From Isurus oxyrinchus (Eukaryota): a stretch of DNA of 64,000 nucleotides. Under the pieces are notes generated by a model. That model saw only the letters and a list, made by a program, of their open reading frames with translations. It was not told the origin of the DNA and did no database searches. The DNA is taken from NCBI GenBank assembly GCA_026770705.1, contig JANJGN010000025.1, positions 41,788,001-41,852,000 of the forward strand, written 5' to 3'. Within the stretch, counting starts at the first letter, position 1. The number at the start of each line of letters is the position of its first letter. Positions 1 through 64,000 of this stretch are shown here, piece after piece. The translations under genes were made by a program, and so were the position numbers.

Positions 1-619
1 CCTCTGATGTCACCCCACGTCATTTCCATTTTCAGGTCGTCGGGGGCACAGCCGATACAGCTGCGCACCCGCTGAACTGTCACTGGCCAATTGAGGCCAT
101 TTAAAAAGTACTTAACATAATTAATAGACTTGCCCATCCAACCTTAGGGTTGGCAGGCAGGGAACCCTGACGGGCTTCAGAAAAAGCATGAAACCCGGGA
201 TGAGGTTTTCATGAGGGTTTTTAAATATTTAATAAAGGTTTCACTAAAAGTGATGGATATGTCCCGACTCATGTGACAGTGTCACCAGGGGACATGTCAG
301 GGAAATTTCGTTTTTGTCTCTTTAACATTTTTAAGTTTGGAGCCGATCTCCCTGAGGCAGCACTTAGCCTCAGGGAGATCACCGTGCGCTTTCACACACA
401 TGCACAAAAGAGCGCACTCTTGCCTGAGGGAATCCCCCCCCCGCCACCCGCCCACACAGAGAGCGCTTCCTGGCAGATGGAGCTCCCTGGGCCAACCCAT
501 ATAAAATTGGCCCGCCCATATAAAATGGCGGCGCGCCCCCAATTGGGGGCACCGATCGGAGGCGTGCCTGCCCGCATCCGTTCCTGCACTTCCCCCCCCA
601 ACAGGGAGAAAATATTCCC
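1..619. mobile_element. Non-autonomous PIF/Harbinger-type MITE (left end outside the window)
   Basis: Ends in GAGAAAATATTCCC, a variant of the AAAATTCTGCCC/AAATTCTCCCC terminus of the copies at 7763, 10929 and 32312. Colinear with 32312-32961 and inverted relative to 37795-38150. Internal 14-bp perfect hairpin GATCTCCCTGAGGC/GCCTCAGGGAGATC at 345-380. Confidence 0.75.
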
Positions 620-1450
620 TAGTGTCTCAATTGCCTCCTTCTTTCACAATGATTTTGGCAGCATCGCTTTCCTTGGTAAAGACAGATGCAAAGTACTCAT
701 TTAGTAGTTCAGCTATCCTTCTGTCTTCATGCATCAATCCCCTTTGTGGTCCCTAATCAGCACCACCCCTCCTCTTACTGTCTTTTTACTATTTATATGG
801 CTAGAGAAGACTTATGATTTCCCCTTTATGTTCATTTCCAGTCTCTTCTCATATTCTCTCTTTGCCTTGCATTTCTTTTCTCACAGTCTCTCGACATTCA
901 GCCCAGTGGTTCCACTTGTATTATCAACCTGACATCTGCCATACACCCCTTTTTTTGCCTCACCTTACTCCCTATCAGGGAGCTCCGGCTTTGTTTGTAC
1001 TACCTTTTCCTCTTGTGGAAACGTACCTCGGCTGTAATCAGACCATCTCCTTTTTAAAGGCAACCCATTGATCATTACAATATGGTGGGTCAATCTTTGA
1101 TTCCAATTGACCTGGGCCAGGTCCGTGTTCACCCCACTGAAATTGGTCCTCCTTCAATTAAGTATTTTTATTTTAGGTTACACTTTGTCCTTGTCCTTTT
1201 CTAAAGCTAACCTAAGCTTTCTACTATGATGACTGCTGCCTAAATGCTCCTCTACCAACACTCAATTTACCTGACCCACCTCATTCCTTGGAACCAGGTC
1301 CAGCAATGCTTCCTTCTTCGTTGGTTCATAAAGATTCTGATCAATAAAATTCTCCTGAACATACTTCAGAAAGTCATCCCCCTCGTTGATCTTTACACTA
1401 TTACTACCTCAATTTATATTAGGATAATTAGAGCCTCCATTATCATTACC
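620..1450 (-). mobile_element. Degenerate CR1 LINE ORF2 fragment (EN-RT linker region)
   Basis: Reverse complement resembles the linker of the other CR1 copies (e.g. 'aatgagtactttgcatctgtctttacc', NEYFASVFT); many stops. Confidence 0.6.
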
Positions 1451-1837
1451 AATGCAGGCAAGAGCAGGTCGGAGGTCTGGCAGTCAAATTTTCGGGAGGT
1501 AGATAAACAAAAGGCACTTCTGGAATATTATTCTTTGATTTCTATTAGTGCTCCATGGAGCACAGCACTGGTAGGATAGAATTTGATAGGCAAATGTGTG
1601 GCTTCAGATATAACGTAGGAAAGGAGGGTTAGGGAAGGAAATATTGAAGGGGGAAGGGAAGGAGAAAGACAGGCATGAGAGTGGGAAAAAAGCATGAGAG
1701 AGGGCATAAGTAGAGAAGGGAGACAAAAAGTGAGAATGTGATACAGAGGATATATAGAGGAGAGACAAAACAAAGAGAAACGAAAAGAGAGGTGAGAGAT
1801 AGAGAAAGAGAAATAAATCAGGGAAGCAAATGGAATT

Positions 1838-2988
1838 AAAAGCAAAATACTGCGAATGCTGCAGGATAGGGTCCCCCTTGTCCTCACTTATCACCCCACC
1901 AGCCTCCGCATTCAAAGGATCATCCTCCACCATTTCCGCCAACTCCAGCATGATGTCAGCACCAAACACATCTTCCCTTCACCGCCTCCCCACCCCCCCT
2001 GCCCCCCGCCCCCCCCCCCCCCCCCCCCCCACCCCCCAACCGGTGGCTTTCCTCCGTCACCCCCTACGCCTCAAACCCCTCCCACTGCACCTTCCCATGC
2101 AACCGCAGAAGGTGCAACACCTGCCCCTTTACTTCCCCCCTCTTCACTGTCCAAGGGCCCAAATACTCCTTTCAAGTGAAGCAGAATTTCACTTGCACTT
2201 CCCTTAATTTAGTCTACTGCATTCGCTGCTCCCAATTCAGTTTCCTCTACACTGAAGATGCCAAATGCAGACTGGGTGACCGCTTTGTGGAACACCTTCG
2301 GTCTGTCCGCAAGCATGACTCAGACCTCCCTGTCGCTTGCCATTTCAACACCCCACCCTGCTCTCATGCCCACATGTCCGTCCTTGGCCTGCTGCAATGT
2401 TCCAGTGAAGCTCAATGCAAACTGGAGGAACAGCACCTCATCTTCTGACTAGGCACTTTACAGCCTTCCGGACTGAATATTGAGTTCCACAACTTTAGGG
2501 CATGAACTCTCTCCTCCATCCCCACCCCCTTTCCAATCCCCCTTTTTCCCAATAATTTATATAAATTTTTCTTTTCCCACCTATTTCCATTATTTTTAAA
2601 TGTATTTCCATCCATTGTTTTATCTCTACCTTTTAGCCTATTTTGCTCCCTTCCCCCCCCCACTCCACCCCCACTAGGGCTATCTGTACCTTGCTCGTCC
2701 TGCTTTCTACCCTTAATTAGCACATTCTTTAGATAATATCACCACCTTCAACACCTCTTTGTCCTTTTGTCTATGACATCTTTTGGTTATCTCCACCTAT
2801 TACTGGCCCTCTATCCAGGTCTACCTGTCCCACCACCGCCCCCCCCCACCACTAAACCAGATTATATTCACCTCTTTTCTATTTTTCCTTAGTTCTGATG
2901 AAGAGTCATATGGACTCGAAATGTTAACTGTATTCCTCTCCGCAGATGCTGTCAGACCTGCTGAGCTTTTCCAGGTATTTTTGTTTTT
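1838..2988 (+). mobile_element. Penelope-like retroelement, 5'-truncated (GIY-YIG endonuclease region plus terminal pLTR)
   Basis: Translations DRVPLVLTYHP, CNRRRCNTCPF and FTCTSLNLVYCIRCSQ..LY...KCRLGDRFVEHLRSV are typical of the Penelope C-terminal GIY-YIG domain. Flanked by a 15-bp direct repeat GAAGCAAATGGAATT (1823-1837 and 2989-3003). Begins with an inverted piece of the family 3' tail (1838-1861). Confidence 0.9.
2891..2929 (+). ncRNA. Minimal type I hammerhead ribozyme motif in the Penelope pLTR
   Basis: AGTT-CTGATGA-A-GAGTC-atatg-GACTC-GAAA-TGTT-AACT: CUGANGA and GAAA core boxes, 5-bp stem II, stem I AGTT/AACT, loopless stem III. Confidence 0.75.
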
Positions 2989-3439
2989 GAAGCAAATGGA
3001 ATTGTTACCTTACTGACTAAAGGTGGAAGAAAAGGATGTAGCTTAGAAAACATCTAAACAAGTGTGTTAATGAAGGCAAATTATTCATAGTATTTATTAT
3101 AGGTCAACATTCAAATGTTACAGGGAGCACATTTAAATCAGTGTAAGGAGCATCACCGTCTGTCTATCCCTCCTCCACTCTCGCCAGTGCTTCTTCTCCA
3201 TTTTGTTCCCATTCTATCTTTCACCAGTTTCCATTATTTCTCTAGGTTTCCAATTAGATTTCTAGCTCACTCTTAAATTGCTTCAGATTGAGATGGTGTG
3301 CCTCAGGCTCGTTATTCAGTTTTGGTGTCAAATTTTATTGATATATTTGGAGGCAGTTTGTAATTCCCAGTCCCAGTGTAGGTTATTTATTTGCAGTTAT
3401 TTGCCCTCTCGCTGTTTACATTTTTGGATATTTTTATAG

Positions 3440-3565
3440 TCAGCAGCAGCTGCTTCTCTGCATGTTCTGAGGCTGATGCTCATCTGGTAGTCCTAGCGAT
3501 TCTGCAGCTGCTGGGAACGGTTTGAATCGGCCTGACTTTGATATCTTGCTGTAAACTCTGTGATC
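3440..3565 (-). CDS. Candidate terminal coding exon of an unidentified host gene (DHRVYSKISKSGRFKPFPAAAESLGLPDEHQPQNMQRSSCC*)
   Basis: Unique sequence; acceptor ttgtttttggctAG; longest of the three frames ends in Cys-Cys-stop; downstream minus-strand AATAAA at 3386-3391, 3334-3339 and 3093-3098. No upstream exon could be linked. Confidence 0.25.
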   Translation of the reverse strand, partial: DHRVYSKISKSGRFKPFPAAAESLGLPDEHQPQNMQRSSCC

Positions 3566-4019
3566 CTAGCCAAAAACAATCTTAAACAAAAATGAGCATT
3601 TACAATCAAAAATTAGAAACAAACAAACTGATCAGACAAAACAAATGGTTAAATGACAAGTCGAAGCGAGACAGCTCAGACGGTGTTTCCAGATCCACCA
3701 ATAATGCGCAAGCCTGGGGACAGGTTCACTTATTCATCCAGACAAGCAAACATCTGTGAGAGCCCTTTGCTGTTTTTAAGAGCTGTAAATGCCCTACAAA
3801 TGAACACTTAAAATAAACTCCTACTAGCTAATGGTATTCTCACATATGGGTAGGCAAAGAAAATACTGCTCCCAAGTGACGGTCTACCACAAACTGGAAG
3901 GGCTGTGCTCAGAAAGCACAGGCTTTCCAGCTCCGCAGCTGAAATTTGTGATCAATTACACAGGGCCAGCAAGTTGGATTCTATAAACTGGAACAATTTC
4001 TAAGGTGAACGGGTAGCAA

Positions 4020-4404
4020 TTTCATATTGATCTTGAAAGCGACAACTGATAGCGAGCATTCACAGATGTTTGAGGAAGAGAGTTCTAGCTTTCAGCTACA
4101 TTTGGGGGGAAAGAGTACTTCCTGATTTCTCTCCTGAATGATCCAATCTTTGATTTTAAGGTTGTTCTCCCATCCAAACAAAAAGTTTCTCACCATCTAC
4201 TTTATCGAATCCTTTTATTAATTTAAGCACCTCAACCAGGTTACCCCTTAACCCTCTACACTCCAAGCAATGCAAGCCAAGTCTGTGCAACCTGCCCTCA
4301 GAAATTAACCCTCTAAGTGCTCTGGTGAATCTGCCCTGCACTGCATCTGATCCAAAGCCTCAGGTAGATTGGCCATAACTGAACACAGTTCTCCAAGTAG
4401 TATC
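4020..4404 (-). mobile_element. Old CR1 3' fragment, apparently resuming at ~4870-4930 after a younger CR1 insertion
   Basis: ORF 4156-4341 (QGRFTR...RLHRLGLHCLECRGLRGNLVEVLKLIKGFDKVD) is the CR1 ORF2 C-terminal signature. Confidence 0.75.
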
Positions 4405-4868
4405 TGATTCCTAGGATAGCAGGATGTCATATCAGGAGAGATTGGGTCGACTAGGCCTGTATTCACTGGAGTTTAGAAGAATGAGAGGGGATCTCACTGA
4501 AATGTATAAAATTCTGACAGGGCTGGACAGACTGGATGTAGGGATGAAATTTCCTCTGGCTGGGGGGTCTGGAACAAGGGGTCACAGTCTCAGGATATAG
4601 GGTAGGCCATTCAGGACTGAGATGAGGAGAACTTCTTCATTCAGAGGGTGGTAAACCTGTGGAATTCCCTACCACAGAAGGCTATGGAGGCCAAGTCACT
4701 GAATATATTTAAGAAGGAAATAGATAGATTTATAGACACTAAAGGCAAAAACAGGTATGGGGAGAGAGCTGGAGTACGACGTTGAGATAGAGGATCAGCC
4801 ATGATCATAATGAGCAGGCTCGAAGGGCTGAATTACCTACTCCTGCTCCTATTTTCTATGTTTCTATG
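4405..4868 (+). mobile_element. CR1 LINE 3' end
   Basis: ERLGRLGLYSLEFRRMRGDL motif; ends in the repeated tail cctattttctatgtttctatg. Confidence 0.9.
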
Positions 4869-7762
4869 CTCAAGGCCCTGAGTAACTGAAGCAACTTCCT
4901 CCCAATATTATTAACCTTTTTGATTGTTTTTTTATACCTGTCTCCTGTATCTAAGTGAACAAAAAGGAGTCCCATTTCGCTGAGCGTATTGGCAAGGCAT
5001 GACGAAGATGAGTAGCAGAGGAGCACGAAAAATAGTCTGAGGGCACCAGGGGAGGACCATCACCTGCCTCATAGAGTGCACACACCTCAGGTGGTGCAGG
5101 TAGCTCAACTGTACCAGTTACCAATGTGCATTGCAGGTGGTCAATATTCCTTGGCAGAATTGCACCAATGTGCACAAGCTTATAACTTAAAAAACAAGTG
5201 AAGTATAGCTGAATCTTTAATGGCAGCTGATTGACAATGCAATCAATCTCCTATGGTGCTACCTGTTGTGGAATATCTCTGATAAATCACTGGATACTTT
5301 GTTCCTGTTCTTGAGGACATGTCCTAATAAGCTGGAGTATCAGAGGATCCTGACTGAGCAATCCTATTCATGCTGGCCTTGTGGGCAGCTGATTGAGCCA
5401 CCTTCAGACCACACCCATCAGGAAGCCCTCTAACATGTTCACCTTACATACTGGTGACAAAGAATTAAAAGAATTGCCGAAAAACGTAACCAACGTTTCA
5501 TCTCAGTTCGATGGCCATAGATAATCAATAGTCAACATTGGAGCAGGTCTTCCATAAGTGGGTCAGTGGTTGATCCTGGGCATAATTGTGAGATCAGCAT
5601 CATTAGCAGAGTCTAAGGGCTCTCAAAACCAGCAATGTCTGTGATTACGGAGTGGGGAAATTGTGCACCACTGCAGGATGTTAAAGGCATGCAGGAGCTG
5701 AACCGGGCAGGCTTAACAACTTGTAAGACAGCCCAATGCAAACTAGGGTTGAAGGACAGTTGTGGGGTTAGCCAGCAGAGGAAGCATCAAGGCTCACTCT
5801 GGCTCATGGATACATAGCCTGGGTCAATGTAACTCCCGGGCTTCATTTTAATGTGCCAAGCCCAATTGCCCCCGTACCCTCAGACCCCAGTGCCTAAATC
5901 TCAAAGCATGAGGCAATGTCCTCGTTGGATATTCAAAATACTTCTACTGAAATGGTGCATGCCATGTGTTCAGTGCGAACATGGTGAGTTACACACTGTC
6001 TCTATTGTAATCTCCCCCGCACGTCCTGTTCTTGTCAAGCTTGGGGAGGTTAGAATCAGGGCTATTGTTTTTGGCACTACAATGGTAAGCAGTTCAGCAG
6101 GACATAGAATGGGTTGGGGGTTTTGTAAATCATTTGTCTGCAGAAAGGATTAGGTAATAAGTTACATTTAAGTGGTATGTTTCAAATTAAATCAGAACTG
6201 AACAAGTTTAAAATTCTCTTTATAGCCAGAGTCAAAGTGGAGTTTATATGTTTTCAAGCCAGGCACTGAAGATGTTTACATTATGATTCATTATCTTGCT
6301 GCAGGCAGCTTCTAAACATCCACACCTATTGGGAGTCTTTCATTTGAGTTCAGTGTGGTTGTAGGCTGAGGATTCACTCAGAGGGAGGGGAGTAGCTGGG
6401 CTGAATGGCACGTGTGTCTCCCAGCCTGTGGTCCGGATGGAAGTCAGTGTAATGCCCCCTCACCCTGCCCCATTTCCTGTGAGTGCACAAAGGGAAAAGA
6501 GAACAAAGATCCACATGTGAAGGACAGTCAGTCAGAGTGGTCCGTGTAGAGGAAAGCAATGCAGCTATTGTGAATTAGTGCAAAATCCATGTCAGCCTTG
6601 GCATGATTAGATGCTACGGAGAAGTAAAAGCAAGCGACATATCTGCAGGGACGTGTGCACTATTTCTTCTCTTATTCACTGGGTTTGGAAGCAAGTTAAA
6701 GTGAAGGCAGTAAGTAAAATATAGCTGAGAGCATCTATGCCTGCTTAGTTAGATAGTTTATGCTTTGGACTGTATTGCATATTATGTGTGACCCCAATTG
6801 ACGTGATATGTCAATTGTATTAGCATAGTGCATGGTGCATAGTGACCAGTATGCTTGTCACCTCTTGCTTTCAGCTCTCACCACTGGCAAGCAGTATAAT
6901 TATTGCAAAAAGAGAGCTGAGTGCGTAAGCCTCTCCCACTAGTACATAGCCTCTTCATCAGCAAACACTATGTAGTGCCTCCCCATGGCGATATCTGTAA
7001 ACTGGGTTCCTCATGGACCAAGGCTCAACTATAGGGAACTTGGAGGAGGCCTAGCCTCCAGATGCATGGCATACAAACTCACCGGCATGTGGTTACACCC
7101 TGCTACCCACGAACAAGACCCCCAACTATGGATAACTAGCCCCACTGCCTCTTGGGTATCTCAGCAGAGAAGGAGGCCAAGAGAATAAACCCTGACAGAA
7201 AGTCCCATCCAGATCACTTTCCACTCCCTCCCACAGACCTTGATCATATTCTTTACTGGCCAAACCATTCCACTGCTAACTCCATGCTCCCCCTGCATCA
7301 AAGTTCCTGACCGTCGCTGCCCGCACTGAACTCAAGACAAAAAAGAATCAAGGCAAAATAGCAAATGAGAGGAAATATGGTTCAGGCCACAAGCTCCCAC
7401 TAGGCACATATACAGCTCCGCTGGAGAGGTGGGACATTCATGGGGATAGCACATGTGCAGAAGACATAATATGCCTTTCAGGTAATCATAGAATGGTCGC
7501 AGCACAAATGGAAGCCATTTGGCCCATCATGTCCATGCTGGCTCTCTGCAAGGCCGCTACCCTGCCCTTTCTCCAGAACCTGCAATTTTTCTTCCTGCAA
7601 TTATCCAATTCCCTTTGAATGCCACGGTTAAATTTGCTCCCACCGCCCAGATTCTAACCACTCGCTGTATCAAATAGTTTTCCTCACTGCCATGAAAATA
7701 TAATAATTCTCATAATATTATTGCAAAGGTAGGTTAATAGTGGGGTTTTGGATAGTTTCCCT

Positions 7763-8424
7763 GGGCAGGGTTTTTAGTTTGGCAGGCGCACATGATTGGC
7801 GGGCCCAGGAGTAGCCAGGGAATGGACCCCTGACCGTGATTTCACGCTGGCTGTCCGATTAAAGACCAACTGGTGTGAAACGCGTGCTGAAAGCCTCAGT
7901 GCTGCTGCCGGGGTGGGGGGAGGATGGGGGGGGAGGGTGAGCACAGGCAAGCATGGGGGGAGGACGGAATGAAATCTCTCCGAAGGCAGAGAGGTGCCTC
8001 AGGGAGCTGAAGAATTTAAATTCAGCAAAAGCAGGTTTTAAAATCCAGAAAAAAATGCCCGCGCATCAGAATTAGTCACCTGAACATATACAAGATGAAA
8101 ATTCTGCCCGTACATTTTTTTTTAAATTTGATAACGGTGACCTCATCCCGCCCGTGGATGAGGCTTCCTGAAAAAATGCAAAGGCCGCCTGGCCGACCTG
8201 CCTGCCCACCACAAAGTTGAACCGGCAAAGAAAAATCTCAGTTAATTACAAATTTCAAAGGCCTTCATAGGCTTCTTGTGTGGGCGAATCTCTCCTGCGC
8301 CCGCCAGGCAAAATATCGCGCCAGTGCGCGGTGACGTCGGGACGCTTGCCCAATGTCATCACACGCGGTTTCACACTCGAACAGGTAGGGCACACGCCCA
8401 CACGCCAAGCAAAACATTCTGCCC
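7763..8424. mobile_element. Harbinger-type MITE
   Basis: TIRs GGGCAGGGTTT...ACATTCTGCCC; flanks CCT/TCT; homologous in inverted orientation to 10929-11460. Confidence 0.75.
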
Positions 8425-8425
8425 T

Positions 8426-8429
8426 CTGT

Positions 8430-8499
<70 letters not shown>
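8426..8499. repeat. (TG)n microsatellite
   Basis: About 36 nearly perfect TG units; source of the CVCV/THTH ORFs. Confidence 0.98.
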
Positions 8500-8501
<2 letters not shown>

Positions 8502-9115
8502 ATGTGGGGTTTAAATTGAATTGGAGACAGCTGGTCTGGAGGCTTTGATGTTTCAAAAAGAAGCTAGGTTTGAAATGCTAAATATGTAAACATGGCTGAA
8601 GTTTTAGACTGTGAGGTGTCAGGAAAATTTGCACTTTTAGATAAGTTAGGTTAGTTTAAATTTCAAAGAGATGGTAACATGTTACACCTAGCCAGAAGAA
8701 GCTCGGCCAAACAGTGTGTTTATTTTTCCCAAAGGTTACTGAGAAAGTTAGTACTATGAAAAGATTTATATTATGAGAAAGGTAGAGTTCTAAAGACATA
8801 TCAGAACAATGGAATTTGCATTAAAAAGGGAGAAACATGTATAAAGGAGAGAAGGCCATATGTAAAAGGAGAAGGAATTCTATGATCTAACAAGTGTGAA
8901 AAGCCTTCAGCCTCTGTGCATCAAGGTGCTGTCTACAGGAACTGAAGCTGAGAAACCTCACTTTGAATTCTCCTATCCAAGGTATCGTGTGGTTTTGCTT
9001 GGGTCTGTTTATATCTATGTGTTTTTCCACTATTGCCTTAATGGAGGCATAACTGGGAATTATTATAGTAGCAATTTATAGACACATGCTTGAAATCTTT
9101 TCTTTTGTTAATAAA

Positions 9116-9452
9116 TCACAGAATCTCACAGTGCAGAAGAGGCCCTTTGGCTCATCGAGTCTGCACTGACACGTGAGAAACACCTGATCTACCTACCTAA
9201 TCCCATTTACCAGCACTTGGCCCATAGCCTTGAATGTTATGACATGCCAAGGCTCATCCAGGTACTTTTTAAAGGATGTGAGGCAACCCGCCTCCAGCAC
9301 CCTCCCAGGCAGCGCATTCCAGACCGTCACCATCCTCTGGGTAAAAACGTTTTTCCTCACATCCCCCCTAAACCTCCTGCCCCTCACCTTGAACTTGTGA
9401 CTGACCCTTCAACTAAGGGGAACAGCTGCTCCCTATCCACCCTGTCCATGCT
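9116..9452 (-). mobile_element. CR1 3' end inserted into the solo LTR
   Basis: ORF RGRRFRGDVRKNVFTQRMVTVWNALP; similar to 61722-62160. Confidence 0.9.
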
Positions 9453-9968
9453 TAATTAAGTTTTCTAAAAACCTCTGAAGTTCTGGTAACCTTACTACTT
9501 CTGAATTCAGAGCACGCATCTCAAAAAAAACACAAATTGCAAAACAGTAGTGACTACACGATCAAGTTTCCATTGTGGATTTGATCCGCTTGGCGCACAT
9601 CATCTGCCATGTCATAATACTCACATCACCATTACTTTTTTTGCTGATCACCTTAAATCAGTGCCCTCTGGTTCTCAATCTTTCTGCCTATGGGAGCAGT
9701 TTCTTCCTCTCTACTCTGTCTAGCCCCTTCATGATTTTGAATACCTCTATCAAATATCCCCACAGTTTTCCGTTCTCTAAGGAGAACAGCCCCAGCATCT
9801 CCAAGCTATCCACATAACTGAAGTCTGTCATCCCCAGAAACCTTGTTCTCTAAAGCCTTCACATTTTTCCTAAAATGCCATGGCTAGAATTAGACACAAT
9901 ACTAAGCTGGGGATGAACCAGAGTTTTATACAGGATCATCATAATTTCCTTCCTAACCATTCCAATTT

Positions 9969-10673
9969 ATCTGCCACATAGCTAGACGAACAGACTGTGA
10001 ATAACAAGATAAAGGAGAAGTCTGTGATGAGGTTTAGAAAGCTCTCAATCTCCCACAATAGCTGGACCAAAAGGAATACAAACAGAAAGATAAAACAAAA
10101 TATAAAACAATGCAAAGAGTTCCACATCTTGAAGTCAAGAGGGAAGAGTCCAAAAAACAAGCAGAACAGGGTAATATCGTCTCACAAGAACACAGGAACA
10201 GGAGTAGGCCATTCAGCCCCTCAAGCGTCTCTGCCATTCCAAAAGATCATGACTGATCTGGTTGTGATCTCAACTCCACTTTCCTGTCAGCCCCTCCATA
10301 ACTCTTGACTCCCTTGTCAATCAAAAATCTGACTCAGCCTTGAATGTATTCAATGATCCAGCCTCCATTGCTCTCTGGGGGAGAGAATTCCACAGACTAA
10401 CAACCCCCTGAGAGAAAAAAATTCTCTTCATCTCTGCCTTAAATGGGAGTCTCTGTTATATTAATCCTCTAACTTGTTAAACCTGATGGTCAGACTCTTT
10501 CTTCTCCACCTCAACATGTGGAATTTCTCGCATTGTTTTATACTTTGTCTTAACTTTCTGTTTGTATTCTTTTCTCCAGCTATTGTGGGAAAGTGGTAGC
10601 TTTCTAGATCTCATCACAGGCTCCTCCCTCATCTTGTTATTCACAGCCTGTTGGTTTAGCTATTGTAGGAGAT
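9969..10673. repeat. Long palindromic (foldback) element, arms ~9969-10177 and ~10458-10673
   Basis: Left arm ...ctgtgaataacaagat...ctgtgatgag...tagaaagct...tcccacaatagctgga...gaatacaaacagaaag... is matched in reverse complement by the right arm along its whole length. Confidence 0.9.
10183..10455 (-). mobile_element. CR1 3' end inserted at the centre of the palindrome
   Basis: Starts with the reverse-complement CR1 tail 'caagaacacaggaacaggagtaggccattcagcccctc', as at 57505. Confidence 0.85.
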
Positions 10674-10928
10674 CGGTCAGAGTGATTACTTAGAAGGCAT
10701 ATCCTGCCATCTGCACATGTGCAATCCCCAAGACTAGGCTGTTCTGAAGAGTTAGGATTGGTTTTGCTCGTGAATCAGTTTGTTAACTCTATGTCAGTCG
10801 TGTTCCTTTAAATCCATCAATAAAATCTACTCACTACATGCCATACTGGTTTGGTCTCTTTTTGAATCTCCAGAACTGGCTTTGTCTCACTAAATTATCA
10901 GTTTGCCTACTGAGGACTGGAAAAACAT

Positions 10929-11460
10929 GGGCAAAATTTTACCTTGGTGGTCGATGCATGCCCAACCCCCTCCAGCATAAAAATGATGTGCGCTGACGTT
11001 GGGCAAGCACCCCAATGTCAAAGAACAATCGTATGACATTTTGGTTGATGGACGCATGCAGGAATCGGCAGCGCACCCGCCGACAATTAAAAGGCCTGTT
11101 CAGGCCATTAAAGTCTCAATTAACTGACCTTTTTCACTGCCCGTCCAACTCAAGGTTTGGCAGGCAGGCGAGAAGGCCAATGTGGCCTTTGCACTTTTTA
11201 TCTTCCTGAGCCAGCTCTGTGCCTTGGGGAGATTCTCAAACACATACTCGGGCGTAAGCTCGCCCTTCACCACAAACCCGTAAGCTCGCCCTTCACCACA
11301 AACCACCCCCCCGCCCCCCCTATACAGGCAACGCTGAGTGCTGCTGCTCACGTTTCACGCTGGGCGGGCCTCAATTGACTAGTCAGCGTGAAATCACTGT
11401 CCAGCCTCGATCGTGGGCGGCTTCCTGACCCCCCTGCCCAACATGGACTAAATTCTGCCC
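10929..11460. mobile_element. Harbinger-type MITE
   Basis: TIRs GGGCAAAATTT...AAATTCTGCCC; internal tandem duplication of cgtaagctcgcccttcaccacaaacc (~11253-11304); TSD not preserved. Confidence 0.75.
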
Positions 11461-13126
11461 AGTGTTTCTTCAATGGGACAACAATTCTGATAGAAGAAAT
11501 GAAATTGAGCACGTTTTTTTCAAGATGTCAATGCTACATGTAACATACCCCAAACTTCAAGCAATGTAGAGTAATGTTTAGTAACCTTTTCAGGTCTGCC
11601 ACTGTTACTTCACATTATTTCAGTAACTGAGTACAGAAATCACTTACAATTAACTTCCCCACACTGTAACTTCCATGCTCACCATGAATACCCACTAACA
11701 CCAAGTGCCACCTGCCTTCCCTGAGAAGTGGTCCTTGCACACTTTCAGCCCAAAGAAACTATGCCACCTAATAAGAACACAGAAATTACAAAATATGAAA
11801 AGACCAGGTTTATCTAATTTGCTTTTTACCATTCAGCTAGTCACACAGTTAAACGATAATGGAATTGTTATCTAGTCATAGCAATCAACCTCTATCGATT
11901 AGTCTACTAATGTGACTGCATGACACATGTTCATGTCTCATGCTCACTGTGGGGTATATTGTATAATTAAAGCAATTACACACATCGATGCCTAAGTTTC
12001 CAGGCAGAATGGGCTCACTCCTCCAGCATTGATAGGCTATAGGGTAGGTTAGACAGACCATGGTACAGGGTTTTCCACATTTTGTTGGTACCATTAGCTC
12101 TCCTCTCATTCCGAGCGGTGCCATGGTGAAATGAGCTGGAAGTGGAACAGTGTGCTGAACCTCCAAGTGACAATACATCCTGTTCCCCTCCCACCTTTCT
12201 CGTCTAGATGTTTCTTCAAACTATCATTGTCAGGGCTCTTACTTGTGCCTCATCAGCAATAAGGCCCATTCCATTAAGGAGCACTTTGATGTTGTCATCA
12301 CATCTCATTCTGGGATGGTGGTGATTGTTCCTGCAGGGTCAGACTTAGGGTGGCTAAAGAAGTGTCCATACCAGAGAAGCTGGTAATGATCCAGGACAGC
12401 AGTGGATGTTTAATCAGGGTGTGGACAATTTCATTTCAGATTTTGCCCTGAGCCCATAGATTCACCTGTTCACCGTCTTGCAATGTACTCACATTTGAGC
12501 CATATTTAAATGTGTATATCAGCAATGCTTGGTAGAGCCATACTTTGAGACTGCAACTGACATTTGATTTCCACATATGGGACGAGTTCATCACAGAGTT
12601 CACAAGAGCAGTTGCAGTCAGGAAAACAGTTCACAATGGAGGAAATCATTCCAGGAAGTAAGTAGTGTCACTGGTTCATTGTCTTGGATGGATAGCCATC
12701 TATTATGAAGATAGCTGAAATGATGCGGTGTTCCAGTGATTAAAAGTTCATTTTGTTCCAGATGGCCTGAAGATCAAGTTAAGGTGTATTTTGATCATAG
12801 GATCTTTCACCAAAACTTAGCGAACTGAAATGTTAACTTTTTCCCACCACAGATGCTGCCTGAGTTCCTCACCTCCATCCATCCATCTATCAGATCTAAT
12901 ACATCCAACTGATTACTGGTGTTACATTTGAAAATTTCTGCATATTTATGGGATTTCTAAATATCTAAATGACATTGAACAGAAAGAAAGCCAGTCAGTT
13001 CCGATCTAGAGAGAAACCTTCCCAACAGCAGAAAGAAAAACCTTTGAGTCAGCTTCAGGGTATCGACAACCAACTTTGGCTCTAATTTCCTTCAGCTTAT
13101 ACCAACAATAAAATCTTGAGGTTTCA

Positions 13127-13282
13127 GGGTCAAAGTCCTGGAACTCCCTCCCTAACAGCACAGGGACTGCGGTGGTTCAAGAAGGCAGCTCACCACCAGC
13201 TTCTCAAGGGCAATTAGGGATGGGCAATAAATGCTGGCCTAGCTAGCGCTGCCCACATCCCATGAATGGATTAAGAAAAAAG
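13127..13282 (+). mobile_element. 3' tail fragment of the second LINE family
   Basis: gggtcaaagtcctggaactccctccctaacagcac...ttctcaagggcaattagggatgggcaataaatgctggcc matches 28770-28940. Confidence 0.85.
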
Positions 13283-13357
13283 GTCTTAAAGGAATAATTC
13301 AGGCTCCATAGCTGCCATTTTAGCAGCAGAATGATACATTAGGCTCTAAATAGTAGC

Positions 13358-15060
13358 GGGAACAGGAGTGGTCTATCCTGCCCTCAAGCCTGTGCCACTA
13401 TTCAATTGGTTAATGGATGATCTATAACTCAATTCTATTTCGATCTATAACTCAATATCGCTCTTACCTAACAAAAATCTACTGATCTCAGCCCTGAAAG
13501 TTTCATTCAGCCCTCAGCATCCACAGCCTTTTGGAGGAAGGAGATCCAGATTTCCAGTAATCTTTGTATGGAACCTTGCTCCCATTTTTCACTCCTGAAT
13601 TACCTAGCTCTAATTTTAAGATTATGCCCCCTTGTCCTGGATTCTCCCACTGGAATAGTTTCTTGGCATTAACCTTATTAAATCCCTTTATTATTTTAAA
13701 CAACTTGATTAGTTAACCCCTCAACCTTCTAAACATAACGGAACACAAGCCAAGTTCATGCACTCTGTCCTCATAAAATAGCATGTGAATAATTTTCAAT
13801 TTAGGTATGGGCAGAAAACTCAACCACAGGATTGCTATGGTGCAGGAGGAGGCCATTAGGCTGTTTGTGCCTGCACCAACTCTCTGAATGAACAATTCAC
13901 CTAGTGCTGCACCCTAGCCTTCTCCCCATAACCCTGCACACTCTTCCTTTTCAGATAATAATTTAATTCCCTTTTGAATGCTTTGATTGAACCTGCCTCT
14001 ACCACACTCTCAGGCAGTGCATTCCAGACCCTAGCCACTCACTGCATGAAAGAATTTTTCCTCATATCAATTTTATTTCTTTTATTAATTACTTTAAATC
14101 TGTGCCCTCTCATTCTCAATCCTCTCACTTGTGGGAACAGTTTCACCTTATCTACTCTGGCCAGACCTCCCATTATTTTGAAATCCTCCTTCAAATCTCC
14201 TCTCAACCTTCTCTTCTTTAAGGAAAATAGTCTCCTAACTTCTCAAATCTATCATCATAACTGAAGTTCCTCATCCCTGGATCCATTCTCACGAATCTTT
14301 TCTGCATCCTCTTGAATGTCTTCACATCCTTCCTTAAGTGCCGTGTCCAGAACTGGACGCAATACTCCAGCTGTGGCCAAACTAGTGATTTATTCAAGTT
14401 CAACATAACCTCCTTACTCTTGTACTTCATGCCCCTTTTAATAAAGCCCAGAATACTGTATGCTTTATTAACTGCTCTCTGAACCTGCCCTGCCACCTTC
14501 AAATAAACATCCAGGTCCCTCTGCAATTACATCCCCTTTCAGAGTGGCACCCTTTATTTTGTATTGTCTCTCCATGTTCTTCCTACCAGAATGAATCACT
14601 TCACATTTCTCCATTGAACTTCATGTGCCACCTGTCCACCCATTCCACCAACTTGTCTCTGTCCTTTTGAAGTTCTACACTATCCTCCTCACAACACTTC
14701 CAAGTTTTGTAATACCTGCTAATTTTGAAATCGTACCCTGTACACCAAGGTCTAGATCATTAATATATATCAGGAAAAGCAAGAGTCCAAACACTGACCC
14801 CTAGGGAACTCCACTACAAACCTTCCTAAAGCACGAAAACATCCATTAACCAACACTTTGTTTCCTGTCGCTCAGCCAATTCAGGATTCACGTTGCTACT
14901 GTCCCTTTTATTCCGTGAACTATAACCTTACTCACTAGACTATTATGGGGCATAGTATGAAATGCTTTTTAGAAGTCCATGTGCGCCACATCAACACCAT
15001 TGTCCTCATTAACCCTCTCTGTTACATCTTCAGCACATTAGTTAAACATGATTTCCCCTT
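13358..15060 (-). mobile_element. Two adjacent CR1 fragments (13358-13790 3' end; 13825-15060 RT plus 3' end)
   Basis: ORFs FKIIKGFNKVN and QRDLDV...KAYSILGFIKRG..YKSKEVMLNLNKSLVWPQLEYCVQFW. Confidence 0.9.
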
Positions 15061-17224
15061 AAAACTGCTTTGAATTAGCCCCTTGTTGGACACTTAGCCT
15101 GTAAAGTAGCTCATTATAACACACATTTGATTCTCCTTCCTATAGGTATCAATGGATCAGAGAGCCATGAAAGATAAATGGGGCATGCTGTAAAATAGGT
15201 GGCAGATTCATAATTACAGTCTCCTGCCTATGTCTATCCATTAATCTTACATACCTTGAGTAATGTCAATGGGTGATCCACTAGTGACTTGTTTATCAGT
15301 GTTGATCTGGTTATAAAAGTTCCCAATATAATGTGATGTGATTACTATATCACTGGATAGTCAGATAAAATTCACTCCACAGTTCCATTAAAATGCAGTC
15401 ATCCATTCCAAAGATCTGTAATGGGCCAAGGTTAATACAGTAGCCTCGAGTAACGCAACACTGCCTCATTTCCACGGCTTTCCATTTTTCACACAAGCAA
15501 GTTCAAGCAGGAAGCATTTTTAATGAAAACATCAGTCCATGTCAGAATGTAGGTACATGGTTAAAAATTGGCAAGTATGATTATAAAACCCACTCAAATC
15601 ATGTAGAGCCATGCCGAGATTACCAAAACAGAGTATTCACAAGGAATGTTCAGGAAGAGCCAAGCACAGTACAGCTCGGAATTAACACTGCTCCCAGTAT
15701 GGAGTGTAGCTCGGCCAGAATACAGATCATAGAACGAGGCACATGTGAAAGTGACTGGAAAATTGGAAACCCTGAAAATTGAGAGTTCAATCAAGCGAGA
15801 CTTCACTTCAGGAGTGGAATCTTGCAAACTTGAGAGCTTATCTATTTTTACATCTAAATCAGTACACATGGGAGGGAAGAATAAACTCTACAAATACTAA
15901 AAACAAAAAACTAGACGAGATTTGAGGAGGAATTTTAAAATGTAATAACATGTAATATAAGTTCAAGATCAAATTTTAATCAATGTACTGTAAATATATT
16001 CTTTATAAACAAACTTCATATTTCAAGGAACTGTTACTCACCTACAGTATCACAGGGTTCATCTTTATGAACACAAAAATCGGTCCTGCAAATAAAGGGG
16101 AAGAGGAAATAACTTTCTGGAGATAAATCTTTCACACATCTTTGACACAACTAAACAACTGGACAGCTTTAGTCCACAATGGATATTGATACTTGTTAAA
16201 TGAAGAATTGAAACAATATCAAAAACAATGGTCTCCTTAAAGTTAATCTCAGTGTTGTCAGTCTGGATGTTAGCAGGCCACGTGGGCACCTATTGGCTGG
16301 CAGGTGGTAGTGGGCGGTGCAGGGGATCCTGCTAACTGCTTGAGCTGCCTTTTGACCATCCTCTCGTTTTGGTTCCCGGTGATATAAACAACTCAAATCC
16401 AGCCTCCCAAATAGCTGGAAAAAAAAACCTTTCGAAGCAGCTTTCCCAGAGATGCATTTTAAAATACAAGACAGATCTGTAACTGAACTAAAAGGTAGTG
16501 GAAAAAGCCACTTACCATGGAATCTGCACTACCCACCATAATATCATCCCTCAAAAACCTTACACCAACTTGCATTTATACAACTTTAATGTAATAAAAT
16601 ACCTGATACAGAACACAGCAATAACATTAGCAAGAAGACGAATGCAAGTGTCACGCAAATATTACAAACACGGGCTCAGATAGCGGGATACTGTGTGGGT
16701 GTTAGTGGAGTAGGGTGCAGGATTGGGTGCGGACTGTATAATGCAATATCACCTCTTGCGTGTGTCCTGCAAACTGCTCTACAAGGATGAAATATATAGT
16801 AAAAGTAAAATATAGGAAAAGCAAAATAAAAAAGGATTTTTGTGACTAGATTTTTATTCAATTTTATTTTGATCTCTCAGTAAGATGGTGACTCCAAACA
16901 TCCACCAACTTTATTCTAATGTCTATGGAAGACAGGTAAGTCACTGGGGGTCGTGGCGCCAGTCACTTACAGCTTGAGTGCCTCAGAGATTAATTTTGTC
17001 AAGTATTTTCTTAAATAGGCCGAAGGCTTTCTCTGTGTTTCCAGGGGTTTGGACATCAATGGGCTTTGAGAGAGATGGAGTGTGCCAGGTCAAAACAGAT
17101 GTGACAAACCAACTGGTCTTTTCACAGCCATACATTGGCTATTCTAAGCCTTACAGTGCAAATCATAATAAATATAGATTTAGCTAAAAATAAAACTAAA
17201 GCAGGGAGACAGATTCCTAGTTCA

Positions 17225-17725
17225 AAAGGGAGCAGTACTTTTGGGTTTCCAAGAGACATTCGAGGTGCCACATAAAAGGTTACTGCACAAGATGAGAGCT
17301 GAGGTGTTGGTGATGATATAACAGCACGGATAGAGGATTGGCTAACAAACAGGAAACAAAGAATCAGGGTAAATGATAAAAGCAAAATACTGCAGATGCT
17401 GGAAATCTGAAATAAAAACAGAAAATGCTGGAAAAACTCAGCAGGGCTGACAGCATCTGTGGAGACAGAAACAGAGTTAACGTTTCAAGTCCGTATGACA
17501 ATTCCTCAGAGCAAATAATACAAAGGTGGTCTCAGGTAGTGGGATGTTGTGTGGCTGTTAGGCTGCCAGGATAAATCGATCGTTATCATGCTGGCAAACT
17601 GTAACTAATGGAGTGCCACAGGGATCGGTGCTGAGGCCTCAACTATTTGTGATCTATGCTAATGACTTAAATGAAGGGACGGACTATATTATAGCCAAAC
17701 TTGTTGATGATACAAAGATAGATAG
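17225..17725 (+). mobile_element. CR1 RT fragment interrupted by a Penelope terminal module
   Basis: VPHKRLLHKMRA..WIEDWL-like segment at 17265-17375; GVPQGSVL and DDTKI at 17610-17720. Confidence 0.75.
17377..17513 (-). mobile_element. Penelope pLTR terminal module with decayed hammerhead motif
   Basis: Minus strand reads CTGAGGA-attgtc-atacg-gactt-GAAA-CGTT-AACT...cagatgctgtcagccctgctgag...ccagcatctgcagtattttgctttt. Confidence 0.85.
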
Positions 17726-17729
17726 GTAT

Positions 17730-18050
17730 GCGTTGTGCTTCATAGGAACATTATAGCAGGCCAAGGGCAGAAATGTGAGCATGAAAGCAAGGTAGTGAAT
17801 TAAAATGGTAAACAATCAGAAGGTCAGTGTTGTGCTTGCAGGCTGAGCAGTTTGGGGTCTTGGACAGTGAGGAGAGAGGAGGCGAAAGGGCAGATGTTAC
17901 ACCTCCTGTGATTCACTATTTCCAGGTGAAGCAGTGCTTTACTGTACTTCTTTCAATTTAGTGTATTCACTGCTCACGATGTGGTCTCCTCCACATTAGG
18001 GAGACCAAATGCAGACTGGGTGACCACTTGGCGGAACACCTCCATTCCGT
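17730..18050. mobile_element. Rearranged Penelope GIY-YIG fragments (minus strand, then plus strand)
   Basis: Matches 2100-2415 in three pieces with an orientation switch at ~17913. Confidence 0.75.
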
Positions 18051-18825
18051 TTTAAACTTTATTTGCCACTTATTAGCCCTCTGCAAACCCTAATGAGCTC
18101 CTTTTGATGATCTGAGCTGCCTCCTCAGAGTTCACAATCTCCTAGATTTCTTTCACATGCAAATTTAAGGCAATTCATGAAAACTACAAATCCGGGTCAT
18201 TCATACACGTCAAGGTCTCAGTACTGTTAGCGGAACAATCCATTCACCTCCTCACACCATCCTGTATCCCAGTGCAATTGTAGCCTTCCATTTACCCAGT
18301 CTCTAATTCATATTTTAGGCTAAGTTCCTCAACCCAGCATCTGTAGTAGGATTTCTACTGGAAGGGACTGCAGGTCAAAGGATGTGGGCCCAATCTCCAG
18401 ACTGCACCTCTTTCAAGGACTTCTCACACAAAGCATGTGGAGTCAGAGAGGAACCCCTCATGTGTGATATCCACAGGTCATCTCTGTGGTACTATACTAA
18501 AGTCCTTTGGAGGTTCAGGAACACAATTTATATTGCTTCCTGTTGCAGTGCACAGTTATGATATTACAAATGTTTGGGAAAACTGTTCTAAAGGTTACAT
18601 TTTTTTTCCAAAAGACCTTGGTCTGAGTTTAAACGCTGTTTCAAAATGGCTCCAAGCCACTAGACTAGAACTATCGATTTCAGATTGGGTCTTCTCTTCT
18701 GAGGGGACAAAAGACTATCCTTAATTTAATTCTGGTTCACTGGGGTCTCATCCAGGACATAACAAAGTTTTGTTGACGCCTCATTGTAAACATGTAAAAT
18801 GTGCCTTGACCAAGACAGGATGTAA

Positions 18826-19040
18826 GAACCCATCAAGTTCACTAAATGTCCTTTAGGGAAAGAAATCTGCCATCTTTACCTGGTCTGGCCTAAATGTGGA
18901 TGTAAGCCCACAAAATGTGGTTGACTCTTAATGGACTTCTGAAACGATGTGGCAAGCCACTTGGTTCAAGGGCAGTTAGGGATAGGCAACAAATGTTGGC
19001 CTTGCCAGTGACGCCCACATCTTATGAAAGAATAAATTTT
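18826..19040 (+). mobile_element. SINE (core plus LINE-derived tail), 5'-truncated
   Basis: gttcactaaatgtcctttagggaaagaaatctgcc...atgtggttgactcttaa...gcaagccac joined to gttcaagggcagttagggataggcaacaaatg; same as 61385-61595. Confidence 0.85.
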
Positions 19041-19364
19041 AAAAACCACAGTTGGGAAAAGGGCCATTTGAAATATCAATACCTTATTTGTGTTAGTAAC
19101 TTTAGGCAGAATTGTCCCAGATTTGCACTAAGTGTGGTAGCGGGCAAGAAAAACGACATTTTACCCGCCGGCCACAATGGCAGCTTCTCACGCCATATCA
19201 CCCCAATCCCGCTGCATTCGTTATACATTCCTGGGAAATATGCCATTTCCATGACAGGTGGCTCTCATTCACCCACCAGGACCTCGCCGCTTCATCACAC
19301 CAGGCACCATGTTTAAAGTGCAGCCACGTGCACACCTCACTGTCTTGACTGCTGCAAGGAAGAC

Positions 19365-20923
19365 TTGGCCCCGAAAGGCAAAACTACTGCAGCCCCCAAG
19401 TTTAATGATGCACCTTTCAAGCGCCTTTTGGATGCAGTGGATGCCCAACGTGATGTCCTCTACCCCCACTCCGGACGTGGGGCGGGCAGCAACATCACCA
19501 ATCCAGCTTGGGAAGCAATAGCGATCAGTGTTAACACCTCTCAAAAGAGGACAGCCACCCAGTGCTGCATGAGAATGAATGATCACCTCCATTCTGCCAG
19601 GGTAAGTCACTCTTTTCATTACTCTCAACTCTCACACTCACAAACCCATCACTTATCCACAGGAATCTCACACCTCAAGGGCCAACATCACTAACACTCA
19701 CACACACCCTCAAATCTTCTTCAAACTCACATCCGCTGGTGTTCACATCCTCAACCTGTCCAAGGCTCCATTCACCACACACACATTCCACGCAGTGCCA
19801 TGTGTCCTGCTCTCACACTCTCCATCTGTTTTCGAGCAGGAGAAGCCTGCGCACATCAGCAGGGAGCAATCCCAGAAGAGGGGTGGAGTGGCCCACATTA
19901 GGTCCCTCGTGCACTTTGAGGAGTGTGCCATCGTGCTGACTGGTGAGGATGTGGACTGTGCTTGCAGTGATGGTGAGCTCGGCGGCAAACACGCTCTCGC
20001 GAGGGTCCTACACCATCATCCCTCTCTCACCACAATGAGAGTGCTCTCTTTCCTGCTTTTGACTCTGCTGCCATGCGCTAATTATCTCTACTTTGGTTCA
20101 CAGGCAGCTCTGCCAAGCGACCAACACCCTCAGCCAGCCAGTCCCTCAACTCCATCCACGTCCTCACCTCCAGCCAAGAGAACACCTCCTCCATTGAAGA
20201 ACTGAAAATAAGCAGCCTGGAAGACACATCACAGCGCTTACCCACACCCTCCACCAGCGAAAGATACATACCTTGGTGGGACCTAAATCTAGAGCAGGCT
20301 CGGGTTCAGAATCTGGTGGTCATCGAATGGACACATGTCCACAGCAGCAGGAGGCAGATTCAGCTGAGCTCCCCGGTACTTGGAGGACTGCTGGGGAAGA
20401 GGCATCTGTGAGGTCCAAGTCAGATGACGAACCTCTGGATTCGGCCTTCCAACTCATCCTAGGAAATCAGCAGAAGGTGGGGGAACATCACCCAGAGCTG
20501 TTGGAAGCCCTCAGCAGAGTGGCAAGCAAGTCAGAGGAGTGCGTCTGCCTGCTCTGTGACGAAGTGGTCCTCACACGTGCGCATATAAAGGTCTCCATGG
20601 GGAAGATGGGGGATGCCATAGAGGCCCTGGTCCAGCAGAACGCAGAGAAGTGTGCAAACCTGCATTCCACTGCAGTGGCCATGGGGGAATTCCTGCAGTG
20701 GCAACGCGAGAGGGAAACAGGGCACCTCGATGTCCCTCTAGGTGCCCTTTCCCCTCAAGGGGTCAGGCCGGGGCCCCCAGGCACCCAAAGGGAGGAGCAG
20801 CTGGACAGCCAGGGTCATCCACTCAGGAATCTCAGAGGCTGGCCTCTCCCTCTAAGCCCCTTTCCTGTGACCCCCTCAACCTCGTCCTCTGTCACCGCAG
20901 AGGGAGCAGCTGGCCCACAGTAG
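19365..20923 (+). pseudogene. Harbinger Myb/SANT-like DNA-binding protein gene, three exons, decayed
   Basis: APKFND..FKRLLDAV..QRDVLYP....TNPAWEAIA..VN....RTATQC..RMND (trihelix Myb/SANT pattern); donor AGG|gtaagt at 19601/19602; acceptor cag|GAG at 19839/19840 continuing in frame as EKPAHISREQSQKRGG; a third acceptor at ~20103; start codon reads TTG. Confidence 0.8.
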
Positions 20924-21242
20924 GACAGTCAGAGCAAACCGGGTCCCCCAATCCTCGGCTCTCCAGAGGACCCACGCCAAAGGCATCAGAGCTAACCATT
21001 GCACAAGCTGTCTCCATCCCAGCTGGCAATTTCAGGGCAGCAACTAGGAACCTAAGGCGTTCAAAAGTTGAGAAGTTCTGATCACAGCTGGTTGCATGGG
21101 TGAACACATTTTGTCACTTTACAGTCTGGAAACATATGCACTTTCACTGAATAATGTGTAGTGGTGCCTTTCGGCTTTATTAACAGGCTTTGCAACTCCT
21201 CCTACTGCTTCCCACACCACCAGCTGCACACAGCCGGCCCAC

Positions 21243-21425
21243 NNNNNNNNNNNNNNNNNNNNNNNNNNNNNNNNNNNNNNNNNNNNNNNNNNNNNNNNNN
21301 NNNNNNNNNNNNNNNNNNNNNNNNNNNNNNNNNNNNNNNNNNNNNNNNNNNNNNNNNNNNNNNNNNNNNNNNNNNNNNNNNNNNNNNNNNNNNNNNNNNN
21401 NNNNNNNNNNNNNNNNNNNNNNNNN
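21243..21425. other. Assembly gap (N run)
   Basis: 183 N bases. Confidence 1.
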
Positions 21426-21997
21426 TGAGGCAGGGCCTTTTGGAACACTGTGCCTCATGCAAGCACACTCTGCCTGCTGGGGTTCACTTTCAGTTGACCA
21501 GCTGAGCTGACCTGCATCTCCACACAGCCACTGATCACACTCCCATGCTGCACCTGATCTCGCCCACCACGACTCTCGCTTCACTTTCCGTTTAGCCAGC
21601 ATGGTGGTAATATAATGTTTCTTTCGCTCCCCCATCCTTTTCCCTCCCTCAGTCACTCATTTACTTTCCCCCATCAGTGTCGGCCCCCCCCACACGCCCC
21701 ACCCCCTCCATCCCCTGCCGCGGCATCACCTTCCACATTCCCACCATGAGCTATCTTTTCTTTCGTGCACATCCCCTTCCCGAAAATCTCACCCCCGTCC
21801 ACATTAACCTCCTGGCCTCTTCCTTCCCACCCCCAGGATGGGAAGAAGCTAGGAAGACTTGCCTTCTAGTCCCCACGAACCACCCTTGCAGTCCCTTCTA
21901 TCGATACCGTCAAACCCTCACCCTCCCAGCCCACCACCTCACTCTGCCCTCGGTCATTCTCATCATACCTCGTCCCACCCTCAATCTACTCTCCAGG

Positions 21998-22183
21998 ACT
22001 CATCAGAGTCTTCCCTTGTCACAATCACAAACTCATCAGAGTCTTCCCTTGTCAGAGACACAAACTCATCAGAGTCTTCCCTTGTCAGAGACACAAACTC
22101 ATCAGACTCTTCTCTTGTCAGAATCACAAACTCATCAGAGTCTTCCCTTGTCAGAGACACAAACTCATCAGAGTCTTCCCTTG
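21998..22183. repeat. 33-bp minisatellite, ~5.6 copies
   Basis: Unit ACTCATCAGAGTCTTCCCTTGTCAGAGACACAA, giving 11-aa repeats in several frames. Confidence 0.97.
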
Positions 22184-22650
22184 CACGTTCACCTGGACAT
22201 ACGCCCCCCTCTGGACTCCTTACCCCCTTGGAATCCCTTCCTCCCTTGGAACTCCCACCCCTGCCCCGCCCCCCCGTCACCTGGACTCCCCCCACCACCC
22301 CAGTCCTTCCTTAACAGTTTAAAACAGCGAGAGGACAGCTGGGGTTTTTACAGTTTAAAACAGCGAGACGAGGGCTGGGAGCACACGGAGAGCGAGCCTG
22401 CGTGAGAAGGGCCGCAGTGGTGGGAGATAAACACTGGCAGCAGAGAGCCCCATCAACCTGCTTCTACCAATCAGGGCCGCATTGTGATGTCTCAGGAAAA
22501 CAGGTAGGTGATTGGTGGGTATCTATTCTGTGTCTTTTGATTGGCCAAGTGATTTAAAGCAGGAGACGTTACTTACAGCTGAAGAGTACAGTTAAGAAAT
22601 TCACTTCCAAAATATTTAACATCCAAATGAATTAATTAAATAGAAGAGAG

Positions 22651-23600
22651 ATGACTGGGCAGGCAATGTGTTGCAGCTGTAGTTTGTGGGGCCCGGTGAA
22701 TGCCAGTGCAAGCCACGGTGACCACATCTGCAGTAAGTGTTGGCTGCTTGAGGAACTTTGGCTCAGAGTTGATGAGCTGGAGTCCGAGCTGCGGACACTG
22801 TGACAAATCAGGGAGAGGGAGAGTTACCTGGACACTGTGTTTCAGGAAGCAGTCACACCCCTTAGATTAATTTGGTCCATGGTCAGGGACAGCAATGTGT
22901 GACTGCGAGTGAGGCAAGAATGGGGATCCAGAATTTAGCTTTGGAGGAGCCTCAGCCAGTGTCCCTGACCAATAGGTATGAGGTTCTTGCTCCCGGTGTG
23001 GACAAGGACACAGACTGCAGTGAGGATGAGCGAACTGTCCACAGCACCATGGTGCAGAGCGCTTTTCAAGTGGGGGGAACAAAGAGGAATGTATTAGTAA
23101 TAGGGGACAGCATAGTTAGGGGAATAGATACTGTTCTCTGCAGCAAAGTCAGAGGGTCACGAAGGCTGTGTTGCCTGCCTGGTGCCAAGGTTAAGGACAT
23201 CTCTTCTGGGCTGGAGAGGAATTTGGAGGGGGAGAGGAAGGATCCCGTTGTCACGGTCCACATAGGCACCAACAACATAGATAGTACTAGGAAAGAGGTT
23301 CTGCTGAGGGACTACAAGTAGCTTGGGGCTAAATTAAAAGGCAGAACCATAAAGATAATAATCTCCGGATTACTACCTGAGCCAAGCGCAAATTGGCATA
23401 GGGCAAGTAAAATTAGAGAAGTAAATATGTGGCTCAAGGACTGGTGTGGGAGAAATGGGTTCTGATTCATGGGGTGCTGGGACCAATACTGGGGAAGGGG
23501 AGAGCTGTTCCGTTGGGAAGGGCTTCATTTGAACCATGCTGGGGCCAGTGTCCTGGCGAATCATATAACTAGGGTTGTAGATAGGACTTTAAACTAATTA
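22651..23600 (+). pseudogene. CR1 ORF1 (zinc finger/leucine zipper plus SGNH esterase domain)
   Basis: CCSCSLW...HICSKC..LEEL.LRVDELESEL; VLVIGDSIVRGID, CLPGAKVKD, VHIGTNN; interrupted by stops and frameshifts. Confidence 0.9.
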
Positions 23601-23755
23601 GTTGGGGGAAGGGTTCAGTTGAAGGGAAATTTAGAAAATCAAAAATAAATGAGAGAGCAGGGGTACAGTGTAGTGAAGAGGCGAATGATAATCAAAGTGT
23701 GACAGGAAGGGGCAGAAAATATAAGCGGAGGAGTGCAGCGGAAATCAGAACCAGA

Positions 23756-26545
23756 ATGAGTAACAATGGTAAAAAGTCAAAGCTTAAGGCTCTTTATCTG
23801 AATGCACACAGCATTTGTAACAAAATTGATGAGTTGACGGCACAAATAGAAATAAATGGACATGACTTGATAGCCATTATAGAGATGTGGTTGCAGGGTG
23901 ACTAAGACTGGGAACTCAATATTCTAGGGTATTTGACCTTCTGGAAAAATAGGCAAAAAGGAAAAGGAGGTGGGGTAGCTTTGTTAATAAAGGAAGGTGT
24001 CAGTGCAGTGGTGAGTATTGATATAGGTGTAATAGATCGTGATGTGGAATCAGTTTGGGTGGAAATAAGGAATAGTGAGGGGAAGAAGTCATAGGTGGGA
24101 GTAGTCTACAGGCTCCCGAAGAGTTGCCTCACTGTAGGATAAAGTATAAATTGGGAAATAATGGAGGTGTGTAAGAAGGGCCCTACAATTGTCATGGCAG
24201 ATTTTAACCTGCATATTGACTGGACAAATCAAATTGGCTGGGGTAACATGGAAAACGAATCTGTATTGTGCATCAGGGATTGTTTCTTAGAGCAATATGT
24301 TGCAGAACCAACCTGGGGACAGGCTATTTTAGATCTAGTAATGTGTAATGAGGTGGGGTTAATAAGAGATCTTGTAGTTAAGGATCCCCTAGGGGGTAGC
24401 GATCACAACATTCTAGAACTTCAAATTCAGTTTGAGGGTGAGCAACTCCAATCTCAAACCAGTGTCCTCAACTTAAATAAGGGCAATTACAGAGGTATGA
24501 AGAAAGGGTTGTCTAAAGGGAAAATAGACTAAAGGGAAGGTCAGTGGATGAGCAGTGACAGACATTTAAGTAGATATTTCGTAACGCTCAGCAAAACTTT
24601 ATCCTGGTCAAAAAGAAGGACTCAATGAGAAGGATGAACCACCCATGGTTAACAAAGGTGGTCAAGGAAAGTATCCAATCAAAAACGAAGGCATACAAAA
24701 TGGCAAAATCTAGTGGTAGGCCAGAGGATTGGGAATTTTTTTTAAGAGCAAGCAGCGGATGAGTAAAAAGCTAATAAGGAGGGAGAAAATTGATTATGAA
24801 ATTAAATTGGCAAGAAATATAAAAACAAACAGCAACAGATTCTACGGATATATTAAAAAAAAGAGTAGCTAAAGTGAGCATGGGACCCTTGGAGGATGTG
24901 ACTTAAGAACTGATAACATGAAACAGGGAAATGGCAATAACTTAAACCAATATTTTGTGTTGGCCTTCACGGTGGAGGACACCATAAGCATTCCAAAGAT
25001 ATCAGATAAGCAAAGAGCTAATGGGAAGAAAGATCTTTTAATAGTCTCATCACGAGGGACAAAATATTTGAGAAACTAATGGGACTAAAGGCAGGCAAGT
25101 CACCAGCACCTGATGGCCTGCATCTAAAGCTTTTAAAGGAAGTAGCTGCAGATGTAGTGGAGGCACTGGTCGAAATGTTCAGAACTCATTGAATTCCGGC
25201 AGGGTCCCAGCAGATTGGAAAACTGCTAATGTGACGCGCCTGTTCAAGAAAGGAGGGAGACAAAAAGCAGGAAACTATAGGCTAGTCAGCCTAACATCTG
25301 TTGTTGGGAAAATGCTAGAGTCCATTATTAAGGAAGAAATAGCAGGACATTTAGAAAAGCTTAACACAATCAAACAGAGTCAACGTGGTTTTGTGAAAGG
25401 GAAATCATGTTTGACAAATTTGCTAGAGCTCTTTGAGGATATAACAAGCAGAGTTGATAAAGGGGAGCTGGTAGATGTAGTGTATTTGGATTTCCAAAAG
25501 GCATTCAATAAGGTGCCACATAAAAGGTTATTGCACATGACAAGAGCTCACAGTATTGGTGATGATGTCTTAGCATGGATTGAGAATTGATTAGCTCACA
25601 GAAGACAAAGAGTCAGGATTAATGGGTCCTTTTCAGGTCGGAAAGATGTGACTAGTGGAATGCCACAAGGATCAGTCCTAGGGCCTCAATTATTCACTTT
25701 CTATATTAATGACGTGGAGGAGGGGGCAGAGTGTAATGTATCCAAATTTGCTGACCATACAAAAATAGGTGGAGGGCATGTCATGATGAGGACATAAGGA
25801 ATCTGCAAGGGGATATAGACAAGTTGAGTGAGTGGGCAAAAACTTGGCAGATGGAGTTTAATGTACAAAAGCATGAGGTCATGCATTTTGGTAGAAAAAT
25901 CAAAAGGCAGACTATTATTTAAATTGAGAGAGACTCCAAAAAGTGCAGCACAGAGGGATCCGGGTGTTCTTGTGCATGAAGCACAAAAAGTTAGCATGCA
26001 GGTGCAGCAAGTAACCAAGAGGGCAAATGGAATTTTGGCCTGTATTGCTATTTGGTTGGAGTTTAAGAATAGGGAAGTCTTGTTACAACTGTACAGGGTG
26101 TTGGTGAGGCTGCACCTGGAGTACTGTGTACAGTTTTGGTCCCCGTATTTAAGAAAGGATATACTGGCATTGGAGGCAGTTCAAAAAAGATTCACTAGGC
26201 TGATTCCTGGATGAAGGGGTCAATTTATCAAGAACTGCTAAACAGGTTAGGTCCTTATTCATTGGAGTTTAGAAGAATGAGGAGGGATCTTATTGAAACG
26301 TACGAGATTCTGAGGGGGCTTGACAGGGTAGATGTTGAGAAGATGTTTCCACTAGTGGGGGAATCTTGATCTAGAGAACATAGTTACAGAATAAGGGGGC
26401 ACTCATTTAAAACTGAGATGCGAAAGAATTTCTTCTCTCAGAGGGTATTGACTGTCTGGAATTCTCTACCTCAGAGTTGTGGAGGCTAGATCACTGAAAG
26501 TATTTAAAGAGGAGGTAGATAGATTTTTGAAATATCGGGGAGTTG
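23756..26545 (+). pseudogene. CR1 ORF2 (APE endonuclease plus reverse transcriptase)
   Basis: LKALYLNAHSI.NK, DFN, LDLV, SDHN; WKTANV..LFKKG, NYR.VSLTS, YLDFQKAF.KV, PQGSVLGP, FADHTK, LEYCVQFWSP; many stops. Confidence 0.95.
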
Positions 26546-27769
26546 GGGCCTGGGGCAGATCAGCCATAATCTTATTGAATGGCGAGGCAGGCTTGACAGA
26601 CCGAATGGCCTACCCCTGCTCCTATTTCTTATGTTATTATGTTCCTTCTTGACTTCTTCAGACACCCTTCCCCCTTCGTTCTTATTCCAGCCTTACTCCA
26701 TCCCCTCTCTGCATCCTTCCCCCCTCCAAACTCCTTCCCTTACACATTCCACCCCCCTTACACCTCCCTCCCCAGTTACCATCTTCTTCCCCATTATCCC
26801 CTCCTCACCCCATAGACCTTCCCCCCCGACCCAGCCTTCCCCTGACATCGTCATTCCCCTCCTCACCCCCTGACAGCTTTGCTCCCCCCCACAACCTCAC
26901 CCTTCCTTGACACCTCTTCCTCTCCAAGCAGATCCTTGACCTTCCTCTCCCACCCTCTCAACCATCATCCATTGCGAGCAGACACTCAGTGGTGGCTTTC
27001 CAATTCCCACGAGCTGCTTCGCAGCAGAGCCATGTCTATGAGAAACCACCCAGCATGCCATGGACATTCCTCCAGGGTCCGGCTGCCGTCGGGCTCCAGC
27101 ATCTTCTGCTCCTTGGATGACTGCAATGTGAGCAAGGTCCTGACGGTAAATCCCGACTTCTGCACATCACACTTATCAAGACATGTTCTGCACCGGCGTG
27201 CAATCACACCAACGTGGACGGACGATTCAGTGTGGGGGGATGATTCCGGCGGCTGGCCTGATAATCATATGTAGATGTATTACAATGAGGTTCCTGGTGT
27301 CCAATGGCAGGAAATGCAGCCCGCCATCGACAAGCTGAGTGGACAATCACAAATTGGTTTCACAACATCATAAAACTGATTTTTGGCCTTCTCGCCATAT
27401 TGTCTGCTCCTGCCACCTAACACGCCTGACACCGGCCATTTTTCTTTTCTAAGGCAACTTCTAGAGCAATCAAATGAAATAGACCAAACTTTTCCCTTTA
27501 TTAAGTAAAAAGGCTTTACAGCTGGATTATTTTAAATTGAATTTTTCACTCCATGGGTAAGGAAATACACACACAGGCACATACACAGCTTACAGGCGAC
27601 TTTGGGAAAGTACTTCTAAAGCACCCGTAACACTTCCTCAGTTTGCAATGTCACATCCTCAATATGGTTTTTAAGATTATTTAGCTGATGGATCTGTAGT
27701 CACCAGGTCTCAATGATCATGCGTTAAAATGAAAACTGTCTGCCATAAGCTCAGAACAGCTGGACTCTA

Positions 27770-28940
27770 GTTTCCCGAGGTGAGGTGAGAGTGACTACCC
27801 TAACTTAAAGGCAGCATTTGGCCAAGTGTGGATCAAGGGGCCCTAGCAAAACTGGAGCCAATGGAAATCGGGGGGAAACTCTCCACTGGTTGGAGTCATG
27901 CTTAGCACAAAGGAAGAAGTTTGTGGTTGTTGGAGGTCAGTCATCTCAGCTCCAGGACATCACTGCAGGAGTTCCTCAGGGTAGTGTCCTCAGCGCAACC
28001 ACCTTCAGCTGCTTCATCAATGACCATCCTTCCATCATAAGGTCAGAAGTGGGGATGTTTGCTGATGATTGCACAAGGTTCATCATCTTTCGTGACTCCT
28101 CAGATACTGAAGCAGTCAATGTCCAAATGCAGCAAGACCTGGACAATATTTAGGCTTGGGTTGACAAGTGGCAAGTAACATTCGTGCCACACAAGTACCA
28201 GGCAATGATTATCTCCAACAAGAGAGGATTGAATCATCACCCCTTGACATTTAATGGCATCACCATCGTTGAATCCCTCACTATCAACATCCTGGGGGTT
28301 ACTATTGACCAGAAACTGAACTGGACTAACCATATAAATACTGTGGCTACAACAGCAGTTCAGGGGCTAGGAATCATGTGGTGAATAACTCACCTCCTGA
28401 CTCCCCAAAGTCTATCCACCATCTCCAAGGCGCAAGTCAGGAGTGTGATGCAATACTCTCCACTTGCCTGGATGAGTGCAGCTCCAACAACACTCAAGAA
28501 GCTTGACACCATCCAGGACAAAGCAGCGTGCTTGATTGGCACCCCTTCCACAAACATCCACGCCCTCCACCACTGACGAACAGTGGCAGCAGTTTGTACC
28601 ATCCACAAGATGCACTTTAGAAACTCACCAAGGCTCCTTAGGCAGCACCTTCCAAACCAATGACCACTTACATCTAGAACGACAAGGGCAGCAGACACAT
28701 GGGAACACCACCAATTTGAAGTTCCCCTCCAAGCCACTGAACATTCTGACTTGTTCCTTCACTGTCGCTGGGTCAAAATCCTGGAACTCCCTCCCTAACA
28801 GCACTGTGGGTGTACCTACACCACAGGGAATGCAACAGTTCAAGAAGATAGCTTGCTACCACCTTCTCAAGGGCAATTAGGGATGGGCAATAAAGGCTGG
28901 CCCAGCCAGCGACACCCACATCCTGTAAATGAATAAAAGA
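27770..28940 (+). mobile_element. 5'-truncated LINE of the second APE/RT family (RT to 3' tail)
   Basis: GVPQGSVL..TTFSCFIND, MFADDC, ILGVTIDQKLNW, WNSLP; tail ctcaagggcaattagggatgggcaataaa. Confidence 0.92.
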
Positions 28941-29369
28941 AAATTCCCAGTGTTCATTTGGCTCTCCCAAGTAAAACCAGTTCTTCACAGGTTTCCTCCC
29001 TTTACTTTCGAATCATCTGCCTGTAGGCACAGGTGACTGCCACTGAATCCCCAGCCACACCATCACTCCAAACCTTGAATTCTCATCTACTCCCTGAGTC
29101 AACCTCCCCACCCCCACTCAACTTATTCAGGAGACAGCAACCTTAACCATAGAAACTCCCATTGGCACTGTCATCACCAAATTCTACTGGCACTTGGACC
29201 TCAGGAAATTGATCTTAAATACGCTCCAACTTACTTTCAAATATCTCCTTATCCTTACCCCAGCTTACATCTGATTTCCTCCTGGAAAACTCTGCATCCG
29301 TCTGACATCAGTTCACTGCTGGTTCTTCAATCCCTTAGGGATGCTCTAAAAGGTGTTTCCCCAAAGTCG

Positions 29370-30308
29370 CCCATGAATAATTTGTGCGTGCGTGCATATT
29401 TTCTAACCTTGGAGTGAGAAATTCCATTTAAAATCACCCAGCAACAAAGCATTTTTACTTAGAAGGTTAGTTTATTTCACTCTATTGCTCTGAAGTTACC
29501 CCAAGAAAAGATAAAGTTACTAATACAGATACGCACACAAAGATTAGTTACAAGTGAACATAGAATGATCCTTATAAACATAAATCAAGATTAGCTCAGA
29601 TTCAGTGCAGGCCTGGTATGTTATGAAATCGAGGCATTGTGTTGTCTGAAGTGAAAGTCTTGAGGTTGTAGAGTTGGTTCCGCAGCTACAATGGCTTCCA
29701 CTGTTGAAGTGCCGGAGGTTGCTTTAACAGGTGAGCTTAGTAGGTGGAATCAGGGTTTTTCAGGATGGAGAGAAGGCCTCTTTCCTCTGCTTCTGCAGAT
29801 GTGGCACTTTCAAACTGCCTAGTTACTTACAGCAGAAGCCGTGGCTGTTTCTAGGTGCCTTTCTCTGCCTCTCCCCTTCTTCAAGGTGGTTCAAGATGGA
29901 TCTGAAACTACAGGTTGAATTTTCCGGCTATATTTTTAGTAGAGAGCCAAGATGGCCACTGAATCATGTGATTTGGACAAAATGCCAAGTCATCTTCCAA
30001 TTAAGACAAGTGGTTATTCCGTTTAGCAATTCAAAGCCTCCTTATCCCCTGCAGTATTCAAAATGGACCAAGGCTTTCACATCTTCAGAGAAAGCCATTG
30101 TCTGTTTGAGGACTCATTGAATTTAAAAAGTCTTTTCATATCTGGGTATGTCGCCTCATCATCTGCTTGGAGCCTTCTAAAAGATTGACACCTCGACAAG
30201 TCAATTGACCTGTGCCAGCCATCTTCAAGATCAACAGTATCCCTTTTAAAGAGGGCACACAGATTTTTTTTTAAATCTGTAATGTTCTCACGTATGTATG
30301 GCATGACA
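29370..30308 (-). mobile_element. Probable solo LTR, apparently inserted in a decayed L2
   Basis: Ends ...GCATGACA; minus-strand AATAAA at ~29470; C/T-rich L2-like flanks. Left boundary and TSD not resolved. Confidence 0.35.
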
Positions 30309-30494
30309 CATCTTATACCCCATCTCTCTGGGTATCCCCACCTCAGTCCCTTATAGTACCAGATCTTTTCCACTTTCAAAAGCCTCCAAAAAAAACCTGT
30401 TTTTCAACTGTGCCTTCAGCTCCATCCTCAAAATCCTTTTCCTGTTATTCTCCTCTTGCCTCCCACCCCACTGCTTTGAGGTGCTTTTCTGTAC

Positions 30495-31070
30495 AAGTTA
30501 CTGTTGCTGTAATCCATATGACTGTCATTGCCAGACTCAACTACTCCAATGCTCTCCTGGCTAGCCTCCCATCTCGCACCCTCCATAAACTTTAGCTCAT
30601 TCAAAACTTTACTGCCTGTACCCCAACCCACTCCAAATCCCATTCACCTACCACACCTGTGCTCACTGACCTACACTAGTTCCCAATCTGGCAATGCCTC
30701 CATTTTAAAATTCTCATCCTTGTTTTCAAATCCCTCAATAGCCTCACCCTTTCCTATCTTTTTAACCTTTGCAGCTGTATGAAATCGTGATACTCCTCCA
30801 ATCTTAGCCTCTTGAGCATCCTCAATTTCCTGCATCTCATTTTTAGGAGCCATGCATTCAGCTTCTGTGGTCCTAAGCATTGAAATTTCCTCCCTAAACC
30901 TCTCTCCTTCTCTACCTCTCTCTCCTTTAAAATTTATTTTTCGTTCAGGCTTTTGGTTATCTATCCAAATAATTCTTCATATGGTTCGGTATGAAACTTT
31001 TGCAGAGCACCTTGGGACCTTTTACTATGTCAAAAGGTGTTATGTACATGCACAAAGTTGTTGTTGTAGT
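30495..31070 (+). mobile_element. L2 LINE 3' fragment
   Basis: ARLNYSNALLASLPSRTLHKL..IQN, PVLTDLH, FKILILVFKSL; L2-type tail. Confidence 0.8.
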
Positions 31071-31399
31071 AGGTACCCTGTGATATAGTTCACCAGTTCT
31101 GAGAATTTTTGACCTCTTTCCCTGAAGTAGAACTAACGTGATTGTGCTGGAATAGAGATAGCACGTGCTTGACATTAGATATTGTCCATGTTCTGCCTGT
31201 TACAACCTTGGTGGGGGGAGATGGGGGGCAGTGGGGGCAAGAGATCAACAAGAGACATAAGCAACCTAAATGTAAATAAAACAGGATAAGAAAGCATAGG
31301 AAAAAATAAAGTAAGGGACGATATTGATGCCAAGGCTATAAGTAGACTTATAGAACAGGGGTCTAAAAGATGGTTAAAGGGAGAAGAAATCCAATTAAA

Positions 31400-33110
31400 A
31401 ATGAGTAAAAATTCTAGTGTGTAATGCACGCAGTGTCCGGAACAAATCAGGGGAGCTGAACCAGATATCAGAAGAATTACTGAGGCATGGCTACAGAAAA
31501 ATCGGGACCAGGAATTAAACATTGCAGAGACATTTAGATAAGGTAGAGGAGAAAAGGGGGAGATGGAATTATTATTTATTCAGAATGACAATGACAGAGG
31601 AAAGAAGGGAGGCAGTTATCAACATGACAAAAAAATGTACCATGTATGGATAGAGGTTTTAAAACATGGACCAATCACACTAATAGGTGGAGTCTATAGA
31701 TCACCTAATAACAATAGGGAGTTGGGGGAAGAACGTGCAAGTTAGAGAATTGAATAAAAAACAGAACATCAATCATGAGCGATTACAACCTCAATATTAA
31801 CTGGACAAAAGAGGTGGATAAAGAGGATAAGGAATTAAAGTTGCTACAAAGTGTACAGGATTACTTTCTAACCCAATATGTAAAAAACCCAACAAGGGAA
31901 GAGTCACTATTGGATCTCGTAGTGGGAAGTGAACTAGAGCAGATAAGAGAAGTAAAGGTAGGGGAAACTAGGCAATAGTGACCATAATATAGCACCCTTT
32001 AAGATGATGATAGAAAAAGACATAAGTATGACGAAAACCAGGTTAACAGATTGGAATCAAAAACACAATTTCTAAATTTGCAAATAACACCAAATTTGGA
32101 GGGGAGGTAGTTGGTGGTATGGTCAATACTGAAAAGGATTGTAACAAATTACAGGAGGACATTGATAAACCAGCAGAATGGGTAAATAATTGGCAAATGG
32201 AGCTCAACACAGGTAACATAAGGTCAATACATGTTGGTAGGAAAAATAGGGAGGTCACTTACTACTCGGATGGTGCAAGGCTAGGTGGAGTAGAGGGATA
32301 AAGGGATCTTAGGCCTGAATCTTCAGGTTGGCGTGCGAGAGCAGTGAGTCCCAACATCATTCCAATCTTCAGTTCAGCGGGTGCAGGCCAGAGTCGGCTG
32401 CGCGCCCACCGAATTGTCAAAGGCCTATTAAAGCCATTTAAAAACTAATTTAAATAATTAACGGAGCTGCCCATCCAACCTTAAGGTTAGCGGGCAGTCG
32501 AGAGCCTTCGCATTTATCATGAAACCTCACCCCAAGGGCAGAAGGAGGTTTCATGGAGGATTTATAAATCAAATAAGTTTATTTTATTACAATTCATTGA
32601 CAAGTACCAGCTCATATGACACTGTCACATGAGGGGACATGTCTGAATTTTTTTTTTCTCTTTGTGTAAATATTTTAAAATGAAATTAAACTCTCTGAAG
32701 CAGCTCTGTGCCTCAGGGAGATTTCTGCGCACTTTCGTGCGCATACGCAAAACAGCGCAGGCCGACTTGGCCTCCTCCCCCCTGCCGGCACAGGAAGCAC
32801 TCAGCACCTCCAGGTGCATGTCACCCTGGGCAGGCCTTAACTGGCCCGCCCACGTAAAACGGCAGCAATCGGCTGTGTGCCCGCCCACGCACACTCAGAC
32901 CATCCCCCCCCAACACCGCACCCTCCCCCCCCCACCACCCGATGAGGAGAAAATTCTCCCCTTAGAGTACAAATACGCCAAATCACTAAATGTTGCACCT
33001 CAGGTGAGCAAAGCCATAAAAAGAAAATCAAGCACCAGTTTTTATTTCCAAGTACTCGAAAGTAGGAAAATTATACTAATCCTGTATCGCGCCTTGGTCA
33101 GACCAATCCC
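31400..33110 (+). mobile_element. Decayed CR1 ORF2 pieces (EN then RT C-terminus) interrupted by a MITE
   Basis: IGGVYRSPN, DYNLNINW, PTREESLLDLV, LQEDIDK..EWVNNWQME; resumes after 32964 (LYRALVRP). Confidence 0.8.
32312..32961. mobile_element. Harbinger-type MITE with TTA target-site duplication
   Basis: TTA|GGCCTGAATCT...AAATTCTCCCC|TTA; removing it restores the CR1 sequence agggatcttagagtac. Confidence 0.85.
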
Positions 33111-33266
33111 ACAAATATTCTAGGGCAAGGGTTTTCAGACCATGAGCTGGAGGCTTTGAGCCCTGGAAATACAGCTCTCAAACCCAAAAAGGCTCAGGTC
33201 AAGTGCCGATTATAGTTCTTATTCACTTGTTTGCCCCATTTGAAATGTGTGGGTTTAGAGGCTGGA

Positions 33267-33605
33267 AGAAAAGCTTGCATTTATATAGCACTTTTCTCAA
33301 CCTCAGGACATCTCAAAGCACTTTACAGTCAATGGAGTACTTTTGAGGCGTGGTCATTTGTTGCAATGTAGGAAACACAGCAGCCAATTTATGCACAGCA
33401 AGCTCCCACAGACACCAAAGCGATAACAACCAGAACATCATCTTTTGTGAATCTGACAGAGAAATTTTATATTAGCCAGGATACTGGGGAAAAATCCCCT
33501 GCTCTTCTTCAAATAGAAGCTTTTAAATCCTTCTGAGGGGGTAAGCGGGGACTTACTTTAATCTCTTATCTGAAAGTGAGCACCTGCGACACTGCAGCAC
33601 TCCAT
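33267..33605 (-). mobile_element. Deu-domain SINE (SacSINE1/AmnSINE-like)
   Basis: Minus strand ...ttcagataagagattaaa...ctatttgaagaagagcaggggattttt...tcctggctaata resembles the Deu core as recalled; L2-like tail gctatataaatgcaag. Confidence 0.7.
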
Positions 33606-35566
33606 TTGGGGAAGGTGGTGGTGCGTCGGGTGGCAGGGTTTAATTTGTGTGTAGGGGATAAATTGAGTAGAGGGGGAGGGGAAGGGAAAGGTAAATTAAA
33701 CGGCAATTTGCTAATTCCCGTTTCACACTCTCCGCAAAGACCAACTTTACCAACACTAAGTTTTCTAACCCCTCAGGATTATCTGGGGTCTTGGGTGCCA
33801 TGTTGTGCATGAATTGCCAAATTATGAAATGAAATCCAGATGACTTGTTTTCTAAGAACTCCCACATTTAATTCCCTCATATCAATCTATATAGAGGCCC
33901 TGTAATTCCAACAATTTCTAATAATTCCTTTTACCTAGTTTTTTTCACCAGTTTTCAATCAAACTACAGTTTAAAAGAACACTATTGAAACTACGGAACT
34001 ACGGTTCTGACCTATATTCAAAAATGTGACAGAGTCTCCAGAGTAGTGATCTCACATCGTGAACAGCACGCAGCAGGCACAATAGCAGCAGTAAGTTATT
34101 AAAAGTAAATAAACATGAAAAATAAAGAGAGAGCAAGAGAGCGGCACAGAGGGCTACAATTTTGCTGCAGTTATGTACCACTGCATTGAACCGGAAGACA
34201 GGTCTGTTGTTGAGCCACTGGAGAGAGAGTTGGCAGTCAGTGCTGGGACTATATTGGCAGTCAGCAAGTTGGGTTCTAGTCACTGCGACTGCCAAACCAT
34301 CAGTTCATGGCAGCCTGCCCTTCAAATGGAGGTGATCCCAAGAGAGAGCCTGGTGACGCACAGCCATCAGTGCTGTTACAAATCATCTTTATTCAGAGAA
34401 AACTTAAATACACATTCACCCCACAGCCCCAGGCTTGGCTTAAATTCAGTCTGCGCTTGGGATTTGGAGCTATTCAAATTAGCCTAAAGCTGTTTTATCT
34501 GCACATGCAATATTTATTGTAGAACCACCTTAGAACAATCATCTTAGGGTAGAGTTAGACCAGACCTATTTGCCCTGAACTAGCTCAGTGTCCATGAGAA
34601 TGTGCAGGGAATTTAAAGCCAAATCCTCATGTCAGTGCTGAATTTTCTGTGAACTTTATCACGTAGTTTTGTATAAAGCTACAGGCGTCCAAGGCTTTAC
34701 ATTTTCTATGCATTTATCTTCCGAAAGTTCTCAGTACCACATCATGCTGGAATGCTGATTTAAATTAAAAATCTCATGGGTACTTTATTTAAACTGGTTT
34801 AGAAGCTTTATCACAGTTTTGGCTCTTTAGCAAGATTGCACGAGTTTCCTGAGGTTCAAATCTTTTCTTTACCATTTTGACATGGGCTGAAACATTCTTT
34901 GCTGGGGCCAGGTGCAACTCTCAGCACGCTGTGCAAAACAGAGTTTATTCTGTGGCAGCTCCAAATCAAATCAGCTGACTGGTGTAGAAATGGAACTCGC
35001 ACCTAAGACTCACGCTCACACATGTGAGTCGCACTGCGCTCCCAGCACCTGCATCTCACATTCACAGTTGTAATTCATTGTGAAACAGCTGTGTACAAGC
35101 ATTAATAAATCCAATAGAGATAAATAGCATAGATGCATTTAAGGAGAAGTTAGATAACCATGAGGGAGAAAAGAATAGAAGCAAATGCTAATAGTGTGAG
35201 ATATAGAAGGGCGGGAGGATGTTCATGCAGCATAAATGCCAGCACAGATCAGCTGGGTCGAATGGCCTGTTCCTGTGCAGTAAATACTTTGTATGGACTT
35301 TATTTGTAAATGCACTTCCCAGTAACCACCAGCCAGTTTCATAAGTGGAAAGGAACATAGGCATTTCCTTAGCATAAAGATTTAATTTTATTGAAGCCAG
35401 TATAAAATTATGGGCTCTATGTAAATCATAGGAACAGGGGGATGCCATTCAGCTCTGAGAGTCTGGTCCACTATCCACTTAGATCATGGCTGATTTGTAT
35501 CTTAAGACCATTACCAGCCTTGGTTCTGTCACCCTTAATATCCTTGCTTAACAAAAATCTATCAAT

Positions 35567-35669
35567 AAGTTCTGAAGGAGAGTCATATTCAACTCAAAAT
35601 TTTAAATCTGTTTCTCTCTTCATAGATGCTGCCAGACCTGCTGAGTATTTCCAACATTTTCTGTTTTTA
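35567..35669 (+). mobile_element. 103-bp stand-alone Penelope pLTR/hammerhead module with 7-bp TSD
   Basis: TATCAAT at 35560-35566 and 35670-35676 inside a minus-strand CR1 tail; insert reads agttctgaaggagagtcatattcaactcaaaa...agatgctgccagacctgctgag...ctgttttta. Confidence 0.8.
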
Positions 35670-36029
35670 TATCAATCTAACCATCCCAGTTTTGAAATTT
35701 TCAAGTTTGAGGTTAAGTGAGGTCCTGCTTTCTACAAACTTTGTGTATTTGAAATAATGTGAATAACATAAGTTTTCCTTACATCATCCCTAATTTTAAT
35801 GGCACAGTATGAGAAAATAATATTTAAAATTGGAAAAGCCACAAGTAAATGCTATTGAGCAGAAGTTTATTCTGGGATAAAAAATCTTTGTTGATAACAA
35901 TTACATTTTTTAAACTCAAATACCCTTCACTGCCAAAAGGGTTCTTGGCTAGGGTGAATGGGCTGAATGTGCTTTCAAATCAGAAACTACATCAAAAAGA
36001 ATCATTGCAGTTTTACTCTCATCACTAAG

Positions 36030-36560
36030 AAAGAAACACTTGCATTTATATAGCACCTTTCATGACTGGATGTTTCAAAGCACTCTACAGCCAATGAAGT
36101 ATATTCGAAGTGTAATGTAGGAAATGCTGCAGCCAATTTGAGCACAGTAAGCTCCCACTAATATCAATGAGATAAATGACAAGATAATCTACTTCAGCGG
36201 TGTTTGACCAAGATACAGGGACGAATTCCATCTTCTTCAAATAGTGCCATGGGATTTTTAAGTGCAAAGGGACTTAAAAGGGACAAAATTGGGACTTCAT
36301 TTTAACATTCAATTCAAAATACAGCATTCAACAATTAATTGCATTTAAATGTCATTGCTAACACAGTTACATGTCCCAAAGCACAGAGGAGCATATTTAT
36401 ACAAAATTTGACGGAGACACAAATGTCTAAAAGTTTGGTCAGAAAGGTACTGCGTGCAATGTTAGCCTGGATTACGTGCTCGAGTTTTTGGAATGGGAAT
36501 TGAACCAATGATCTGCAGATTCAGAGGCAGCAGTGCTACGCTGAGCCATGGCTGACACTA
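36030..36560 (-). mobile_element. Deu-domain SINE with tRNA-like head (interrupted)
   Basis: Same tail and core as 33267-33605; minus-strand head gtcagccatggctcagcgtagcact...ggttcaattccc carries A/B box-like motifs. Confidence 0.7.
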
Positions 36561-37794
36561 GAGCTCATTTATCCCAATTCACTCTACTGGAGAGTCGCAT
36601 TTTGCTTCAGCAGATAAACGAATTGATCCTAGAAATTGGTTTGCTATGGGCTGTATATGGGGTGGTTTCAGTTAGAACCTGTATGTCATGGGGTGATCTT
36701 GAGGTTCTGCTTTCTATGGACAAAATTAGCAGGATAGAGAAATCCACATTCAGATTTAGCCAGGTCCAACACCATGTGAGAAAGCAGAGCTGGGAATTCT
36801 CACAGAGCAAATTCAGTTCCAAACTAGAAACAGACCCAAAAGAAAAGACAACAGAAAAGTGAATGTTCCATCGACCATTGTTGCGTTATGTTGTTTAAGA
36901 ATTGTGGCAGAAAGTCCAGAATTGCTTTTTTTGTTTAGTTTATGTGCACTCTGCAAAAACTTCAATTCTTGATTAGTCACCAATCTCATCTCACCAGCAC
37001 ATTCACAAGTTCTGGGGGAGTGTGCAGAATACACTATGTAGTTTCCATGTAAAATGAGGTGTATCCCCAGGTTAAAGTGCTGTATATGGTCTGCTCTGGT
37101 TGCCAAAGGATACAAGGTTCACTTGTCAGGCTGCCTGGTGCTCCTCAGGTGAGAAGATATCTACAGCAGATGCTCAATCTGAGACAGGCATGTACAATTC
37201 TGCTTCTGGCAAGGTTGACATCATCATTCCCATTAATGAGGTGTTTTAAATAATGATTTACAGAATCACTGAATGAAGCAAGATGCCATTCAGCACAAGG
37301 TTTCTGTGCTGAATCTTTGAAAGAGCTGTCCAATTATTCCCAGTCCCCTCCTCTTTCCCTAGGTTTGTCCACCAATAAGGGCTAAAACAGACGTTGCAAA
37401 TCTTCATGATCCGTGAATGTGAAACAGAACAAATTCCAACAGATAAGAAATATACACACAAATAGGATGAATTCACCTGGGTTTGAGGGCAGGGTTAGCA
37501 GGGCATGGACCGTGGTGGCTCAAAGGACACAGGTTGGACACACCTGGAATAGAACAATGTCCATCTCTGGGACTGGTTGTAATGCAGCCCAGACAGAAGG
37601 GATTGAAATCAGCTCTTCCTGGAAGTGAGCTTTGGGCTAAACAGTAGCTGCACTGACTGTCGTCACCCAAAGCATTCACTTATCTTTCTTTTTCAGATTT
37701 AGTTATTTATAGCACTGTTTTATCTCAGATTTCCAGCATTTGTCTTTTCCCTCTTCATCTTCTGACCAGTGTAACTCCACAACAAAAACTTCAT

Positions 37795-38150
37795 GGGCTG
37801 AATTTTCCCCTCATTGGGGGGAAGTTGATGGGCGGATGCGCACAGGCGCACTTCCGATCGGGGGCACGGCACCATTGTAATTGGCCCGCCCAGCGTGATG
37901 TCTGCACAGAAGCGCTATGCACTCCCTGTGCAGGCTGGGGGGAATCCCAAAATCGAAAATGCCGTCTTTAGCACATGCGCATGAAAGAGCACACTTATCT
38001 CCCTGAGGCTAAGTGCTGCCTCAGGGAGATCGGCTCAACATGTTAAAAACCTAAAAATAAAAATGTAAAATTTTCCTAACATGTCCCCTCATGTGACATT
38101 GTCAGGTGAGTTGAGACATGTCCATAATTTTCCCAAAAACATGGTAACAA
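37795..38150. mobile_element. Partial Harbinger-type MITE
   Basis: Starts GGGCTGAATTTT; reverse complement of ~250-619, including the 14-bp hairpin. Confidence 0.8.
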
Positions 38151-39599
38151 TTTCCCCCACAGGAATCATTACATGCCATAGTCTTCTTTAAAGAGGAGCA
38201 ATAGATTCTCCAGTTCACTAATTCATATTCACCTTCAATCACTACGCACCTGCCTTTCAAACCTACTGCTACCATCCCATAACTTCACCTTTTTTTCAAT
38301 CCTTTCAAGACCTCCTTAAAGATGTTCTCTTCAACTGCACTTCTGTTACCCCATCCTCTGTTTCACTTCCTCACTCATACTTGGTGTTTTTCCCTTTCAC
38401 CCTGTAAATCACTCAGATTGCCAGGAATGAGCGTGAGAATGATGATAGGGTTGTTGTCTCTATTACACTGCCAAGCCAATTCTTGTGTGAAGAAGATCCT
38501 GACATCAATATTAAATGTCACTATAGTATGAATCTGTGCCCCTACCTGTCCTACAGTCAATTATAACTTGAAGCAATTTTAATGATTTATTTGTTCCACA
38601 CTACATACCATCATCCAGGAAGTTCCTTTGCTACATTACTTTAAGGCTGAAAGGCTAAGTTTCACCAGTCTTTCCTCATATCAATCCCCCGATACTAAGA
38701 GGCAACCTTGTATCTTCCCAACACCATCGGCTATGATTTTCTCTACCAAACTGGACAGCAAACTCAAGGTGCAGTTTGAGCAAAGCATCATACAATTGCT
38801 GCAGGACATCTTCCCTCTCATACTCCATTGATTTGGCTGATTAGTTTAGCTCAGAGACTGGATAATTATTTCAGACAGACAAAGCCCTTCTAGTCCACAG
38901 TATTCCCTTGGTGCATTTCTAATAACCCTGACTCCCATTTGTTGGCAAGAACTTGTTTAGTTTCTTCTTGAAACTCATTGTAGTTTCTTACTCCACCTAC
39001 TAAGCGGGTAATCTGTACCACATACTCTCTCTCCTCTCAGGTAAAAGAGGTTCTACCTAAATGGCTTTTGTTACCCTTAATTTATAATTACAACCTTGTG
39101 CTTCAATCCTGGATCAGTTTGGTTTCTCTTTATAATTCAACAATGCTGATTTTCCAGAGTTTTGAACACATGGGGTTCTTGCTCCTCAGATGCAATTCCA
39201 GGGGGAAGGGGTGGAGGCAGCATAATGGGTCTCTACCTCCTTTACCTTGCCCTAGGTGTCTTGACCATTAGCCGAAGGCAGGTTGAGTACCTACCTCTAC
39301 AACTTGGGCAGGTTAGGAGTTGCTGGATATTGATGTGGAGGGCATCCCTGGATCTCCCCTGATATTTTCCTTCCCCAATACTGGAATGTCATCCATTTGG
39401 AGAAGAAGTGACCCTCCCTCAGGCACTCCCCTCTCTAATCATGGAGGGCCAGTGAAGGTGACAGAACCCAAAGCAGGTACCTTTGTTATTAGAAGGCTAA
39501 GGCCAGCAGCCAGAAGTCCCTAAACACCAATAAGAATTTACACAGCTGCAGCAGCGAACTTACCTCCTGCTGTTCCAAGCTCTCCCTGGGCTGGATTGA

Positions 39600-41812
39600 A
39601 AAGGATGCGGAGAGCAGGAGAGACTTCAGTTTAAACAGGGTGCGGAGAGTGGCGGGGACTTCAGTTTGGGTACCTTGCTGGGACTCTGCTCCAACAGCAG
39701 AGCAGACCTGCGGGAGACAGTGGGGAGCTGGGGAGCGCACTATTTCACTTGTTTCACTGTTTCAGCTGCTGGGAAGTTGCAGTCCAGGAAAAAAATAAAA
39801 AGCAACTGGGATGTCACAGGAAGTTAGTGAGTTGATTGGCCGGTAAGTGCTCAGGCTAAGGGACAGTGTGTGGAAAACCAGCTTAGGACAGGTGAGTTAA
39901 GGTAGATCTATAAATAAAAATAACTGAAACTTTAAAATAATAAACCAAAATTTAAAAACTTTAGAATTGAAATCAACCAATAAAGATAAAAAAAGCAATA
40001 AAAATAAAGTAATTTAAACAAACGTCTAAAACACGTACTTTGTAGTTAAGAAGCACATAATCTTTAGTTGTCAGTGGTACTAGCATTCAATAAAGACAGT
40101 AAATTTAGTATACATAGGAAGAAAGTAAGGAAAAAGCATACAACTCCGCAAAGGTGAGTGGCAGGACAGATGACTGGACAGAATATAAAGAATGGCAGAG
40201 AATGACCAAAAGATTAATCAGGAGAAAGAAATTAGGGTATGAGAGGAAGCTAGCTAGAAATGGCAAGAGTTTCTACAGGTACTTAAAAAGGAAAAGAGTA
40301 AGTAAATTGAGTGTTGGTCCTCTAGAGAGTGACGGTGAGGAGTTAATAGTAGATAATAATGAAATGACAGAAGAAATGAACAAATATTTTGCTTCTGTGT
40401 TCACTATATGGGATACAAAAAACATTCCAGTAATAGCTGCAAATCAGGAGGTGAACGTGAGAACTTGGTGAAATTGAAATCACTAGAGATACAGTATTGA
40501 GCAAACTAATGAAGCTGCGGGCTGGCAAGTGTCCGGGTCCTGATGGACTACATCCTAGGGTCTTAAGAGATGTGGCTAATGAGGTAGTAAATGCATTGAT
40601 GTTAATTTTCCAAAATTTGCTAGATTCTGGAAAGGTTCCATCAGATTGGAAAGTAGCAAATATAACCCCTCTATTCAAGAGAGGGAGGCAGAAAACAGGA
40701 AACTATAGGCCAGTTAGTTTGACGTCTGTCATGGGGAAGTTATTAGAATTGATCATTAAGGAGGTTATAGCTGGGCACTTAGAAGAGCTCAAGGCAATAA
40801 GGAAGAGTCAGCAAGGTTTGTGAAAGGAAAATCATGTTTAACCAATTTATTGGAGTTTTTTGACGGAGTAACATGCGCAATGGATAAAGGGGAGCCTGTA
40901 GATGTACTGTACTTGGACTTCCAGAAGGCATTTGATAAGGTGCCACATCAAAGATTACTATGGAAAATAAAAGCGCAGAGTGTAGGATGTAACACATTAG
41001 CATGGACAGAAGATTGGCTGGCTGGCAGAAAGCAGAGAGTATGCATGAATGGGTCTTTTTCTGATTGGCAGGAAATGACTAGTGGAGTCCCACAGGGGTC
41101 TTTACCTGGGCCTCAACTTTTAACGATTTGCATCAGTGACTTAGATAAGGGGAGGGAAGGCATGGTAGCTAAATTTGCAGATGACACAAAAATAGGTAGG
41201 AATGTATGTTATGAAGAGAACAAGAGGAGGTAGCAGATGGATATAGATAGGTTGAGTGAGTGGGCAGAGTCCTGGCAAATGGAGTTCGATGTGGGAAAAC
41301 GTGGAGCTGTTCACTTTGACAGGAAGAACAAAAAAAATCACAGTATTACTTAAACGGAGAACAGCTGCATAATTCTGAGGTGCAGAGGGATCTAGGTGTT
41401 CCCATACATGAGTCACAAAAAGTTAGTATGCGGGTACAGCAAGTAATTAAGAAAGCTAATTGAATGCTATCCTTTATTACGAGAGGGATTGAACATAAAA
41501 GTAAGGATGTTATGCTTCAGTTATACAGGGTATTGGTGAGACCGCACCGCGAATGCTGAGTGCAGTTTGGTCTCCTTATTTAAGGAAGGATGTAAATGCA
41601 TTGGAGGCGGTTCACAGGAGGTTTACTCGATTGATACCTGGAATGAGTGGGTTGTCTTATGAGGAAAGGTTGGACAGACTGGGCTTGTTTACACTGGAGT
41701 TTAGAAGAGTGAGGGGTGATTTGATTGAAGTATATAAGATCCTAAATGGCCTTGACAAGGTGGACATGGAAAGGATGTTTCCTCTTGTGGGTGAGTCCAG
41801 AACCAGGGGGCA
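39600..41812 (+). mobile_element. CR1 with a 5'UTR-like segment joined to mid-ORF2 (ORF1 and EN missing), 3' end cut
   Basis: 39625-39850 resembles 22312-22520; RT motifs PGPDGLHPRVL, YLDFQKAFDKV, PQGS, KFADDTK at 40150-41812. Confidence 0.85.
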
Positions 41813-44045
41813 CTATTACTAGACTAGTCTAATCCAGGGGCTCAGGGTAATGCTCTGGGACCCCGGTTCAAATCCCACCACAGCAGATGGTGGAATTTGG
41901 GTTCAATAAAAGCCATGAAACCATGTCAATTGACGTAAAAACCCATTTAGTTCACTTATGCACTTAAGGGAAGGAAAGCTACCATCCTTACCTGGTCTGG
42001 CCTACATGTGACAGACCCACAGCAATGTGGTTGACTCTTAATGCCATCTGAAATGGCCTAGCAAGCCATGTCAAACTGCTAAAAACAAGTCAGACACCTG
42101 GCATCACCCTACGCACCAAAGACAAGAACGGCAAACTCAGCCCTGCCGATCCTGCAAAGTCCTCCTTATGAACAAAATTGGGACAGCTGTCTCACAAACT
42201 AGTCAAGCAACAGCCTGACATATTCATACTCACAGAAACATACCTCACAGGTCACGTCCCAGGCACCACCATCACCATTCCTGGATATGTCCTGTCCCAC
42301 CAGCAGGACAGGCCCAACAGAGATGGTGGCGAAGTGGTATACAGTCAGAAGGGAGCTGAGAGTCCTTAACATCAACTCCAGATCTCATGAAGTCTCATGG
42401 CATCGGTCAAACATGGGCAAGGAAGCCTCCTGCTGATTTCCACATACTTCAACCCGTCAGCTGATGAGTCAGTGCTCCTTCATGTTGAACGTCATTTGGA
42501 GGAAGCACCAAGGGTGACAAGGGCACAGAATGTACTCTGTAACATCCATCACCTAGAGTGGCTCGGTAGCACTGTTACAGACAGAGCTGGCTGAGTCCTA
42601 AAGGACATAGCTGCTAGACTGGGTCTGCGGCAGATGGTGAGGGAACCAACAAGAGGGAAAAGTGTACTTGACCTGCCTGCATAGATGCATCTGTGGCAGT
42701 AGGAGTCACACCGCACAGTCCTTGTGGAGGCAAAGTCACGTCTTCACATTGAGGATACCCTCCATCGTGTTGTGTGGCAGTACCACCGTGCTAAATAGGA
42801 TAGAATTCAAACAGATCTATCAACTCAAAACTGGGCATCCATGAGGCGCTGTGGGCAGCAGAGTTGTATTCAACCACAATCTGTAACCTCATGGCCTGGC
42901 ATATCCTCCACTCTACCATTACCATCAAGACAGAGGATCAACCCTGGTTCAATGAAGGGTGCAGGAGGGCATGCCAGGTGTACCTAAAAATTAGATTTCA
43001 ACCTGGTGAAACTATAACACAGGATTACTTGCATGCCAAACAGCATGCAGCAAGCAAGAGACAGACAGAGCTAAGCGATTCTACAACCAATGAGTCAGAT
43101 CTAAGCTTTGCAGTCCTGCTGCATCCAGTTGTGAATAGTGGTGAACAATTAAACAATCCACTGGAGGCTTCACAAATATCAACATCAATGATGGGGGAGA
43201 CCAGCACATCGGTGCAAAAGATAAGGCTGAAACATTTGTAACAATCTTCCGCCAGAAGTGCCGACTGGATGATCCATCTCGGCCTCCTCCAAAGGTCCCC
43301 AGCATCACAACGCCAGTCTTCAACAAATTCAATTCACTCCACGTGATATCAAGAAGTGGCTGAAGGCTTTAGATACTGCAAACGCTATGGGTTCTAACAA
43401 TATTCAGGCAATGGTACTGAAGACTTGTGCTCCAGAACTTGCCGTGCCCCTAGCTAAGCTGTTCCAGTACAGCTACAACACTGGCATCTACCCAGCTATA
43501 TGGAAAATTGCTCAGGTACGGCCTGTACACAAAAAGCAGGACAAATTCAACCTGGCCAATTACTGCCCCATCAGTCTACTCTCTAAAAGTAAAGCAATGG
43601 AAGGGGTCATAAACAGTGTTATCAAGCGGCACTTGCTTAGCAATAACATGCTTGCTGACACCCAGTTTGGGTTCCGCCAGGGTCACTCAGTTCCTAACCT
43701 CATTACAGCCTTGGTTCAAACATGGACAAAAGAGCTGAACTCCAGAGGTGAGGTGAGAGTGACTGACTTGACATCGAGGCCGCATTTGACCAAGTGTGGC
43801 ATCAAGGAGCCCTAACAAAACTGGAGTCAATTGGATTCAGGGGGAAAACTCTCCACTGTTTGGAGTCATACCCAGCACAAAGGAAGATGGTTGTGGTTGT
43901 TGGAGGTCAATCATCTCAGTTCCAGGACATCAGGAATTCTTCAGGGTAGTGTCCTAGGCACCACCATCTTCTCATGGGCAGTTAGAGATGGCAACAATTT
44001 TGGCCTAGCCAGCAAAGCCCACATTCCATAAATGAATAACAAAAA
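41813..44045 (+). mobile_element. LINE with tRNA-derived/SINE-core 5' head fused to EN-RT (second family), internally deleted
   Basis: B box GGTTCAAATCCC at 41865-41876; SINE core ~41935-42068; then CKVLLMN..KLGQLSHKLVKQQPDIFILTETYL (APE), WKIAQVRPVHKK, NYCPISLLS, QFGFRQGHS, QGSVLG; then the family tail. Confidence 0.85.
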
Positions 44046-44194
44046 CAGGCAGAAGGAGTCAATGGTGTTAGAATAGGTGGAGCTCCATTGGGATAGAGAG
44101 AAAAGGAACTAAGAAAGGGCAGCTCCACAGAAATAAGGAGAAGAATGGGGTGACTGACTATCGAAAGATGCAAAGATATCCAAGAAGAGAGAGC

Positions 44195-44975
44195 ACCTCA
44201 GATACTGAAGCAGTCTATTTCACATGCAACAAGATGTGGTACCATACAATTTCCAGGCAATGACTAACCCCAACAAGAGAGAATATAACCATTTCCCTTT
44301 GACATTCAATGGCATTACCATCGTTGAACCACCCACCATAGACATCCTGGAGGTTACCATTGACCAGAACCCGAATTTGGCCAGCCATTTAAATACTTTT
44401 ACAAGAGCAGGTCAGAGATGGTGAATAACTCATCTCCTGACTCCCCAAAGCCTGTCCGCCATCTCAAGGCACAAGTCAGGATTTAGATGGATTACTCTCC
44501 ACTTGCCTAGATGAGTGCAATTCCAACAAATACTCAGGACGTTTGACACCATCCAGGACAAAGCAGCCAGCTTTATTGGCACCCCATCCACCACCATTAA
44601 TATGCACTTCCTCCTCCATTGATGCACAGTGGCTGCACTGGGTGTACCATTTACAAGATACACTGCAGCAACTCATCAAGCTTCTGTCGACAGTACCTTC
44701 CAAACCTGCAATCTCTACTAACTAAAGGCCAAGGGCAACAGACACAGAGGAACACCACCTCCTGCAAGTTCCCCTCCAGGTCACACACCAGCCTGACTTC
44801 AAACTATATCACTGTTCCTTCACTGTCACTGGGGCAAAATCCTGGGACTCCCTCTCTAACAGTACTATGGATGTACCAACACCACAGGGACTGCAGCAGT
44901 TGAACACAGCAGCTCATCACCACCTTCTGAAGGACAATCAGGACTGGGCAACAAATGCTGGCCTTGACAATGACT
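44195..44975 (+). mobile_element. 3' fragment of the second LINE family
   Basis: Colinear with 28095-28920; ends ttctgaaggacaatcaggactgggcaacaaatgctggcc. Confidence 0.85.
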
Positions 44976-45814
44976 GATATTCAGTAACTGCTAAGAATCT
45001 ACTCAATGTAACACACATTCGGTTCCTGGGGAAGTCTCACGTACCTCTTGGGTGAAACCCATAACAAGCCAACAATTTTTCGTCAAAACCAATAAATTCA
45101 GATAATATTGGGAATGGCAGGCAGACTGAACTGAAAAATCATCAGTCCTGTTTCACTTATTAAAACAGTGCAAACCGTCCTTCATTGGTCAAAGTTAGTG
45201 TGAGCCACACAGGGAAACCAGTCCAGGTAATCTAAAGTACAGCACACATGGGGGTCGACACAGAATTCTGGACAATAGATCCAGCTGCTGGAAAAATAAT
45301 GCTACAATGGAACATCAACAGGGGTAACTGATGGTATAGTCTTGTTTCAACTGAGCGTTTATAAACTAGGACACGACTTCATTAATGCCTGCTGTTTAAA
45401 CATTCCCAAAGCTATATGCTAAAAATGAGCATCGGTGGACTACATCATTCATAATATAGCAGCCCCTCACCCAACAGACACAATGACACTAATGGAATTC
45501 CCAGCTACAGAACAGAATCACACAGCATCTGTTCAGTCTCTGCCCAGCAGCTCAGTCCGATTTAATTAAAGGAGAGAATAGAATTTTGCATTGTAGGTAA
45601 TTTATCTCGCGATAACTACAACCCAAGGGAACTCTTTGCTGGTTTGACATTAACAACTTTTTTGTGAGATGCTTGCACTGACTTCCTTAATGCACGTCAG
45701 TAACCAAGGGACAGAACTCAGATACAAAAAACAAAACACCGCAGACTCTAGAAATCTGAAATGAAAACTGTTTTGATGAAAAGTTCACAGACCTGAGCTT
45801 CACAGATGCTGGCA

Positions 45815-46050
45815 GACTTCAGATAATTGGCAAAAGAACCAGAGGTGGGATAAGGAGATTTGAAAAAAAAAACACAAGAAGTTATGATCTGGAATGCACT
45901 GCCTCAAAAGGGAATAGGATAAATACTTGTAGTAGAGAAAATTGCAGGGCTATGGGGAAAGAGCAGGGGAATGGGTCTAATTAGTAGCTCTTTCAAAGAA
46001 TCAGCACAGGCACATCAGGCCAATGGCCTCCTTCTACACTGCATGATTTA
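45815..46050 (+). mobile_element. CR1 3' end preceded by a decayed Penelope terminal module (45723-45818)
   Basis: IWNALP and CR1-type 3'UTR; upstream inverted tail plus ttgatgaaaagttcacagacctga...cagatgctggcagac. Confidence 0.6.
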
Positions 46051-48885
46051 ATGTTCTTGGGCAAAGTTTCATCCAACCAAAGCATCTAACAGAAAATTCT
46101 GGAGCTGGCCCACATTTTCCCCATTGTGCCCGTCTGTCAGACAAACTTTGGTTAGTGAATGTGCATTTGATTCTAACAAAGGGCCATTGACCTATAGCAT
46201 TAACTCAGTTTCTTTCCCCATGAAAGCTGCCAGACCTGCTGAGCATTTCAAGCACTTTTATGTCTCTCTGGCATTTGTAGTATTTTAGGAAAATTGGGCC
46301 CATAGGGGTGGCCATTTTGTTGAATAACTTGTACCCAGCTGATTTATGGAGTGGATGAGTTCCATTATTCTGCAGTTAAATCCTTCCCATTTATTTTCTT
46401 CCTTACGCTGTAATTTAGATTTCGTGAAAGACAGTCACAAAATTTGGATGCACAGTCGTTCAAAGAGGACATCAAGCCCATTAGTTAAAATGATACCAGT
46501 GAACAAACCTTCAAGGGCCTGTTGGGGTTTGGTCACTATCCCGTAAAGCACTCGATAGAGTTACTGCAGGCTGAGTTTTCTAGGAGTCTCGAAACTCAGC
46601 AACTTTGTTCGTTTCGTATCTTGACACACACACACACTTTCCCCTTTGGGGAATGGTGGAGAAATGTTGGAAGGATTAACAAGCTGATATCAATCAACCT
46701 GTTAAACCGCGTCATGAACTGGAATAGATCTTGAACCCGGAGCTTCTGGGTCAGACGCGGGGACACTGCCAACTGAATCACAAGGCTTCTATACCCAGAG
46801 TGCTTCTTCCTGCCTGGCCCCTCAAGCTAAATTGTCCCATTCCCCACAATATGATACCCCCTACCCTAATCCTGTCTTAGTGCTGCCTTTTCAAAGTAAG
46901 TTAATCATCAACTGGAAATATTAACTCCCGTTTCTCCCCACGGATGCTGTCTGATCTGTTGAATACTTCCAGCATTTTCTGTTTTGTATTTCAGATTTCC
47001 AGCATGCACAGTATTTTCTATTTGTCCCAATTCTTTACCCTTGGTTTAAGTGAGCACTTGTTATGACGTATCTCGGGCAGAGTTGGGCCTGAGATTAAAA
47101 CTGGTCAGAAACCATTAGCTTAGCCAAGCCCATGTTTTGTCATTTCTTTGGTCTGCCCTACTTCTCACTTCATAAAGAAAGGTAAATGGGTAAAGATTTT
47201 TGCCACCACTATCTGCTAAGGAGCTTTCACAGAAAGACGCAGTAGTTTTTTTTACTGAGAAATATTAAAACGTATCGGGTATAAATGAGCTCTCCCGTCA
47301 AAATGGATTTTATTAAACCCTTTGTGAGGCCTGTTCAATGGAGGTTTAACTGAAGCCGGCACACTAAATGGTTAAGTGTTGCTATTGGTGGAAGAAGGGA
47401 GGCCAAGTTTCAGCAAGGAATGAGATCCCCTTGCCACCATTAAACTTTAAAGATTCCGCTGGTATTTAGATTAGCTGAGCAGCGCTGGGTTTGGGGAGGC
47501 TGTAAACAGATGAGCTGTAATCTGAAGAGAAGCCCCGGTGTGGTGCGATCTATAAACTTCATTGGTCCTTGTGGGAAATTGACAACCTCAAGGTTCGCTT
47601 GTTTAAACAAATCTCTACAGTACAAAGAACTGAGTCAGAACCATTCAAAAATCTAATTTAAAAATCATCGACTTGTGGAGTACAAAGTATGCAGACAAGT
47701 TTTAAAACCTGCACTTCTAATTTCAAAGCTCAGAGGTTAACACTACCCATAAAAAGCAACGGCTCTGGTTCAAATGAAACTGAATTACAAATCAGACAAT
47801 GCCTAAATCATTGAATCAGGCTGGACAATTTGGCTACTTGGTTTCATTTTAGGCAATTTCCCACTGTCTGGAGTAGCACTGCCATTTTGTCAGGTTTTCC
47901 AGTTTCAGTTATTGATCCAGAGGCATTGACTGCAGGTGGTAAGCAATTGGAAACCTTAACTTCATACAGAAATAAATAACCAATCACAGAGAGGCAAGAC
48001 TTATGGAACACATTCAATTGGCCATTAGCTGTTACTTTGCTGCTTAAACTACTTGAGGTGCAAAAATCAGAAATGAGTCCTAATTGGTCAGCTTTCTCTC
48101 CTACAGAACAAACTCGTTCCACAGAAAAACATTCTAATTTTTGTAATCAAACAAAATTAGTGTGGAAAACACTCCTCTCAGTGACTAAAGATGGCATCAG
48201 TTTTGCACTAACCTTGTTATTTCTTTTCTCATCCTCTCCACACTATAACTTAATGAAAATGAGTTATTTTACAAGTAGACTATAAGTCACTGTCTGAAAT
48301 TCATCAGTCTCTGTGAAATGACAAACCATAGCTTTGCACGTCATGTAATGTTTAAACATCACATCCATCTTAGGCTAAAGCAGGTTCTGTCAAGAGGCCT
48401 TACAGACTTGTATTGTTTGGACAGCTGTTACAACGAAAAGCTCTCATCCATTTTCACATCCATTCTTGGCTCAGGTACTCACTGTAAAAATAAAACCTGC
48501 TGCAATTTTCATTTTTGTTCATGTGCAGCACATATCTCAATAGAATACCATCTCTTTATTGCCCTACCATTGAAACTTCTAATGCTTCTCACTGAACTTT
48601 CCACCACATTTTCCCCAAAGTGCTACACTGTCAGACGACACTAACATAGTCACTCACACACATGGCCTCTTTCAGCAATCTTTCCATTTCTGATTCACTG
48701 ATAGCTAACCAGTTGCAAATTTGTACAGGTCATCAATCGGGTAATTATTTCACATATAAATTTACTCCCCTTATTTCACTAATACAGTTGCTAAACAAGG
48801 TAAATGTTTCAGCATTTTTCACTCATTCAGAAAAATAGTTATGGACCAACTGTTTTCTGTCAACAATGACATTCTCAACAGGAAG

Positions 48886-48897
48886 GTTGCTAGCAAC
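48886..48897. promoter_or_regulatory. Perfect palindromic RFX X-box-like motif
   Basis: GTTGCTAGCAAC fits GTNRCY(N0-3)RGYAAC and lies in repeat-poor sequence. Confidence 0.3.
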
Positions 48898-50426
48898 AGG
48901 GGTTTTGCTACTGAGTGTACAATCCATAGGCAAATTTCATGATAGTAAACTGCAAACCAGGAATCAGCAGATAGGGTCATTTTAGAGAAAAATCACTATT
49001 TAAAGCTGTCATAAATTGCCAGCTATTTCAATAACGTCATTCAAAAACATTCAGCCACCCCTATTCACAATTCTAGTGCCACACTGTAGCATGATGAAGG
49101 AATGGCGCTTGCCATTCACTACATTCAAAGCTGCTCATAATTTTTTCATGAAGTTATGAGCAGCCAGACATGATATTTGGCATTCTTTTTCAGCACAGCG
49201 TCCTCTACAGGGGATTTGTGGCACTTGAGCACAAGGCAAGGCAACAGTGTGTCTCTTCAACAAATCAAAAGAATCTTCACTAAAACACGCAGAGTCTAAA
49301 CCAGGAAATATAAATTAGAATATTCATGTGCAGAAATCAAAATAAAGTGAGGGAAGGAAAGATGAGATTGACAGATGAGACGAAGTAAAACCATTTTATT
49401 TTGACTTTTAATTTTTGATATATCTCCAATAATTAAATTTTGAAGAAATGAGACTCCACCAATCTTGTAAAATTGATTTTTCAGGGCCAGAGAGCTTGTT
49501 CGACAGTAATTAAGAATTTTATGCTGTTAAAAATTAACTTACATCAGAATGAAGTCCTGACTTTCTGCAGTGAGTCGAGTGAGCAACTAGTGAGCAAGTA
49601 TAGTAACTTCATGGCCTTAGATTCAGTCTTAAAATACATGCATCAGTGGGCTAACAGTGTAGCCAAGCTCGTGGAGGAACAGGGCAAATCAAACAGAAAC
49701 TTCCTGATTTGTGTTTAACTGCTCATGTGAAAATGCCACAAGTTACTGTCCAATTTACTCTTTAGTAACAATGAACATCGCTGACATTACTAACACAAAA
49801 TTTGGGCCCATGTGGTCAACTCTTCATGCCCTTAGGGCATTAAACGCATGGCCAATATAAACTTAGCCAGTGTCATCCACATCCCAAGAGTGCATAACAA
49901 CTTGGGGAAGAATGAATGAAACAAAGCAGTACTTGCATTTTCTACAATGTCTTAAAATATACCAAAGTGCCTTTAAAGCAATCCTGTTCAATGCAATGAA
50001 TAATCCATCCCCAGGCCTCATAGCTACATTGGTTCTTCAACACCAAAAGTATGAAATTATATTATATTAAAAATGGTAAAGAGTTCAATTTACACAAAGT
50101 CAGCTTTCTCTTCAGCCAAACAATCAGAATGCTGTTCACTATCCAAACACTAGAAAGTAACTATGTCAGATTTCTCGATCAAAATCATCTCTGTTATGCT
50201 CAAGGGATCACGTATTTTCTCTTGCGAATAATATCATTAAGAACTCAATTAAACTGCATGTGAATGTTTGATTATCTTCAGCTCAATAACTGGCTCCAAC
50301 AATGTTTTAAGCGAAGGGCAGTGGGATTATGGAATCAAGTTTGGACCCATTAGAAAATCACACCTGGGAACCACTGATCCAATTAGAGTCACATTTTAAA
50401 TGTGATCATCCAATAAGAACCACCAC

Positions 50427-51417
50427 ACGGAAACCACGGATGGAGTCCTTATAGGAAGCGGGGTGTGAGGAGCTGTAGTCGAGGTAGCTGTGGGAGTCGG
50501 TAGGCTTGTAATGGATATCGGTGGACAGCCTATCACCAGAAATTGAGACAGAGAAGTCAAGGAAGGGAAGGGAAGTGTCAGAGATGAACCATGTGAAAAT
50601 AATGGAGGGGTGGAAACTGGAAGCAAAATTAATAAATTTATCCAGGTCCAGACGAGAGCATGAAGCAGCACCGAAGCAATCATCAATATACCGGAGAAAG
50701 AGTTGTGGGAGGGGGCCGGAGTAGGACTAGAACAAGGAGTGTTCCACATACCCCATAAAGAGACAGGCATAGCTGGGGCCCATGCGGGTACCCATAGCCA
50801 CACCTTTTATTTGGAGGAAATGAGAGGAGTTTAAGGAGAAATTGTTCAGTGAGAGAACACGTTCAGCCAGACGGAGGAGAGTAGTGGTGGATGTGGATTG
50901 TTCAGGCCTCTGTTCGAGGAAGAAGCAGAGAGCTCTTAGACCATCCTGGTAGGGGATGGAGGTGTAGAGGGATTGGACGTCCATGGTGAAGAGGAGGCGG
51001 TTGGGGCCAGGGAATTGAAAATTGTTGATATGATGTAGGGTGTCAGAGGATGTAGGTAGGAAGAAACTGGACAAGGGGAGAGAGAATGGAGTCAAGATAG
51101 CAAGAAATGAGTTCCGTGGGGCAGGAACAGGCTGACATGATTGGTCTGCCAGGACATTCCTGTTTGTGGATTTTGGGTCGGAGGTAGAAGCGGGCCGTCC
51201 GAGGTTGGGAGACTATGAGGTTGGAAGCTGTGGAAGGAAGATCTCCAGAGGAGATAAGGTCAGTGACAGTCCTAGAAACAATGGTTTGACGTTCAGTAGT
51301 GGGGTCATGGTCCAGGGGGAGGTTGGAGGAAGCATCTGCGAGTTGACGCTCAGCCTCTGCGAATTGGAGGTCAGTGCACCAGACAACAACAGCACCATCC
51401 TTGTCAGCAGGTTTGAT
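50427..51417 (-). mobile_element. Penelope-like element RT fragment
   Basis: IKPADKDGAVVV, ARFYLRPKIHK..PGRPI, LFTMDVQSLYTSIP, QIKGVAMGTRMGPSYACLFM, RYIDDCF. Confidence 0.93.
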
Positions 51418-51720
51418 CCTTAATGTCACCATTAGCACATATCTTAGCTAATATCAACACCTCTTTGACCTTTTGTCTATGACATCTTTTGGCTATCTCC
51501 ACCTATCACTGGCCCTCTATCCAGCTCTACCTGTCCCAGCCCCCCTTAAACCAGCTTATATTTCATCTGTTTTCTATTTTTCCTTAGTTCTGATAAAGAG
51601 TCATTCAGACTTGAAACGTTAACTGTATTCCTCTCCGCAGATGCTGTCAGACTTGCTGAGTTTTTCCAGGTATTTTTGTTTTAGTTTTGGATTTCCAGCG
51701 TCTGCCGTTTTTTGCTTTTA
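51418..51720 (+). mobile_element. Penelope 3' terminal pLTR, inverted relative to the adjacent RT, with hammerhead motif at 51586-51624
   Basis: Matches 2716-2988; AGTT-CTGATAA-A-GAGTC-attca-GACTT-GAAA-CGTT-AACT (G8 mutated). Confidence 0.9.
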
Positions 51721-51721
51721 A

Positions 51722-53335
51722 CTGAAGCTAGTGTTGGTCTTCTAGAGGGAGTCTGGGGAATTGATAATGGAAAACAAGGAAATGGCAGAAAGGTTGAATA
51801 GATATTTTGTGTCTGTCTTCTTTGTGGAAGACTTAGATTCTGGAAGGGTTCCAGTGGATTGGAAAATAGTTAACATAACACCTTTATTCAAGAAAGGAGG
51901 GAGAGAGAAAGCAGGAAATGACAGGCCAGTCAGCCTAACATCTGTCATTGGGAAATTGTTAGATTTCATTATTAAGGAGGTTATAACAGGCTACTTAGAA
52001 AATCATAATTTGATCAGGCAGAGTCAATATGGGTTTGTGAAAGGGAAATGGTGTTTAACTGATTGATTTATTAGAATTTTTGGAGAAAGTAACAAGCAAG
52101 GTGGATAAAGGGGAACCTGTAGATGTGGCATACTTAGAGTTCCAGGAGGCATTTACTAAGGTGCCACATCAAACGTTACTACACAAGATAAGATTACTTG
52201 GTGTATGGGGTAACATATTGGCATGGATAAAGGATTGGTGAGCCAACAGGAATCAGAGGTTGGAGATAAATAGGTCTTTTTTGGGTTGGTTGCAAGCTGT
52301 TCCAAGTGGAATGCCACAGAGATCAGGGCTGGGGCCTCAACTATTTACAATCTACATCAGCGATTTGGATGAAGGGGCCAAATGTATGGTCGCTAAATTT
52401 TCCAATGACATCAAGATAGGTAGAAAAGTAAGTTGTCAAGGGGAGCTAGAGAGTCCGCAAAGGGATATAGACAGGTTAAATGCTTGGGCAAAATTTTGGC
52501 AGATTGAGTATAATGTGGGAAAATATGAGCTTGTCCACTTTGGCAGGAAGAATAGAAAAGCAATATATTATTTAAATGGAGAGAAATTTCAGAACTCGGT
52601 GGTTTGGAGGGATCTGGGTGTCCTGGTACATGAATCACAAAAAGTTAATATGCAGATACAACAGGTGATTGGGAAGGCAAATGGTATATGTTGGCATTTA
52701 TTGCAAGAGGAATAGAATATAAAAGTAGGGAAGTTTTACTGCAGCTGTACAGGACCTTGGTGAGACCATATCTGGAATACTGTGTACAGTTTTGGTCTCC
52801 TTATTTGGAAAAAGATATAATTGCATTAGAAGCAGTTCAGAGAAGGCTCACAAAACTCATTTCTGGGATGAAGGGCTTATCTTATGAAGAGAGGTTGAAC
52901 AGGTTGAGCCTATACCCATTGGAGCTTAGAAGAATGAGGGGTAATCTGATTGAAACATATAAGATCCTGAGGAAACTTGATAGGGTAGATACCGGGAAGA
53001 TGTTCCCACTTGTGGGAGAGACTAGAACTGGGGCACACAGTTTAAGAATAAGAAGTCTTCGCTTTAAGATGGAGATGAGGAGATTTTTTTTCAAAAGGTG
53101 TCTATGTCTATACCGTTAGTTTGTAGAATTCTCTTCCCCAGAAAGCAGTGGAGGTTGGGTCATTGAATTTATTCAAGGCAGAGTTAGGCAGATTTTTGAT
53201 AGACAAGGGAGTTAAAGGTTATGGGGGCAGACGGAAAAGTGGAGTTGAGACCCCAACCAGATCAGCCTTGATCTTACTGAGTGGCAGAACAGGAGGGGGG
53301 GGGCTGAATGGCCTATTCCTGCTCCTGAGTCCTAC
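51722..53335 (+). mobile_element. CR1 ORF2 RT and 3' end with an internal deletion near 51832
   Basis: NRYFVSVFFVED|LDSGRVPVDWK; RPVSLTS; LGPQLF; LEYCVQFWSP; 3'UTR. Confidence 0.93.
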
Positions 53336-53989
53336 ACTCCAGTTAATTGTTTTTAAACAGATGAGTCTTGGAACTTTTGACATACCTTCAAATGTAAACA
53401 GTGAGTCTTCTTCATTTTCTTGTCACTATAATGAGCAGCCCTTGCTAACATCTAAAATAAACTGGGCTGTCTCTGTATCACAAGCTCTTTTTTGGCTGAG
53501 GGATATGGTCTGCTCAGGAAGGTAGGTTTCCTCACCCTCCTCCACTTCACAATATTGTTCATTTCGACCCATGGATAGTTAGTGCCAGGAGGTGATAAGA
53601 GCTGAGCCTAATCTAGCCTGCATTTCTAAAACATGATTAACTGGATAGCAGTCAGCAGCATGAATTCAGGTTGATATGTACCCTGCAGTCCAGGAACTTG
53701 CAAATTTATCACATCTAACCAATGCCTAGCTTGAGATAGAGGGATCGACCTTGGTACATTACTAACGTCAAAGCTCAGGGTTACCATCGGCATTGCAATC
53801 TATTTTATTTAGAATTATTTTCTCTATGACCATACACAATCTAATCTATGGCTCATTATGAGAGGCCCTCACCGCTTCAATCACAGGAAGAGTACAGAGC
53901 ATGGGGAAAATCTTCCCAAGCTGATCTGCAAAGACACAGACATATCACAAAATGCACACAAAGCAAGTGTGAGATCATGCAATTCACAA

Positions 53990-54730
53990 CCAAGAACAAT
54001 AAATCAGAAGTATTTTCCAAATAGTGAGAAACCAGGAACTATAGAGGAGCAAAGAAATAGGGGAGTCCACGTACACAAATTATTAAAGGTTAGTACACCG
54101 GCACAAAAACAATCAAAACAGTGAATGAAATGTAGACCTCTATTTCAAAGGGGCTGGATTACAAAGAGGAAAATCTTCGATTGTGTCCAATTCAGACCCC
54201 TACTGGAATAACTGCATTCAGTTCTGGGCACCGCACCTCAAGATGATATGTTGGCCTTGGAGGGGGTGCCGCCCAGATTCACCAGTATAATACTGGGGCT
54301 AAAAGGGCTAAATGAGGACCAACTACATGAACTTGGTTTGTATTCACTTGAGTATGAAAGTTTGAGGGGTTATTTGATAGAGGTATTTAAAATGTTAAAA
54401 CGATTTTTGGGGTAGATATGGAAATACTATTTCCTCTGATGGGAGAATCAAGAAAATGAGAATTATAATCTTAAAATTAGAGCTAGGCTATTCAGCAGGA
54501 AGCACTTTATCCCCTCCACAAAGGATATTGAGAATTTGGAACTCTCTTCTCAAAAGCATGTGGTAACGGAAAGTCAATTGAAGCTTTCAAGATCAGGATC
54601 AATGGATTGTTTTTGAGGAAGGATATCAAAAGAAATGGGGCAAAGGCTGGATGTCTGCAGATCAGCCGTGATCTAATTGCATGGAATAGGCTTGAGTGAC
54701 TAAATGGCCTCCTTCTGCTCCTATGTTCCT
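53990..54730 (+). mobile_element. Old CR1 3' fragment (another at ~55060-55400)
   Basis: tgcattcagttctgggcaccgcacctca (CIQFWAPHL); tail cttctgctcctatgttcc. Confidence 0.75.
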
Positions 54731-56436
54731 TCCACCACTATTGAATCATCTTTTATGAGTTACCTGTTCATAAAACCAACATTCACATCCACTGTTAGGT
54801 TAGCAAAAGCAAAGAATGGACGTAAATGACTACCACTAAACTCAAATAGAAAGAGACATGTTAATGAAGCCAATAACCAGCTAAGACTTATGTTAATGAG
54901 AGAAGAGTTCTCTGGTCATCTTCCTTATGTATCAGATTGTTAGTAATTGTTGAAGCAATTGTATCTACCATCTGTTCATTCCTGAAATTGCATAATATAT
55001 AAATAGAGTCTAGATAAAATTTCTGAAACCCTTGGAACCCACATCAGGAGTAAGCATTTTGATAGGTTTCTCTATCTACCCTATCTCTTCTGGTGTTTGG
55101 GCAGGGGTGGGGGGGGGGTGAGTCCAGAACAAAAGGTCATAACCTTAATATTAGAGCCAGGGGCAATGTCAGGAAGCACTGCTTCACACAAAAAGTATAG
55201 TGGAAATCTGGAACTCTCTTACTCAAAAAAGCTGCTGAGTTTAATTGAAAGTTTCAAAACAGAAAAGATTTTTGTTAAATAAGCATATGAAGGGCATTAA
55301 GGTACATGGAGTGAAGGCAGTTAAATGGTGTTAAGATTAGATCTATGGCCACGATCGAACTGAATGGCAGAGCAAGCTTCTACTCTTATTCCTACTATGG
55401 AAAATCAATGGTTCCTCACGGCGAGTCCCCTCCTTTCGGCTTAGCTGGGCTATACTAGCACTATCCTTGAGCAATCATGTCTTTCTGGGGCAATGTTATT
55501 ATGGAGGCTAGATTCGCCTCCTTTTGATGTTCTAGATAAGATTTGATTTATGTTTTCTTCCGAGTTCCCTCCCAACTGGACCTCGCAAGGTTGTTCTGCT
55601 ATCTGAAACACCACAACTAATTCAGTTCTGCAACTGGCCAGTAGATGCTGCACATGTAGCTTGAGAGAAGGACAATGTTCCCTTGTCATGACTGCAGCAA
55701 GGCTTACCTACATTGCTCATTCCTCTTGGGGAAGAGACCGACCTCATCTTGGAACGAAAATATAGAAGTTAAACTCTAGACCGTGTTGTGTGCCATGACT
55801 CAGCTGTAAACTGTGCTGCCACAGTTCAACAGTTAAAACATCCCTTCAACACCCAATATCTACCACCAATTCATGTTATCTACTATCACTGCTTTAGAGA
55901 GATCAGTGGTCTTTTGTCACCAGATGACTTGTTAATTGGAGTGGACTGTTAATAAGTACTTCTGATTGCCACATTCACATCACACTAATCATTGTGTCCG
56001 GCCTGCATTTAAACACAAGCCCATTTCCACAGAGAAGAAAATTTTTGCGCTATTCAGTTGAAGAATATTGGTGTTAGGGACAAACTACACTCCACTTCAA
56101 CATCAGCACGAAACACTCCCAGGGCAGCTTTAGTGCTTTCAGAGGCAAAGCAAAGCTTTCTCCTGCCGGACAGCGAGCCATCATCACAACTCAGGCAAAC
56201 ACATCCAATTTCACCTATTACTTTTCCAGGCATCAGTACAGCTGTTGAATTGGTACTAGTTTAGGAGCAGTTTTATACTGCTACACCATGTACATTAGGA
56301 ACTGGATTAAAACCTGCATTGACTCTGAAAAAAATCTGCATTTATTTAGCTGCTTTAAAGTATAAAATGTCAAAGTGCTTTACAGAGGTAGAAAATAAAT
56401 AAAATTTAATAAGTAAGTGCGTAGGGAATTAAATGG

Positions 56437-58512
56437 CAGTGTTTCCTCTAAGCTGCATAGCCACCACATAACATCAAGTGCCACATTTGATTATTACACC
56501 GCGTGCATCCTGATGGAAGTATGATCATATGGACAAGCTTCACTGCCACTCTAGCCCACGAGCAAGGAATTGGTAGATTCCCCAATGACAGGAAATTAAC
56601 AGACAAGAGCCAAGCCGCCATGATTAATAAGGTGCAATTAACAACCGAAGTTCACTCCTGTCGGTTCCTGGAACCTGAAGCTATGTCAATATTTGTCCTT
56701 CTTGCAGCCCCTCTCGTTCCCTCGCTTGCCTCCTCCCTCTCATTGCCCCTTTCCCGAGCCCTCTCATTCACCTCATTCACAGTGAGATTTCAGCAGAGGA
56801 AGGCGGCGAACAGGAGTGTCGGGGTGGGGGGGGAGAACGAGTCAAGAGAGGCAGTGGTGAGCTGGAGGCAGGAAGCAGCAAGAGGTAAGTTGGAAGAGTT
56901 AGTAAATTATTGAGGATAAAGGATTTTTGGTCAATACCATTGATCGAACCATTCTGCTGCAGCTGGTTTTGTAGAATTATTTAAAAAAGACTGATCCCAA
57001 AGATATTCAATAAATTAAAAACACAATGGCATTTATATGGAGTTTGTGAAAAGTTCTGGATTCCTAAACCAGGTATCCCAATAATAATGTAAAGGTTCTT
57101 GTAAGGTAATCTCATGGGACATTTTAAACCATACATACTTCTAAATACTCCCCCTCTCCAATTCACTTTTGTACGTTACTTTTTACGTACAATACATTTA
57201 GATTTTAATCTTAAAAGAAGTGTTGGTGGAATAAGTGCTACAACTTCCCCAAAGACTATCTTAACAGTTACTTTACCTCCAGGGATTCCATACTCTCTTC
57301 ACACAACCCTCTCTTCAACAGTTCCCAGATGCAGTTTTCCCCTTCAATATTCACTTAGTTTACAGGGACATTGTCTCTGACTTTCAACCTCCAATTCACA
57401 ACAGCCAACCTCTCCAAATTCATAGACACTTTAACTCTGCTTATGATTATGTTTGTTGACGTGAACAAATGACTGAGGTAATTTCCTCACAATTCGTGCA
57501 GTTTTAGAACATAAGAACTAGGAGCAGTAGGAGGCAATTCAGCCCCTCAAGCCTGCCCTGCCATTCATTTCGATCATGGCTGATCTCATTTTGGCCTCAA
57601 CTCCAATTTCCTGCCCTCTCCCCATAACCTTTCAACCTGTTACTAATTAAAAATCTGTCTATCTCCTCCTTAAATTTATTCAGCGTCCTGGCACCCACTG
57701 CACTCTAAGGTAGTGAATTCCACAGATTCACGACCCTTTGAGAAAAGTAATTCCTCCTCACCTGTGATTTAAATCTACCACCCCTTAGCCTAAAACTATG
57801 GCCTCTCGTTCTAGAATGCCCCACAAGGGGAAACATCACTCCACGTCTACTTTGTCTATCCCCTTTAGCATCTTATATACCTCAATTAGATCTCCTCTCA
57901 TCCTTCTAAACTCTAGCGAGTATAGGCCTAAACTGCTCAATCTCTCCTCATAAGATAAGCCCCACATTTCTGGAATCAATCTAGTGAACCTCTGAAGAAA
58001 ACACTCAAAATAGCTAAAAAAATAAAAGTTGTCTTTTCCACATTTTCTATCAATCTAAAGAGGCAACCCTCCTTAGCTCTTTCTATTTTGAGTTTGTCAA
58101 ACTGAAACAGAAGATCCTTGTCTTGTCTCGAGTCATTGCAACTAATTCCACTTTTCTTCTGCTACATAACTAAAATACAAACTACAATATAAAAACTAAC
58201 AAATGCCTCTCTCATGTATGGCAGTGTAGTGGTTACAGTACTGAACTTAAAGCCTATGAGTTCAAATGCCACCATGGTAAATTTAAAATTGAATTCAGTA
58301 AATCCGGTCATTTGTGGACTAACATGTTACTATGCCAATGGCTGTGGGTGGCATTCCTTCTTCTTTTGCCATACCTAAGGTAACTTTTAAAGATATATAT
58401 AGTTTTTTTTGTTTGTTTCTAGTGGAGGGCCATATCCATGTATTACCTTGATATCAATACACATAACAAAATCCATTCTTCTCGTGTTTAGGAAAAATTA
58501 GAGGGAACATTG
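56437..58512. mobile_element. Probable non-autonomous hAT-type DNA transposon with nested CR1
   Basis: 15-bp TIRs CAGTGTTTCCTCTAA (56437-56451) and TTAGAGGGAACATTG (58498-58512), 13/15 match; 8-bp flanks TTAAATGG/CTGAGTAG differ only by transitions. Confidence 0.55.
57505..57995 (-). mobile_element. CR1 3' end
   Basis: Starts agaacataagaactaggagcag (reverse tail); antisense of the ERLSSLGLYSLEFRRMRGDL region. Confidence 0.9.
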
Positions 58513-58619
58513 CTGAGTAGTTTAGTGTGTAACAGATGTCATTGGTATCACAAACTCCACTTCCTGGCCATTGATTCCATTTTCTCCCCCTGGTCATCGG
58601 CTCAGCCTGAACCAGACAG

Positions 58620-59222
58620 TTCACAACCTTGCAGTCCTTGACCCTGAGCAACCCCGTATCCTCTCCATCATAGACTGCCTACTTCCGCCTCCATATTACC
58701 CATCTCTTCCCTTGCCTCAGCCTAACTGCTGTTAAGACCCTCATCCACACTTGTTCCCTCAAGATTCATCAATTCCCATGCACCCCAAACCTGCCTCCCT
58801 ACTTCCACCCTTCATAAACTTGAGCTCATTTAAAACTCTGCTGCCTCTAACCTAGCTCATCCTCATGGTGAAGTCCTTCTGTGGCTTCACCCTTCCCTAT
58901 CTCTGTAACCTCCTCCAGTCCTACAGTCTTCTGAGATTCCTGTGCTTCCCCCAATTTCACACTCTTATGCATTCTGAAATTTTTTTGCCCCCACCGTTGG
59001 TGGTGGTGCCTTCAGCTGCCTCGGTGAGAAATCCTCACGTTTCCTCCATAAAACTTTCCACCTTGCACTTTTTAAGATGCTCCTTAAAACCTACCTCTTT
59101 GGTCACCTTTGCCAATGTGGACTCTTTCAGATCATGTCATTCTGCTTATCTGATTGTGCTCCTTTGAATACCCTTGAGATACTTTACTTCATTAAAGAAA
59201 CTATATAAATGCAAATTGTTGT
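58620..59222 (+). mobile_element. L2 3' fragment
   Basis: Colinear with 30495-31070 (cttcataaacttgagctcatttaaaactctgc); tail ctatataaatgcaaattgttgtt. Confidence 0.75.
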
Positions 59223-59494
59223 TTCTGATAATATTGACACAGATACAGTAATTTTGGTGCTGTGAAATGGGAAAAAAGCACTGAAGAAATGGGAATAGGG
59301 AGCTTTGGAAAAGCTGAGAGATAATGACATTCAAAACCTTTGATAAAGGCTGGTTAGAGATTTGGAGATAATTAAGAGGGAAGATTAGATGCGAGTGAAT
59401 GCCTTTTTTTAAAGGGGCGATAACAATGGATTTGAATGGGGTGGGGGGACGAAGATGGAAGCATGCAGAACCATTACCAATATCGGCTTATTGT

Positions 59495-59497
<3 letters not shown>

Positions 59498-59529
<32 letters not shown>
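59498..59529. repeat. Poly-G run (32 G)
   Basis: Direct count. Confidence 0.95.
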
Positions 59530-59531
<2 letters not shown>

Positions 59532-59942
59532 CAGTGTTGAGTCGGTGAAAGTATTTTGGAAGCAATTATGCTTCCAAACTGTGAGTCAGTTTGGAAAAAG
59601 CTTGAGAAGCAGGTGGTTTATGTGGGAGCAAAATGAGAGCCAAGCCCTGGCCTGGGCAGTCACCCACCCCCTGCTCAATAATCACACAATACTTTACAGA
59701 GCACTTGGAAAATCTTTACAGACCCAAAGAGTCTGCAAGACCCTAGTTTGAAGATCACGAGACTGGACCAGTTATGCATCAGGTACACTCGAGATACTAA
59801 TCTACAAACAATCCACAGACATTTAACTCAACAGAGTCTGAGCTGGATTCAAATGCAAGATCCAAAAATGAAAGGTCAGTATTTAAATCCACTGCACCAT
59901 CCTAATTCACTGTCACAAGTTTATTACCAACACACTCTCCAG

Positions 59943-61595
59943 TAGATAATCCAGAGGTCCACGCTAATGCCCAGGGAACACAGATTCAAATCCCACCCTG
60001 GCAGCTAGTGGAATTTAATTTCAACTAATAAAATCTGGGAGTGAAAGCTAGTCTCGGTAATGATGACCATTTATTCACGGGATGCGGGCCTCGCTGGCTG
60101 GGCCAGCATATGTTGCCCATCCCTAGCTGCCCTTAAGAAGGTGGTGGTGAGCTGCCTTCTTGAACTGCTGCAGTCCATGTGGTGTAGGTATACCCACAGT
60201 GCTGTTAGGAAGGGAGTTCCAAGACTTTGACCCAGCGACAATGAAGGAACGGCAATATATTTCCAAATCAGGATGCTGAATGACTTGGAGGGGAACTTCC
60301 AGGTGGTGTTCCCATCTATCTGCTGCCCTTGTCCTTCTAGATGGCAGTGGTCGTGGGTTTGGAAAGTGCCGTCTAAGGAGCCTTGGTGAATTCCTGTAGT
60401 ACATCTTGTGGATGATACACACTGTTGCTACTGTGCGTCGGTGGTGGAGGGTGTGAATGGCTGTGAATGTGGTGCTAATCATGCGGCCTGCTTTGTCCTG
60501 AATGGGGTCAAGCTTCTTGAATGTTGTGGGAGCCACACTCATCCAAGCAAGCGGGGAGAATTCCATCACACTCCTGACTTCTGTCTTGTCGATGGTGGAC
60601 AGGCTTTGGTGAGTCAGGAGGTGAGTTACTCATCGCACAATTCCTACCCTCTGAACTGCTCTTGTAGCCACAGTATTTATATGGCTAGTCCAGTTCAGTT
60701 TCTGGTCAATGGTAACCCCCAGGATGTTGATAGTGGAGGATTCAGTGATGGTAATGCCATTGAATGTCAAGGAGCGATGGTTGATTCTCTCTTGCTGGAG
60801 ATGGTCATTGCCTGACACTTGTGTGGCACGAATGTTACTTGCCACTTGTCAGCCCAAGCCTGGATATTGTCCAGATCTTGCTGCATTTGGATATGGACTG
60901 CTTCAGTATCTGAGGAGTCGCGAATGTTGCTAAACATTGTGCAATCATCAGTGAACATCCCCACTTCTGACCTTATGATGGAAGGAAGATCACTGATGAA
61001 GCAGCTGAAGGTGGTTGGGCCGAGGACACTACCCTGAGGAACTCCTGCAGTGATGTCCTAGAACTGAGATGATTGATCTCCAACAACCACAACCATCTTC
61101 CTTTGTGTTAGGTATGACTCCAACCAGCAGAGTTTTCCCCGATTCCCATTGACTCCAGTTTTGCTAGGGGTCTTTGATGCCACACTTGGTCAAATACTGC
61201 TTTGTTGTCAAGTCAGTCACTCTCACCTCACCTCGGGAGTTCAGCTCTTTTGTCCATGTTTGAACCAAGGCCGTAATGAGATCAGGAGCTGAGTGACCTT
61301 GGTGGAACCCAAACCAGACATCAGTGAGCAGGTTATTGCTAAGCAAGTGCCGCTTGGTATCCCTTCCATTACTTTACTGATGATTGTCATAAAACGCATG
61401 TGGTTCACTAATGCCCTTTAGAGAAGGAAATCTGCCACTCTTACCTGGTCTGGCCAACATGAGACTCCAGACCCACAGCAATGTGGGTGACTCTTAACTG
61501 TCCTCTGAAATGGCCCAGCAAGCCACTCAGTTCAAGGGCACTTAGGAATGGGAAACAAATGCCTTGCCAGCGATGCCAACATCCCATGAAAAAAG
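59943..61595 (+). mobile_element. tRNA-derived SINE split into head (59943-60070) and core plus tail (61385-61595) by an antisense LINE insertion
   Basis: Head taatccagagg...gattcaaatcccacc...ggaattt matches 41830-41900; core plus tail matches 18826-19040. Confidence 0.85.
60071..61385 (-). mobile_element. 5'-truncated LINE of the second family
   Basis: FGFHQGHSAPDL, GVPQGSVLGP, MFTDDC, ILGVTIDQKLNW, WNSLP on the minus strand. Confidence 0.92.
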
Positions 61596-61721
61596 AAAGA
61601 GACAGTATAGCTGCAGCCAGAGATTGTGTCTACAACATCTCCTCTCCTGGGGTTTGGAGCCCTAGTTAGCATGCAGGCCAAAATGTCAATTCTCCCTCTG
61701 GTACTTTGCCCACTTACTCAC

Positions 61722-62160
61722 ATAAGAGTTATTGGATAGACTGGGGTTATTTTCCCTGGAGCAGAGGAGATTGAGTGGGGACATGATTGAGTGTATAAAA
61801 TTATGAGGGGCATAGATAGGGTAGACAGGAAGGAACTGTTCCCCTTGGGGAGGGATCAATAACCAGAGGGCATGGGTTTAAGGTAAGGGGCAGGAGGTTT
61901 AGAGGGGATGTGAGGAAGAATTTTTTCACCAGAGGGTGGTGGGAATCTGGAACTCACTGCCTGAAAGGGTGGTAGAGGCAGAAACCCTCATCATAACATT
62001 TAAGTATTTGTATGTGCACCTGCGATGCCATGGCATACAAGGCTATGGGTCTAGTGCTGGAAAATAGGATTAGTATAGTTAGATGCTTGTTTGACCAGCG
62101 CAGACGCGATGGGCCGAAGGGCCTTTTTCTGTGCTGTAGACCTCTATGACTCTATGACTG
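61722..62160 (+). mobile_element. CR1 3' end
   Basis: LDRLGLFSLEQRRL; tail ctctatgactctatgact. Confidence 0.9.
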
Positions 62161-63654
62161 TCAGCAGTTATTCCAACCACATTGTAGGAGTAGGAGGCCT
62201 GTCCTGCCTTCACTCAGTCTATACACACATCCAACAATGTTCACTGATCAGCGTTGTGAAGTGGGGACACGGTCCTTTCTCTCACTCCACCCTAGCACAG
62301 TTCAGCCAACTGTACAAACCCCACATTGGCCCCCACTACCAGTCTAAGCCGAGACCCGTCAACTCAACAAAGGCCAGGGATCTGATGTGGGATCTTGCGG
62401 TTTGCTGAACCCAAAGCTTCCACCACAGATTCCCAGCAGGTTCAACTGTGGCTGGAAATTCCAATAGCTGATCAAATCGGCAGCTCCTGAAACGTATGAA
62501 ATTATGGATGGTACGATAGGCGAGCAGACTTGCTGCAAATTCACTATTTTTGGTAGCAGTTGGCATAGGTTCTTTCTATACTGCAACCAACGATCCCCCA
62601 GACTGGTGCCAGGCACTAGCCCACCCAACCACCCACAGTAACAACTCTCAACAGATGATGCTGCTACTACAAAAACGTATTTATTTTGGTTGTACATTTA
62701 GCTTTGGGTTAAATCCTCCACCACCCCTGCCCTCTGACAGTATAGGATATACTGCACAGGATAAAATATTTACATGACTGGCTCATATTACAATGAACAG
62801 AAAAGTTATATTCCAACATACAAGTGATTTTTCTTCATTGTCATTAGTTTCCTAGGATATGGTTAGGACTGGAGATGGGTCAGTAACCCTAATGGTATAC
62901 AAACGGCATAAGCAACCTATAGTTGTGAGGCCATTATCCCAGCAAATTAAATCCAAGGCAAATATAAAAGTTTTATCAAGTGAGCTCGCCCAGTTTAGGA
63001 ACACATTTTTTTCATGATGGCCTTCAGGGAAATGAACCTGCCACTCCCAACCTGGTCGGATCTACACAGGACTCCAGTCCCACTTTCAAGTTGGCCCTTA
63101 ATGCCTCTGAACAACCAAGGATGGTCAAAGCCATCCACAGCCTAAGAACAAATTAGAAAAGGAAAAGACTTCCATTTGTACTATCCAAAGTTTTCACCAC
63201 AATTTGATTAAGAAGTTGATAATCTATGAGGGTCGTCTCACAAAAGAATCCTACCGAACTCATCCTTTTCTGAATCAATACAAATGAGCAAGGGGGGGGG
63301 GTTCGAAGAAATGAGCAAATGAGCAAGGGAGTGAGCTGGATATTTGGTGCATATTCCATATGAAATAAAAGTTATTCTTAAATTATTCTGCACTCTGGAA
63401 TTCTCTCCCTAAACCTCTCCGCTTCTTACTTGTCCTTTAAGGTGCAGGGGTGGTGGGGAGGTGGGGGGTGGTGGATATGAGGAAGAACTTTTTTTTTAAA
63501 CACAGTGGGAAGAATTTTATGGAGCCCACTGGAAATGTGGCGAATGGGGTGACGAAATTAGGCGAGATTTCGATTTCCAAACAGCGGGTTGAAATGCGGA
63601 GATTAGGTCAGCAGTATGTTTGTGATGTGTTGGGCCTCACACCATCCTGTGGCT

Positions 63655-63879
63655 TGTAATACATTTGCATGCCATTGTAGTGATTGTAGGTAAAACCTTT
63701 CCTACCGCTTTTAGGGGTCATGTGATTGTACAGACAAATCAGCCCTAAGCATGGGTAACTTTAGCGGCTGAACTTTCTAGTTGTGGACCTGATTCAAGCA
63801 TATAGCTTCTACAAGAGCTCTGTAAATAAAGTTATCTGTTTCAACTAAGAAACATGTCTGGTACACCAAGTTTATTACA
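63655..63879 (+). mobile_element. 5' LTR of a Gypsy-type LTR retrotransposon continuing beyond the window
   Basis: Perfect terminal inverted repeat TGTAATA...TATTACA; AATAAA at ~63824; followed after 2 nt by a PBS. Confidence 0.75.
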
Positions 63880-63881
63880 AT

Positions 63882-63894
63882 TGGCAACGAGGAT
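63882..63894 (+). promoter_or_regulatory. Primer-binding site complementary to the tRNA-Ser(GCU) 3' end
   Basis: TGGCAACGAGGAT versus the expected TGGCGACGAGGAT (one mismatch at a CpG). Confidence 0.75.
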
Positions 63895-64000
63895 AAATAG
63901 CTCCAACGCTGCACCTTACCCTCATGAATGTGAGTACATTAATTCTTAAGGTAAGAAAGAGAAGTATACTCACCAGTCATGCCACTCTTCAGCAAAATTA

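Follow-up and report, generated by a model that had tools for sequence, protein, structure and literature searches.

A tRNA-headed Zenon LINE in elasmobranchs as a candidate RNA polymerase III retrotransposon

Positions 41814 to 44045 of the window, the 64-kb stretch of DNA analysed here, are by their sequence a decayed copy of an elasmobranch Zenon LINE, which belongs to the CR1 group and has no ORF1. The order of tRNA-type head, SINE body, leader and endonuclease is almost certainly a trait of the elasmobranch Zenon family, and not of this copy alone. We propose that elasmobranch Zenon is an ORF1-less LINE of about 3.3 kb that RNA polymerase III (Pol III) would transcribe from its tRNA-type head and that would be the parent of its partner SINE. 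We give this whole chain a probability of about 0.5. One part of it, that a Pol III-made RNA serves as the template, we consider fairly probable. The first-pass annotation of this DNA had proposed a LINE family that opens with a SINE-type head of tRNA origin, lacks ORF1 and has a SINE matching it at both ends, and that core claim stands.

Build of the locus and membership in the Zenon family

The locus and its upstream flank are made up as follows.

40479..41813, plus strand: canonical CR1 copy, 3'-truncated, an upstream flank outside the element; 70-72% to the CR1 copies at 25049 and 51834
41814..41900, plus strand: head of tRNA origin that has lost its 5' part up to and including the A box; B box at 41865-41875
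41901..42068, plus strand: SINE body, which is the Zenon 5' UTR, with small private deletions; 84% and 78% to the SINEs of the window
42069..42156, plus strand: LINE-only leader of about 90 nt; residues 30-53 of protein P0029 align to it
42157..42740, plus strand: APE endonuclease (EN) region, decayed, end approximate; 7 of 23 phmmer matches at E ≤ 1e-10
42741..43971, plus strand: linker and N-terminal part of the reverse transcriptase (RT), decayed, with frameshifts and stops, ending at a microhomology deletion; RVT_1 at E 0.0038, below cut-off
43972..44045, plus strand: Zenon 3' tail with A-rich end, common to the SINE; holds the only T4 run of the copy, at 43998

The head is 76% identical over 78 nt to the SINE head at 59947-60024, and by eye it agrees with published Zenon 5' ends. 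Its B box had been noticed earlier and is the sole strict B box of the window. The tRNA-type head is incomplete in this copy, which has lost the A box together with ~19 nt from the start, and the remainder abuts the 3'-truncated CR1 copy at 41813/41814. Past 41814, 435 and 321 contigs in two runs carry on with CR1's own 3' sequence. ARAGORN and Rfam did not recognise the decayed head, and neither of the two head copies in the window folded better than shuffled sequences.

The claim that the SINE core runs to 42068 was confirmed: positions 41932-42068 share 84% identity with the SINE at 61391-61525 and 78% with the SINE at 18819-18959. The endonuclease start (KVLL) follows ~90 nt downstream, which leaves no room for an ORF1, as had been said. 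The supposed single EN-RT reading frame did not hold up for this copy, in which stops and frameshifts leave parts of EN-RT in each of the three frames; both domains are present but broken. A relative, protein P0027, matched Pfam Exo_endo_phos at E 0.0014, below cut-off. About 870 nt were lost at 43971 between two near-identical words of 9-12 nt, which are seen at both ends in an intact neighbour copy. Therefore, the RT of this copy ends before the catalytic motif.

The T4 run at 43998 is absent from the six other tails that we compared. The candidate's tail, two other LINE copies and both SINEs have A-rich ends, and two of the seven aligned tails are incomplete. No target-site duplication of 6 nt or more was found for the copy. 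Between its tail and the next Zenon fragment, at 44046-44195, lie ~150 nt of unique purine-rich sequence with no match elsewhere in the window. We rejected the reading of that next fragment (44196..44963, plus strand, 5'-truncated) as the completion of the candidate into one 3.15-kb element. The fragment is more diverged: it has 76% to two other copies, which are 85% to each other, whereas the candidate reaches 83-87%. The candidate's tail is accounted for by the microhomology at 43971. To judge by these figures, the fragment is likely a separate insertion and not the candidate's missing part.

Zenon elements have been described in five elasmobranchs as lacking ORF1, having poly-A tails and being still missing from repeat databases (Stuart et al. 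2026, PMC13343379, accessible part). The published elasmobranch elements there are CarCar_Zenon-1, RhiTyp_Zenon-1, ScyCan_Zenon-1, SquAca_Zenon-1/2/3 and HypSab_Zenon-1, and a "CR1-Zenon like LINE" is named in the whale shark in the accessible text of 10.1101/443036. We compared the first 400 letters of each of the 10 Zenon consensuses in Table S2 of PMC13343379. By eye, an A box lies 5-10 nt into all seven elasmobranch consensuses (five species, sharks and a stingray), and a B box, the SINE body and a short leader come after it. The head is absent, again by eye, in all three other vertebrate Zenons of the table (two hagfish, one coelacanth). A search of the same 400-letter ends with five exact B-box 11-mers gave three matches, all in shark Zenons; it is a rough control, since exact words miss variants. 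The family motifs matched Zenon rows of Table S2 only (five and six matches). In HypSab_Zenon-1, from the stingray, EN starts ~116 nt after the body (by eye), versus ~90 nt at 41814-44045.

The candidate belongs to this family by its head, body and leader, its lack of ORF1 and its A-rich tail; its agreement with the published consensuses over head, body and leader was read by eye and is not a computed identity. Compared with these consensuses, which are 2.9-3.3 kb long, the copy is decayed and internally deleted. The full-length consensuses show no unrelated 5' UTR and no ORF1, either of which would have spoken against the earlier claim. In the accessible text of PMC13343379, every Zenon, headless ones included, is without ORF1 and has a poly-A tail. 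Table S3 of that paper gives intact ORFs as 0/2313, 1/1419, 3/612, 0/59, 0/396 and 1/294, where we took the denominators as long copies and one cell is garbled.

The leader (42052-42170) and the consensuses have a conserved AUG that is out of frame with EN (by eye). At the end of the body, AUG-GCC-UAG stands in frame with EN in three of five species (white shark, catshark and stingray), and not in whale shark or dogfish (by eye). No usable in-frame AUG ahead of EN was seen by eye in the leader and the consensuses.

In the available main text of PMC13343379, the words "tRNA", "promoter" and "polymerase" occur zero times and there is one word starting with "sine"; the available supplement text has no "tRNA". 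A literature search outside most subscription journals, Repbase, Dfam and SINEBase found no paper on a tRNA-headed shark LINE, and the accessible parts of PMC8346653 and PMC4016481 hold no precedent for a tRNA-headed LINE. The Zenon family and its sequences are already catalogued, and only the head and its consequences appear to be unremarked.

Recurrence of the head-to-endonuclease junction

We aligned public contigs at 80% likeness to 42012-42166. The body (up to 42068) was joined to the leader (42116 or beyond) in at least 13 contigs in run X1 and at least 9 in run X14, among 15 of the 31 joint rows. These at least 22 contigs come from two organisms; their short sides are 20-30 letters, and the intervening letters are given for one of the 15 rows. 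Their depth is ~20-45 per contig, which is single-locus-like. In run X1, a contig of 107 nt spans 42039-42145 without a difference. A 118-nt contig of run X14, which is from another organism, covers 42039-42156 with five differences and no gap, and is an apparent orthologue. Because these contigs cross it, the join at 42068 is real DNA. Further contigs that align to the body extend as far as 42085-42092, and others that align to the leader extend upstream to 42091-42095. Where contigs come loose behind 42065-42069, with 48-162 of them at each place, their letters agree at 0.48-0.52, and SINE-tail letters are mixed with LINE-leader letters. Run X19, which is only guessed to be RNA, had no bridging contigs among 15 of the 31 joint rows and was counted neither way. 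The junction is thus not unique to this locus, and it recurs at many loci and in five species.

The same order is found in proteins. Three of the 23 phmmer matches to the EN piece carry translated body or leader ahead of EN: P0028 and P0035 have translated SINE body at their start (by alignment), and P0029 has the end of the body and the leader there (the leader by alignment, the rest by eye). The remaining 20 matches have no such part ahead of EN. Two weak shuffle matches, P0041 and P0044, were set aside as chance. A word-index protein search with the EN piece gave no match. DNA patterns had no match in viral, metagenome or GTDB contigs, and 19-residue matches at three viral loci were at chance level.

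Relatives of the RT, at 54-78% identity, came from gene models including five named shark and ray genera. The RT search gave 26 matches, with 10 named to those genera and 10 distant at 33-41%. Nine shark and ray models that are named as ordinary genes hold Zenon RT pieces (P0003, P0006, P0007, P0009, P0011, P0014 and P0018-P0020); these are likely annotation artefacts or cases of exonisation.

Origin of the partner SINE

The window holds these other copies of the family.

13127..13280, plus strand: short Zenon 3' fragment
18819..19036, plus strand: headless SINE copy with body and tail
27773..28942, plus strand: 5'-truncated Zenon copy with full tail
59935..60068, plus strand: head of a split SINE, start approximate
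60069..61380, minus strand: 5'-truncated Zenon copy, antisense inside a SINE of its own family
61381..61598, plus strand: body and tail of the split SINE

The SINE consists of ~310 nt from the LINE's 5' end and ~75 nt from its 3' end, joined directly with nothing between them. As had been reported, both SINEs pass directly to the LINE's last ~75 nt at the same point. Of the two copies first described as ordinary SINEs, the join of body to tail held, but the copy at 61385 is not headless, as its head sits at ~59935-60068. In this SINE (59935-61598), the head is split from the body and tail by the antisense insertion of its partner LINE. The antisense copy has no target duplication that could be seen by eye, and ~10-15 nt were lost instead.

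We consider it likely that the partner SINE is an internal-deletion derivative of headed Zenon, because the LINE departs from it within ~6 nt of the SINE's body/tail boundary. The alternative, which concerns origin only, is that a tRNA SINE with a Zenon tail is the older element, from which the LINE later captured head and body as a 5' UTR. SINE heads are usually independent modules, and the head is absent from non-shark Zenons, so it was gained at some point. Also, only RTE and Vingi LINEs were found to give 5' parts to SINEs in the accessible text of Kojima 2018 (PMC5786205). However, capture would need a coincidence to place the switch point so close to the body/tail boundary, where deletion predicts it. 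The candidate itself shows that deletions from the 5' part to the tail happen, and in other SINE forms the jump to the same tail comes earlier in the body, at 42050-42052. We regard capture as a doubtful origin. Both origins had been offered by the first-pass annotation, and deletion fits better than capture because the SINE, which has no private sequence, holds nothing that is absent from the LINE.

The SINE forms that break from the body at 42050-42052 are represented by 31 contigs in X1 and occur also in X19; they may be either repeated deletions from the LINE or secondary deletions of the SINE. A 9-letter word ~27 nt upstream of the shared LINE tail (60125-60165, minus strand) is identical to the SINE junction (18955-18970 and 61520-61540), and it is possible that it was the microhomology for the founding deletion.

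The partner SINE has the same plan of tRNA head, body and LINE-derived tail as SacSINE1 (Deu), HE1 (V), SINE2-1_CM (CORE), UCON3_CM and the MetaSINEs. We take its head, and that of Zenon, to resemble a class II tRNA-Ser, and its body is presumably unlike the V-SINE (HE1) and CORE-SINE domains. We compared the Meta, Deu and UCON3 bodies as they are printed in the available supplement of PMC7245038, and all three differ from the partner SINE body. The suggested resemblance to the Meta domain was not borne out: by eye, the printed 66-bp consensus is unlike 41880-42068, a 19-mer allowed three mismatches had no matches, and a bivalve primer had none. The Deu alignment (DeuSINE/SacSINE1) is unlike the body, and a 20-mer with three mismatches had no matches. 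The UCON3 SINE has only a 9-letter word in common with it, and a 17-mer with three mismatches had no matches. The SINE motifs themselves had no matches in the supplements of PMC5786205 and PMC7245038.

T-run depletion and the candidate polymerase

Sense-strand T4 runs, which can end Pol III transcription and had been named in the first-pass annotation, are scarce in the Zenon copies of the window. The candidate alone has one T4 run on the sense strand versus 15 on the antisense strand (P 0.062 versus shuffles). We then pooled 41814-43971 with 61006-60069, a set that was picked after the candidate-only test and that excludes the tail of the candidate, where its single T4 lies. The pooled sense strand has no T4 in 3,096 non-redundant nt. 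The expected number is 5.66 with mononucleotide shuffles (P 0.005) and 3.89 with dinucleotide shuffles (P 0.008), at 1,000 shuffles each; eight run classes were scored, and the material is decayed copies from one window. As a control, three CR1 copies have 18 T4 runs in 4,138 nt, versus 14-21 expected. A second Zenon set, the 3' parts of two other copies (1,660 nt), has one T4 versus 2.9-3.6 expected, and this is not significant (P 0.09-0.21). C3 and T3 runs are low too in the Zenon set, and the sense strand is T-poor, with 494 T versus 677 A.

In Zenon, TTT is rare relative to TTC, at 14:53, versus 668:752 for other NNT:NNC (P 2e-5); in the CR1 control TTT:TTC is 94:44 (P 0.57). Within the first 400 nt given in Table S2, T4 is found by eye in none of the seven elasmobranch Zenon 5' ends and in all three non-shark Zenons.

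In the model that we propose, Pol III would begin 5-10 nt ahead of the A box. Full-length copies would thereby have a set 5' end, and every new copy would have its promoter restored. Because the body has no T4, the polymerase would go on through the A-rich tail until the first T-run of the flank stopped it; behind the six tails that we checked, the first T4 comes at 1-456 nt. EN-RT would be translated from the uncapped RNA by a cap-independent route through body and leader, which is the weakest step. As a rule, RNA that Pol III makes and that carries no cap serves poorly as a message. Nor does the SINE body fold better than its shuffles (z -0.57), so it shows no IRES-like structure. EN-RT would next recognise the 3' tail that LINE and SINE have in common, and insertion would follow by target-primed reverse transcription, which is established for CR1-group LINEs. 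Finally, a deletion joining leader to tail would give a short Pol III RNA that keeps promoter and tail, and this would be the SINE, which would rely on mobilisation in trans.

In a human cell assay, Pol III-made retroposon RNAs had no need for ORF1p (Kroutter et al., PMC2666806, accessible part). This independence fits the model, but headless Zenons are without ORF1 too, so the absence of ORF1 is no pointer to Pol III. In the accessible text of PMC10886601, Pol II is taken to be the polymerase of LINEs, and Pol III to be weakly processive.

This view of LINEs leads to an alternative in which the retained head serves as a Pol II promoter or lies inside one. Zenon RNA would then be a normal message, capped and Pol II-made, and Pol III would make the short SINE alone. 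All characterised LINEs are held to be Pol II-made in the same text, a capped message would solve translation, and the sense strand is T-poor in any case. However, the lack of any T4 in 3.1 kb goes beyond composition and is left unexplained, as is the TTT:TTC skew that is absent from neighbouring CR1. The same is true of A and B boxes that are kept from stingray to sharks and of 5' ends that lie 5-10 nt before the A box in the consensuses of Table S2. We consider such use of the head by Pol II unlikely.

The labour may also be divided, with Pol III making the RNA that is copied, and EN-RT supplied in trans from capped Pol II read-through of copies in host transcription units. Both the T4 depletion and the fixed 5' end fit this arrangement, which does not need the translation of an uncapped RNA, and many copies are intronic (39% of the CR1-Zenon-like LINEs of the whale shark). 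Intact ORFs are rare, however (0/2313, 1/1419, 3/612 and 1/294 in Table S3), which would leave little EN-RT to be had from chance read-through, and dead copies would presumably dominate if there were no cis preference. On balance, this arrangement is quite unlikely.

Another alternative takes the head as a processing signal, at which RNase P would cut the 5' end of a Pol II read-through RNA, like the ribozymes that define the 5' ends of R2 and RTE. The 5' end lies near tRNA position 1, and self-cleavage at LINE 5' ends is known (Kojima 2018, accessible part). However, the first 7-8 nt of the white-shark consensus are by eye unpaired with the letters after the T-arm, which means no acceptor stem, and the T4 depletion would again be left unexplained. 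We hold processing by RNase P to be very improbable.

Lastly, a chance deletion that fused an unrelated SINE and LINE at one locus, or consensuses that are extension artefacts, would suit a copy with several private deletions, one of ~870 nt, but at least 22 paralogous contigs, three proteins and seven consensuses from five species share the order, which rules out a locus-specific fusion and leaves this reading next to no probability.

Relation to known elements

Tentatively, and with slightly less than even confidence, we suggest that elasmobranch Zenon may be an autonomous protein-coding LINE whose RNA is Pol III-made from a captured tRNA promoter. This 3.3-kb RNA would have been purged of T4 over the whole shark-ray split and translated without a cap, and the LINE would be the parent of its own SINE by one deletion. 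RTE-1_DAn and the elements related to it are also LINEs containing tRNA-like sequence (Kojima 2018, PMC5786205). They belong to the RTE clade, whereas Zenon is of the CR1 group, and in the accessible text of that paper their tRNA-like sequence was not studied as a promoter. Bov-tA, AfroSINE, SINE2-1_EC and the derivatives of RTE, Ingi, Vingi and R2 described there are likewise short elements made of a LINE's 5' and 3' ends. In those bipartite elements the tRNA head was added to the SINE after the deletion and the LINE is without a head, whereas in Zenon the LINE itself bears the head. Two-ended derivatives are reported only for RTE, Ingi, Vingi and R2 in the same accessible text. The TRIMs Helenus, Ajax and Cassandra (Kojima 2024, PMC10886601, accessible part) are likewise retrotransposons with a Pol III promoter derived from a small RNA. 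Unlike Zenon, they are non-autonomous LTR elements, and their autonomous partners are argued there to need Pol II.

The accessible text of Kojima 2018 also states that no LINE sequence matching the conserved SINE bodies was found. Zenon bears on that open question as a CR1-group LINE that supplies the head, body and tail of a SINE at once. The textbook split makes LINEs Pol II-transcribed and coding, and SINEs Pol III-transcribed and non-coding (PMC10886601, accessible part). If the proposal is true, a multi-kilobase coding Pol III retrotransposon would break this split and would be a natural system for the cap-independent translation of Pol III RNA. Zenon would then be an "autonomous SINE", and the head and body of a SINE would be traced to a living LINE. 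These implications have limits, as the Zenon family and its sequences are already published, the copy at 41814-44045 is dead, and the polymerase is a candidate only.

Repeat annotation will divide headed Zenon copies into "SINE + LINE" and misjudge both. The window includes an assembly gap of 183 N at 21243-21425, and at least 16.3 kb of it is self-repeated sequence, mostly CR1.
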